From positions 1 through 64,000 of the IMG/VR virus record IMGVR_UViG_3300032038_000040: a stretch of 64,000 bases of DNA; one strand, 5' to 3'. Each line of letters opens with the position of its first letter. The stretch's first letter is position 1. Below, piece after piece: positions 1 to 64,000 of this stretch. The notes below the pieces were generated by a model, which searched no databases, was not told where the DNA came from, and saw only the letters and a list, made by a program, of their open reading frames with translations. The stretch is from a virus. Its lineage: Duplodnaviria; Caudoviricetes. Made by a program: the position numbers and the translations under genes.

Positions 1-1865
1 GCATTTGATGCATTGTAGTCAAGGTTCGTTGGATTAGTTCCGCTTATATATGCATTTTGATTCTGCCCACCATAACCAGTGTGGTATTTCTCATACTGCA
101 TATCCTCCCAGTACTCCTCCGTGCTTCCGTCAGTCCTCTGCCCAAGAGTGTCAAGGCTCAGCTGCTCCACTTTGTCATCCAGAGCGTCAAACTGAGCCTG
201 CAACTCATCCCTTCCCACACGGTTGTCAGCCATATCCTTCGCATGACCTCCGTAACCCATGATGTAGAGGTAGTTGTCAGTATCATGGCTTATGAGTTTC
301 TGAAGATAGGCATATCCGTCATTAGGTGCTTCAAAAGCACCATATACAGGAGATTCATGCTTTTCAATTATTACTCTATTCTCATCAGTAAACACAAGTG
401 GAACAGCACCACCTGTTCTAACAAGGTCAAGCAACAATACCTGTCCTTTTCTTACATCAATTCTTATACCATGAGCAGTTGTTGCCACAGACCAATAAGG
501 CATTTTATCTCCTACATCAAGGTCAGTTGTAGCAATAGCCGAAGGTACCCACCCTTCAATCAACTGCCTCTGAATGTCAGCAGGAGTCTTGGCAGGTCTT
601 GTGGTCTTTTTCCACACATGGGCGGTATTATTGTTTATTCTTGCATCAGTGGTCACATAGGCAAAGCAAGTAGCACCAGCAGGTGCGGTGGCGGTTCCAC
701 TTTCCAATGTTGTAGATGAAAGGTAGTTGGCGGCTGTGATGCTTGCGTAGGCAGTTCCACCTTTCCAAAAACCAGTCCAGTCACCAGAACCAGCGGCACT
801 TGCCCATTTAAACACATCACCCTCTGATGCAGGGAATATATACACTTTTCTACTAACACCACTTTTATCAGTCGTTGCACTATGGTTTGCGCCAATCCTT
901 CGGTTATTGGCAGATATGGCACTATACCCATATTTCTCAAACAGCAAGTCCTCCCAATACTCGCCACTATCATCTTTTCCCATGGTGTCAAGGCTCAGCT
1001 GCTCCACCTTCCCGTCCAGAGCCTCAATCGCACTCTGAACATTTCCTGTTCCAAGGTCAGGTGTATTTGTCAAATCATAACTTATAGCATCAGCAGTAGA
1101 AGGAAAATGTAAGTCAAATACACCAAAGCTCCTCCAAAGACTGTCTGTATATCCCCATATAATCAAATTTGATTGGTCAGCAGTAGTGATGTCAACCCAT
1201 CCGTTAATGTCATAGGATATATTAAGTTCATTAGTAGTACCTCCATTTATAGTATAATTGAACAAATCACCAACGCAGCTTACATTATGGTAATCACATT
1301 CTATAGCCATCAGGGCAGTCATTATATCATCGAGATAATGACGCGAAAGGCCAGACTCCTCAAGCCATCTCGCACAGATGGTTATCTCCACAGTAAATAT
1401 GCTGCCTTGCTCACTTACACTCATAGTATAATAAGGGTCAGAGATAAGAGAGGATTTATAATTTACAAGTAACCTCCCCCTCATACCAGGTTGAGAACTG
1501 CTGAGGTTGACATATCCCATTACAGGACTTGATGGGTCAGGCACACCAGGAGACTTTCCTTCACTGTAGGCAGTCCCTTGAACCATATTGTCAGGTTGTA
1601 GGTAAAGCTTGCTGGTATCATTGTATGGAGCAACACCAACAGTACTGTTTATGGGAACCATTTCAAACAATTGAGGAAGCTGCTCTCCCCTGCCATATAT
1701 TTGACCATTAACTACTATGCAATGTGTGTCACTTGTGTAATACACACAGTTAGGATAAGTGGAGGACAGGACCAAGGCTTGAGCCTCAGTCTTGTCCTTT
1801 ATTGCTAATCTGTCCCTTACTGCCATAAGGGCTTGTCTTAATTCATTTTCATTTGTATAAGCCAT
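1..1865 (-). CDS. Tail fibre/structural protein, 3'-truncated by window edge (>620 aa)
   Basis: ATG at 1863-1865 (MAYTNENELRQ...). The first ~180 codons translated by hand are open, and the track reports no stop, so the frame runs off the edge. No in-frame TAG found. Internal repeat LDxKVEQLSLDT. Lies in the late tail cluster. Confidence 0.7.
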   Translation of the reverse strand, partial: MAYTNENELRQALMAVRDRLAIKDKTEAQALVLSSTYPNCVYYTSDTHCIVVNGQIYGRGEQLPQLFEMVPINSTVGVAPYNDTSKLYLQPDNMVQGTAYSEGKSPGVPDPSSPVMGYVNLSSSQPGMRGRLLVNYKSSLISDPYYTMSVSEQGSIFTVEITICARWLEESGLSRHYLDDIMTALMAIECDYHNVSCVGDLFNYTINGGTTNELNISYDINGWVDITTADQSNLIIWGYTDSLWRSFGVFDLHFPSTADAISYDLTNTPDLGTGNVQSAIEALDGKVEQLSLDTMGKDDSGEYWEDLLFEKYGYSAISANNRRIGANHSATTDKSGVSRKVYIFPASEGDVFKWASAAGSGDWTGFWKGGTAYASITAANYLSSTTLESGTATAPAGATCFAYVTTDARINNNTAHVWKKTTRPAKTPADIQRQLIEGWVPSAIATTDLDVGDKMPYWSVATTAHGIRIDVRKGQVLLLDLVRTGGAVPLVFTDENRVIIEKHESPVYGAFEAPNDGYAYLQKLISHDTDNYLYIMGYGGHAKDMADNRVGRDELQAQFDALDDKVEQLSLDTLGQRTDGSTEEYWEDMQYEKYHTGYGGQNQNAYISGTNPTNLDYNASN

Positions 1866-1893
1866 ATTACTCTTCCATTTTTATAGTCATACA

Positions 1894-4191
1894 TTAGAAG
1901 CCAAACACATCCCGCACTATGGCAGTCACATTTGCAGAACCTAAATTATCGGTAAACTGTACATATCCAGACAAGTCAATGTTGGTATCACCAATCTTCT
2001 CCCATACATAAGTAGTTGTGCTGCCTGAAGTCTTTTTTATAGCGACATATTCAGCATAAGCATCAGGGGCACTGGCTCCAGATATAGCCACTAAGCCAAT
2101 AATATTTTTATGTAAATCATATTGGTCTTTAGTACTTATATCTGGCAAATTAGTCTCTGATGAATAAATGTTAAAGTGAACTCCTTCAAGCCCTCCTATA
2201 GTTTCCATGATATTTTTATAAGCATCACTCAATGCCTTTGAAGTAGGAGCAGTAGTCTGGTCTGAGGAATTTTTATAAGTATTAGAAAGCTGAACAACTC
2301 CCTTACCAGAAGTAGAACTATTAGGAACAGCGACAAAAGTCTTGTTTACAGAATCTTTTTCTACTCCATAATAGTTACCATGTGTATTTCCTGTAGTAGA
2401 AGTAATAGCTGAAGACCTTACATTAGCTACCTTTGCAACACCTGCCTGATTTGCAGTAGCATCTTCCACATACAAACCTTGAGCAGTATTTGCAACAGGT
2501 GTTTCAGAATTTCCTTCAGCTATTGCAAGTGCTTTATTTGCACCACTTCCGGTAGTTGCAATTCTTATGTTTAAATCTTCATCAGTAACAGCACTATTTG
2601 CTACAGTTGGAGTAAAGATGAAACTATTCTTATTAAAGTAAGAAGGGTTAATAGTCAGTCTTGGAATATCTGATGCAGAAAGAGGTTGTACATCAAGAGA
2701 ATAGGGATCATGATTAAATGTGATTTCTCCATGCTCACTAAAACCTAATGGAGAAGAAGAAAGCAAATGTACAGCCAGACCATTTTCATACCCCTCTTGG
2801 TCCTTATATACAGTAAGTCCAGATTGAACATAGGTTCCAGAAGTCTTGCCTCCAATCATTAAACCAACAGTGTTCTTACCACTACTTGTACTCATTACAA
2901 GAGGGCTGTCGAACATGCTGGAAGGCACTTTCAATTCTATGAAAGACCTGCCCTGTATAGCAGTGCTGTTCTGTTGAATATCTATAGTGCCATCAGTGTT
3001 AATAATGCCTTCTCCTGCTAATTCAGCTTGATGGGTATCACCATAGTTGATAATAGCATTAATGCCGCCAAACAAGGCTTCATTCAAAGATACATAGGCT
3101 CTATGGTTATTATCAGTTAATAGAGGAAGATTAAGGTAAGACAAGCTATTCTGTGTAATACTGCCTCCCGGATGTCCTAAATTAATAATACCTGGTTGGT
3201 ATTGAGCTTCAGTGCTTCCTGATGCAGGAGTATATGAAGCAAAAGGCAGGTCAATAGACCACAATGCTCCACCATTCCCGATAACATTGTCAGTTGTTCC
3301 AGAAACAGAAGATTCACCAATCAATGATAAAGAAGGTTGCCCGAGACTATAAGATTCCGAAGAAAAGAACACATCACCAGGTGTCCAATTAAAAGTAATA
3401 GCTGAAGTAGAGCCAACAATACCTGTCCATGTTCCTGCAGTCAGTGTTTTAGTCACATCAGCAAGAGTGGTATTATTGGTAATCCTAGTACCAACTACTA
3501 CATTTGCATCAGTACCTAAAGCATAAGCCTTATTAGACATCTTAGTGTCTATCTGAGTAATATAACCATTGCCATTGCCATCAATGTTTAATTTTCTATT
3601 TAAACCTGATGTAGTATAACCTGTACGTATAACACCAGGTACATCTGCTGTGGCATGAGGTATTTCTATATTCCAATTAGCTCCACTTCCACCTACTATA
3701 TTATCAGGAGCATCTTGAGCATCTTTATATGATTTTCCCGTCAGCATTAGAAAACCATCAGCTGCATCATAACCTCCTTGATACCAAAATCCTAAATCAC
3801 TTGGAGTTACGTAAATTCTTTCAATAAAACCATTACCATTTTTAACAGTACTAAGCCAATTCTTATAAGTTTTATTTCCTTGAACACGGTCATTGAAAAG
3901 ACTGTCTGATAACCCTAAAACTCTCAATTCATCAGAAGCAGCTGTTCCTCCTGTAGCATCAAGTAAACCAATGGAAGAGCCATCAGGCCAAGCTTGTAGT
4001 TTTGAATCTACGGTGCCTGTTAAAGTCCATTTTAAGCCTCCTTCTAATCCATCATATACAGTATCTGTACCCTTAGGCTTAGCAAGTACTCTTGCCCTCA
4101 TCATACCTAAGGCATAATTGAGGTCGTCACCACTAGTATATTTACCATCCCATGAATCAGTATCAATGTATGGTTTTACAGTTTCTGCCAT
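1894..4191 (-). CDS. Tail fibre-like protein (765 aa)
   Basis: G/S/T/N-rich. Fibre-repeat-like segments SSTSGKGVVQLSN...TTAPTSKALSDAY, ATANQAGVAKV, ATADVPGVIRTG. Confidence 0.75.
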   Translation of the reverse strand: MAETVKPYIDTDSWDGKYTSGDDLNYALGMMRARVLAKPKGTDTVYDGLEGGLKWTLTGTVDSKLQAWPDGSSIGLLDATGGTAASDELRVLGLSDSLFNDRVQGNKTYKNWLSTVKNGNGFIERIYVTPSDLGFWYQGGYDAADGFLMLTGKSYKDAQDAPDNIVGGSGANWNIEIPHATADVPGVIRTGYTTSGLNRKLNIDGNGNGYITQIDTKMSNKAYALGTDANVVVGTRITNNTTLADVTKTLTAGTWTGIVGSTSAITFNWTPGDVFFSSESYSLGQPSLSLIGESSVSGTTDNVIGNGGALWSIDLPFASYTPASGSTEAQYQPGIINLGHPGGSITQNSLSYLNLPLLTDNNHRAYVSLNEALFGGINAIINYGDTHQAELAGEGIINTDGTIDIQQNSTAIQGRSFIELKVPSSMFDSPLVMSTSSGKNTVGLMIGGKTSGTYVQSGLTVYKDQEGYENGLAVHLLSSSPLGFSEHGEITFNHDPYSLDVQPLSASDIPRLTINPSYFNKNSFIFTPTVANSAVTDEDLNIRIATTGSGANKALAIAEGNSETPVANTAQGLYVEDATANQAGVAKVANVRSSAITSTTGNTHGNYYGVEKDSVNKTFVAVPNSSTSGKGVVQLSNTYKNSSDQTTAPTSKALSDAYKNIMETIGGLEGVHFNIYSSETNLPDISTKDQYDLHKNIIGLVAISGASAPDAYAEYVAIKKTSGSTTTYVWEKIGDTNIDLSGYVQFTDNLGSANVTAIVRDVFGF

Positions 4192-4215
4192 AATTAAATA
4201 TATTTTTAATTGTTA

Positions 4216-4680
4216 TTAAAATCCAAAAACATCAAATATTATCTTGTTTACATTCCAGTAAGTAAGATAGTCATCATCATCCACCTTCTCCTCAAGTGCA
4301 TTATGAATAACCTTATTCTGCACAGGGTTCACTGACTAGTCACTTAAATGGTCATCTACATCTATGTTATTACTTGCAATCATTTTAAGCCACTAGTTGT
4401 AGCTTCCCTAGTATTTAGTCAGCTTAACAAAATCATCAAAGATTTGTCTATCATTATTATCCTTAAAATAAACAATTCCTCCTTCATATACTAATCCTAC
4501 TTCTCCAGATGTAATAGGCATTGTTTTAAAATGCTGTACTCTAGTATTTTTAAATTGAGTTTGACCATAGAATAGTTTTTGTGCTTCTGCTGGTGTTGGA
4601 GCACCAACAAAAGCCCACCCATTTCCAACTTCATGTATAAACTCTATCAAGTATAGATTAACTAAAGGACATCTTGTCAT
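4216..4680 (-). CDS. Tail-associated protein, 154 aa (TAG read as Gln)
   Basis: Track ORF 4408-4680 continues through 3 TAGs to TAA at 4216. Contains the VDDHLSDQSVNPVQNKVI fibre-type motif and ends DVFGF. Confidence 0.7.
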
Positions 4681-4699
4681 TTTAATATCTTCTTAATAA

Positions 4700-5509
4700 T
4701 TAAATTCCCATTATAATAATGTTTGTTAACTCAGTATAATCATCAGTAAATGATAATTGAGCATAAACCAAGGATTGCTTCATAATACTGTATTCAGTAA
4801 GAATAAACCTGACATGATCATTCTCATCTTTAAATAAATAGCCTTCAAACGTTTTAGGATAGCCAGAAATATTTAGCCGAGATATATTCATTCTACATTT
4901 AACTTTTCCTGTGGAAATAAGTTGAGAAATTTGCGTTGGATTAGACATTTTATAATTATATGTAAATGTCACATTTGCATACCCAGGATTAATTTGTCCT
5001 GCTGTAATTACAATATCCAACATATCATCAGGCAACATATTTACTTTTTCTTTATCCAATGAAGTCATTATTCCTGTGATACTGTCAAGTTTACTTTTAT
5101 CCTCCATTGAAATCAAGCCATTTACCATTGAATCAGCTAATGGTACCTACACAAAACCATACCCAGGATTATAACTCTATGCTCCAAGTACAATAGGATA
5201 AGTACCATGCTAGGGAGAAGGCTCATTTATATAGGACATTATTTTCAATCCCCCTACTTTATTTGGACTGGCTTTATCAACAGTGGCTTTCCAAATATTA
5301 TTCTCTTCCTGCCAACTTATATTGTCACTGTCAGCTATTGTTTCTATTGGAGAATATGTAGGAGAATCTCCTGTAGTATCTATATGATTAACTGAGTTTC
5401 CAGAAGAAAAATCATTATCTAAATCCTCCATCACGTCATTCCACTCTTCCGCAGTGAGTCTAGAGCAATTTCTCTTTCCTCCATACTTATCTACATATTC
5501 AGTAGTCAT
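4700..5509 (-). CDS. Structural protein, 269 aa (TAG read as Gln)
   Basis: Track ORFs 5210-5509 and 4700-5128 are in frame and separated only by 3 TAGs. Contains PLADSMVNGLISMEDKSKLD, a fibre-like motif. Confidence 0.7.
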
Positions 5510-5510
5510 A

Positions 5511-7928
5511 TTATTTCTTATTAATTTGTTTCTACTTTAGTTCCTAATCTCGTTTGATTTTTTGCTTTTGCATTTCTATTTTATCTTTCTCCAGAGTCAT
5601 TTTTCTATCAAATTGCCGAATAGTTTCCTTAAATTTATCTCTTTCCAAAGCATTCATTTCCTTTATTCCATCTCTCTACAAATCTCTGTCCTAATTCATC
5701 ATAGCAAACCTCTCTGCCTCAGCCTATCCATTAATTTCAGCAACCACAATTCTAGTTTCATTATCTCTTTGATTTAGTGTATCAGCAAATTCTCTCTGCT
5801 TTTCCTGTTCCTCAGCCTGCATCTACATCTACTATTCCTAAAGCTGTCTTTCACTTTCTGCTTGCTGCTGTTGCTACTACTGCATTTTTCTTTCATAGCT
5901 TTCAAGCATTCTAGTTTTTTCAGCAAGCGACATTGATGTATATAATTTCATTATGGTAGATAATTGATACTGATTTTGTACTGCTGCCTATGTAAGCATA
6001 TCCAGTTTCTAATCTAATTCCTAAATTTTAGAATCATTATCAACAACTAAACCATAATCACACTCTGCAAATTCATCTCCATCTATATCCATTAGCTTAA
6101 TAGAGGAATCTGACATTATATACTAGAATTTCTTTTTTCTTCCTTTTATAGCTATCTTAGCAGTTTCCAGCAAACACTCAAGTACTCTTTTCTTTAGATT
6201 ATCGTGTAAAGCAAAAATCCATTCTGTAATATGTGAAGACTATAGTGTTGCTCTTTCTACTCCACCAACAGTTTCTCTATTAGAGATTTGTCCTTCTCTT
6301 TGTGGAGATATACCAACAACTTCTCCTGCTTCTGATTTTAAGAAAGACAGAAGTTCCAAATGGAATTGTATTTCATTTCCAAAAGAAGCATCTATTACTC
6401 CTGAACTTGCACTGTTTAAAGCTGCAGCTAATTTACCTGTAGCTGCTCCAACTTCCCCTTCCTTAAAGCTGTCCTTTACAACAATATTATTAGTTTTAGC
6501 AAAATACAGCCACTTTTCTATATCCCAATTCTTAGGCACTTTAGCAAAATCTAATTCAACTAATTTCCCCCAGTTATGAGATACCAACTTAATCATCTTG
6601 TCATATACAACATCATACATATATGCATATGGTTTCATCATATCTACCATAGAGAATGGCTTATCATCATTAATGTTATATATGGTTCCAACTATTCCAA
6701 AATGACATACAGAAGGATTAGATAATCTGTTGTATTGTACAACTCTGGGTCTCATATTCACATAAATATCTGTACCTATTTTAGTTCCTTCCCAAGCTTC
6801 ATTAATCCAAAATATCTCTTCCTCTTCTCCAAGCTCTATTTTAGGCACATATGTTTCAGGATAAAAAGTAAATATCTCTTCACCTGTCTCTAAATCATAG
6901 GATTTTACTTTCTTTATTTTTCTTCTGGATTTCCAGTATACTTGCAATACTCTTATGTTACCTGATATATCATATGGGAGAAGAGAGTTTGCCAAAGCGG
7001 AATTATCTCCAAAGGGATTCCAGAAAAATCCCTCCTAAGAAGTTATTTCTTCTCCGATCATATAATTATTTACAAATCCTAATCTTTCATCTATGTTCCC
7101 CATTGCATCATGAGAAGCCTGTCCTATATAATTAGGAACATTCTCTAGATATTTCATATCCTTCTTAGTGAGAACATCATAATAAGTATCTATAACTTTT
7201 CCTGGACTCCAATAATCTTCTATAATTATCATGTCTGCATCTTCTATCTTATTAGACAGTCCAGATTTAAATACTCTTACTTTCAGTGGATTTAGTCTTT
7301 CTAGAGTTGGTTCTCCCCCTACTATATCACATTTGTAGATTTCTTCTCCAACAACCATTGCATCTACAAAACCAGAATTAAACTTTATTGGGACATCCAG
7401 TTCTTTTACATAATGATTTAAAAGAGAGTTTGCTCTTATTTCTCTGTAATCTTGCCATTCATAAGTGGCATAATCAGCAATTTCTTCCATTTTCTATTGA
7501 GCTTCCTCTTCTGAAGTTGCCTACATTACATTCTGGTAGATAGTCTGAGCAAGCCAATCCTTTTTGTCTTTTTCTATTTCAGATATAGCATTGGGATTAG
7601 TTACAATTACTCTATAATCAAATACTCTCCTTGATTCTTCTCCTCTAAGTACATTTAATTTAGAATTTATAATAGGATAGTGCTATATCTTATCTGGAAT
7701 ATAATTAGCTTGAATATTCTCTGGATTCAGAATTAGCTACAAATCATCCATATACAACTTACCTGCAATTAAGTCGTAATTAATTTTTTTGTGCATAACG
7801 CTTTTCCTTACCAAAGAATAATTATGAAAAGATTTATTATCTGCCCAATCCAAATGTTTTTTCCTCCATATTTTGTTCTTTCTTGCAAAAGGAAGCTACT
7901 ATGGAGGCCAATTTACTTCACTTATCAT
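5511..7928 (-). CDS. Portal protein, ~805 aa (TAG read as Gln)
   Basis: ATG 7926-7928 to TAA 5511 in one frame. N-terminus WPP**LPFARKNKIWRKKHLDWAD resembles crAss-like portals as I recall them (PPQQLPF). Has QREGQISNRETVGGVER and a coiled-coil Q-rich C-terminus. Directly downstream of terL. Confidence 0.88.
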
Positions 7929-7949
7929 AGTTCATATGTATTTATGATG

Positions 7950-7981
7950 CAAAATTACAAATATTAAAATACAAAAACAAT
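7950..7981 (-). promoter_or_regulatory. Putative Bacteroidota sigma-A promoter for the portal operon
   Basis: -7 box TAATTTTG (TAnnTTTG) at 7950-7957. Degenerate -33 box ATTG at 20-nt spacing. Confidence 0.55.
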
Positions 7982-7997
7982 ACTTTAATAAATTTAT

Positions 7998-10247
7998 TTA
8001 TATCTTAAAAGGAAAATTATTTTTAAATGCCTGATAATTCTTCTCAAAGAATTTATCATTTCCTAGATAGTCTGATTGTTTGCCCACTCTGTTTTTCTCT
8101 ATATCTCCCTAGTAAAGAATCATGAATTCTTCTCTATACAGCATGACCATACCTAAAGCTCTTACTCTATCCACATTTATATGAGGATTAAACAGTACCA
8201 ACTCTTTTAACAAAGCTCTGTTTTTTATCTAATATAAGTTCAAAGTATTTATTACTTTGTCTTCCCCATCTTCATTTATAGTCACAGGAATAGGTTTTAT
8301 AAGCCAATCTTTTATTAAGGCATTTGCATAGTTATTAACAGCCTAAGTCGCTGTTACTCCCTTACTTCCGGATCCAAAAGAAGAATACTTTACTAACTAT
8401 TTATCTCTTAGATATTCTGGAGTATCAGCAAGTAAGTGGGAACTATTCATTCTAGAAAAATAAGCAAATGTTCCTTTTAGATTTGATTCATATAATCCTC
8501 TTGCATTATAGAATATTAAAGCCAGTCTGAATTTTTCATATAATTCATCTGCATATGTGGTTCTGCCTGTGTATTCTAAAACTATCCTGTCAGTAAATAA
8601 ATCCAAGATAAAGAAGGAGCCCAAAGATTTAGATTCTGCCTAGTCATTATCATAAGGGTCAAATCCTCCAATATATCTATTATTTATTATTTTTCCATTG
8701 CTGTCCTTTTTTGGCATTTCAAATATTTCCAAAGCCCCTTTGTATGTATTCACTTTTAAAGGAAAATCATGTATTGGAACATCATTAGTTGGAATAAATG
8801 TCACTTCATTATTTTTATTAAGTACCAGGTCTCCCACATAAACATCGTCAAATACATTAGGGTCTCCATCAATCTATGCTATTCTTTCATTTATTTGAGT
8901 CACAGGAAATATATTTCCTTGGGTTCTAAGAACTGCTTCTGAAGGAACAATAGGTGCTTCTGCAATTCTTCTTGTAATTGAATTTACATCTTGAGAGTTA
9001 TACTTTACTTTGTATCTGTCTTTTAGTATATGTAGCAATGCCAAAGTCACATCTGAATTTCCATTCTAATCATAACACCCCTCAAAGTTTAGATATGCTG
9101 GAAAGAAATAAGTAAATTGTTTTCTGCTTTGTCCTTCTTTATCATATATATTAGGAATAGCATAGGCATTATATCCATCTGGATTATACATTATTTCCTA
9201 TGCAGAACTAAAATCAGATTCATTGTCTCCTGATGTTCCATAAGCAAAAATTAATCCATAAGTTATATCTCCTTGTTCTACAGAATGTCGCATATTATTA
9301 TATATATCAAGAAGCTTAGGAAAACTACCCATTTCCTCTAGAATATATAAAACTCCTCTAGTACCACGCAGTTTTGATACATCATTTGCAGATGATACTC
9401 CTACCACTGAGTTTAAAGAACCTTTATTAGTATCTGTATCCAAGTCTTTATATCCAGATGTCCATTCGAGTTTATTTATAGAATTTATTAGCCTTCTAGA
9501 TGGAAACTCAGTATTATTATTACAATGATCTATATCAAAGATAAATTTATCCAAAGTCTAATCTCCTCCTTGAAGATACTTCTTATCTGAGGCTGTAATA
9601 TAACTGATTACTTTCTTTCTCACACTTATATCTTCTCCCAATAAGAATCTTTTAGCTAATAATGCCGCTCCACAATATGATTTACCTCTTGCTCTGGATG
9701 CTAACATAAATGCGTGTTTTCCTTTCTTTCTTGCCTAATATAAATAATGAAAGAGATAATAATGACCATCCCAAAATCTAGGGAATGTCACTACTCTTTT
9801 TCCAGTCTTACTTCCTTTTACCTATTCTACTGTAAGCATTGGGCAATAATTAAGAAAGAAATACATATCTCCTGTAATCCATTCTCCATCAGAAGGCCTT
9901 ATCATTCCCTCAAAACATCTTCTTACCTCTGTTCTTACCCATTTTCCATAAGCACTGTTTGGATTAGGATTAGGTCTTAAATTTGTATATCTTCCTGTAT
10001 TTTGAAAGTTTATTGCTGATTGTCTAAAATAGTCCATGTCTTCCAAGATATGAGGAGCAGTCAAATCTATTATTATTTTTCCATCTTCATCCCTTGGAAT
10101 ATCCTTAGCATATGGTCTATCCTTAGCTATAAGTAACTTTATATAAGGAACATTATTAAGAAAATCATCAAATTGTTCTTTTATTTCATCTGGTTCCTTG
10201 TCTAATTCCAGATTATCAATTTGAGTTTGATATTTGTTTAACACCAT
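7998..10247 (-). CDS. terL: Terminase large subunit, 749 aa (TAG read as Gln)
   Basis: Four track ORFs share one frame, ending at TAA 7998. Walker A LASRARGKS, Walker B YILEE, RNase H-like nuclease YIGGFDPYDND and NVDRV. Confidence 0.92.
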
Positions 10248-10491
10248 AATATTTAAGAATTTGAGACATTATATCTACGTATAAGTCAGAGTGATTTGTA
10301 GTGGAAACATTATAGTTTCTACTAGCTGAAGCCAAAAGAGTTTTATTTTTATTATTGATAATAAAAATCTCTAATGTATATGTCTTTATGGCTTTTATTG
10401 AAGTTGGAGTATAATAAAGTCTTGGAATATATGCTCCATCTTCTCCTGTAACACTTTTTAAAGCTTGTAAGAAAATATTAATTTCATTCAT
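10216..10491 (-). CDS. Hypothetical protein
   Basis: 91-aa ORF overlapping both neighbours, co-oriented with the operon. Confidence 0.6.
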   Translation of the reverse strand: MNEINIFLQALKSVTGEDGAYIPRLYYTPTSIKAIKTYTLEIFIINNKNKTLLASASRNYNVSTTNHSDLYVDIMSQILKYYGVKQISNSN

Positions 10492-11039
10492 ATCAATAAA
10501 TCATCATCCATTAGAGATTTTCTATTTCCTCCTCTGGCTCTGCCTTGTTCCTCAATTTCCTTACTTACAATTTTTTCTGCTTCCATCACATCTCTAACCA
10601 ATTGAGGAATTTGTTTTATTGCTGAAGTGATACTATTAATTGTGTATAAAGGCTTTCCCTTTGAATCCACCTCTTTTAAGTTTACTGTTTCCAAGAAATT
10701 CCTTACTTTAGAAATAGCTATCTTGGTACTATCTAGAAGCTCTTGAGTAATAGTAGTGTTCAGCTTTTTATATAAATCTATGCATTTAAGTTCTAGAGTA
10801 CTGAATTTACGTAATTTAAATCCATTGCTTACACATACTTCTTGTAGTCTGTCTTCCTCATTTACAATATAAGAATAATCACTTCTTGGGTCATATGTAA
10901 AGTATACAATAGTTAGAAATTCAAGGAATTTATTTTTGTCTTCTGATTTATCTTTATCATATAGTTTCTTAAAAGGAGTTAACAAGAGTAATTCCTCTGA
11001 AAAAACTAACTGATAATTTTCTAATTTAACTAGTTTCAT
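10488..11039 (-). CDS. Conserved late protein upstream of terL (terminase small subunit candidate)
   Basis: 183 aa, predicted helical. The function is inferred only from position. Confidence 0.55.
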   Translation of the reverse strand: MKLVKLENYQLVFSEELLLLTPFKKLYDKDKSEDKNKFLEFLTIVYFTYDPRSDYSYIVNEEDRLQEVCVSNGFKLRKFSTLELKCIDLYKKLNTTITQELLDSTKIAISKVRNFLETVNLKEVDSKGKPLYTINSITSAIKQIPQLVRDVMEAEKIVSKEIEEQGRARGGNRKSLMDDDLLI

Positions 11040-11043
11040 AATT

Positions 11044-11066
11044 AAAAAAGCCAGTTAAACTGGCTT
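11044..11066 (-). terminator. Intrinsic terminator
   Basis: AAGCCAGT-TTA-ACTGGCTT hairpin with a T tail on the minus strand. Confidence 0.65.
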
Positions 11067-11069
11067 GTA

Positions 11070-11486
11070 TTAAATAATTATTTTATTATCTGGAATCATT
11101 ATTTGCTAAGATTCTACTTCTTCTCCTTCAAACACATACATAATATCTCTATCCTGTAAGTACAAGTAATCATTGCCTTCTATATTAACAACATCAAATT
11201 GATAAGATATAGATGTAGTATCTTTTTGGATATTGTCTGCCAAGTTACCTGGATTATGTTTATGATTCACTACAGCAAATCTGGCTGGATTTATCATTAC
11301 TTTATCTCCAACATTAATATCCTTTACAAATGGACCTACAGCAATTACTTCTTGATATTCTTTTAGAGTTCCTCTTGTTTTTGTTCCTACTATTATTCCT
11401 CCAGCAACAACGTCATCCTCATACTTATTCATTGTGCATATAAGAGAATTAAACAGAGGCTTAATTTTTCTGATTTTTAGTTCCAT
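11070..11486 (-). CDS. GroES-like co-chaperonin, 138 aa with TAG read-through
   Basis: IKPLFN, GGIIV, EVIAVGP..INVGDKV and YLYLQDRDI match the Cpn10 pattern. The TAG at 11106 is followed by QIMIPDNKIII then TAA. Confidence 0.75.
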
Positions 11487-11694
11487 CTTTTTTTGTTTCT
11501 ATTTTATTATTTATCAAATCATCTACCAATGTATTACCCAATCTTACTTTTACCATAACAGCATAATTTGTCATATGCTTAATCTATTCATTCAAGAAAG
11601 AGTCATTTGTAGTCTTTGCATACTCTTGAGCCTTATATATCTTTTCAATCAGCTCTTTATATTCAGAAAACAATTTATTTTGTAGTTCAGTCAT
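11461..11694 (-). CDS. Small helical protein, 77 aa (1 TAG)
   Basis: Hand translation MTELQNKLFSEYKEL...; fills the gap between neighbours and overlaps both. Confidence 0.6.
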
Positions 11695-11956
11695 TTTTCT
11701 TTTTGAATTTTTTTAATTTTCTATGCTTACTTATTTTTTCTACTTTATCATAGGAACTATATAGCTTCCCTATAGAAGGAATATTAAAATTTGTTCTTAG
11801 TTCCTCAAATTCTTCTTTTGTTACTTTATCCATACTAGGTAACTTATTTAAAGTTTCTTTTATGAATTTCCAGTAGGATACCCATACTTTTTCTACTACA
11901 TTCTCATCTAAATTTAATTCTTCAGCTAATAGCTTAAGTGTTTGCTTTCTTATCAT
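11687..11956 (-). CDS. HU/IHF-like DNA-binding protein
   Basis: LAEELNLDENVVEKVW...NFNIPSIGKLY resembles the HU/IHF fold. Basic C-terminus. Confidence 0.6.
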   Translation of the reverse strand: MIRKQTLKLLAEELNLDENVVEKVWVSYWKFIKETLNKLPSMDKVTKEEFEELRTNFNIPSIGKLYSSYDKVEKISKHRKLKKFKKKND

Positions 11957-12326
11957 TTATTTGAAAATACAATAATAACTGAAATTCATTTTCTTCTTTT
12001 ATATCTGGAATGAATCTAGGATTTATTGAATTACCAATAAGTACATTCTTCTTTCTTAAATCCCCCATAGTAGTTAGAAGATGCTCATATTTTATATTGC
12101 ACTATTCTCTTATTTTTTCTCTGGATTTTTTACTAAATAATATCTCATTTATCATTGAATCATCACTTATACTTTTACTAAGTTCATGTCTAAGAGACAA
12201 CAGTGCAGCAGCTACTTCAGTCTATTTACGAGTTAAATGATGAAATGGATTTAAAAAACTTAGCCAGTAAACAAAGAATTCTGACAATGTAGTATTCAAT
12301 GCAACTACATTATTCGGTCTTTTCAT
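11934..12326 (-). CDS. Conserved hypothetical protein, 130 aa (2 TAG)
   Basis: MKRPNNVV...YWLSFLNPFHHLT...INPRFIP. Open only if TAG is a sense codon. Confidence 0.7.
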
Positions 12327-12570
12327 CTTCTTTAGGAATAGTAATCATATTTTCAATTTCCTGTGTGCAATTTTCTATGAATTCTTTAGAGAAGAAGGCT
12401 GAGTATTCAAGTACTTTGAATAGATAATCAAGCCTTTTGAATAAGTTAGTGGTATTCATTTGCTGCAATTGCATATACATTTGCTTATTCTGTTCAGAAA
12501 GCTGATGTGCAATGTTTTCCAATTGTTCATAAGACAATTTTTCGTTCTTTTTAGTTTCTACTTGTTCCAT
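12310..12570 (-). CDS. Coiled-coil hypothetical protein
   Basis: ATG at 12570 preferred over the upstream TTG. KLSYEQLENIAHQLSEQ. Confidence 0.7.
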   Translation of the reverse strand: MEQVETKKNEKLSYEQLENIAHQLSEQNKQMYMQLQQMNTTNLFKRLDYLFKVLEYSAFFSKEFIENCTQEIENMITIPKEDEKTE

Positions 12571-12748
12571 TTTTTTCTCCTTTAAATTTATTATTATATA
12601 ATTTTTTCCACTCTTCAATATTATTAGTTTCTATGTTGGTAGCTCCACATTTCATGCAATAGTCTGTACCATCAGGTAAAGACTATATAGCCAAAGACAA
12701 ACAATGTGTACAGTAATAAACAGGTATCTCATTATATATCTCTTTCAT
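12551..12748 (-). CDS. Small zinc-finger protein, 65 aa (1 TAG)
   Basis: PVYYCTHCLSL...DYCMKCGAT: two CxxC pairs separated by an in-frame TAG. Confidence 0.7.
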
Positions 12749-12749
12749 A

Positions 12750-12905
12750 TTAATTAAAATAAATCATCATTACTTGTCCTTCATGAAAGGCTATAGTAAC
12801 AATGTCTTCTTTCTTTATTTTCTTTTTGTTCTCACTATCTTGATTATATTCATTGACCATTTGTATTAAATGTCGAATATTTCTTGCTACCAATACTTGC
12901 ATCAT
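12750..12905 (-). CDS. Small hypothetical protein, 51 aa
   Basis: Hand translation MMQVLVARNIRHLIQ...YFN; abuts the next gene. Confidence 0.55.
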   Translation of the reverse strand: MMQVLVARNIRHLIQMVNEYNQDSENKKKIKKEDIVTIAFHEGQVMMIYFN

Positions 12906-12992
12906 AATAACATATTTTTAGTAAAATGGGGCAAAGCCCTCAACAAATCCCCAAAATTCTTGTGCCACCCTACACAAAGGCTTTATACGGCC

Positions 12993-13211
12993 TTAAGACC
13001 AAATATATATTAAGAGTATTTGCAGGAGTTGTCCTACAATTCCTCCCAATATTGTAGCCAGCCAATCTAACCAGTCCCACTTATTCTTATATTTCACATC
13101 TTTAAATTCCATTCCAGAAGCTACTCCTAATACACATAATAGTGTAAACAATAACCCTATTGGTATGGCATATAAAAAATGCTACATTCTGTTACTTTCC
13201 TTCAACCACAT
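12993..13211 (-). CDS. Small membrane protein, holin candidate, 72 aa (TAG at codon 10)
   Basis: Two hydrophobic segments (FLYAIPIGLLFTLLCVLGVA; WLATILGGIVGQLLQILLIYIW). Holin function is inferred. Confidence 0.6.
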
Positions 13212-13225
13212 AATTTTATATTTTG

Positions 13226-13299
13226 TGGACTTTATAGGACTTGAACCTATGACCTTTTGATTATGAGTCAACTGCTCTAACCAACTGAGCTAAAAGTCC
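13226..13299 (-). tRNA. tRNA with CAT anticodon (Ile2-like rather than Met)
   Basis: GGACTTTTAGCTCAGTTGGTTAGAGCA-GTTGA CTCATAA TCAAA-...GGTTCAAGTCC cloverleaf. Body resembles lysidine-modified tRNA-Ile2. Confidence 0.9.
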
Positions 13300-13304
13300 T
13301 TAAG

Positions 13305-13376
13305 TACTCCCACCAAGAATCGAACTTGGGTCTACAGTTTAGAAGACTGTAGCTCTATCCACTGAGCTATGGGAGC
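13305..13376 (-). tRNA. tRNA-Arg(UCU)
   Basis: Cloverleaf with anticodon arm ACAGT CTTCTAA ACTGT and T-loop TTCGATT. Confidence 0.9.
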
Positions 13377-13509
13377 AAATGGAGCGACACCAAACTCCAC
13401 AAAAGAAATAAAATAATTCAAATTACAAGTATGGTAAGCTATTCTCACGAACAACTGGTGTCTTTAGAAAAAAGTTTTTTGAAAGGTGTATATTAATCAT
13501 ATATAATGT

Positions 13510-13686
13510 TTAGTTAGAAACTAAAACATCTTTTTTATTGTGATCCATTGTAGATAACTTATTAAGTGCATCCTCAAAATCAAGGAACCACTACTTATTT
13601 GTTAAATCATCTGCTTCCACAGCATGAATAAAAGTATGCAAGGAAGTTAGAATTTCTGGTACTCGCTTTTTTAAGAACTCTTCCAT
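13510..13686 (-). CDS. Small hypothetical protein, 58 aa (1 TAG)
   Basis: MEEFLKKRVPE...; directly downstream of the sigma-A promoter. Confidence 0.55.
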
Positions 13687-13715
13687 TACTTTTTATTTTA
13701 AATAAATATTTGATG

Positions 13716-13747
13716 CAAAGATAACACTTTTATTACATACTTCCAAA
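13716..13747 (-). promoter_or_regulatory. Bacteroidota sigma-A promoter (late operon and tRNAs)
   Basis: TTTG-N20-TATCTTTG, a perfect -33/-7 consensus. Confidence 0.8.
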
Positions 13748-13775
13748 TAAATTTCTACTTTTTTTATGAAAAAAT

Positions 13776-13808
13776 AAAAAGCTACACTATCTTCTCAGAC
13801 AATGTAGC
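13776..13808 (-). terminator. Intrinsic terminator after the suppressor tRNA
   Basis: GCTACA-TT-GTCT GAGA AGAT-AG-TGTAGC followed by TTTTTATTTTTT. Confidence 0.7.
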
Positions 13809-13843
13809 CCAAAATATTATATTCAAACAACCGCCAACCATTG

Positions 13844-13915
13844 CAGCCCTACTAAGACTCGAACTTAGCTCTCAGGATTTAGAGTCCCATGTAATAACCG
13901 CTATACTATAGGGCA
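13844..13915 (-). tRNA. Amber suppressor tRNA (anticodon CUA), Gln-type body
   Basis: TGCCCTA..TAGTATAGCGGTTATTAC-A-TGGGA CTCTAAA TCCTG..CTAAG TTCGAGT CTTAG TAGGGCT G. Anticodon CTA at 13880-13882. U1 start, unpaired 1:72 and G73 resemble tRNA-Gln. Confidence 0.9.
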
Positions 13916-13919
13916 ATAT

Positions 13920-14222
13920 TTACTTATACTTCTTTAAACTCATTTTTGTATCTTTTGGTGGTTCAGAAGTTAAATCTTTTCTATAAGCTCTATCTTGTTC
14001 CACAACACTAGAATTTATTAACAATGGTTCAGTATTTAAATGTGATGTAAATTCTTGAGAAATCTCACCATCTAAAAGATATGGACTCTCTTCATCAATG
14101 CCTGTATTTTCTGAAAACTCATTATATGCATTTATAATCTAATCCAAATACCTATAACCTCTTTTTACTCCAGCTTTTATAACTGCTGCTCTTTCTCTTA
14201 ATGTTAAATCTGAATAAGCCAT
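13920..14222 (-). CDS. Hypothetical protein, 100 aa (1 TAG), ending 4 nt before the suppressor tRNA
   Basis: MAYSDLTLRERAAVIKAGVKRGYRYLD*IINAYNEF...; TAA at 13920. Confidence 0.65.
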
Positions 14223-14276
14223 ATTGATTATATTTATGGTTATTCTCTGTTATTATTCTTCTTCTTTAATTAAAGT

Positions 14277-14500
14277 ATACAAAGAGACCCTGACATTTCA
14301 CCATTTCTCATGTCACAGGTTGCAGAGTTTACTGCAATATTACCAGTTTATAGCCCCGTTTATATATTATTAGTTTTCACTCTTTTTATCTCTAGTCTCC
14401 TTTACCTGTGCCCTGTTTATAGAGAATTTTCTCTTCCAGTGCCCTAACTGTTTTCTGGAATTGGCAGGAGAAAACTATATCCTGATAATACTCTTTGCAT
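14277..14500 (-). ncRNA. Candidate structured RNA or leader with a four-way junction
   Basis: Helices 14491-14500/14277-14286 (10 bp) and 14482-14490/14338-14346 (9 bp), plus hairpins 14320-14337 and 14288-14319. G-U pairs work only on the minus strand. Confidence 0.6.
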
Positions 14501-14543
14501 CTATCAAAAGAATTTAACAGATACTTGCTATGTCTCTTGGGTG

Positions 14544-14575
14544 CAAATTTAGGAATAAAAAATAACATATGCAAA
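14544..14575 (-). promoter_or_regulatory. Bacteroidota sigma-A promoter
   Basis: TTTG-N20-TAAATTTG, perfect consensus. Confidence 0.8.
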
Positions 14576-14639
14576 TAAATGAAGAAAAAATTTAAATTTT
14601 TTATTTTAAAAATTTTTTGTGTTGCTATGAGGAGGATGT

Positions 14640-14668
14640 AAGATTAACACCACCTCCCCTATATCTTG
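14640..14668 (+). promoter_or_regulatory. Repeated early motif, copy 1 (putative vRNAP promoter)
   Basis: AAGATTAACACCACCTCCCCTATATCTTG. Followed by a 12-bp hairpin at 14666-14696. Confidence 0.65.
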
Positions 14669-14766
14669 GCAGTGGGGATGTACCCCCCATTGCTAATGGG
14701 TAAAAGATGCACAGCACTTTACCTATTCCTTGACAAACGATTTTCTAACCCTAAAACCCAAACATC

Positions 14767-15186
14767 ATGGCAACTTTCAAACTTATCAAAACCTACTCTT
14801 TCGTTGAATTCACCAACAAGATGAAGGCTATGCCTCGCCTTGCACTCAACTTAACTCAGAAGTCTACAGGCACCAACTTTGATGCCTTAGCATATGTCAA
14901 GACAGATGAGACCATCTTTGTCTCCTTTGCTAAGGATGTTGACAAGGATGGACAGCCTAAGCAGGGCTGGACACATATTGAGCGTAAGGTTGACTTCCTC
15001 ATTGCCAATGCAGACAAGCTCATCATCTGTGAGTCACAGAAGTTCAATGATGATGGCACTCCTGTAACCAAAGAGGTCACCCTTCCTGATGGCACAAAGA
15101 CCACTGTCTTCGTCTATGCTTACACACTTAGCTGGCAGAGTGCCAACAGCTGGCAGATTATCAACCTGCCTGGTTGCTCCTTCTAA
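14767..15186 (+). CDS. Early protein (paralogue of 17148-17477)
   Basis: 139 aa with higher GC and a distinct codon bias. C-terminal YxLxxQxxxSWxxIxLP shared with the paralogue. Confidence 0.8.
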   Translation: MATFKLIKTYSFVEFTNKMKAMPRLALNLTQKSTGTNFDALAYVKTDETIFVSFAKDVDKDGQPKQGWTHIERKVDFLIANADKLIICESQKFNDDGTPVTKEVTLPDGTKTTVFVYAYTLSWQSANSWQIINLPGCSF

Positions 15187-15200
15187 CCTCTGAACCCCAC

Positions 15201-15232
15201 AGGCAAGCTGACATTCGTTGGCTTGCCTTACT
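15201..15232 (+). terminator. Hairpin/terminator after the early gene
   Basis: AGGCAAGCTGAC-ATTC-GTTGGCTTGCCT. Confidence 0.55.
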
Positions 15233-15347
15233 TATATTAACTATTTTGGTCACATAAGACCAAATAGTATAATTTAATTAAGGGAGTCTTAAAGATATAC
15301 AAGACTTCCCTTATAATTTGAATATTAACATTTAAAATTAATAAATT

Positions 15348-15653
15348 ATGTGGTACAAATTATTATGGCAAGTTGCCAAACCAAAGTTAGTCTATTTCCT
15401 GATTGCATTTGCATTATTTCTGATGATTCAGATAACTTGCAATGCACAAACCTTCAAATATGATGGGCAGACCTATGAGTTGCCAAAATCCTCTGAAAAT
15501 AAAGACTCCAAGCCTGAAAAGGTAGGAGAAACTACTATTGATGGGAAGAAATATCCCATCTATAAGGGCAAGAGAGGTGGATTGTATATTATCCGCACAT
15601 CCAAGAATGGAAAAGAATATAAACAATATCTAAAGAAGAAGGGGTCCAAGTGA
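15348..15653 (+). CDS. Early secreted or membrane-anchored basic protein
   Basis: N-terminal hydrophobic signal ending CNA-Q. Basic C-terminal domain. Confidence 0.7.
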   Translation: MWYKLLWQVAKPKLVYFLIAFALFLMIQITCNAQTFKYDGQTYELPKSSENKDSKPEKVGETTIDGKKYPIYKGKRGGLYIIRTSKNGKEYKQYLKKKGSK

Positions 15654-15717
15654 CTCCTTCTTTATATTATTTAAAAGAGTAATGGGAATTTAATTCCCAT
15701 TATTCTTTTTATTCTCA

Positions 15718-15746
15718 AAGATGAACACAACTTCACCTATATCTTG
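15718..15746 (+). promoter_or_regulatory. Repeated early motif, copy 2
   Basis: AAGATGAACACAACTTCACCTATATCTTG. Confidence 0.65.
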
Positions 15747-15756
15747 ATGAACAATT

Positions 15757-15836
15757 GCTATCATAATTTAATATGGTAAAATACACAGTTGAAAGATTAC
15801 TGTGAGAAATAGGTTCGAGTCCTATTGATAGCACCA
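15757..15836 (+). tRNA. tRNA-like element with enlarged anticodon loop (non-canonical)
   Basis: Acceptor GCTATCA/TGATAGC-A-CCA, T arm ATAGG TTCGAGT CCTAT, anticodon stem CACAGT/ACTGTG with 9-nt loop TGAAAGATT. Confidence 0.7.
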
Positions 15837-15838
15837 AT

Positions 15839-15952
15839 AACAGTATGCTAATTATCAGTCATATGCCAACTCACAAGCCAATGTGGGGGTGGAAGCCTGT
15901 GCTCACGCAGGTAGGAGGTGCAGGGAAGACTGCCCAGTGAGAGCATACTGTT
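15839..15952 (+). ncRNA. Candidate small structured RNA
   Basis: Perfect 11-bp closing helix AACAGTATGCT/AGCATACTGTT enclosing GC-rich hairpins. Confidence 0.5.
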
Positions 15953-15987
15953 CTATTAGAATTTTAATTAACTTAAAATTAAAAAAT

Positions 15988-16173
15988 ATGAAACAATTAG
16001 AATACGATAGGCTATACAATAGAAATGTAGACCTATGGATGGCAAAAGAAGAAGTATGGGAAGCCATCAAGAATACAAAAGATACAAAAGAACTTGGAAG
16101 ACTTATCTCGCTGAGAACCAAGTTAGAAAGCGAGATAAAAAGAAATGAAGAACTAATGGAAAAATACATATAA
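15988..16173 (+). CDS. Small coiled-coil early protein
   Basis: ATG 15988 preceded by an A-rich leader. The track's upstream GTG start lies inside the structured RNA. Confidence 0.65.
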   Translation: MKQLEYDRLYNRNVDLWMAKEEVWEAIKNTKDTKELGRLISLRTKLESEIKRNEELMEKYI

Positions 16174-16199
16174 AATAGTATCTGGAAAATTTATAAATT

Positions 16200-16427
16200 A
16201 TGAGAAGGATTCACATAAACATAACAAGAGAGGAGTATCAAACACTCCTCTCTTATTCTCCAAAGGAAAGAATCATAGGTGTTGGAGATGACCTTTACAA
16301 GGTTACAATCCTAACCGAGAAATTCTTAAAGGCAATTCCATATGAACAATACAATGTCATTGGGAAATTTCGTGAAGAAAAAGACTCCCAATTCAAGGAG
16401 AATGTTGAATATTTAAATTCAAAATAA
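16200..16427 (+). CDS. Hypothetical early protein
   Basis: 75-aa ORF with an A/T-rich Bacteroidota-type leader. Confidence 0.65.
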   Translation: MRRIHINITREEYQTLLSYSPKERIIGVGDDLYKVTILTEKFLKAIPYEQYNVIGKFREEKDSQFKENVEYLNSK

Positions 16428-16428
16428 T

Positions 16429-16641
16429 ATGAAACTAAAGGAATATATTGATGAAGCTTTAACATTGCTTCATATTAAAGGAGAGTGGCAGAATTCTACC
16501 TATATATTGGAGAAAGATTTTCTTACTCCAAAACAAATAAGTAGATTGACTGAGTATATTGGGTCATTGGTTGAAACAGAAATCATGGTAATTGACAATA
16601 ATTTAGCTCTGTCATTTTATCCGGGATTGATTGAAGAGTAA
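16429..16641 (+). CDS. Hypothetical early protein
   Basis: 70-aa ORF abutting the previous gene, followed by the hairpin ATATTCCCCCAA-GTAA-TTGGGGGAATAT. Confidence 0.65.
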   Translation: MKLKEYIDEALTLLHIKGEWQNSTYILEKDFLTPKQISRLTEYIGSLVETEIMVIDNNLALSFYPGLIEE

Positions 16642-16696
16642 CTAAGACGTTTAACATATTCCCCCAAGTAATTGGGGGAATATTAAATTTATATAT

Positions 16697-17011
16697 ATGG
16701 AAAATAAAGATAAAGATATCACTTGGATGGTGGACTGCGTGATAATATTATTATTTACTTTCTGCCTATTTTGCTCATCTTGTGAAGATAGTTTTACTGA
16801 AACAACATCAGAAAATGAAATGCTATCATCTTCTCAGACAGATTCCCTGATTGCAGAAACGTGGGGAGTAGATTCTAAACAAGTAACTATGGTTAATGTA
16901 CTTTTAAATAATGCTCTCCAGTTCCTTCACTTGTTTTTTTATTTTAAACAAAAAGATAGACACAACTACCCCTATAATATGGAAACAGAAGTTCTGAAAC
17001 TGAGATTCTAA
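16697..17011 (+). CDS. Putative lipoprotein or membrane protein
   Basis: Hydrophobic stretch followed by CSSC, lipobox-like. Confidence 0.5.
   Translation: MENKDKDITWMVDCVIILLFTFCLFCSSCEDSFTETTSENEMLSSSQTDSLIAETWGVDSKQVTMVNVLLNNALQFLHLFFYFKQKDRHNYPYNMETEVLKLRF
16953..16981 (+). promoter_or_regulatory. Repeated early motif, copy 3
   Basis: AAGATAGACACAACTACCCCTATAATATG. Confidence 0.6.
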
Positions 17012-17029
17012 TTAATATTTTTAATCTCA

Positions 17030-17058
17030 AAGATGAACACGACTACCCCTATATTTTG
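17030..17058 (+). promoter_or_regulatory. Repeated early motif, copy 4
   Basis: AAGATGAACACGACTACCCCTATATTTTG. Confidence 0.65.
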
Positions 17059-17147
17059 AGCGGAGATAACATAGAAACCGTGGCAGTCTAGTTGTCTTTG
17101 CTCACAAATAGTCATTTTAAGTATAACGCCACAAAATCCTTTTTTGT

Positions 17148-17477
17148 ATGAATACAAAAGCACACAACGAGAACTACGAAATTGTTGATTCTATGAGCCT
17201 CCTAGCATTCGCTAGGTCGCATGGCAGAATGCAGCTAGGCAAGTTTTCTCAGGCAGATGAGCAGACTGGAGAAGTCAACGAATGGCAGTCATTGATTTTT
17301 ACCAATGACGCAGGAGAACGCACTTTCGTAAGCATCTCTGAAAAGCTTACTCCAATCACGAGTAAGTATGTCGTGGAGAATCACGCACAGTTGCAGGTTA
17401 TCAAGGGTAACTCGGGTAAGTACATGCTTTGTAAACAGGGAAATGACTCTTGGGAGTCTATCGACCTGCCGCTCTAA
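17148..17477 (+). CDS. Early protein (paralogue of 14767-15186)
   Basis: 109 aa. TFVSIS and YMLCKQGNDSWESIDLP align with the paralogue. Confidence 0.8.
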   Translation: MNTKAHNENYEIVDSMSLLAFARSHGRMQLGKFSQADEQTGEVNEWQSLIFTNDAGERTFVSISEKLTPITSKYVVENHAQLQVIKGNSGKYMLCKQGNDSWESIDLPL

Positions 17478-17547
17478 GTCAAATAGTCTCAACCTTCTCC
17501 TCACATTGGCACTTTTGTGTCTTTGTGGGGAGATAACTATTTTTGCT

Positions 17548-17751
17548 ATGACACCATTAGAAAAATTCATAAATTCAGACCCTTATTTAAAGGAGTCTAG
17601 AACAAAAAGAGCATATGCATTACTTGCATTTGCTTTCCCCGAAAGAACTATAATAAACTTGCTAAGTACAAATAATGTCAAACAAGTTATTTGTACTTGT
17701 AACCATTATAAAGTAAATCAAAAGCAGGTTAGAGAAATTCTTAACATTTAA
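17548..17751 (+). CDS. Small hypothetical protein
   Basis: ATG 17548 (MTPLEKF...) after the hairpin at 17496-17533. Confidence 0.55.
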   Translation: MTPLEKFINSDPYLKESRTKRAYALLAFAFPERTIINLLSTNNVKQVICTCNHYKVNQKQVREILNI

Positions 17752-17783
17752 TTTGCATATTAATAATATTTTGATTAACTTTG
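17752..17783 (+). promoter_or_regulatory. Bacteroidota sigma-A promoter
   Basis: TTTG-N20-TAACTTTG, perfect consensus, pointing into the non-coding kilobase. Confidence 0.8.
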
Positions 17784-17789
17784 CAATAG

Positions 17790-18742
17790 ATATAAAGCGG
17801 AATACCGTGGTTGGGAAGACTAAGGTTAATAAGGTTATTTGGTGTTTTTGTAGCTTATCTTGCTTGTGAAAGTAGGATAAGCATTTTGGTTGAAAGAAAT
17901 TACAATAATATATATTTAGGGCAGGCCTCCTGTCCATAATGGCAAGGAGCACATTAATTTGTGTTTCTTGCTATTAAAAGAATAAACCAGCAATGGTATA
18001 AAGTGAACCAGTTATTCAAAGTATTGGTTTGCCTCTTTGCATTTTATATGTAGAGGGTCATGAGAAGGCTATATTATATAAGTATATCTTGGATTAAGGT
18101 CGGGCAGACCCTAAAGAGATATACGTTGGCTCTAACCAAGTCAACTTGGCCAGTAATGGTGACAATATATAATATAATTTAACTCCTGAAGGTCGCCAAC
18201 CTGAAAGAGTTAATAATCATTTATTTGTATCCTATATTACAGCCAATGTAATACTTAGTGTGGCAGCTAAGGCAGAAATGGTAGGATAATATAAATAAAT
18301 AGAAGTGAGTAGCCTTGGCAGGCAAAAGCAGGATGGTGTTTATATCTAAACTACTCAAAAGGTAGCATGGTATAGAGGGCAATCACATCATCTATTTCGG
18401 TTCTTTGATTTAATTAATATTAGTATCAATTAATTTAAAGTAAAAAAGCAAAAGTATTGTCCACTCCAGCATGAAAATACAGTTGTTCTGTTGTAATACA
18501 CAGACTATGTGAGTACCGCAAGGAAAGCATAGAAATGAAATGAGTAATCAACTTGTAACAGGGGGCACCCTGTGTATCCGCAAGAGCAAGGGATGAAAGG
18601 AGTAATTTACATAATGTTGGAGTAGTAGTTGCAGGACTGATAAAACCTGTCTGTATGTCACCTACCTATAGAAATATGGGTGTGCTTAAAGTCTGAAAGG
18701 ATGGAAAATGGTGATGAAAAAGGTCAAAGCTCAGCCTTTTTA
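17790..18742 (+). ncRNA. Large ornate structured ncRNA (GOLLD/ROOL-class candidate)
   Basis: No plus-strand ORF over 60 aa across ~950 nt. Many GNRA-capped hairpins and nested long-range helices. Has its own promoter and a 3' hairpin with a U-run. Confidence 0.75.
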
Positions 18743-18815
18743 CTTCTTAAATTTGGGATTAATGGTTATTTAAATTTTTCCTTTGCCTCCTATCTTTTTT
18801 ATTTTAATTGTATTT

Positions 18816-19145
18816 ATGAATGATATTAAATTGACAGCTTCTTTTATTCTTCCAGGAAGAGTAATTGAGGGGTCTGATTCATACCAAAATGAATCACTTG
18901 AAGTGTATGATGTAGATAGCAAGAAAACTTCTATTATTAAGTATCGTACTAGAATTCCATTGCCTGCAGAACAAGTAATTAAAGTCTCAGAGCAGACTTT
19001 TAATCACTGGATGGAACATAGAACAACTGAACATACTTCCGTACAATGGAAAAAGATGCCAGAAAGACTTAAAGTGATTTCCCATCTAAAGGAAATACAA
19101 TGTGCTCTGGGAGCAACAACCTTTAAATTTCATATATTTGAATAA
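18816..19145 (+). CDS. Hypothetical protein
   Basis: ATG 18816; the stop overlaps the helicase start. Confidence 0.7.
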   Translation: MNDIKLTASFILPGRVIEGSDSYQNESLEVYDVDSKKTSIIKYRTRIPLPAEQVIKVSEQTFNHWMEHRTTEHTSVQWKKMPERLKVISHLKEIQCALGATTFKFHIFE

Positions 19146-20248
19146 TGAATAGAGAAGAAACTCAAAAACTAATTAATAGTATCCCTAATAAATACATTTT
19201 ACTGCAATTACCTACAGGATTTGGGAAATCAAAAATAGCTTTAGAGAAAGCTTTCTCTCATAATCTAAATGCTAAAATATTAATAGTAATTCCAAAGATT
19301 GTATTAATAGATAATTGGAGTTGTGAATTTGAAACTTGGGGATATTCTGAAGACAATGTGACATATTCTACATATTTGTCTTTAGATAAGCATCTGAATG
19401 AGCATTTTGATACTATTATATTTGATGAAGGACACCATATTACTGAAAGATGTGCGGATTCAATAGAAAGAATGAGCTTTGATAATGTTATAATCCTGTC
19501 AGCTACTGTAAAGAAAGAAGTGATGCAGAGATTACATTATCTATTCCCTAATCTTTTTGTACATAAAGTTTCTGTAAGGAAAGCCATTGAAGAGGAAATA
19601 TTACCAGACCCTAAAGTAATATTGATTCCTATGGAACTAGATAATACAACGAAAACAGAATCATATAAGAAGAATAATATTATCTATAAAGTAACAAAAA
19701 GAGGCTATTACAATCATATTTCTTGTATTATAGACAATTTAAAAACTTTGTCTATGGGAGGAAATATGATAATGAAAAGAATGTGGCTCACAAAAGCAGG
19801 GCAAAGATTAAAATGGCTGTCTTCTCAGAAAACTCCTATTGTTGAGGAGATACTTAAGAAGCTCAGATACAAGAAAACCCTGACTTTCTGTAATAGTATA
19901 AAGCAGGCAGAGTGTCTTTGCGAATATGCTATTCACTCTAAGAATCCTCAATCTGATATGTTCTTGCTAATGTTTAACAGGAATGAAATAAGACATATTT
20001 CAAGTGTGAATATATTAGATGAGGGAGTCAATTTAAAAGGATGCCAAGTTGGTATATTTGCTAATTTGAACAGCTCTGATAGAATGATAAAACAAAGATT
20101 GGGAAGATTACTTAGGCATAAGAAACCTTATATCATAATACCTTTCTTTAAGAATACCAGAGATGAGGAAATTGTAAACAATATGCTCTTGGACTATAAT
20201 CCTGATTTGATAAGCATAATTAATTCTACAAAAGAACTTAAGTTATGA
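19145..20248 (+). CDS. Superfamily 2 (DExH) helicase
   Basis: LPTGFGKS, DEGHH, SAT, QRLGRLLR. Confidence 0.88.
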   Translation: MNREETQKLINSIPNKYILLQLPTGFGKSKIALEKAFSHNLNAKILIVIPKIVLIDNWSCEFETWGYSEDNVTYSTYLSLDKHLNEHFDTIIFDEGHHITERCADSIERMSFDNVIILSATVKKEVMQRLHYLFPNLFVHKVSVRKAIEEEILPDPKVILIPMELDNTTKTESYKKNNIIYKVTKRGYYNHISCIIDNLKTLSMGGNMIMKRMWLTKAGQRLKWLSSQKTPIVEEILKKLRYKKTLTFCNSIKQAECLCEYAIHSKNPQSDMFLLMFNRNEIRHISSVNILDEGVNLKGCQVGIFANLNSSDRMIKQRLGRLLRHKKPYIIIPFFKNTRDEEIVNNMLLDYNPDLISIINSTKELKL

Positions 20249-20841
20249 AATGGAAATTAAGAAAAGATTTATTGTTGAAAAATTCTCTGACTGAGGAAGA
20301 ATTTCTATTGCTGTATATTCTATCCAAAGACATTAGAATAAAAGACTTAATAGAATCTCTCACAAATAAGAATTTTATTCATCCTGATTTATTTGATAGT
20401 AATGGTGGAGTAGTAAGCAATCAAGTTAAGAACCTGGTGAATAGTATAATAATAAATTCTTATTCAGATATTGCATCCAAAGAAGATATTTTTACTCAAT
20501 TGGCTGTGGCAATGCAAAATTGTTATCCATCAGGAAGAAAAGCTGGAACAACGTATTCTTGGAGAGGCAGTACTAAAATAATAGCTGATAGAATAAAGAA
20601 AGTTGCTGTTAAGTTTAAAACTGAATTTACTGTTGAAGAAGTGACTATTGTAACAAAGCACTTTGTAAATGGATTTACAGATAAAACTTATATGCCACTA
20701 CTTCAATATTTTATTTGTAAAGAAGACATGAATAAGAACTTTATTTCAAGGTTCATGGAAGAAATAGAACTCTACAGAGAAAATAAAGAAAAGTATGACA
20801 ATGAGAAAAATAACTATGAATCATTTGGAGATTTAGTATGA
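20245..20841 (+). CDS. Hypothetical replication protein (loader/initiator candidate)
   Basis: 198 aa, translationally coupled to the DnaB-like gene. Confidence 0.6.
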   Translation: MKWKLRKDLLLKNSLTEEEFLLLYILSKDIRIKDLIESLTNKNFIHPDLFDSNGGVVSNQVKNLVNSIIINSYSDIASKEDIFTQLAVAMQNCYPSGRKAGTTYSWRGSTKIIADRIKKVAVKFKTEFTVEEVTIVTKHFVNGFTDKTYMPLLQYFICKEDMNKNFISRFMEEIELYRENKEKYDNEKNNYESFGDLV

Positions 20842-22049
20842 GTCTGGAGCAAAGAATAATAACCAATCTTGAGGAGAGGAGGGACAATGTTCTCAATGGA
20901 GGAATAAACTGTCTTCCCCTCCCATTTCTAAGATTCAGATCTGAACTGTCTGGAATAGAGCAAGGGCATTATTATTTAATATCGGGAGCTACCAAATCAG
21001 CTAAAACCCAGATAGCAAATTATATATTTGTGTACAATACTGTTCTGTACACATATTATAATCCTGATATTATATATCCTAAAGTATTCTATTTCCCTCT
21101 TGAAGAAACCCCGGAAAATATCACATTAAGATTTATGGCTTTCCTTATATATCATATTACAAAAGGGAAAATAAGAATAAGTCCAACAGATTTAAAGTCT
21201 ACTGATGAAAGGAAACCATTATCTAAAGAGGTATTGAATATTCTATATTCCAATGAATTTCATAATATTATGGAGCATTATGAGAATATTGTGACATTTT
21301 ATGATGACAGGAATCCTACAGGAATATGGAAAACAATGAATAACTATGCAAGAACTCATGGAGAGATACATAATAAGACTATAAAGGTGAAAGAACTTGA
21401 TGAGGTAACTGGGGAAGAGAAACTTGTAAATAGAGAGATATTTGATTATTATGTTCCAAAAGTTCCTGAAGAATATATATTTATTGTTGTGGATCACGTA
21501 AGTCTCTTGATTCCAGAAAGAAATATGGATATAAGAGAATGTATCACAAAGCTGTCTGAATATATGGTGATTCTTAGAAATAGATTTAACTATATTCCTG
21601 TAATAATTCAACAGCAATCTACTGAAACTCAGAGTCTTGATGCATTTAAACAAGGGAAAATAAGGCCTACTGTAGCTGGATTAGGAGATAGTAAATATAC
21701 TGCCAGAGACTGTGATGTGATGATAGGAATGACTAATCCCAACTCATTTGAGTTATCTTATTATTACAATTACAAGATAAATGATGGAGGTGAGGGTCTT
21801 AAAGACAATTTTAGAATGCTGGAAATAGTTCTTAACAGAGCTGGAAGTGCTAATGGATTATGCCCTGTGTTCTTTGATGGGGCAATCAACTTATTTAAAG
21901 AGCTTCCCTTACCAAAAGACAAGGAAATAGAATTATACTACAACAAAGCAGAAAGAATGAGGAAAGAGAAACCCATATCAACAAAAACTTTATTTGCATT
22001 TACTAAAAAATTAATTAATCATGTCAAATTTCGTAATTATTTTAGGTGA
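20838..22049 (+). CDS. dnaB: DnaB-like replicative helicase
   Basis: LISGATKSAKT (Walker A variant), IVVDH, IQQQ, LNRAG. Confidence 0.8.
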   Translation: MSLEQRIITNLEERRDNVLNGGINCLPLPFLRFRSELSGIEQGHYYLISGATKSAKTQIANYIFVYNTVLYTYYNPDIIYPKVFYFPLEETPENITLRFMAFLIYHITKGKIRISPTDLKSTDERKPLSKEVLNILYSNEFHNIMEHYENIVTFYDDRNPTGIWKTMNNYARTHGEIHNKTIKVKELDEVTGEEKLVNREIFDYYVPKVPEEYIFIVVDHVSLLIPERNMDIRECITKLSEYMVILRNRFNYIPVIIQQQSTETQSLDAFKQGKIRPTVAGLGDSKYTARDCDVMIGMTNPNSFELSYYYNYKINDGGEGLKDNFRMLEIVLNRAGSANGLCPVFFDGAINLFKELPLPKDKEIELYYNKAERMRKEKPISTKTLFAFTKKLINHVKFRNYFR

Positions 22050-22704
22050 ATCAGGCAGTGGAAAATCCACAAGCTTGAAAACATTAAATCCAGAAGAAAC
22101 TTGTATTCTCAATGTGCTGGGAAAAAGACTCCCTTTTAAGGGAAGTGCCTTATCCTATAATAAAGAGAACAAGAATTTATTTCAAATCTCTGATTGGAAT
22201 ACAGTAAAGACTTATCTGGAGTCTATAAGTAATAATGCTCTGCACATAAAAAATGTTGTAATTGATGATGCCATTTATATTATGCGGACAGAATTTTTCA
22301 ATCGCAGCAAAGAAAGAGGCTATGATAAATACAATGAGTTAGCTGACCATTTCAGACAAATTATTGCTACTTGTTCTTCCCTTAGAAATGATTTGAATAT
22401 CTTCATGTTATTGCACACTGAGCCAGTAGAAGTTGAAGGCAGTATTGTAGGATATAAGAATTCTTCTGTTGGAAAACTATTGGATAAATTGTATAATCCT
22501 CTTGAGAACGTGACAGTAGTTTTATTTGCTCGCCCTAAGTTCGATGATAAGGGAAATCCCACCTATGGATTCTATACTCATAAGAGGAAAATAGATGGTG
22601 TTGAATTTCCATCTAAAACTCCTGATGGTATGTTTGAGGAAGATTTCATTCCTAATGATTTAGGACTAGTAGTAAAAACAATGAAAGAATATTATGGGGA
22701 ATAA
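22021..22704 (+). CDS. AAA/P-loop ATPase (Sak4-like)
   Basis: GESGSGKST, VVIDD. Confidence 0.8.
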   Translation: MSNFVIILGESGSGKSTSLKTLNPEETCILNVLGKRLPFKGSALSYNKENKNLFQISDWNTVKTYLESISNNALHIKNVVIDDAIYIMRTEFFNRSKERGYDKYNELADHFRQIIATCSSLRNDLNIFMLLHTEPVEVEGSIVGYKNSSVGKLLDKLYNPLENVTVVLFARPKFDDKGNPTYGFYTHKRKIDGVEFPSKTPDGMFEEDFIPNDLGLVVKTMKEYYGE

Positions 22705-22741
22705 TTCCCAAAGTTTTATTTATTAATTAATAAATTTTATT

Positions 22742-23182
22742 ATGAACAAAAAAATCATTACAATCAGACAGTTTGCCAGCATTAAGCAAACAGCGAAAAT
22801 CGTAGCTCCACTTACAGTGAAGAAAGCTAAAACACAAGAGAAAATCAATGCTCTTAATGAGGAAATCAAGGAAATTAATGCTCAAATTGAAAATTGGCAG
22901 AATGGAGTAAAACTTCTTACTGGAGGATTGACATCAGAAGATTTGGTAATAAGAACTGTAGAGCCTTATCTTGATTCTGAAGGAAATCAGAAAAAGGACA
23001 AAGAAGGAAAGCCGTTGTCAGTTACCAAATATGTGCCTAACCCTGCAAATATAGAGTATAGCGAAGAGGACAAATGTTACTATATAAAGGAAACATCTCC
23101 TATTGAAGAGACTGACATCGTTGATACGGAAAATAATGTCGATGACACAGAGGCAGAATACACAGAAATTATTAACTTTTAA
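22742..23182 (+). CDS. Coiled-coil hypothetical protein
   Basis: 146-aa ORF with an acidic tail. Confidence 0.7.
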   Translation: MNKKIITIRQFASIKQTAKIVAPLTVKKAKTQEKINALNEEIKEINAQIENWQNGVKLLTGGLTSEDLVIRTVEPYLDSEGNQKKDKEGKPLSVTKYVPNPANIEYSEEDKCYYIKETSPIEETDIVDTENNVDDTEAEYTEIINF

Positions 23183-23194
23183 TTTTAAATTTTT

Positions 23195-24106
23195 ATGGCA
23201 TTTGCAAAAGGAACAGAATCTAAAGAACCTGCATCATTTCCTAAATATGTAGGTGTGGCTCCAGTATTTGTATTGGGAGTAAATCCAACAAAAGAAGAGC
23301 AAGAGAAATTTTTCGGTACTGAACTTCAGAAAGACCCAGAGTATCTTTCTACTATTGAAGTAGAAGGAAAGAATGTGGAGAATCTGAGAATCAGCTTTGT
23401 AGTAAGAACTGACCCTAAAGTTGGAGCTGAAGTGACCTCCTTCCTTACTTTCTTTCTTCAGAAAAGACCTAGAATTGGAAGCAATACAGGGAAATATCAA
23501 GTGATTGACAAATACGGAGAAACTGCTTGGGCAGTGCAAGGAGAAGATTTCACCATGGAAAATGGAAAATTCACTGTTTTGCGTATTCCACAGTACAAAG
23601 ATGGACCTGCCAATATTGATATTGACTACAGATTGGCATATGTAGGAGAAGAAGAGCTTACTTCTTTCCTCAAGAACTATCTTTGCATTCCACAGCGTAT
23701 GTCATATGTAAATAAAGTGTGGGTGCCAAATAAGAAAGTGAAACTTGAAGAATGTGAGGCAAGGCTTGTGGAAATCAGTGAATACTTTAAAGGAAACTAT
23801 AATGAGCTGAAAGGCCTTCTTAAGCTTCTGCCAAACAATAAGGTAAAAGTTTTGTTTGGAGTAAGAACTACGGATAAAGGACAATTCCAAACTATTCTGA
23901 GTGGAAAAACAGTGCGAAACAGCGTTGATAACTATGCTTCTCTGGATAAGTATGTAAAGGAAAGAAAACTTGCAGGAGCATACAAGGATATTGAGTTTCC
24001 AATAGTTGACTTTAAAGAATATACTGTAGAAGCAACTAACTTTAAATCGAATGATGCTCAGATGCCAACAACTGATGAGCTTCCTTTCGATGGTCCTGAT
24101 TGGTAA
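23195..24106 (+). CDS. ssDNA-binding protein (crAss-type)
   Basis: Acidic DELPF tail; lies between the ATPase and the primase. Confidence 0.65.
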   Translation: MAFAKGTESKEPASFPKYVGVAPVFVLGVNPTKEEQEKFFGTELQKDPEYLSTIEVEGKNVENLRISFVVRTDPKVGAEVTSFLTFFLQKRPRIGSNTGKYQVIDKYGETAWAVQGEDFTMENGKFTVLRIPQYKDGPANIDIDYRLAYVGEEELTSFLKNYLCIPQRMSYVNKVWVPNKKVKLEECEARLVEISEYFKGNYNELKGLLKLLPNNKVKVLFGVRTTDKGQFQTILSGKTVRNSVDNYASLDKYVKERKLAGAYKDIEFPIVDFKEYTVEATNFKSNDAQMPTTDELPFDGPDW

Positions 24107-25083
24107 TGTTCTCAAAAGGAAAGTCCAGTCTGACATATAAAGAAATATTGGAGAGTATGACAGAATTTGATATTCTGTCGTACTACTTCAATATTCAAAA
24201 AATTCCTGCACTTATAAATAGTCCTTTAAGAAAAGATAATAATCCATCATTTTGCTTTTATTCCCCAGATGGAAATAGTGTAAACTACATAGATTTTGCT
24301 AGTAAAGACAGGGGCTCCCTGTTGACCTTTCTTACTAAATATTGGAATTGCACATATAATGATGCTATACAAAAAATAGCTGATAATATGGGCAGCAAAG
24401 GAAACTTCGCATCATCAGGAAAAAGAACCTTGAATATAAGGAGCAACAATAGTTTAGGATGTATAAGAAGAGAATGGAAAGATTGGGATAAGGAATATTG
24501 GAACTCATACGGAATTAGCAGAAAATGGCTGGAATATGCTGAAGTATATCCAATTTCTAATATAATAATAGAGAATGGCAGCAACAAATATGTGTTCAAG
24601 GCAGATAAATATGCTTATGCATATATAGAACATAAAGAAGGCACTACAACAATGAAAATATATCAGCCACTTAATACTAGTGGACATAAATGGTATAGTT
24701 CTCATGATAGAAGTGTTATTTCTCTGTGGACAAAAGTGCCGAAGAATGCAAAAATATTATGTATTTGCTCTTCCTTAAAAGATGCTCTATGCTTATGGGC
24801 AAACACAGGAATACCGGCAATTGCTCCACAAGGAGAAGGATATGCCCTGTCAGAAACAGCTATTGGAGTATTAAAGCAGAGATTCAAAAAAATATTTATT
24901 CTTTTTGATAATGACAATGCTGGAATAAAAGATGCTGAAATTCTAGCAGAAAGTACGGGATTTACAAATATAGTCCTGCCTCAATTTGATGGAGGCAAAG
25001 ATGTGTCAGATTTCTATAAAATATTAAATAACAAAATTTTATTTAAAGAAAAAATAATAAAGTTATTCTATGAAAAGAAATGA
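24106..25083 (+). CDS. dnaG: DNA primase
   Basis: N-terminal SPLRKDNNPSF domain. TOPRIM SSLKD, FDNDNAG, KDVSD. Confidence 0.85.
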   Translation: MFSKGKSSLTYKEILESMTEFDILSYYFNIQKIPALINSPLRKDNNPSFCFYSPDGNSVNYIDFASKDRGSLLTFLTKYWNCTYNDAIQKIADNMGSKGNFASSGKRTLNIRSNNSLGCIRREWKDWDKEYWNSYGISRKWLEYAEVYPISNIIIENGSNKYVFKADKYAYAYIEHKEGTTTMKIYQPLNTSGHKWYSSHDRSVISLWTKVPKNAKILCICSSLKDALCLWANTGIPAIAPQGEGYALSETAIGVLKQRFKKIFILFDNDNAGIKDAEILAESTGFTNIVLPQFDGGKDVSDFYKILNNKILFKEKIIKLFYEKK

Positions 25084-25306
25084 TTTATATAAGTTCATTA
25101 AAGACAATGGACTTCAGGAAGAAATAAAAGAGAAATTTGGAAAAAACTATACCAATGTCTCAACAAAAGATTTAGAATCCATATGTGGAAACAGTAAAAA
25201 AGAAGAAGAGGAAGAAGAAAAAACAAATGACTTACGTCCTGCTGTAAAAGCCTTACTCAAATTCTTATATGATGTAGATAAGACTTTATTTGATGATGTT
25301 TGTTAA
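25070..25306 (+). CDS. Hypothetical protein
   Basis: 78 aa, overlapping the primase stop. Confidence 0.65.
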   Translation: MKRNDLYKFIKDNGLQEEIKEKFGKNYTNVSTKDLESICGNSKKEEEEEEKTNDLRPAVKALLKFLYDVDKTLFDDVC

Positions 25307-25311
25307 AAGAC

Positions 25312-25345
25312 AAGGGTAGGGGCAAGCCTCCTATCCTTTTTATTT
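25312..25345 (+). terminator. Intrinsic terminator
   Basis: AAGGGTAGGGG-CAAG-CCTCCTATCCTT followed by a T run. Confidence 0.65.
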
Positions 25346-25353
25346 TTTAAATT

Positions 25354-27441
25354 ATGATAGTAAATACTTCTATACAAAATTCCGAAAGTCTGGGAAATAT
25401 AGAACAAAATTCAGTAACTATAGACCCTAAGAATATTCAGCATATAATTCAAATATTATCTTCCAATCTATACTCAAATCCTATAAGGTCATTCTTAAGA
25501 GAAACAGTAAGCAATGCATATGATTCTCATGTAGAGGCACATAGTACTGAGCCTATCATTGTAACAATCACATCTGATTATGTTGCTATCAGAGATTTTG
25601 GAACTGGCATATCTCCAGAGAGATTCAAAGAAATCTATTTGTGTATAGGCAGTAGCACCAAAAGGGAATCAAACGACTATTTGGGATATTTTGGAATTGG
25701 AAGATTTTCTGCATTAGCTTGTAGCGACATAGTAAATATTACTAATTTCTATGATGGGAAAAAATATTGCTATGTAATGATAAAAGACAATAACTCTTTA
25801 AGAATAGATTCTTTAGGTACATTTGACACTGAAGAAGCTAATGGTGTAGATGTCAGGATCCCAATTTCTTATCCCTCATCTTATATAAATGAATTAGATG
25901 TGCTTGACTTCTTTCCTAATATATACATCAACACTACTTTTGAGAGTCAATTTAATTCGAGAAAGGTAACTGAGTATAAAACATTCAAATTCAGTACCTA
26001 TAATGCTTATAACTTTAATAAAAAACCTTCTCTACTAATAGGCAATGTCATGTATAATCTTGATTTGTCTTATTTTCAGTATGACAAAGGCTTTCAAGAT
26101 ATATTAAAGAGAATAAGTATACAATCAGAGATAGGAAAAGTAGATATTACTCCTAATAGAGAGCAGATAATTTACTCCAAACCCACAATAGAGTACATTC
26201 AATCCTTATTAGACAATACTATAAAAGAGATAACAGAAATAGCTGACCTTCAAAGCAGGTCTTCATATGATTCTTTATTGGAGTTAAAGAAAAACTTTAA
26301 TGTGTCATTGTCTGTTATTTTAGGTGTAGATAATGTATTTACATTGTATGGAAAATATAAAGGCGGTTATTACTACAAAAATGAATTTCACTCCATTAAG
26401 GATCTCAGAGGTCTGTTTTTGTTATTAAATAACAGTGTAAAAGTATTTTGTAATGGAGTATGCAGAAGAAAAGAACGACCAATTACTGACTTTATATCAA
26501 GAAATACCTTTAGATTGCCATATTCCTGTCCAAAAAACAGTAAGGATTTAAAAAAGTATATAAAGGAAAACTATGGTGGCTATATTGTAATTCAGAGTCC
26601 TTCATTAAAGGAAATAAAACATTGGATACAGGCATTATTGGATTATGGAGTAAAGTGGAAACTAATTAAAGATTTGTTACGGGAAGTAAACAAGAAAATT
26701 CCTGAAATAGATATTTATAATAGTGAAGAATTCAAAGAATTTAAAGCAGATTTAGCTAAAGAAAGAAAGGAGAACAAGAAAAAGAATTTTACTGGACTTT
26801 TTCCTATTTCAATAGAAACAAAGCAATACCTTCTTTATTATATGGAGGAAAGAAAGAGGACTATATATACCAAAGAAGCATTGCAAGAACTGACAAGAGG
26901 CAAGAAGATTATATGGTACTACAAGGGTTGTGAGGAAAAGAAGGAAATAGCGGAATTTTTATATGCAATGCAGAATAAAAAAATCCTGGCAATAGGAATA
27001 GCAAAGACATTGCTAAAAACATTTACTGTTCCTGAAAATTGGATTCCATATGATGAATATATTCTAAACAATAAGAAATTCTGGAAGATAGTTTCTTTCT
27101 ATGCGACTATTACTAATGTGGAAGAAAAAGCATGCTTGTTAAAAAAAGTACAACCGTATCTTAATATCAAAGAAGCAGAGACTATTGATGAATTTATGAG
27201 ATATATTAAGCATAGGCGTCCAGAATGTATGTTAATGACTAATAGAGTGATAAACAGCAGGGGAATTCATCCGGAAATAGTGAGTTTCATATCTGAATTA
27301 GAAAAGCTGATAGAAAAAATAAAAAAAGGAAATGCCTTGATAAATCTGGCTGGAATGAATGCATTGACAGCATTTGTTTGTATGAAAAAGAAATATTTTA
27401 ATATTAATTATTCAACTTATAAATCAATAAAAGAATTATGA
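25354..27441 (+). CDS. rIIA: rIIA-like protein (GHKL ATPase N-terminus)
   Basis: LYSNPIR..LRETVSNAYDSH, RDFGTGIS, STKRESN, GIGRFS, DITPNRE. Followed by an rIIB-like gene. Confidence 0.85.
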   Translation: MIVNTSIQNSESLGNIEQNSVTIDPKNIQHIIQILSSNLYSNPIRSFLRETVSNAYDSHVEAHSTEPIIVTITSDYVAIRDFGTGISPERFKEIYLCIGSSTKRESNDYLGYFGIGRFSALACSDIVNITNFYDGKKYCYVMIKDNNSLRIDSLGTFDTEEANGVDVRIPISYPSSYINELDVLDFFPNIYINTTFESQFNSRKVTEYKTFKFSTYNAYNFNKKPSLLIGNVMYNLDLSYFQYDKGFQDILKRISIQSEIGKVDITPNREQIIYSKPTIEYIQSLLDNTIKEITEIADLQSRSSYDSLLELKKNFNVSLSVILGVDNVFTLYGKYKGGYYYKNEFHSIKDLRGLFLLLNNSVKVFCNGVCRRKERPITDFISRNTFRLPYSCPKNSKDLKKYIKENYGGYIVIQSPSLKEIKHWIQALLDYGVKWKLIKDLLREVNKKIPEIDIYNSEEFKEFKADLAKERKENKKKNFTGLFPISIETKQYLLYYMEERKRTIYTKEALQELTRGKKIIWYYKGCEEKKEIAEFLYAMQNKKILAIGIAKTLLKTFTVPENWIPYDEYILNNKKFWKIVSFYATITNVEEKACLLKKVQPYLNIKEAETIDEFMRYIKHRRPECMLMTNRVINSRGIHPEIVSFISELEKLIEKIKKGNALINLAGMNALTAFVCMKKKYFNINYSTYKSIKEL

Positions 27442-28418
27442 AAGTAATTAGAATGCAAAATTTCGTTACTGTCTTACTTGATAATGGCAGTATTCTTCAA
27501 TCTCAATCATTTACAGATTCTCAGTATGAAGCATTAATGCAGTGTGCTGACGATGAAGAAGTTATTTCTTTGTTTAATCCAAGAATCAAAGAAATTAAGG
27601 AAGAAAAGAAAGAAATTGAAGATTTTCTAGAAAAAATATCACACAGCTCATTCCTTTCCTATGAGGGAGGAAGTGTATATTGGAAAGAAATATCCCACTT
27701 ATCAATTCCTGAGTCTTTGGCAAAGAAGATACTTATAGCAGAAGAAGAGAACAATGAAGTTCTTATTACTTCATACAGGAATTTTTGGACATTAATGTCT
27801 CTTAATCCAGACCCCTTATGTAGAAAGAACTTATTTAAGTTCTTGGAAAAATGGGGAATGGTAATTATGAAGTCAGGATTTTTCGTTGGTTATAGAAATG
27901 TTGATACCACACTTTATGAAGATGTCTTTACTGACCATCACTCACACTCTTTCAAGATAAAATTAGGAGAAATGGTATTTATGGACAGAAAAAAATGTGA
28001 TATGGACTCTACAGTATCTTGTAGTAGGGGGCTGCATATAGGAGGAACCTCTTGGCTTAATGCAAATTATTTTGGTGATGTGGGTATCGTATGCCTAGTG
28101 AACCCTGCTGATGTTGTTGCTGTTCCTATGAATGACGAAGAATATGGAAAATTAAGATGCTGTGCATATTTGCCTGTGAAGAAATGTGTGTTTGACAGAT
28201 ATGGTAAAGTTATTCCTGTTTACTTGGAAGATGGAATTGATGATTCAAATTTAGTTTCTGATGTTCTATATGATGGAGTATTAAATACAAACGATGTATT
28301 CAAATACCAAATCAAAATTCCTGAAATACCGGAAATTAATCCTGTGAGCATTACTGCCAATGTTCTTAATATTGCCAGACAATCAATAAAAAATGAGCAT
28401 AGAAGATTACTTCAGTGA
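27438..28418 (+). CDS. rIIB: rIIB-like protein
   Basis: GFFVGYRNV, CSRGLHIG, VNPADVVAVP, KLRCC. Confidence 0.85.
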   Translation: MKVIRMQNFVTVLLDNGSILQSQSFTDSQYEALMQCADDEEVISLFNPRIKEIKEEKKEIEDFLEKISHSSFLSYEGGSVYWKEISHLSIPESLAKKILIAEEENNEVLITSYRNFWTLMSLNPDPLCRKNLFKFLEKWGMVIMKSGFFVGYRNVDTTLYEDVFTDHHSHSFKIKLGEMVFMDRKKCDMDSTVSCSRGLHIGGTSWLNANYFGDVGIVCLVNPADVVAVPMNDEEYGKLRCCAYLPVKKCVFDRYGKVIPVYLEDGIDDSNLVSDVLYDGVLNTNDVFKYQIKIPEIPEINPVSITANVLNIARQSIKNEHRRLLQ

Positions 28419-29040
28419 TTGGTTAAAATATATTGATAAAGAAGAATTAAAGAAAGCCTTGAACAATCTCAAGGGAAGAAATATAACTCCTGGATATAAA
28501 GATATGTTCAAGGCTTTTAATTTATGTAAATACAATAATTTAAAAGCTATATTTCTAGGACAAGACCCCTACCCTCAGAAAGGAGTAGCTACAGGATTGG
28601 CATTTGCGAATAAGAAATATCCTATTTCCCCATCTTTAGAACAAATAAAAAATTCTGTAATAAATTTGGAAAATTGCTATTATAATGTTAACTTTGTACC
28701 AGATTTAGAAAGTTGGGCGAAACAAGGAATCCTCTTACTTAATTCGGCTTTAACTACAGAAGTATGGAAATCAGGAGCACATTTGAATATATGGAGATCC
28801 TTTATCAGTAAATTTATTGAAAAATTCTCTTTATATAATAATGGAACTGTGTGGGTTCTCTTTGGTAAGACAGCACAGTCTTTTACTCCATATATGATTA
28901 ATCAAGTCATACTTAAATACCCTCATCCAGCGTTTTATGTAAGAACTAACACCCAGATGCCTCCTTCTATATTTGAGGAAATATCCAAAGAAATTAAATA
29001 TTGTACTGGAACAAACATAAAATGGTTTAATTCAATTTAA
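28393..29040 (+). CDS. ung: Uracil-DNA glycosylase (family 1)
   Basis: GQDPY, GLAF, WAKQGILLLN, HPA. Confidence 0.92.
   Translation: MSIEDYFSDWLKYIDKEELKKALNNLKGRNITPGYKDMFKAFNLCKYNNLKAIFLGQDPYPQKGVATGLAFANKKYPISPSLEQIKNSVINLENCYYNVNFVPDLESWAKQGILLLNSALTTEVWKSGAHLNIWRSFISKFIEKFSLYNNGTVWVLFGKTAQSFTPYMINQVILKYPHPAFYVRTNTQMPPSIFEEISKEIKYCTGTNIKWFNSI
28665..28696 (+). promoter_or_regulatory. Intragenic sigma-A promoter
   Basis: TTTG-N20-TAACTTTG inside ung. Confidence 0.55.
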
Positions 29041-29045
29041 AGATT

Positions 29046-29501
29046 ATGAAAACATTTTTAATTAATCCTTTCACCTCAGAGGAAACACTGAGAGAATTGT
29101 CTTCTTATGTGGAAGAACTTAGAGAATACAAAAAAGAGAGAGAAAACTTTCTCATAACGGAAGCAATAAAAAATCTGAAAAACAGATGTGGATGGAACAT
29201 TTCCAAAGTAGGAACTTTTATGGCTAAGTTATATAGTTTGGATAAATACGCTTTTGAGCATATTATGCTCAAGGAAATAGAAAGGGCTCTCTACAAAGAT
29301 GCTATTGCTGACTGTGAGTCATTTTATATCCTGTCTAGAATAACTGATGATATTATTCCTATAAAGTCAAGAGGAGTAAAATTTCCTGAAAATATTGCTA
29401 GATTTATGACTGAGGAAGATGCTATCCATGCTTACAATGCTGTAAAGAGAATGGAAAAGGAGATGACTGATGAACAAGAAAATAAAAAATGCAAAAAGTA
29501 A
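29046..29501 (+). CDS. Hypothetical protein
   Basis: 151-aa ORF within the operon. Confidence 0.7.
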   Translation: MKTFLINPFTSEETLRELSSYVEELREYKKERENFLITEAIKNLKNRCGWNISKVGTFMAKLYSLDKYAFEHIMLKEIERALYKDAIADCESFYILSRITDDIIPIKSRGVKFPENIARFMTEEDAIHAYNAVKRMEKEMTDEQENKKCKK

Positions 29502-29943
29502 AGAACTCAATGGAATAAAATTTAAAAGCCTTTTAGAATTAAAAGTATATAAACTTTTAATTTCTGAAGGCTTTTTTCCAGAATATGAGAAAATAAAATT
29601 TACACTTGTAGAAGCATTCACTCCAACTGTTCCATTTTATACCAAGAATAAATTTAAAAGAAGGCATAAAGAAATAAAAGTACTATCCCAACAAGTAGTT
29701 AAGGATTCAAGAAAAATCTCAGAAATTACTTACACCCCAGATTTTTATATGGAATATAAAGGTAACAAGATAATAATTGAAGCCAAAGGAATACCCAATG
29801 ATGTATTTCCATATAAATTCAAACTTTTCAGAAAACTATTGGAATCCATGCCTGACAAAAGTAATTATCAGGTGTGGGAAATATTCAATCTAAAACAACT
29901 AAAAGAATGCATAAATCATTTAAAGATCTCTCTCTCAACATAA
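29470..29943 (+). CDS. PD-(D/E)xK endonuclease (resolvase-like)
   Basis: FKSLLE, YTPDF, IIEAKG. Confidence 0.75.
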   Translation: MNKKIKNAKSKELNGIKFKSLLELKVYKLLISEGFFPEYEKIKFTLVEAFTPTVPFYTKNKFKRRHKEIKVLSQQVVKDSRKISEITYTPDFYMEYKGNKIIIEAKGIPNDVFPYKFKLFRKLLESMPDKSNYQVWEIFNLKQLKECINHLKISLST

Positions 29944-30953
29944 CTGAAGAGGAGTATAGAAACGATGGCTGCCTACATTACTCTATGTTGTCTGACTATG
30001 CAAAAAGAGGATTTGACTGCATAGATAAACTGACAGAGAAAAAGGAGTCTCCATCTTTATTATTTGGTTCTGCAGTAGACACTCTATTAACTGAAGGAAG
30101 ACAACAATACAACAGCAAATATTTTATTGCTGACCTCCCTTCTTTGACAGATTCCTTGTATCCAATAGCAAATCAACTATTTGAATTATATCATTCTGAA
30201 TATGACTCATTAGATAAAATTAGTGATGAGGATATAGCTAGAATAGGAAAAGAGAATAGTTTCTATGCTAATGACAAATACAAGAATTATAGAATTAAAT
30301 TAATAAAGGAAGGTTGCTCTGAATACTACAAAATGAAGTTCCTAGCAGGAGAAAAACAAATTATCTCCTCAGAATTCAATGATAGTGTTGAAAAGACTGT
30401 ACATACTCTATTGACAGCACCCAATACAAAATGGTACTTCCAACAGGATACCCCATTTGAGGATATAGAAAGGCTGTATCAACTGAAATTTAAGGCAGTA
30501 TTCTTTGGAGTTCCTTATTCTTGCATGGCAGATTTAATAATAGTCAATCATGAAGAAAAAACTATTCAGCCTGTAGATTTGAAAACCTCTGGGCATAAAG
30601 AATATGATTTTTATAAATCATTTATAGACTGGAATTACCATATTCAAGCTAGATTGTACTATAAAATCATTGAGGACAATGTAAGAAAAGATGAATTCTT
30701 CAAAGAATATAAGATAATGCCCTATAAATTTATAGTTATAAATAAAGAAAGTCTTCTTCCATTAGTTTGGGAATATGAAGATACTACAGCTGAAGGCACT
30801 CTGATTTATGGTAAACATGAGCATATAGAATGCAAGTCTCCTTTAGAATTAGGATCTGAATTATGGCACTATCTAAATAATAAATGTGATGTACCACTAG
30901 GAATTAATATTAATAACGAAAACAAATTAACAAAATGGCTTAGACAAATGTGA
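29907..30953 (+). CDS. PD-(D/E)xK exonuclease (RecB/RecE-like)
   Basis: FGSAVD, DLII, DLKTS, YHIQARLY. Confidence 0.8.
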   Translation: MHKSFKDLSLNITEEEYRNDGCLHYSMLSDYAKRGFDCIDKLTEKKESPSLLFGSAVDTLLTEGRQQYNSKYFIADLPSLTDSLYPIANQLFELYHSEYDSLDKISDEDIARIGKENSFYANDKYKNYRIKLIKEGCSEYYKMKFLAGEKQIISSEFNDSVEKTVHTLLTAPNTKWYFQQDTPFEDIERLYQLKFKAVFFGVPYSCMADLIIVNHEEKTIQPVDLKTSGHKEYDFYKSFIDWNYHIQARLYYKIIEDNVRKDEFFKEYKIMPYKFIVINKESLLPLVWEYEDTTAEGTLIYGKHEHIECKSPLELGSELWHYLNNKCDVPLGININNENKLTKWLRQM

Positions 30954-33181
30954 TGGAAATAAAAGAATGGTTGCCCAGTAAACTCTCTCAAGATATTTTT
31001 ACCAAAAAATACAAAGAAGAAAATGAAACATTAGAAGAGTTTTTTGATAGAGTGTCTCATAATTATGAGCCAATAAAGAATCTCATTAAAAACAAGAAAT
31101 TTCTTTTTGGTGGAAGGATATTAGCTAACAGAGGAATAAAAGACAGAAAAGGCAGCTTGAGTAATTGCTACGTAATTACTCCTCCTGAGGATAACATAGA
31201 ATCTATATTTGAGTGCTGTTCTAAACTAGCTAGAACTTATAGTTTTGGAGGGGGTTGTGGAATAGATATAAGTAATCTAAGACCAAAAGGAGCAAAAGTT
31301 AATAATCAAGCAAAAACTACTTGTGGTCCTGTTGGATTTATGGAACTATTCTCTCAAGTAACTAATACTATAGGACAAGCTGGAAGAAGAGGAGCACTAA
31401 TGATTTCAATGTACGTAAGTCACCCTGATATTGAAGAATTTATAGACTGCAAAACAAACCTTAATAAGGTTAATTATGCTAATATATCAGTAATGATGTC
31501 AGATGACTTTATGAAAGCTGTTGAAAATAATGATGACTATGTACTTAGGTGGCCCTGTGACAGCAATGAATTCCCAATCCCAGAAGAATATAATAAACTT
31601 GTAGAATCTAATGGCATTTATGTTAAGAAGGTAAAAGCAAAGGAAATTTTTAATAAGTTGGTTCATAATAATTGGGATTATGCAGAGCCTGGTATTTTGT
31701 ATTGGGATAGAATAAAAAACTATAATCTGCTAAACAACACTGATTTCCATTATGCAGGAACAAATCCTTGTGCAGAAGAGCCTCTGCCTGCTGGTGGTTC
31801 CTGCTTATTGGGAAGTCTGAACTTATCTGAATACGTAAAAAATCCATTCACAAAGAAAGCTTGTTTTGATTATGACTCTCTGGAATCTGATGTATTTACT
31901 TGTATAGTAGCATTGAATCAAGTATTAATTGAGGGAATATCTTTGCATCCACTGCAAGAGCAGAAAGATTCTGTGGGTGACTGGCATCAAATAGGACTTG
32001 GAACTATGGGTCTTGCAGATGCATTAATTAAATTAGGTATAAAATATGGAAGTGATGAATCATTGAAAGCAATAGATGAGATATATAAGACTATAGCTAA
32101 ATGCTCAATAATAGAATCTGTAGAATTAGCAAAGGAATTAGGCAGTTACCCCAAATGTGACAAGGAGAAGCTCGTGGATTCTGCATTTATTAACAACATG
32201 AACCTAGATGAAGCAACAAAAAAGGAAATAAGTAAATGGGGAATGTATAATAGTCAACTGTTGACTTGTGCTCCTACAGGCAGTATAGGAACTATGTTGG
32301 AATGCAGTACAGGAGTAGAACCTAATTTTGCTTTCACATACTTTAGAAAGACACAATCTTTACATGGTGAAGATAAATTCTATGAAGTAGAATGCAACAT
32401 AGTAAGGGAATTCAAGGAAATTACTGGTGAAAACAAATTGCCTGATTACTTTGTGTCCTCTGCAGACATTAAGCCAGAAGACAGGATAAAAGTACAAGCT
32501 GTATTACAGAAATATATTGATGCAAGTATATCTTCAACTATTAATCTCCCAAAAGAGGCTAGTGAGGAAGATGTCTATGACATTTACATGAAAGCATGGG
32601 AAAATGGACTCAAGGGAGTAACTGTATATAGAAGTGGGTGCAAAAGAGAGGGGGTGCTTACAAAAGAACCTCAAGTTCCCAACACTGTGGCTCCTAAAAG
32701 ACCAAAAGAGTTGGAAGCTGATTTCTATACAATTAAAAGTAAAGGCAACCAGTATATTGTATTAGTAGGTTTATTGGGAGGAAAGCCCTATGAGATATTT
32801 GCATTTAAACCTAATGTTGAGCTTATTGCAAAATCTCATAAAGGAATTATAACCAAGAAATCAAAAATGCATTATAGCTTTAAATCTGATATTATTCAGA
32901 TAACAGAGCTTGAGCTGGCAAATGATAACGTTGAAGAGAAAGCGGCTACCCTTTATGCATCCATGCTTCTAAGACATGGCGTTGACATTAAATACATAAT
33001 CAAAACAACAAAAAAAGTTAATGATAACATCACATCTTTCAGTTCTGCAATGTGCAGGGTTCTTTCAAAATATATTCCTTCAGAAGAACTAAAAGAAAAA
33101 TGTCCTGAATGTGGAGGAATATTAATAAATGAAGGAGGCTGTATTCATTGTAAGAATTGTGGGTGGAGTAAATGTAATTAA
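30950..33181 (+). CDS. nrdJ: Class II (B12-dependent) ribonucleotide reductase
   Basis: SNCY, TNPCAE, APTG, C-terminal CPECG..EGGC..C..CGWSKC. No small-subunit gene nearby. Confidence 0.88.
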   Translation: MMEIKEWLPSKLSQDIFTKKYKEENETLEEFFDRVSHNYEPIKNLIKNKKFLFGGRILANRGIKDRKGSLSNCYVITPPEDNIESIFECCSKLARTYSFGGGCGIDISNLRPKGAKVNNQAKTTCGPVGFMELFSQVTNTIGQAGRRGALMISMYVSHPDIEEFIDCKTNLNKVNYANISVMMSDDFMKAVENNDDYVLRWPCDSNEFPIPEEYNKLVESNGIYVKKVKAKEIFNKLVHNNWDYAEPGILYWDRIKNYNLLNNTDFHYAGTNPCAEEPLPAGGSCLLGSLNLSEYVKNPFTKKACFDYDSLESDVFTCIVALNQVLIEGISLHPLQEQKDSVGDWHQIGLGTMGLADALIKLGIKYGSDESLKAIDEIYKTIAKCSIIESVELAKELGSYPKCDKEKLVDSAFINNMNLDEATKKEISKWGMYNSQLLTCAPTGSIGTMLECSTGVEPNFAFTYFRKTQSLHGEDKFYEVECNIVREFKEITGENKLPDYFVSSADIKPEDRIKVQAVLQKYIDASISSTINLPKEASEEDVYDIYMKAWENGLKGVTVYRSGCKREGVLTKEPQVPNTVAPKRPKELEADFYTIKSKGNQYIVLVGLLGGKPYEIFAFKPNVELIAKSHKGIITKKSKMHYSFKSDIIQITELELANDNVEEKAATLYASMLLRHGVDIKYIIKTTKKVNDNITSFSSAMCRVLSKYIPSEELKEKCPECGGILINEGGCIHCKNCGWSKCN

Positions 33182-33183
33182 TT

Positions 33184-33702
33184 ATGAAAATACTAATAAA
33201 AGAAATCACAGAAGGCTGTATGCCAATAAGAATGAATGGTGATGCTTTTGATTTAAAAGCCGCCAAAGACATTATTATTAAAGCTCCGCAGTCTGGAGTG
33301 CTACATCAGGAAAATAATGAAAAGGTCAGAAATGTATCCTTTAAAAATTTTACCATAATTCCTTTGGGAATAGCAATGAAACTACCAAAAGGATTTGTTG
33401 CTGACGTAAAACCAAGAAGTAGTACTACAAAGAAATGGCATATCTTGCAGACAAATAGTCCGGGACTAATTGATTCTTCTTATTGTGGTGATGGTGATGA
33501 ATGGGGATTTCCAGTAGTTGCCATAGGAAATTGCCATATACACAAAGGAGACAGAGTATGTCAATTTGAAATACGTCCTTCTCAATTTGCTAATTGGAAG
33601 CAAAGACTCAAGTGGTTTTTCCATAAGAAAATAGAGTTCGTTAAAGTAGATTCATTAAATAGTCCAAATAGAAATGGATTTGGCAGTACAGGAGAAAATT
33701 GA
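33184..33702 (+). CDS. dut: dUTPase (trimeric)
   Basis: FDL, PRSS, GLIDSSY, RNGFGSTG. Confidence 0.92.
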   Translation: MKILIKEITEGCMPIRMNGDAFDLKAAKDIIIKAPQSGVLHQENNEKVRNVSFKNFTIIPLGIAMKLPKGFVADVKPRSSTTKKWHILQTNSPGLIDSSYCGDGDEWGFPVVAIGNCHIHKGDRVCQFEIRPSQFANWKQRLKWFFHKKIEFVKVDSLNSPNRNGFGSTGEN

Positions 33703-33704
33703 TT

Positions 33705-34139
33705 ATGTGGAATATATTTAAAAGAAAAAAGAAAGTTCGTCAAATATCATTTAAAGAGACTCTTGATTTAACAGAACTTCCTATAATTACATTCGTAAAT
33801 AATAAGCAAAAGCTTAATTTTATTTTCGATACTGGAGCTACAAAGTCAATGATAGATAGAAATATCCTAGATAATTTAGCTTATCAGACTAATGATGAGA
33901 AGACTGTTACTACTGGAGTTGGAGGAAAAAGTAATGTGCTAAGCACTATAATAATGGATTTAATGTATAGAGAGTCCTTATTTTCTGAAACATTTCAAAT
34001 AATGGATTTATCTCATGTTGTATCTACAATCAAAGAAGAAACAGGAGTGACTATACATGGACTATTAGGAAATACTTTCTTTCAAGAATATGGTTATATT
34101 ATTGATTATAATGATTTTATAATTTATAACAAAAAGTAA
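33705..34139 (+). CDS. Retropepsin-like aspartyl protease
   Basis: FIFDTGA catalytic motif and GLLG. Confidence 0.75.
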   Translation: MWNIFKRKKKVRQISFKETLDLTELPIITFVNNKQKLNFIFDTGATKSMIDRNILDNLAYQTNDEKTVTTGVGGKSNVLSTIIMDLMYRESLFSETFQIMDLSHVVSTIKEETGVTIHGLLGNTFFQEYGYIIDYNDFIIYNKK

Positions 34140-34140
34140 C

Positions 34141-36183
34141 ATGATATATGTTGTGTCTCAATCTCAAGAACTATTTGCAGATGCCTGTGAGAGAATCTCA
34201 GTAGAAGAATCTATAAAGCTATTAGAACCATATAATAAGATTCAATTAGACACTGAAACTACAGGGATAGACTCTAGAATAGATTCAATATTGACTCTTC
34301 AGTTAGGAACCAAAGATTTTCAAATAGTCATAGATGCCACAACAATTCCATTAAGAAAATACAAAGAACTCATAGAAAAGAAATTTATTGTAGGTCATAA
34401 CTTAAAGTTTGACCTACAATTTCTTTTCTCTATAGGAATTATCCCTACATCAGTATATGATACAATGATTGTGGAACAATTATTACATCTTGGATACCCA
34501 GTAGGGACAATTTCTTTTTCATTACAGGCTGTAGCACAAAGAAGATTGGATGTATATATAGATAAATCTGTTAGAGGGCAAATAATCTGGAGAGGTATAG
34601 ATACAGAAACAATTGTTTATGGTGCTACGGATGTAAAGTATTTGGAAGATATAATGGAATCTCAGTGGAAAGATGTCATAAAGCAGGATATGTGCAAGGG
34701 AGCTAAATTAGAGTGTCAATTTGTACCTGTCATTGCTTATCTTGAATGGTGTGGGATTTACTTGAATGAAGAGAAATGGAAAGCAAAGATGGAGCAAGAT
34801 AAAGAGAAATTAAATTTATATAAGAAGGAACTTGATGATTATGTGATAAAGAATGAGAAATTAAAAGAATTTACTTATGTAAATACTCAAGGTGATCTCT
34901 TTACAGGTTTTGATCTCACACCAAAATGCTCTGTGAATTGGGATTCTCCTCTTCAAATGGTAAAATTATTTAAAGTTCTGGGCTTCAATACTAAAACTTC
35001 AGACAAAAAAACAGGCAAAGACAAAGATTCTGTTCTTGAGAAAGTATTAAAAGGACAAAAGGGAATTGATGATAATTTCTTAAGTATCTACTTTAATTAT
35101 AAAGAATTTTCAAAAGTGTGTTCCACATATGGACAAGGACATCTTGATGCAATTAATCCTAAAACAGGCAGAATACACACTGTCTATAGGCAATTAGGCA
35201 CTGCATCAGGAAGAATGTCTTGTGGTTCAAACAAAGGAAATAAATCTCTGGCAGCATTAAAGAAACTTCCAGAAAGTAGATGTATTCAGCCTAATATTCA
35301 GCAATTACCAGGTAACAAAGAAACTAGAAGTTGTTTCACAGCACAAAGAGATGATTATATAATATGTTCTTGTGACTTTAGTGCCTTGGAAAGTAGATTG
35401 GGAGCAGATATATATCAAGAAAGTGCAATGTTAAATGAATATCTTCATGGTAGTGGAGACATACATTCTCTTGTAGCAAAAAAATGTTTTCCCAAAGAAC
35501 TTGAGGGAATTGAAGTGAAAGATATTGCTGAAGTAAGACCTGACTTAAGAAAAAAAGCAAAGGGTCCGGAATTTGCCATGCAGTTTGGAGGAAGTCCAAA
35601 AGCAATACAATCATCTTTAGGTTGCAGTAAAGAGGAAGCAGAAGAAATAGCTTCTTCCTATTGGAAGGGATTTCCTAATATTGCTAAGTTCAAAGCTATG
35701 GGTTCTAGATTCGTAAAAGAACATGGCTATGTCTTAATGTGCAAACATACTGGACATAAAATGTATTGGTATGGACATAAGGAATGGGTAAATACAGAAA
35801 AGACATTCACTCCAGAATTTTGGAGAGAATATAAAGCTTTTCATAAAGGAACTGGAGACCTTACTGAATTAATGGTAAAAGAACATTCCAAAATAGGCAG
35901 TTATTGGGAAAGAATGGCACTGAATTCTGTGACTCAAGGCACAGGAGCAGTCATTTTAAAATATGCTATGGTCTTATTCTTCAGGTGGATTTTAGACAAT
36001 AACTTATTTGGAATAGTATATCTATCAGCATTAGTACATGATGAGTCAGTAATTGAATATCCGAAAAATATGCCTGAAGTTGCAGAAAAACTAAAAGAAT
36101 GTATGGAAGAGTCTGCAGCTACTTACTGTAAATCACTTCCCATTCCGGCAAAGCCAGAAATAGAAAAATATTGGAAACATTAA
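34141..36183 (+). CDS. polA: DNA polymerase family A with 3'-5' exonuclease
   Basis: DTETTG, HNLKFD, TASGRMS, PNIQQLP, DFSALE, RKKAK, VHDE. Confidence 0.93.
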   Translation: MIYVVSQSQELFADACERISVEESIKLLEPYNKIQLDTETTGIDSRIDSILTLQLGTKDFQIVIDATTIPLRKYKELIEKKFIVGHNLKFDLQFLFSIGIIPTSVYDTMIVEQLLHLGYPVGTISFSLQAVAQRRLDVYIDKSVRGQIIWRGIDTETIVYGATDVKYLEDIMESQWKDVIKQDMCKGAKLECQFVPVIAYLEWCGIYLNEEKWKAKMEQDKEKLNLYKKELDDYVIKNEKLKEFTYVNTQGDLFTGFDLTPKCSVNWDSPLQMVKLFKVLGFNTKTSDKKTGKDKDSVLEKVLKGQKGIDDNFLSIYFNYKEFSKVCSTYGQGHLDAINPKTGRIHTVYRQLGTASGRMSCGSNKGNKSLAALKKLPESRCIQPNIQQLPGNKETRSCFTAQRDDYIICSCDFSALESRLGADIYQESAMLNEYLHGSGDIHSLVAKKCFPKELEGIEVKDIAEVRPDLRKKAKGPEFAMQFGGSPKAIQSSLGCSKEEAEEIASSYWKGFPNIAKFKAMGSRFVKEHGYVLMCKHTGHKMYWYGHKEWVNTEKTFTPEFWREYKAFHKGTGDLTELMVKEHSKIGSYWERMALNSVTQGTGAVILKYAMVLFFRWILDNNLFGIVYLSALVHDESVIEYPKNMPEVAEKLKECMEESAATYCKSLPIPAKPEIEKYWKH

Positions 36184-36195
36184 AATTAAAAAATT

Positions 36196-36612
36196 ATGAA
36201 TTTTTCAAATTATCCTCCAGGAGTAAGTGACAACACTCCTGATGCACCATGGAATCAAGTAGAAAATGAGCCTGAGAATGTTGATGTGTGTGTCAGTATT
36301 ACTATGAGTAAGAGTACCACAATCAGCACAACAGATTATATTAAAGAAGTTTGGGATGAGTATGAAACAGGAGATGAAGGAGAAAGAATTCACATAGGAG
36401 GAACTAACTATGACTTCTCTGAAAGTGATCTAAAGTCAGCCTATAAAAATTGTGAATTGACAATTCCTTCTCTTCTTGCTCTTCTGGAATCCTACCTTCT
36501 CAAGGATTTGGAAGAAAACAAAGGAAACAGAGAAAAAACGGATATTATCAATCTTCAGCTAGAATCTCTTAGAGATTGGATAGTAGATGAATTAGAAGTA
36601 ACACAAGAATAA
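36196..36612 (+). CDS. Hypothetical acidic protein
   Basis: YPPG...APWN N-terminus. Confidence 0.7.
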   Translation: MNFSNYPPGVSDNTPDAPWNQVENEPENVDVCVSITMSKSTTISTTDYIKEVWDEYETGDEGERIHIGGTNYDFSESDLKSAYKNCELTIPSLLALLESYLLKDLEENKGNREKTDIINLQLESLRDWIVDELEVTQE

Positions 36613-36613
36613 A

Positions 36614-37441
36614 ATGAAACTATTAAAACAAAAGGCAGAATTGTTAATACAAGGACCTTCTTATGATGATATGTTGAGACATATAGAAATATGTGGAAAA
36701 GTATGTTACAAAAGCGATGTCTCAAATAACAGGGACAGTACTAAAGCATTTGTGACAAGATTGTCAAAGATGGGTCATATGAGTGTCCTTGAGCATGGTA
36801 CTGTATATATGGAATTACCCACAAAGGGTATAAATAAATATGCTCTTGCAAACTATGCACTTAAGGATAATCCTTACACATATTACCATGATGATGGTAA
36901 CATTATCCACGTTACTACTAACTATAGGGTGATAATGGAAAAAGTACTATCAGATTTCCTTGATTACACAGTACCTGAAGGACAGAAGAAAAGATATACT
37001 ATGAAAGTGCTTACTGACATAGGAGTATCCCGTGAGATAAATCGCCACCGTCATTTCAGTATAACTAACTTCAGTGTTACTGAGCAAAGTACAAGATATT
37101 GCAATTACAGCAAGGACAAGTTTGGTAACGAAATTACCTTTATAGTTCCTGCATACTGGGATAAACTCAGTGGTTCAGAGCAGGAAGACTATAAAAGAAT
37201 ATTGAAGAGAGCTGAACAGGATTATATGCTCATGATTGAGAGAGGATATAAGCCTGAGCAAGCAAGAGAGTTTCTACCATTGGCGACTGCCACTGAAGTA
37301 GTATATACAGCATTTGAGGATGACTGGAGACACTTCTTTGACCTTAGGTTAAAGGAAACTACAGGAAAAGTTCATCCTAATATGAAGGAACTTGCAGAGC
37401 TGATGTATAAAAGATTTACTGAAAATGGTATAGAATTATGA
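36614..37441 (+). CDS. thyX: Flavin-dependent thymidylate synthase
   Basis: GHMSVLEH, REINRHR, EQSTRY, AREFLP. Confidence 0.9.
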   Translation: MKLLKQKAELLIQGPSYDDMLRHIEICGKVCYKSDVSNNRDSTKAFVTRLSKMGHMSVLEHGTVYMELPTKGINKYALANYALKDNPYTYYHDDGNIIHVTTNYRVIMEKVLSDFLDYTVPEGQKKRYTMKVLTDIGVSREINRHRHFSITNFSVTEQSTRYCNYSKDKFGNEITFIVPAYWDKLSGSEQEDYKRILKRAEQDYMLMIERGYKPEQAREFLPLATATEVVYTAFEDDWRHFFDLRLKETTGKVHPNMKELAELMYKRFTENGIEL

Positions 37442-37812
37442 GAAAAGGTAATTTTGAATTCAGAAAAGCCACCTATTTAGGTCCAGAGCCTGAGAACCCA
37501 TCATGGCATGTGGATTATTGGTATCCTAATCCTTACTATGGTAAGGAGAATGAATACCCCGAAGATCCAAAAGACAAGAACTTCAGAATGTATCCAGGTG
37601 AACATGGTTTCAGAATAGATAAATCTTGTTTTAAATATCCTGAGTCATGTTTCAGTGTAGCCTCTTTTAATTATGATGGTGAGGGTACATATGAGGTACA
37701 TTTTATAGGAGACAGACCCTTTAATCTTAGTAGAAAAGAAACTGAGGTTTTTTGGGAAGTACTTACATATGGACATAACTTTTTAAACAGAGAAAATCAT
37801 GAAATTCATTGA
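37438..37812 (+). CDS. Hypothetical protein
   Basis: Coupled ORF in the small-gene array. Confidence 0.65.
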   Translation: MRKGNFEFRKATYLGPEPENPSWHVDYWYPNPYYGKENEYPEDPKDKNFRMYPGEHGFRIDKSCFKYPESCFSVASFNYDGEGTYEVHFIGDRPFNLSRKETEVFWEVLTYGHNFLNRENHEIH

Positions 37813-38002
37813 CAAATATCCAGAATGTAATGGATGCCCAGTAGAAAAATACTGTGGTACAATGGTTGGCAGTATTACATTATGTAACAGCTATGGTGAG
37901 GACTCTACCATAGAAGACCTTCAATTGAAGGAATACTATGAGGATTCTGTAGCTGATGCTGCCCTGTTAGAAGAAGCAAGTGCAGTCTATTGGGAACCAT
38001 AA
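37799..38002 (+). CDS. Small Cys-rich protein
   Basis: CNGCPVEKYC...LC. Confidence 0.6.
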   Translation: MKFIDKYPECNGCPVEKYCGTMVGSITLCNSYGEDSTIEDLQLKEYYEDSVADAALLEEASAVYWEP

Positions 38003-38009
38003 AGAAATT

Positions 38010-38273
38010 ATGGAAGAGGAACTTAAAAGAATACTTACATGGGCAAAGAATGTCAATGGAGGACATATAAACACTCCTACATTCTTTGCTGATGTTGAAC
38101 AAGCTCTACAAGGGTATGTATGTGACATGAGGTATAAGATGAAAGTACTTGCAGCAAGTGATCACAGTGCTACCTTGAAATTCCAAGGAAAACGTTTTTA
38201 TTACCTGTATGATTTTAGTAAAAAAGAATTCACCTGCTTTGAATTAAAAGAAGGTGCATACACAAACTATTAA
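38010..38273 (+). CDS. Hypothetical protein
   Basis: ATG 38010 (MEEELK). Confidence 0.6.
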   Translation: MEEELKRILTWAKNVNGGHINTPTFFADVEQALQGYVCDMRYKMKVLAASDHSATLKFQGKRFYYLYDFSKKEFTCFELKEGAYTNY

Positions 38274-38283
38274 ATTAAAAATT

Positions 38284-38448
38284 ATGACACCACAAGCACA
38301 AAACAGTTTAAGCCTCTACAAAGGAGGCAACCCTGCAACCATTGAACAGTTGCTTAAGATGCAGAAAGCATCAGTAGTTAATGAACTTAAAGAGCACTTT
38401 AAGGCTTCTGATCTTAAAGAATTAGCTATTAAGTTAAGTATAAACTAA
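38284..38448 (+). CDS. Small hypothetical protein
   Basis: ATG 38284 (MTPQAQ). Confidence 0.55.
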   Translation: MTPQAQNSLSLYKGGNPATIEQLLKMQKASVVNELKEHFKASDLKELAIKLSIN

Positions 38449-38457
38449 AAATTAAAC

Positions 38458-38526
38458 AGGCACCTGAGGACAGGTAACTTCTTTAACCTCCTTTCCGTCT
38501 TCAAGTAACCCTGTCCAAAGGTGCCT
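38458..38526 (+). other. Long intergenic hairpin with an anti-Shine-Dalgarno-like loop
   Basis: AGGCACCT/AGGTGCCT and GGACAGG/CCTGTCC stems. The loop contains ACCTCCTTTC. Confidence 0.55.
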
Positions 38527-38538
38527 TTACCAAGCAAT

Positions 38539-38820
38539 ATGGAAACCATCAAACCAGGAACATATACACTCCCCGAAGGATGCACATGTATCAAAAAAGG
38601 GGACACCATAGAGATTAGACCATCAAAGAGACTTCCCAAATGTGAGCACTATTGTTGTGAGTGCAAATGGGCAATGGTAGGTTATTGCGGTAATAGTTTA
38701 TATAAAACTAATGTATGTGAGAAAAAACCTAAGAACAAACTGCATTACAAATCAAAAGAACATCTTTACTATGCAGTTGGGTTAAAGAATAAAGCTTGTG
38801 ATATGTTTAAACAAAAATAA
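38539..38820 (+). CDS. Cys-rich hypothetical protein
   Basis: Multiple Cys, including CCECKW. Confidence 0.6.
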   Translation: METIKPGTYTLPEGCTCIKKGDTIEIRPSKRLPKCEHYCCECKWAMVGYCGNSLYKTNVCEKKPKNKLHYKSKEHLYYAVGLKNKACDMFKQK

Positions 38821-38835
38821 TTAAATTTAAAGACT

Positions 38836-39225
38836 ATGGACTACGAAAAACTTTACAAAGATGCTCTTGAAAGGGCAAGAGAGATGTCTGCATTACCAGA
38901 TGACAGAGCAACTATTGAATACATTTTCCCCGAACTCGCAGAAAGCGAGGATGAGAGGATTAGGAAACATTTGATTTCTTTAGTGAAAAATTGGGATAAA
39001 GATGGAATATTTTCTAAATATACAAGCAATCCTAATGATATAAAGAAAATACTTGCTTGGCTTGAGAAGCAAGTCGAGCAAAAGTCTGGTTGGGATGAAG
39101 ATGATGAGAGATTAAGAAAAACATCTATTGCCTTTCTTCAAGAATTTGCTGCTAAAGGCTATGAAAATGCAATAGAATGTATGGATTGGCTGAAATCACT
39201 CAAAAATAAAATTAAAAACGAATGA
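38836..39225 (+). CDS. Hypothetical protein (IFPELAES family, paralogue of 42791-43111)
   Basis: MDYEKLYKDALERA...IFPELAESEDERIRK...WLEKQ. Confidence 0.7.
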   Translation: MDYEKLYKDALERAREMSALPDDRATIEYIFPELAESEDERIRKHLISLVKNWDKDGIFSKYTSNPNDIKKILAWLEKQVEQKSGWDEDDERLRKTSIAFLQEFAAKGYENAIECMDWLKSLKNKIKNE

Positions 39226-39237
39226 CTATCAAAGTAA

Positions 39238-39330
39238 AATAAGCACATCGGGTCTACGCCACCCTTTTAAGGTGGAGAGGTTAGGTCACACTTTAAATGT
39301 GCCCGATAGTAGATTGTCGGTGTGCTTATT
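39238..39330 (+). ncRNA. Candidate structured intergenic RNA element
   Basis: 14-bp closing stem AATAAGCACATCGG/TCGGTGTGCTTATT enclosing GTCTAC/GTAGAT and two hairpins. Confidence 0.5.
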
Positions 39331-39341
39331 ATTAAAGATAA

Positions 39342-42300
39342 ATGACTATGACAAAGGAAGAATATTTAAATTGTGTCATGCGTAACGAGCTTGGCAATCG
39401 TGACCCAGATATCTATGACATAGAGGATGCATGGATAGCAGGGTACAATCATGCAGTGGAGATGACTGTTGCATGGATGAAAGAGGATAAATTCGTCTAT
39501 GAGGATAAATTCATCTATGATAACGATGGAAATAAACTCTCCAAAGTTAACTTGGATGAGTTTATAAATAATTTTAAAAAATCAATGGAACTATGAAACC
39601 AAACAAGTACAACTCACTTGAGTTCTGCCGTAGAACTATAAAGTCATGCACTACAATAAAACAAATGCAGACCGCATATAACCTTGTATTAAATTTCAAG
39701 ATAATGTTTGATGACCTGTTTTGTAGCTTATTGCTTGGTGATGAATGGTGGTATAAGTATGAGGAAATATGCAAACAAAAAATGTGATTATGAAATATTA
39801 TTATAATTCAGACTATATGCACTGCAACCAAGAAAGATGCCCAAGACATGAAGAATGTTGGAGGTATGAGCTTGGTAAAATGTGCAAAGGTATAGCATCA
39901 TTTTATATGCCTGATAAAGACGAGGACTTGTCTGAGTGTGAACATTTTATTGACAAGGAAAACTTTAAAATCAAGTGAGGTGAGAAATGAAAAATATTAA
40001 ATTGCTTGACGGAAAATTGATAACAAAGGACAATAATGGGTTGTTCATTGACAATGGTACTATGTATGACAACCTGCCATTTTATGTCCTTGATGAAGAA
40101 GACGAGACATTGTATCTTGTCAATGAAGATAATTGGTTTGATTGGTTTTCTGATTTCAACAAAGAGAGATTTAAATACTATTACCCGAAAGGAGGTGAGG
40201 AATGAAAGTTTATGTTGATAAATCTAAATTAATAGAAGAATTAAGAATGCAGATAAGCCATTCTCATCATAATGCAGATGAATCAGCTACATTGTATATG
40301 CAACATTATTATGATGGCATGAAAGAAGCATACAAAAGGGTAATATCGTATATTGATAATATGGAAATATTGAAAGGAGGTGAGGAATGAAAGCAAGAAA
40401 AAGAAATTCAAATGATGATTGGGAGGAAGTTGAATATGTTCAACTAAGAGACTCATACGTCATTACAAAGGCAGACCAAATGGAATTTGATGTTTCACAT
40501 GGAAAAGAACAATCAGAAGATGAACATTGGAATGATGTAAGAGAACGAGCCTCTATTGCTGCTATGCAAGGAACAATAACAATTCTAAGCAGTAGTGACA
40601 GCGTTCCTAATAAATTTCCTAACGAGACTGCTGAATTTGCAGTTGCTTGTGCTGATGCTCTTATTGAAGAACTCAAAAGAATAAATTGAATTATGATACA
40701 AGAAAGATATTGCAGTTTTGAAGTCAGTAAACTCCTTAAAGAAAAAGGATTTGATGAAGAATGTTATACATTTTATGAATATGGCAGTAAAGAGTTTTAT
40801 CGTGAAGAGATTCCTTGTTGTAATTCGTGTAGTGATGATTATGCTGCCCCAACCCATCAGATGGCTGTGGATTGGTTAAGGCAAAAGCATGGTATTTTAA
40901 TATCTATTATACCACAAGAAATTGCTGTAGGTGTTTATGCTTTATGTTATGGTATCTATAGGGTAATAGGCAATTCATATAACCCTATATATAATGGACA
41001 AGCAGCAGCTTCAAATGATTATAAAGATGTAGTAGAAGCTGCATTGGAATTTTGTTTAACTGAATTAATAAAGTAAAATAATAATTGTAATATCATGAGT
41101 GCTCTAAAAGAATTACTACAAAAAGATTGTCCTTTTGAGCCTTATCAGTTTATTGAGGCTAAAATTGTTCTCGATTGGCTATGGCGAAATGTCCCAGATG
41201 CAGAACTACAAAAGTGGCACATGGAAGGTGTCCACGAAAGACTGAATTACTACCTATTTAATTACTTCTACGAAAAAATGAGACTTAAGCCTATTAGTAG
41301 ATGTAGTGTTGACGAACTTGAACAAGAACTAAAATTAAGAAAATCATAATTATGGAAAAAGAAGTAAAAATTGTTCCGCCTGATGGCTATGAGATTGATA
41401 GAGAAAACTCAACATTTGAGTGCATTAAGTTTAAGCCTATTCAATCTAAAAGATGGAGAGATAGTAATCCTAATGTAAGTGGATGGTATGTTCGTAGTAA
41501 TTATATAGGTGGTAAGTATGTTCTATTTTCTTGGAAAGATGGTGAACTTGATGTATTCGCTACAGAGAGGCAGGCTAAATCAGCTCTTGCAATGGCTCAA
41601 ATTAGTCAGATTATGGCTAATGATGAAAGATTTGGCGGTGTTGTTACTGATGAAGAGTGGAAAGATACTAAAGTAGACAAGTATGTTATACTTCGTGATA
41701 ATAGGGGTGTTATAAGTGATAGTAGGGCAACTTTTACCTACTCTTTTCTTGCTTTTCATACAGAAGAACAACGTGATTTGTTCTTAAAAGAGAATGAAGA
41801 TTTAGTAAAAGATTATCTAATGATAGATTGAAGTTATGAAACAAGAAGATAAAGAACTATTACTCAAAGACCTTTGTGCAAGGTTGCCTTATGGAGTGAA
41901 ATGCGTTGTAGAAGGTCTTGATGATTGTACTCTAATGCCTTCTGATATAGAGGAAGAAAGAGAAATCAAACCTTATCTCCGTCCAATGTCAAGTATGACA
42001 CTTGAAGAACTTGAAGAATATAGACGTTTTGGCGACCATATAAGAGATGCTGAATGTAAAATTCATATTGCTAACTATGAACAAATTGATTGGCTTAATA
42101 AGAATATGTTTGATTACCGTAATCTCATTCAGAGAGGTCTTGCGATAGAAGTAATTAAAAGTAATAACACTTATGAAAATTAAAATAAAATACATTGATT
42201 GTGGTGGATTTGGGACTATTATAGATTGTGAAACTCCGAGGATATTTTGCCCTTTCTGTAGAGAACGAGTCATTTCTTTTGAAGAAAGTAAAGAAGTTAC

Positions 42301-44094
42301 TCCTACTGAATTATATGAATTACTAAGAAATAACTATAATAAAATTATATTAACATGAATAAGATATGCACAAGTATAGAACAATCCAGAAAACTCATAG
42401 AGTTAGGGATTGACATAAAAACTTCAGACATGTATTATTGGTGTGGTGAAGAACTTAGAATATATGCAGGTGGATATAAGGCACAAAATAAGGAATATGA
42501 TATTCCTGCTTGGAGTCTTTCTGCATTAATGCACTTGCTCCCAAGTGTATTGACAGTAAAGGGAGAATATTCTGAAACTCAATATGAAATAGATATTCGC
42601 AAGTGTGCATTAACTGATATGGTAGATATTTATCAAATTGCTTATGGTAATTATCGTTGGCATGATGATGGAAGCAGCTCCTGGTCAGACATGATTAATA
42701 CTGGTCAAAGGGAAGAGTTAATTGATGCGGCATTTGAAATGGTTTGTTGGTTAAAAAAGGAAGAGTACATATAAAATAAAACAAATAATTATGGAAGATT
42801 TTAAGGTTAAATATTATGAAGCTCTTAAAAGAGCAGAGAAATTATATGAGCAAGGTACAATTACCGAAAGTCTTAATTATATCTTCCCCGAACTTGCAGA
42901 AAGTAAAGATGAAAAGGTAAGAAAAGCACTAATAGAATTAGTCAAATTTTCAAAAAAGAGCTGTTTTGAAATACTCAAGGACGAGTCATTTAATATCGTT
43001 TCTATGGATGCAATGCTTGATTGGCTTGAAAAGCAAGGCAAATCTGCTGATTTTGCTGAAATCCAGAATGAAAGTGGCTTTCAACAAAGGTTATATCACA
43101 GCATTAGATAACATGGAAAAATTAATTAAAGAACTAAAAAATAGAATTAATTATGACGAAACAAGTATTGGAACTAATCCTTCGGAAGTTCAAGGAGAAC
43201 AGGCTAACAATGGATGAGGCAGTGCTTCTCATTCAAAGTTATAATACCATCACTTATTCGCCAACTTATGTGCCTAGTGTATTTAATACCTTGGAACCAG
43301 GAAAAGTAACATGTACTCCAGAAACTACAATAACAACAAGTGATGGTATAGTCACCACTAAAATAAATTAAATTATGTTACCATTAAAGATGTACAATAG
43401 TCTGTCATACAGACAGAGAAAACAGATTGCAAGAACAGTGTTCTCACACATGGGAGATGAGTTCATCAACCGCATGGCAGAACCATTTCACCATAACTTT
43501 GACTATGACGAGGGGCATTGGTATAAGCTCATGCTTGACCATTGCTCATACAATAAGGAAAAAAAACTAATAACAATCAGAATCAATATACCAGTAGAAT
43601 TATGAGTGTTATACCAAAAGAGTTTGAGAAACTCAGAAGAGAAGATGAGGAAAATTGAATTTAATATCAAATTTTAAATTAAGACAATTATGGGATGGGA
43701 AACTAATGTACCAACTATGTTGACCTTTAGTAAGGAAACATATACTAATGAGTATCAAGTTGAAAATGAAATAGAAGACTTGAAAAAGCAGATTGCTGAC
43801 CTCAGGGAAGATTTGGTTATCTATGCAATGGGTAATCCAAAAGACTTTGTTGAGAATGAGGACAGTACAATAATGTCAGTCAAGGAACTGGTCAAAGATA
43901 CTCTTGAGCTTCTTGAAGATGACTATTATAAGTTATGGAAACTTGAATGTCTTCTTAAAAATTTCAAATGTCGTGGTGGTGACTTTGTGGAGAACCCCGA
44001 CTATGAGAAGAATATCAAAGAATGGCTTGATGAAAGCTATATCAATGGTAATATAAAGTATTATAATGAGCATAAAGAAGAAGAATCACAATGA
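39342..44094 (+). other. Array of ~16 small, often translationally coupled hypothetical ORFs (39342-39596, 39593-39787, 39790-39978, 39987-40205, 40202-40390, 40387-40689, 40693-41076, 41095-41349, 41352-41831, 41836-42183, 42173-42358, 42355-42774, 42791-43111, 43153-43371, 43375-43605, 43690-44094)
   Basis: Head-to-tail plus-strand ORFs with frequent ATGA overlaps, typical of a phage accessory array. Confidence 0.75.
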
Positions 44095-44187
44095 GATGTT
44101 CAGGAAATTGTCTTGCATGGCTACTGATATTTCTTATCAGTGGAATATTTTGGTATGGATTATTTAAACTTATAAGCTTACTTTAAA

Positions 44188-44916
44188 ATGAAACTAATTG
44201 AATTAATTAAAAGAATTTTTTGTTGGAGAAGAAAACCAACACCTGTAGAAAAGTATCAGCAATTATCTGATATTGAGTGGGAAATCTGTCCTGAAGGACC
44301 TTCTGCTTGGAATAAGCATGCTGGACTTAAGTACCAGAAAGTAATTATTGGCAGACAGCCTTGTATAAGACTTGCTTGCAGGAAATCATCAAAAAATGAA
44401 GATGGCTGGCAGACAGCTGCCATAAAATCTATACAAGCTTATGGTGATGGTAAATTTGAATGTTGGGCTAAATTTAAAAGTGGCAAAGCCACTTGGCCTG
44501 CTATATGGATGTCACACCCTGGTGGAGCAAAAAATAACTATGCCACATATTATGAGATAGATTTAAGTGAGTATTATGAAACTCGTGATAATACTGAAAC
44601 TACTTATCATTATCCGCAATCAATGAGGAAAGAATCTAAATTTATCAATGTAAAAACAAAGATAAATCTGGATGAATGGAATCACTTTATGTGTAAGTGG
44701 GATGAAAAGAGTATTGAAGTATATATCAATGACAACCTTGTTCTTAATATCACTAATACTAATGATAGTACTTATTTCCCTGTTAACAAAGAAGACAGGA
44801 CTTTTCAGATTATCCTAAGTATGCAGTATACAAATAAGTGGCTATCTGAACCTGATTTGAGTGAATTACCACTATGGATGGATGTCAAAAATATTAAAAT
44901 CTATAAAAAGCTTTAA
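44188..44916 (+). CDS. Glycoside hydrolase family 16-like protein
   Basis: YG.GKFE, TWPAIWM, catalytic EIDLSE (ExDxxE), W..KSIEVYIND. Confidence 0.75.
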   Translation: MKLIELIKRIFCWRRKPTPVEKYQQLSDIEWEICPEGPSAWNKHAGLKYQKVIIGRQPCIRLACRKSSKNEDGWQTAAIKSIQAYGDGKFECWAKFKSGKATWPAIWMSHPGGAKNNYATYYEIDLSEYYETRDNTETTYHYPQSMRKESKFINVKTKINLDEWNHFMCKWDEKSIEVYINDNLVLNITNTNDSTYFPVNKEDRTFQIILSMQYTNKWLSEPDLSELPLWMDVKNIKIYKKL

Positions 44917-44918
44917 AA

Positions 44919-45068
44919 ATGAAAACATACTATTTTAGAATATACCAGTTTGGTGATGAGGATGGTGATACCATACATATGAAAGGATACTCACCAGAGG
45001 ATGCTGAGAGAAGTATAAGAAGAGAATATCATTCCATTGATAAACTTATTTATTTATATTGTAGATAA
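44919..45068 (+). CDS. Small hypothetical protein, 49 aa
   Basis: MKTYYFRIYQ...YCR-TAA fills the gap between neighbours. Confidence 0.5.
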   Translation: MKTYYFRIYQFGDEDGDTIHMKGYSPEDAERSIRREYHSIDKLIYLYCR

Positions 45069-45070
45069 TT

Positions 45071-45487
45071 ATGGATAAAAAAGAAATTAAATTGCCAGAT
45101 TCTTTTCTTACAAAAGAACAAGAAGAGATGCTAAAAAAATCTCTTGATGAGATATGTTGGGATAATTACGTTATTGGAAATAATGTTAATCATCCAAAAC
45201 ATTATAATCAACATCCTTCGGGAATAGAATGCATAGAAATAGTTCAATATTATGACTTTTGTTTGGGAAATGCCATTAAATATATATGGAGAGCAGGACT
45301 AAAGTATGATGAGAGCAAGTATCAGACTAAAGAAGATATTGCAGAAGCTAAAATAGAGGATTTAAGAAAAGCAATATGGTATTTAGAAAGAGAGATTGAC
45401 CTTATTGAAAAGGGTAAAGAGAAGTCAAAAACAGAAGTAACTTATGATCCTGCTGTTACAAGTATAACAGAAAACATTGAAAATTGA
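45071..45487 (+). CDS. DUF3310-family protein
   Basis: VNHPKHY, IECI, GNAIKYIWRAG, EDLRKAIWYL. Confidence 0.8.
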   Translation: MDKKEIKLPDSFLTKEQEEMLKKSLDEICWDNYVIGNNVNHPKHYNQHPSGIECIEIVQYYDFCLGNAIKYIWRAGLKYDESKYQTKEDIAEAKIEDLRKAIWYLEREIDLIEKGKEKSKTEVTYDPAVTSITENIEN

Positions 45488-45491
45488 AATT

Positions 45492-45782
45492 ATGTGTGTC
45501 TTTTTTATGATTATTGGGATAATCTCTATATTATTGTTTATTCCCAAATTTATTGCAGTGTGTCTGATAAGTCATCTTAATAAGATAAGACCAAAAGAAG
45601 AAAAATATAATGCTATTTACTACTTCTCTTCAGACAAATGTATTTGGTGGAATGCAAGAGAGGGATTTTATTTTTTGCCTTCCATAAGTTCCACATTTAG
45701 TTCAAAAGAACTTGTCTTTGATGTGAAATGGCTTGCATTTACATACACTATAGCATACTATTATAAGCACGCTAATGACTAA
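45492..45782 (+). CDS. Membrane protein
   Basis: Hydrophobic N-terminal helix. Confidence 0.55.
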   Translation: MCVFFMIIGIISILLFIPKFIAVCLISHLNKIRPKEEKYNAIYYFSSDKCIWWNAREGFYFLPSISSTFSSKELVFDVKWLAFTYTIAYYYKHAND

Positions 45783-45785
45783 AAT

Positions 45786-45820
45786 AAATATAGGAGGAAG
45801 AATCCTCCTATATTTTTATT
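45786..45820. terminator. Bidirectional terminator between convergent blocks
   Basis: AAATATAGGAGGA-AGAA-TCCTCCTATATTT with A/T tails on both sides. Confidence 0.8.
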
Positions 45821-48800
45821 TTAATTATATTTGTTATTGAAAATTGTAAATACGTTGTCCTGATTTTCAAAGTCTATTGTCTTTTCAATTCCTGACCACC
45901 AAGGAATAGTGTATGTTTTAATACCATATAAATATTTATCCATACCTTTGTATTTTCCTTTAGATACTTTATCCCCAATATCTCCTACTCCTAAAATAGG
46001 GTATAGTAAGGCGTTAACAGTAGAAATGGCTGCAACAGGCTGGTTAATCATGGTCTTAATTTCCTGCCAAGCTCCAAGCACACTAGTTAATTTGGCATCC
46101 ATAGTCAATCTCTATAATTGATACCTCGCCATTCTTGTCCACCAATCATCATTCTTTTTTGGTCCTCCAAACAATGAAGAAAGTCCCATTAATCCGAATA
46201 TCATAACTTGCTCTGCCCAGAATTTCCTTCTATTTCCAAGCATCCTTTTTCTTTCCTCTTCTGTCTTAGCATCTTTTATTTTTACAAAGTCCTCTACTTG
46301 AATTCCAGCAAGAGTTTTAATATAATTTGTATAATATTTAAACATCTCATACTGAAATCCTTTTTCCCACATTTTGGTAGATGCACTCCAATGTTCTTTT
46401 CTGAATCTATTGGAATACATTTCCACCATCCACTATCTAAACTACATTGCTGCCCTTCCTGTCATCTTTTGTGCTATAAGACCTTTATCTTCTTTGTTCA
46501 TAGATCCATGCAAGTTCTAATTGCATTCTCTTATTTGACCTTTGAGAGTGGTAATATAACCTTCCATAGTCACAGGTATTCTTCCATCCTTATCTACTGT
46601 CACTCCATTCTTTATCCTCAATTCATAATTTCCATCTTTCTCTACTCTTTCAAATATAGAATCTCTTGTGCCTAAGACTGGAACTTTCTTTCCATTGTAA
46701 TACACTTTGGCATTATGCAGCATTGCCAACATTACATGAGTATGAAAAAAGTACTCTCCAGTAGAGTATCCAAACAGTGAATTAAAAGAACTCAGTATTC
46801 TTCTAGAAACACTCTTATAATATCTTTTTCTGTTACTCTTCTCAAAAGAATCCTAGCATGGGTCAAACAATTCTACCAATAAGTTCATAGTACTTCTCTA
46901 ATCATTTGTAATCCAATCCAAGAAGTTACTTCTACTTGTAAACCTGTTATTGGCAGCCATCTTTCCTAGTGCCCAGACATAATCTTTTAAATTAAAGAAT
47001 CTTCCTCCCATAGCTTCCAATATTGTCTGATACTCTCCAACAATACCGTTATTTATCCAGCCTTTCATATTAGCTGCAAGTCTTGACTATGTAGTATATT
47101 TTAGTAAGAAATCTCCTACTCTTGCTGGAAGTCCCGTGTCTTTTTTCTCAACACCATATAATCCCTTTTCCATATAGCCATCAAGAATTGCAAGCAAGTC
47201 CTCTTTCTTAGCTATATCTGCAAGTTGTTTTGCAACTACTCCTGCTTGAGATTCTGATACTTCTACTTCATTATTCTTAGTAGGAACAAATGATTTCTCT
47301 TCAATATAAATCTGTAACATTTCCATAATAGACTTGACATCATTAAGCTGATTATAATTAGTTGCTGTACCTGCAAGTAATTCCATTCCTGCGGAAAAAT
47401 CTTTTAGTAATTCAGCTTGGTTACTTAATTTCCTCATATAAAATACAGGAATATCTCTCTGCTTAGATCCTTTACTTGTTCCTTGTGCAACTTTATAGTC
47501 TTCTCCTTCGATACTTAAAGCATTCTGAACATAATCAGTGTCATCTTCTTTTATTTTAAAAGGCTTCATTTTTTCCTTTAACACATTCCATGTATCTCTG
47601 GCAGAAAGTCTTCCTTTTACACAGTCACCCAATACATCTAAAGTGCTGTTTCTAACCTAAGGAGGAAGATAATGGTTCTGTGCATAGGTAGGTAATAAAG
47701 TTCCCAGTTCTCCCTTAATCTACATCATTGTATTATAATATTCCAATTGTGCCTAAGTGAGATTTGCCATTTCATTTCCCTGCCTGTAGTTTCGATTTGG
47801 AACTCTTTCTGTTCTTTGAGACACCTAATCTACAACTCTTTCTACAGTATTTGCATCTTCCCAGCTTCTTAGTGCTTGTTGAAATTCAATTCCTTGAAGA
47901 CCTGCATTTTTTAATGCATATATTTTCTTATTTCTGGCTTTATTATATTTAATCCAATCAATATCAGAAATAATATAGCCATAGGAATTATACATAAATC
48001 TAGAATCAGAACCTGAATTTAATAATTTCCTGTTGGCTCTTGCAATTCGTCTTGATATTCCTGCCTTTATTAAATCCCTTTTGTCTCTGGCATCCTATAG
48101 CACAGTGCCCATCAATGCAAATAAAGGCTGAGTTGACCTTCCCATAGAATATAACATCTCTAATGTAGTTCCTTTGTTTTGCAAATCAAGCAAGTCAGTA
48201 ATTGCTAATCCATTTGGAGTTTCTGGACCCATAATTTCAAACAATAAATCAACTACAGCCTATTCTCCCAAACTTCCCTCTCCATCCAAAAGCTACACTC
48301 TAAGATTAGCCATCTTATCTCGCAATTTCTTAGCAACATCCTACAATACAGTTCTGTCTTGAGGAGTAATATTAACTTCTATTGTATCTAAAGTATCCAA
48401 ATTACAAAGAGCCTCAACAGTAATAGAATAATTATTTATCATATTATTTATAGTATTAAATACTTCAGCCCTCTGCTTTATATATTCCATCATATTACCA
48501 TTATTAGTTATACCTCTCATAAGACTGTCTGCAATATTAAACATTCCATCCAGTTCTCCTAAGACATCTAATAATGCTGTATAATGCTATTGTTGCTGAA
48601 TTTTATTCTGTAAATCTATTATTTTATCTTCTATGGCTTTCAGTTGATTTCTCTGCCCATATTTTTTCAAATTATTTAATTGTCTCTGCAATCCAAGAAT
48701 AATATTGTCTGCAGCATCTGTGAGAGATGTCACCCTGTTTCCTATCAGTCTTGCTTCTCTTCCACTTAATCCTGCCTTTCTTGCTATTTCATCCCATTTC

Positions 48801-49681
48801 TTTTGTATAGGTAAATTATCTGAATTCTGTATAATTGTATCATACTGTTGTTCAAGAGTTCTTCTTAACTGATATACATTCAAAGGATAATTTTTACATA
48901 GGTCTATAGTATTTTCTATAAACTGCATAGTTGCAGGGCTTACAGTATTATTACTGTAGGCATCAAACACTTTTGTAGCAACATCTTCCAGTGTTCCCCA
49001 TCTATTTAGCATATTCTATACTTGGGCAGTAGATTCTCCCATAGTAAGCAATGCTCTCAGCTCTTCTTTTGTTAGATTTGAGTTCTGTTTATTTTTTAAT
49101 ATATCCAAAAAATTAAGGAAAGCAGAAAAATGCATAGGATTAGCAGTACTTCGCATAAAATCAAAGTTATCTATGTTTATTCCGGCATTCTAAAATTCCT
49201 AAGAAAGCTAATCCCAAATCTATTTTTGTGTTTCTAGTTCCTCTTTATATAAAATATTATCCTTGTTTATATCTGTAGTTATTATAGTAAAGTCATCACC
49301 TCTTGGAACTATTTTAGCTATTCTTCCTTTGTGTTGAGCATTAAAAGTTATAGCTTCATCCATAGCCTCTTTGAAATCTGTATATACTTTCTAATTTCCT
49401 GTATTTGGATCTATTCCTGCTACTGATTTAGACCTTATATCATTGGCAATATCTGCCACATGAAGGAAATTATACACATCTTTTGCCTGATGCTCCCCCT
49501 ATTTATTTCTTTTAATGGGGTTTGTAGGATGATTTTCCATTAAGTCACCTATATTCTTAGCTACATATGTGGCATACACATAATTAGCCAAGTAATTATT
49601 CTTGCATATCTTATGCAGATTTTTATATAATTTACTATATTCCCCATTTGGGGCTAATGGTATTGTACATGATGCTGCCAT
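45821..49681 (-). CDS. Large virion/ejection protein, ~1286 aa (TAG read as Gln)
   Basis: Seven track fragments share one frame from ATG 49681 (MAASCTIP) to TAA 45821. Lies next to the vRNAP gene. Gaps were not checked codon by codon. Confidence 0.8.
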
Positions 49682-49696
49682 AATAATCTATTTTAA

Positions 49697-52600
49697 TTAA
49701 CAATATTCTATTGCTGAAGTATCTATATCACTTGTATCTATAACATCATCTCCAGTTATTTCTTGTAAGATATTTTGCATTTCATCTTTTATTTTTTGCT
49801 CCTGTTGTGCTGGAGTTAAACCAGAGTTTTGAGCCTAGTTAGGGAATAGTTCTTGTCTTAGGTTTCCATATACTTCTCCTAGTTCTGCAGTCTATGCCTG
49901 TATTTGAGCCTGCTGTTGTGTTTCTGCATAATCTGCATCAACAACTTCTACGTCTACTTCCATTCCATCAACTACATCTATATCTACAGGAACTGACTCA
50001 TAGCCATCAGCAACTTCTACATCTATTTCCTAACCATCTACGACATCTACATTTTCAACTTCTGCTTCCTAAGCAACTTCAACGTCAGTAACAGCTTCTA
50101 CTCCTTCACTATTCTCTTTAGATTTAGACAATTCTTCTTTTCTTTTCTCAGCTCTTTTTTCTGCTAATGTCATATCATTAAGTTTCTTTCCAATTTCAAA
50201 ATATTCTCCCTCATTTCCTAACAAGGAAGATATTCTCCATTTTCCATACTCATCTTTTACAAGTAGCTTCTCAACATCATTCTCTTTCACTCTGATTGCA
50301 ATTGTAGCATCGTCTACAATGCCATCTTCACCTAGAAGAGGTTCACCACTGGAAAGTAGAACTGATACTGTACCGTCTTCTTTGTGCTGGATTCTGCAAT
50401 TCTCATATAATTGAGCTGACCTTGGATTATTTCTTATGTAGTCTACCATACAAGAATATTTTTCTGCTTCTCCCATAAGAATTGGATTAAGGTATGTCTA
50501 AGCATAATTACCCATTTGAGCTTTTACAGAAATAGGACACAAAGAAAGGAAAGTATAAGGACTGAATTTAGTTCCTGTTTTGTAGCAGTTATATAAAAAT
50601 AACTTGGCTGACAATTCAGGATTAGCTTGATGTAAGTCTTCCCAAGCTGCAGAAAGCATATTTTTAAGTTTCTTGTCAACCCCAAGAGATTGTATCTGCA
50701 AATAAATATGTCCTTTCCTATTGGCAGTTAAGCTTATGGATTTCAGCAGTAGATTATCTTTAAGTTCCTCAGGCAAATTCTGTCTTATATTCATGAACTC
50801 TGATGGGAATTCATCAATAAAATACTCAAGTCCCATATTTTGTGGTATCCCATACTTAGCTTTTACAGACTGTTCTCCATGAGAAGCAAAGAATAAATAA
50901 GACAAATAGAAATCAGAAAATGCCTAAAGCTTCTTTTCTCTTTCTACTATTCCTAGATCTTCTGCCATAGAGAGAAAATTAAAGCTATTTGTAGGGAATC
51001 TTGTAAATATATCCCTAGCTATGTGATATGCCTAATAGAATTCTCTTAATACAGGATGGTCATCAAATACCCTATCTAAAGTAACTTTGTCTTTTCCTAT
51101 ATACAGACTACCTCCCTGCTCAGGGAAGGCATTGGAAATCTTATGCCCATTAATGATAGTATTTGTTATCTATGGGCCTACAGCACTAGTGATAGAATTT
51201 AATCTGGATACTGATGTAGTGCCCTTTATTTTATTCAATAAGAGCATAAACTTACTTAAGGCACTAAGAGTCTTAAATTCTCTGACATCATCATAATTTT
51301 TTATTCCATCAATCAACTCTTCTTGTGTAATATCAGACATCCAAAGAGCATTTTCTTCATTTACTCCTAAGTTCTTTTTTAATTCTTCTATTCTTTCAGA
51401 TACAGTGCTGTCAAATGTTGCCCAGCCCTCCTTTAATTGTTTCTTATTGTATTTATTAATTATGTCAGTTATTGCTTTCTAAGATAAAAACAGGGATGCT
51501 AATTCAAAAGACATTCCACATCTTATAAGAGCTGTAAGTATTGGTGCAGTCTGATTATTAATATTCATCAAATTAAGTACAGGGTCCTTTACAGCATCTG
51601 CAGCACTTGCAACCAAACTTCCAAGTATTTTACCAATCAATTCTCCCTTTTTATTAAATTGAGCATCCAAATTTAAGAATGCACCAAATTTAAAATCTCC
51701 AAGAGAGAATCCCTATAGATTATTCATTGGAAGAGTGTCTGCCACTTTGACTCCTATCTAATTACCTTCAAACACTGAATGTGCTGTTTTCTATACTGCA
51801 AACATTCCTAATATGGCTCCAGCCACAACATTTTGCTTATAGAATTTCTGGTTAGTGCCAAAGAACAGAAGATTCTCTGATTTCTAAGCAAGGTCTGCAA
51901 GCTATCCAATTTCCATTTTTTCTAGTACTTCAAAAGGAATGTTTGTATTTCTTGCTGCCTCTACCAAATATCCCATCTTCTTCTATGCATCGAATCCTCC
52001 AGGATTTAATACCTGGTTTGCCTGAGTTTCGTGTGTCATAAGACCATAGGACATATTAAATAAAGTGTTGTTTCTTCCTGCAACTCCTTCAGATTCTTCT
52101 TTGTAAGAATATGCCAATTTCTAATATTCCTAAGCAATAACACTATGTATTTTGCTTCCTTTTGGCACTTCCAAGGTTTCCATATACCTGTCTATGATAT
52201 TAGAAATACCTTCCTTCTGCTGGTCAGTCAAATTAGAGTATCTGTTGAAGACATTCTCTTTTAATTTATTTGTATCAACAGCATTAACCTCAGTTTTAAA
52301 CTCTTTCAGCATCACATAGAATTTATCTATATCAAAATCTGAACCTGTAAGTGTAGTAATATCATTAGGAAGAACAATCAAATCTCCTGAAATTTCTGGA
52401 GTAAATCCAACTATTTTCAATGGAGCCACAGAATATTTAGCCTCAGTAGGAATTCTATATCCCAACATCTTCAACATTTCTGGATTAGCCTGTTCTATGG
52501 CTTTAATATCCACTTCTCCCTTTTCATTCATGAATGGAGCAAATAGTTTTTTGCTATATACAGGAGCAAAGCACTCATAATAAGCAATACCAGCCTGGTT

Positions 52601-64000: not shown

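Follow-up and report, generated by a model that had tools for sequence, protein, structure and literature searches.

A divergent GOLLD RNA, very probably complete, in a crAss-like phage of the ruminant gut

The plus strand of positions 17917-18737 in the window (the whole 64,000-nt stretch of DNA that we analysed, part of a viral contig of 96 kb that is ~95% complete) very probably encodes a complete two-domain GOLLD RNA of ~820 nt, which belongs to a divergent subgroup lying under the Rfam threshold and is carried by a crAss-like phage of the ruminant gut. GOLLD RNAs have been known since 2009, and cryo-EM structures of their cages now exist; crAss-like phages are among the most abundant gut phages. 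The RNA described here is a divergent new member of this known family and not a new RNA class, and what is still new is its crAss-like carrier and the divergence of its sequence.

The RNA lies in a gene-free gap of ~1.07 kb with the following surroundings:

17548-17751: 67-aa ORF, 5' border of the gap
18819-19145: 108-aa ORF, 3' border of the gap, with the helicase gene next
19145-20248: helicase gene, after the 108-aa ORF

Between 17752 and 18782 no ORF exceeds 53 aa under any of three genetic codes (table 11, TAG read as Q, and table 4), which bears out the description of ~1 kb without a credible ORF given in an earlier sequence-only reading of this DNA. The plus strand of 17790-18330 folds to -168 kcal/mol compared to -126 in shuffles (z -6.85), whereas the minus strand of the same region reaches z -2.86, in agreement with that reading's view that G-U pairs favour the plus strand. 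In the closest kin of the phage, contigs L121 and L122 (helicase 78% identical), both flanking genes are kept, and the slot of the GOLLD RNA is occupied by unrelated small ORFs with a similar promoter in front; Pfam and PHROGs searches of the flanking small proteins and of the L122 replacement ORFs returned nothing informative. That gene callers place small ORFs in the equivalent slot of these two relatives could be taken to mean that the gap itself is protein-coding DNA with short or recoded genes. We consider this extremely improbable, given the ORF lengths under all three codes, substitutions that track base pairs (described below) and the location of the small ORFs of L121 and L122 in unrelated sequence.

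Positions 18331-18737 (plus strand) match the Rfam GOLLD model (RF02032) over its entire length, positions 1-416 of 416, with a score of 102.9 bits and E-values of 1e-27 to 2e-29. This score is below the curated gathering threshold of 150 bits, which is an annotation cut-off and not a structural feature; at Rfam gathering thresholds the whole window yields tRNAs only, and the GOLLD match appears with E-value reporting. Model positions ~232-271 align poorly with the RNA of the window, but the signatures of the family are all present (the UCAAAAG loop, AAAGCAAAAGU, GAGUAAU and the terminal CUCAGCC) and are invariant in an alignment of nine sequences of the subgroup. The 3' part of the RNA comprises the following features:

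18331-18393, plus strand: first 3'-domain stem, Rfam model positions 1-65; helices 1-4, 87-100% of cells paired, covarying
18331-39/18385-93, plus strand: outer helix of the first stem
18355-18361, plus strand: invariant UCAAAAG loop
18394-18444, plus strand: AU-rich variable linker, tRNA-free here
18445-18737, plus strand: rest of the 3' domain, Rfam GOLLD match
18445-18455, plus strand: AAAGCAAAAGU
18463-72/18614-23, plus strand: long-range (pseudoknot) helix of the Rfam model, 7 of 10 pairs compensated
within 18445-18737, plus strand: GUAAU, CGCAAGG, GGCA and GAAA hairpins
18600-18606, plus strand: GAGUAAU
18722-18737, plus strand: terminal GGUCAAAGCUCAGCCU, then U5

The sequence-only reading had likened the locus to the GOLLD/ROOL class of giant RNAs and proposed a search against Rfam, adding that a strong full-length GOLLD or ROOL hit would remove the novelty. 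The search did return a full-length GOLLD match, at 103 bits and thus under the gathering score, and because the match spans the model, most of the novelty is removed. The GOLLD half of the comparison therefore stood (E ~1e-27), while the ROOL half fell: no match to the ROOL model (RF03087) was found in the whole 96-kb record, nor in the window at E-values up to 10. ROOL, which was first found in the cow rumen and forms RNA-only cages, resembles the present RNA in being a large ornate RNA of phages and prophages and in its cow-rumen habitat, which is also that of the window phage, but by published descriptions it is unrelated to GOLLD in sequence and fold. The same reading's fallback, that the locus could represent a new class, is rejected by the full-length match. 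A chance or convergent likeness to GOLLD in a new class of giant RNA would be compatible with a score under the gathering threshold and with a blastn search of 17700-18800 against 50,697 GenBank phages, which gave no match. We give this explanation next to no weight, since it would have to account for an E-value of ~1e-27 across the entire GOLLD model, for an order of motifs common to the window RNA and GOLLD in both domains, and for the tRNAs nested in the linker of subgroup members, a trait of published GOLLDs.

Membership in the GOLLD family thus rests on the full-length 3'-domain match, the signature motifs and the long-range helix, together with a ~400-nt variable 5' domain (opening with a hairpin, AAUAAAC, a GNRA hairpin and AUAAAGUGA), a linker rich in A and U (with a tRNA inside in relatives), a size of ~0.8 kb, over the 700 nt expected of the family, and a phage carrier. 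The window RNA differs from canonical viral copies in scoring 103 bits rather than 305-332 (curated cut-off 150), in an extra hairpin at 17937-17976 and in some 3'-domain hairpins that are shorter or poorly aligned; its carrier is a crAss-like phage, and no tRNA array is adjacent.

Low scores are shared by a group of sequences. While canonical GOLLDs on IMG/VR contigs (n = 19) scored 305-332 bits, L108/L347 scored 91.8 bits, and a search pattern built from features common to the window and L347 recovered nine further metagenome contigs, eight of which contained full-length GOLLD matches of 91-125 bits. Nine distinct subgroup sequences, including those of the window and L347, were available for comparison, with the identical L352 and L353 counted once. 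A divergent GOLLD subgroup is thus missed by the Rfam gathering threshold. A looser pattern, AAAGCAAAAGT-N125-155-GAGTAAT, was set aside: it gave 119 viral and 120 genome matches, mostly by chance, of which ~20 viral matches and none of the genome matches tested also had the long-range helix or matched the GOLLD model. Because most of these matches are chance, the list of organisms they come from is uninformative about the host range of GOLLD.

The structure of the 3' domain was tested on the nine-sequence alignment, using the RNAalifold consensus plus two Rfam helices that it missed. Across the 84 pairs of this structure, 92.9% of cells held standard pairs, compared to 37-40% when the 3' partners were slid, and double changes occurred in 54 of the 84 pairs, compared to 8-19 with slid partners; none of 500 shuffles reached the observed measures. 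Two long-range helices noticed earlier from the letters alone proved to be GOLLD elements, both of them covarying: the Rfam model has 18332-39/18385-92 as its first helix and 18463-72/18614-23 as its long-range (pseudoknot) helix. We also observed pairing between 18377-18383, which form an internal bulge in the first stem of the 3' domain, and 18456-18462 just after AAAGCAAAAGU, so that the linker is closed off; five of the seven pairs of this helix covary among the nine sequences, and the Rfam consensus line leaves them unpaired. ARAGORN found no tRNA in the linker of the window RNA (18394-18444), and in L348, L350 and L357 a tRNA is nested at the linker position. Separately, a 41-nt piece of the CGCAAGG hairpin region (18506-18546) recurs in other contigs of all four public runs whose contigs were aligned to this region, with identical foreign flanks on both sides; these copies may come from other relatives of GOLLD or from an unrelated RNA with this piece in common.

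The sequence upstream of the 3' domain contains the following features:

17752-17783, plus strand: candidate Bacteroidota-type promoter, TTTG-N20-TAACTTTG, exact consensus match, predicted start ~17790
17790-17916, plus strand: non-conserved 5' leader of ~125 nt, not alignable to relatives
17853-17882, plus strand: 13-bp GTGA-capped hairpin, then AUUUUGG; terminator-like score, present in the MFE fold
17917-18330, plus strand: GOLLD 5' domain, homologous in L349, L352 and L355; fold z -6.85
17919-17935, plus strand: first hairpin of the 5' domain
within the 5' domain, plus strand: AAUAAAC, GCAA hairpin 17987-17996, UAUAAAGUGA, further GNRA hairpins
18242-18264, plus strand: paired hairpin loops GCCAA (18242-46) and GUGGC (18260-64), complementary
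near 18313-18322, plus strand: junction motif CUUGGCAG, end of the 5' domain

The sequence that precedes the 3' domain in L349 and in L352/L353 shares 70-73% identity with positions 17912-18330, and L355 is alignable. For the four 5'-domain sequences (window, L349, L352 and L355) RNAalifold predicted 86 pairs, 40 of which show compensatory changes. The opening of the domain, consisting of the hairpin 17919-17935, AAUAAAC, a GNRA hairpin and AUAAAGUGA, recurs in canonical GOLLDs of more than 300 bits with near-identical words, in the same order and at the same distance from the 3' domain. Since canonical motifs open the 5' domain at the matching distance, the conserved unit appears to be a whole GOLLD of ~821 nt (17917-18737), shorter than the ~950 nt first proposed. 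The hairpins described before the family was recognised were recovered with altered meaning for two of them: the 13-bp GTGA-capped stem (17853-17882) exists but falls inside the non-conserved leader, and the long stem at 17937-17976 is an insertion specific to the window; all four of the reported GNRA hairpins were found. Complementary GCCA and TGGC loops had likewise been read as a kissing contact. The complementarity holds, with four to five complementary bases between the GCCAA and GUGGC loops in all four sequences and a two-sided, compensating change in L355 (ACCAA/GUGGU), but for the contact itself, within or between molecules, these four sequences are suggestive only. In the window all bases of helix 18065-71/18310-16 pair perfectly; two relatives maintain it with the help of G-U pairs, and in the third it is disrupted.

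The proposal that the RNA has its own promoter finds support in an exact match at 17752-17783 to TTTG-N20-TAnnTTTG, which we take to be the Bacteroidota housekeeping-promoter consensus, so that promoter activity at this site may be predicted from the sequence. Exact consensus sites number six in the window, compared to 1.84 expected. A similar TTTTGCAATAGA stretch lies at the same distance (~140 nt) upstream of the GOLLD in L349. Another exact TTTG-N-TAnnTTTG site is found at 17514-17545 (plus strand), just ahead of the 67-aa ORF. A further promoter candidate at 17885-17918 (TTTG-N22-TATATTTA) was not adopted, as its spacing and last base are off consensus.

From its PolA and terminase, which are closest to those of Steigviridae crAss-like phages (cr116_1 59%, crAss001 52%, Kolpuevirus 46%), the carrier is placed among the crAss-like phages (Crassvirales), nearest to Steigviridae, as the earlier mention of a crAss-like context had anticipated; its hosts are presumably Bacteroidota. 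A search for the locus with the single helicase protein found no relatives and an alignment was required, which led to 80 crAss-like IMG/VR records, 40 of them at least 90% complete. GOLLD was absent from all 80 of these records and from all three named relatives; a marginal GOLLD match of 18 bits in the crAss-like record G050 was not reproduced, and its site is a tRNA array. Two other crAss-like contigs carry this GOLLD syntenically: L353, with a terminase 52% identical and with neighbouring late genes and a tRNA cluster in common, and L349, with the upstream 109-aa gene in common. Given its presence in L349 and L353 and its absence from the closest kin, GOLLD is therefore an accessory element of a few crAss-like lineages at one locus. 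The literature search found no paper that joins GOLLD RNA with crAss-like phages, and the part of the published 806-sequence GOLLD alignment that we consulted includes some Bacteroides genome pieces of ~183 nt and names no crAss-like phage (PMC12286853).

Words of the stretch occur in 24 public runs, 12 of which are RNA libraries, mostly bovine, and the best run, a bovine gut metatranscriptome, contains 70% of the words; these runs were chosen with the stretch itself, the RNA evidence consists of contigs, and RNA libraries can hold DNA. Across positions 14-23 kb, this metatranscriptome yielded an identical contig of 578 nt starting at 17927, and a bovine RNA library from a second study yielded a contig of 813 nt, ~93% identical, with ends at 17924 and 18735. 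No loose end was found at either contig-end site, and a contig from a DNA run bridges 17924, leaving the contig ends as a weak hint of the 5' end of the RNA. The true 5' end is probably at or before 17919, because the contigs end 5-8 nt inside the first conserved hairpin. Contigs from RNA runs leave 17816-17926 and 18816-22400 uncovered, and neither these holes nor contig depth were counted as evidence.

The distribution of the RNA and the contig ends bear on whether the locus could lack any separate role, either as a decaying remnant of GOLLD or because it serves the helicase operon as a long structured leader. In favour of this, the nearest kin and the 80 crAss-like records are without GOLLD, and there is no strong terminator between GOLLD and the gene that follows. 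Nevertheless, the two domains are both intact and show compensatory changes among phages that have just 52% identity in the terminase, and the RNA-library contig stops at both predicted ends instead of running into the helicase gene. On balance we judge a remnant or leader to be highly improbable and retain the interpretation of an intact GOLLD RNA.

Cryo-EM studies have shown that closed GOLLD oligomers form in the absence of protein, as a 14-mer for env-38 and a 12-mer for the RNA of Streptococcus agalactiae, that the 5' domains form the caps and the 3' domains the rings of the cage with the linker inside, and that published GOLLDs have a tRNA in the linker (PMC12286853, PMC12990946). By analogy, it is reasonably likely that the window GOLLD also forms a cage, because both domains and the conserved loops are kept, as in the GOLLDs solved by cryo-EM. 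We envision that the host-type promoter at 17752-17783, where the replication module begins, probably drives transcription, that the ~125-nt leader implied by this promoter would be trimmed or unstable unless the RNA starts closer to 17917, and that GOLLD would accumulate as a discrete stable RNA. Through loop-loop and A-minor contacts, 12-14 copies would then self-assemble into a closed homo-oligomeric cage, the AU-rich linker pointing to the inside. Differences in secondary-structure elements have been tied to differences in oligomer number in a published review, and with such elements altering the oligomer number and poor alignment at ~232-271, the oligomeric state is not readable from the sequence.

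These considerations also admit an RNA derived from GOLLD whose function or assembly has diverged, a true structural variant that could assemble in another copy number, serve as a scaffold in monomeric form or be bound by protein. Bit scores three-fold under the canonical ones, the extra hairpin at 17937-17976, the poor alignment of model positions 232-271 and the known effect of small secondary-structure differences on GOLLD stoichiometry would fit such a variant. Against it, the RNA retains all conserved motifs as well as the long-range helix and the boundaries of the two domains, and the solved GOLLDs differ from one another to a like degree, so that we consider divergence of this kind unlikely and favour a GOLLD of the usual two-domain kind.

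What the RNA does for the phage can be addressed more tentatively. Published pull-downs connect GOLLD with ribosomes. Our best guess, on the basis of these pull-downs and of the tRNAs that relatives nest in the linker, is that during lytic growth the RNA might act in trans in a process connected with tRNA or translation; with the linker empty here, the cage itself, and not a cargo tRNA, would be the working part. It is also possible, although we hold it with no great confidence, that this is the first recognised GOLLD of the Crassvirales, representing a distinct gut and rumen subfamily and acting as an exchangeable accessory cassette in a swap slot, for example in host takeover or counter-defence. 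If so, close phages that naturally have or lack it could reveal the function of GOLLD cages. The copy described here extends the GOLLD family to crAss-like phages, related phages in which the slot holds GOLLD, small ORFs or nothing provide a natural comparison, and the cultured relatives (crAss001, Kolpuevirus) are possible test systems for GOLLD RNA. The position of the subgroup under the Rfam cut-off means that routine annotation leaves an empty gap at such loci.

Several further observations concern small RNAs in the window and in the contigs compared with it. GOLLD genes of phages and prophages are often neighbours of tRNA genes; the nearest tRNAs of the window are 2-4.5 kb from GOLLD and not adjacent to it, and the main cluster is on the opposite strand:

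13225-13915, minus strand: main tRNA cluster

This cluster includes a tRNA with the CTA anticodon (amber suppressor) at 13843-13915 (minus strand), and the large terminase subunit at 8001-10268 (minus strand) is open only when TAG is read as Q, which together point to stop-codon recoding of the late genes as predicted from sequence. An odd tRNA-like gene that scores 56.3 bits with Rfam and is not called by ARAGORN lies on the early strand at 15757-15833 (plus strand), ~2 kb upstream of GOLLD. In record G050 (L207, 418-617 and 1194-2383, both minus strand) an array of seven tRNAs lies beside a group I intron match of 61 bits. The phage contig L347, which carries a divergent GOLLD, has a tmRNA match of 49.3 bits, above the cut-off, at 418-767 (minus strand), ~0.7 kb downstream, and a weak tmRNA-like match of ~80 nt follows a tRNA array in L356 (5191-5270, plus strand; 34.3 bits, below the 47-bit cut-off). 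In both L348 and L356 the first GOLLD hairpin comes immediately after a tRNA-like 3' end (GGTTCGATTCC...) and a short hairpin, an arrangement which suggests that the 5' end of GOLLD in these contigs may be released by tRNA processing enzymes. Finally, an abiF RNA motif (43.2 bits, gathering threshold 37 bits) was found in a crAss-like relative (L125 and L126, 2694-2730, plus strand), within 700 nt of gene-free sequence that lies upstream of the helicase module.
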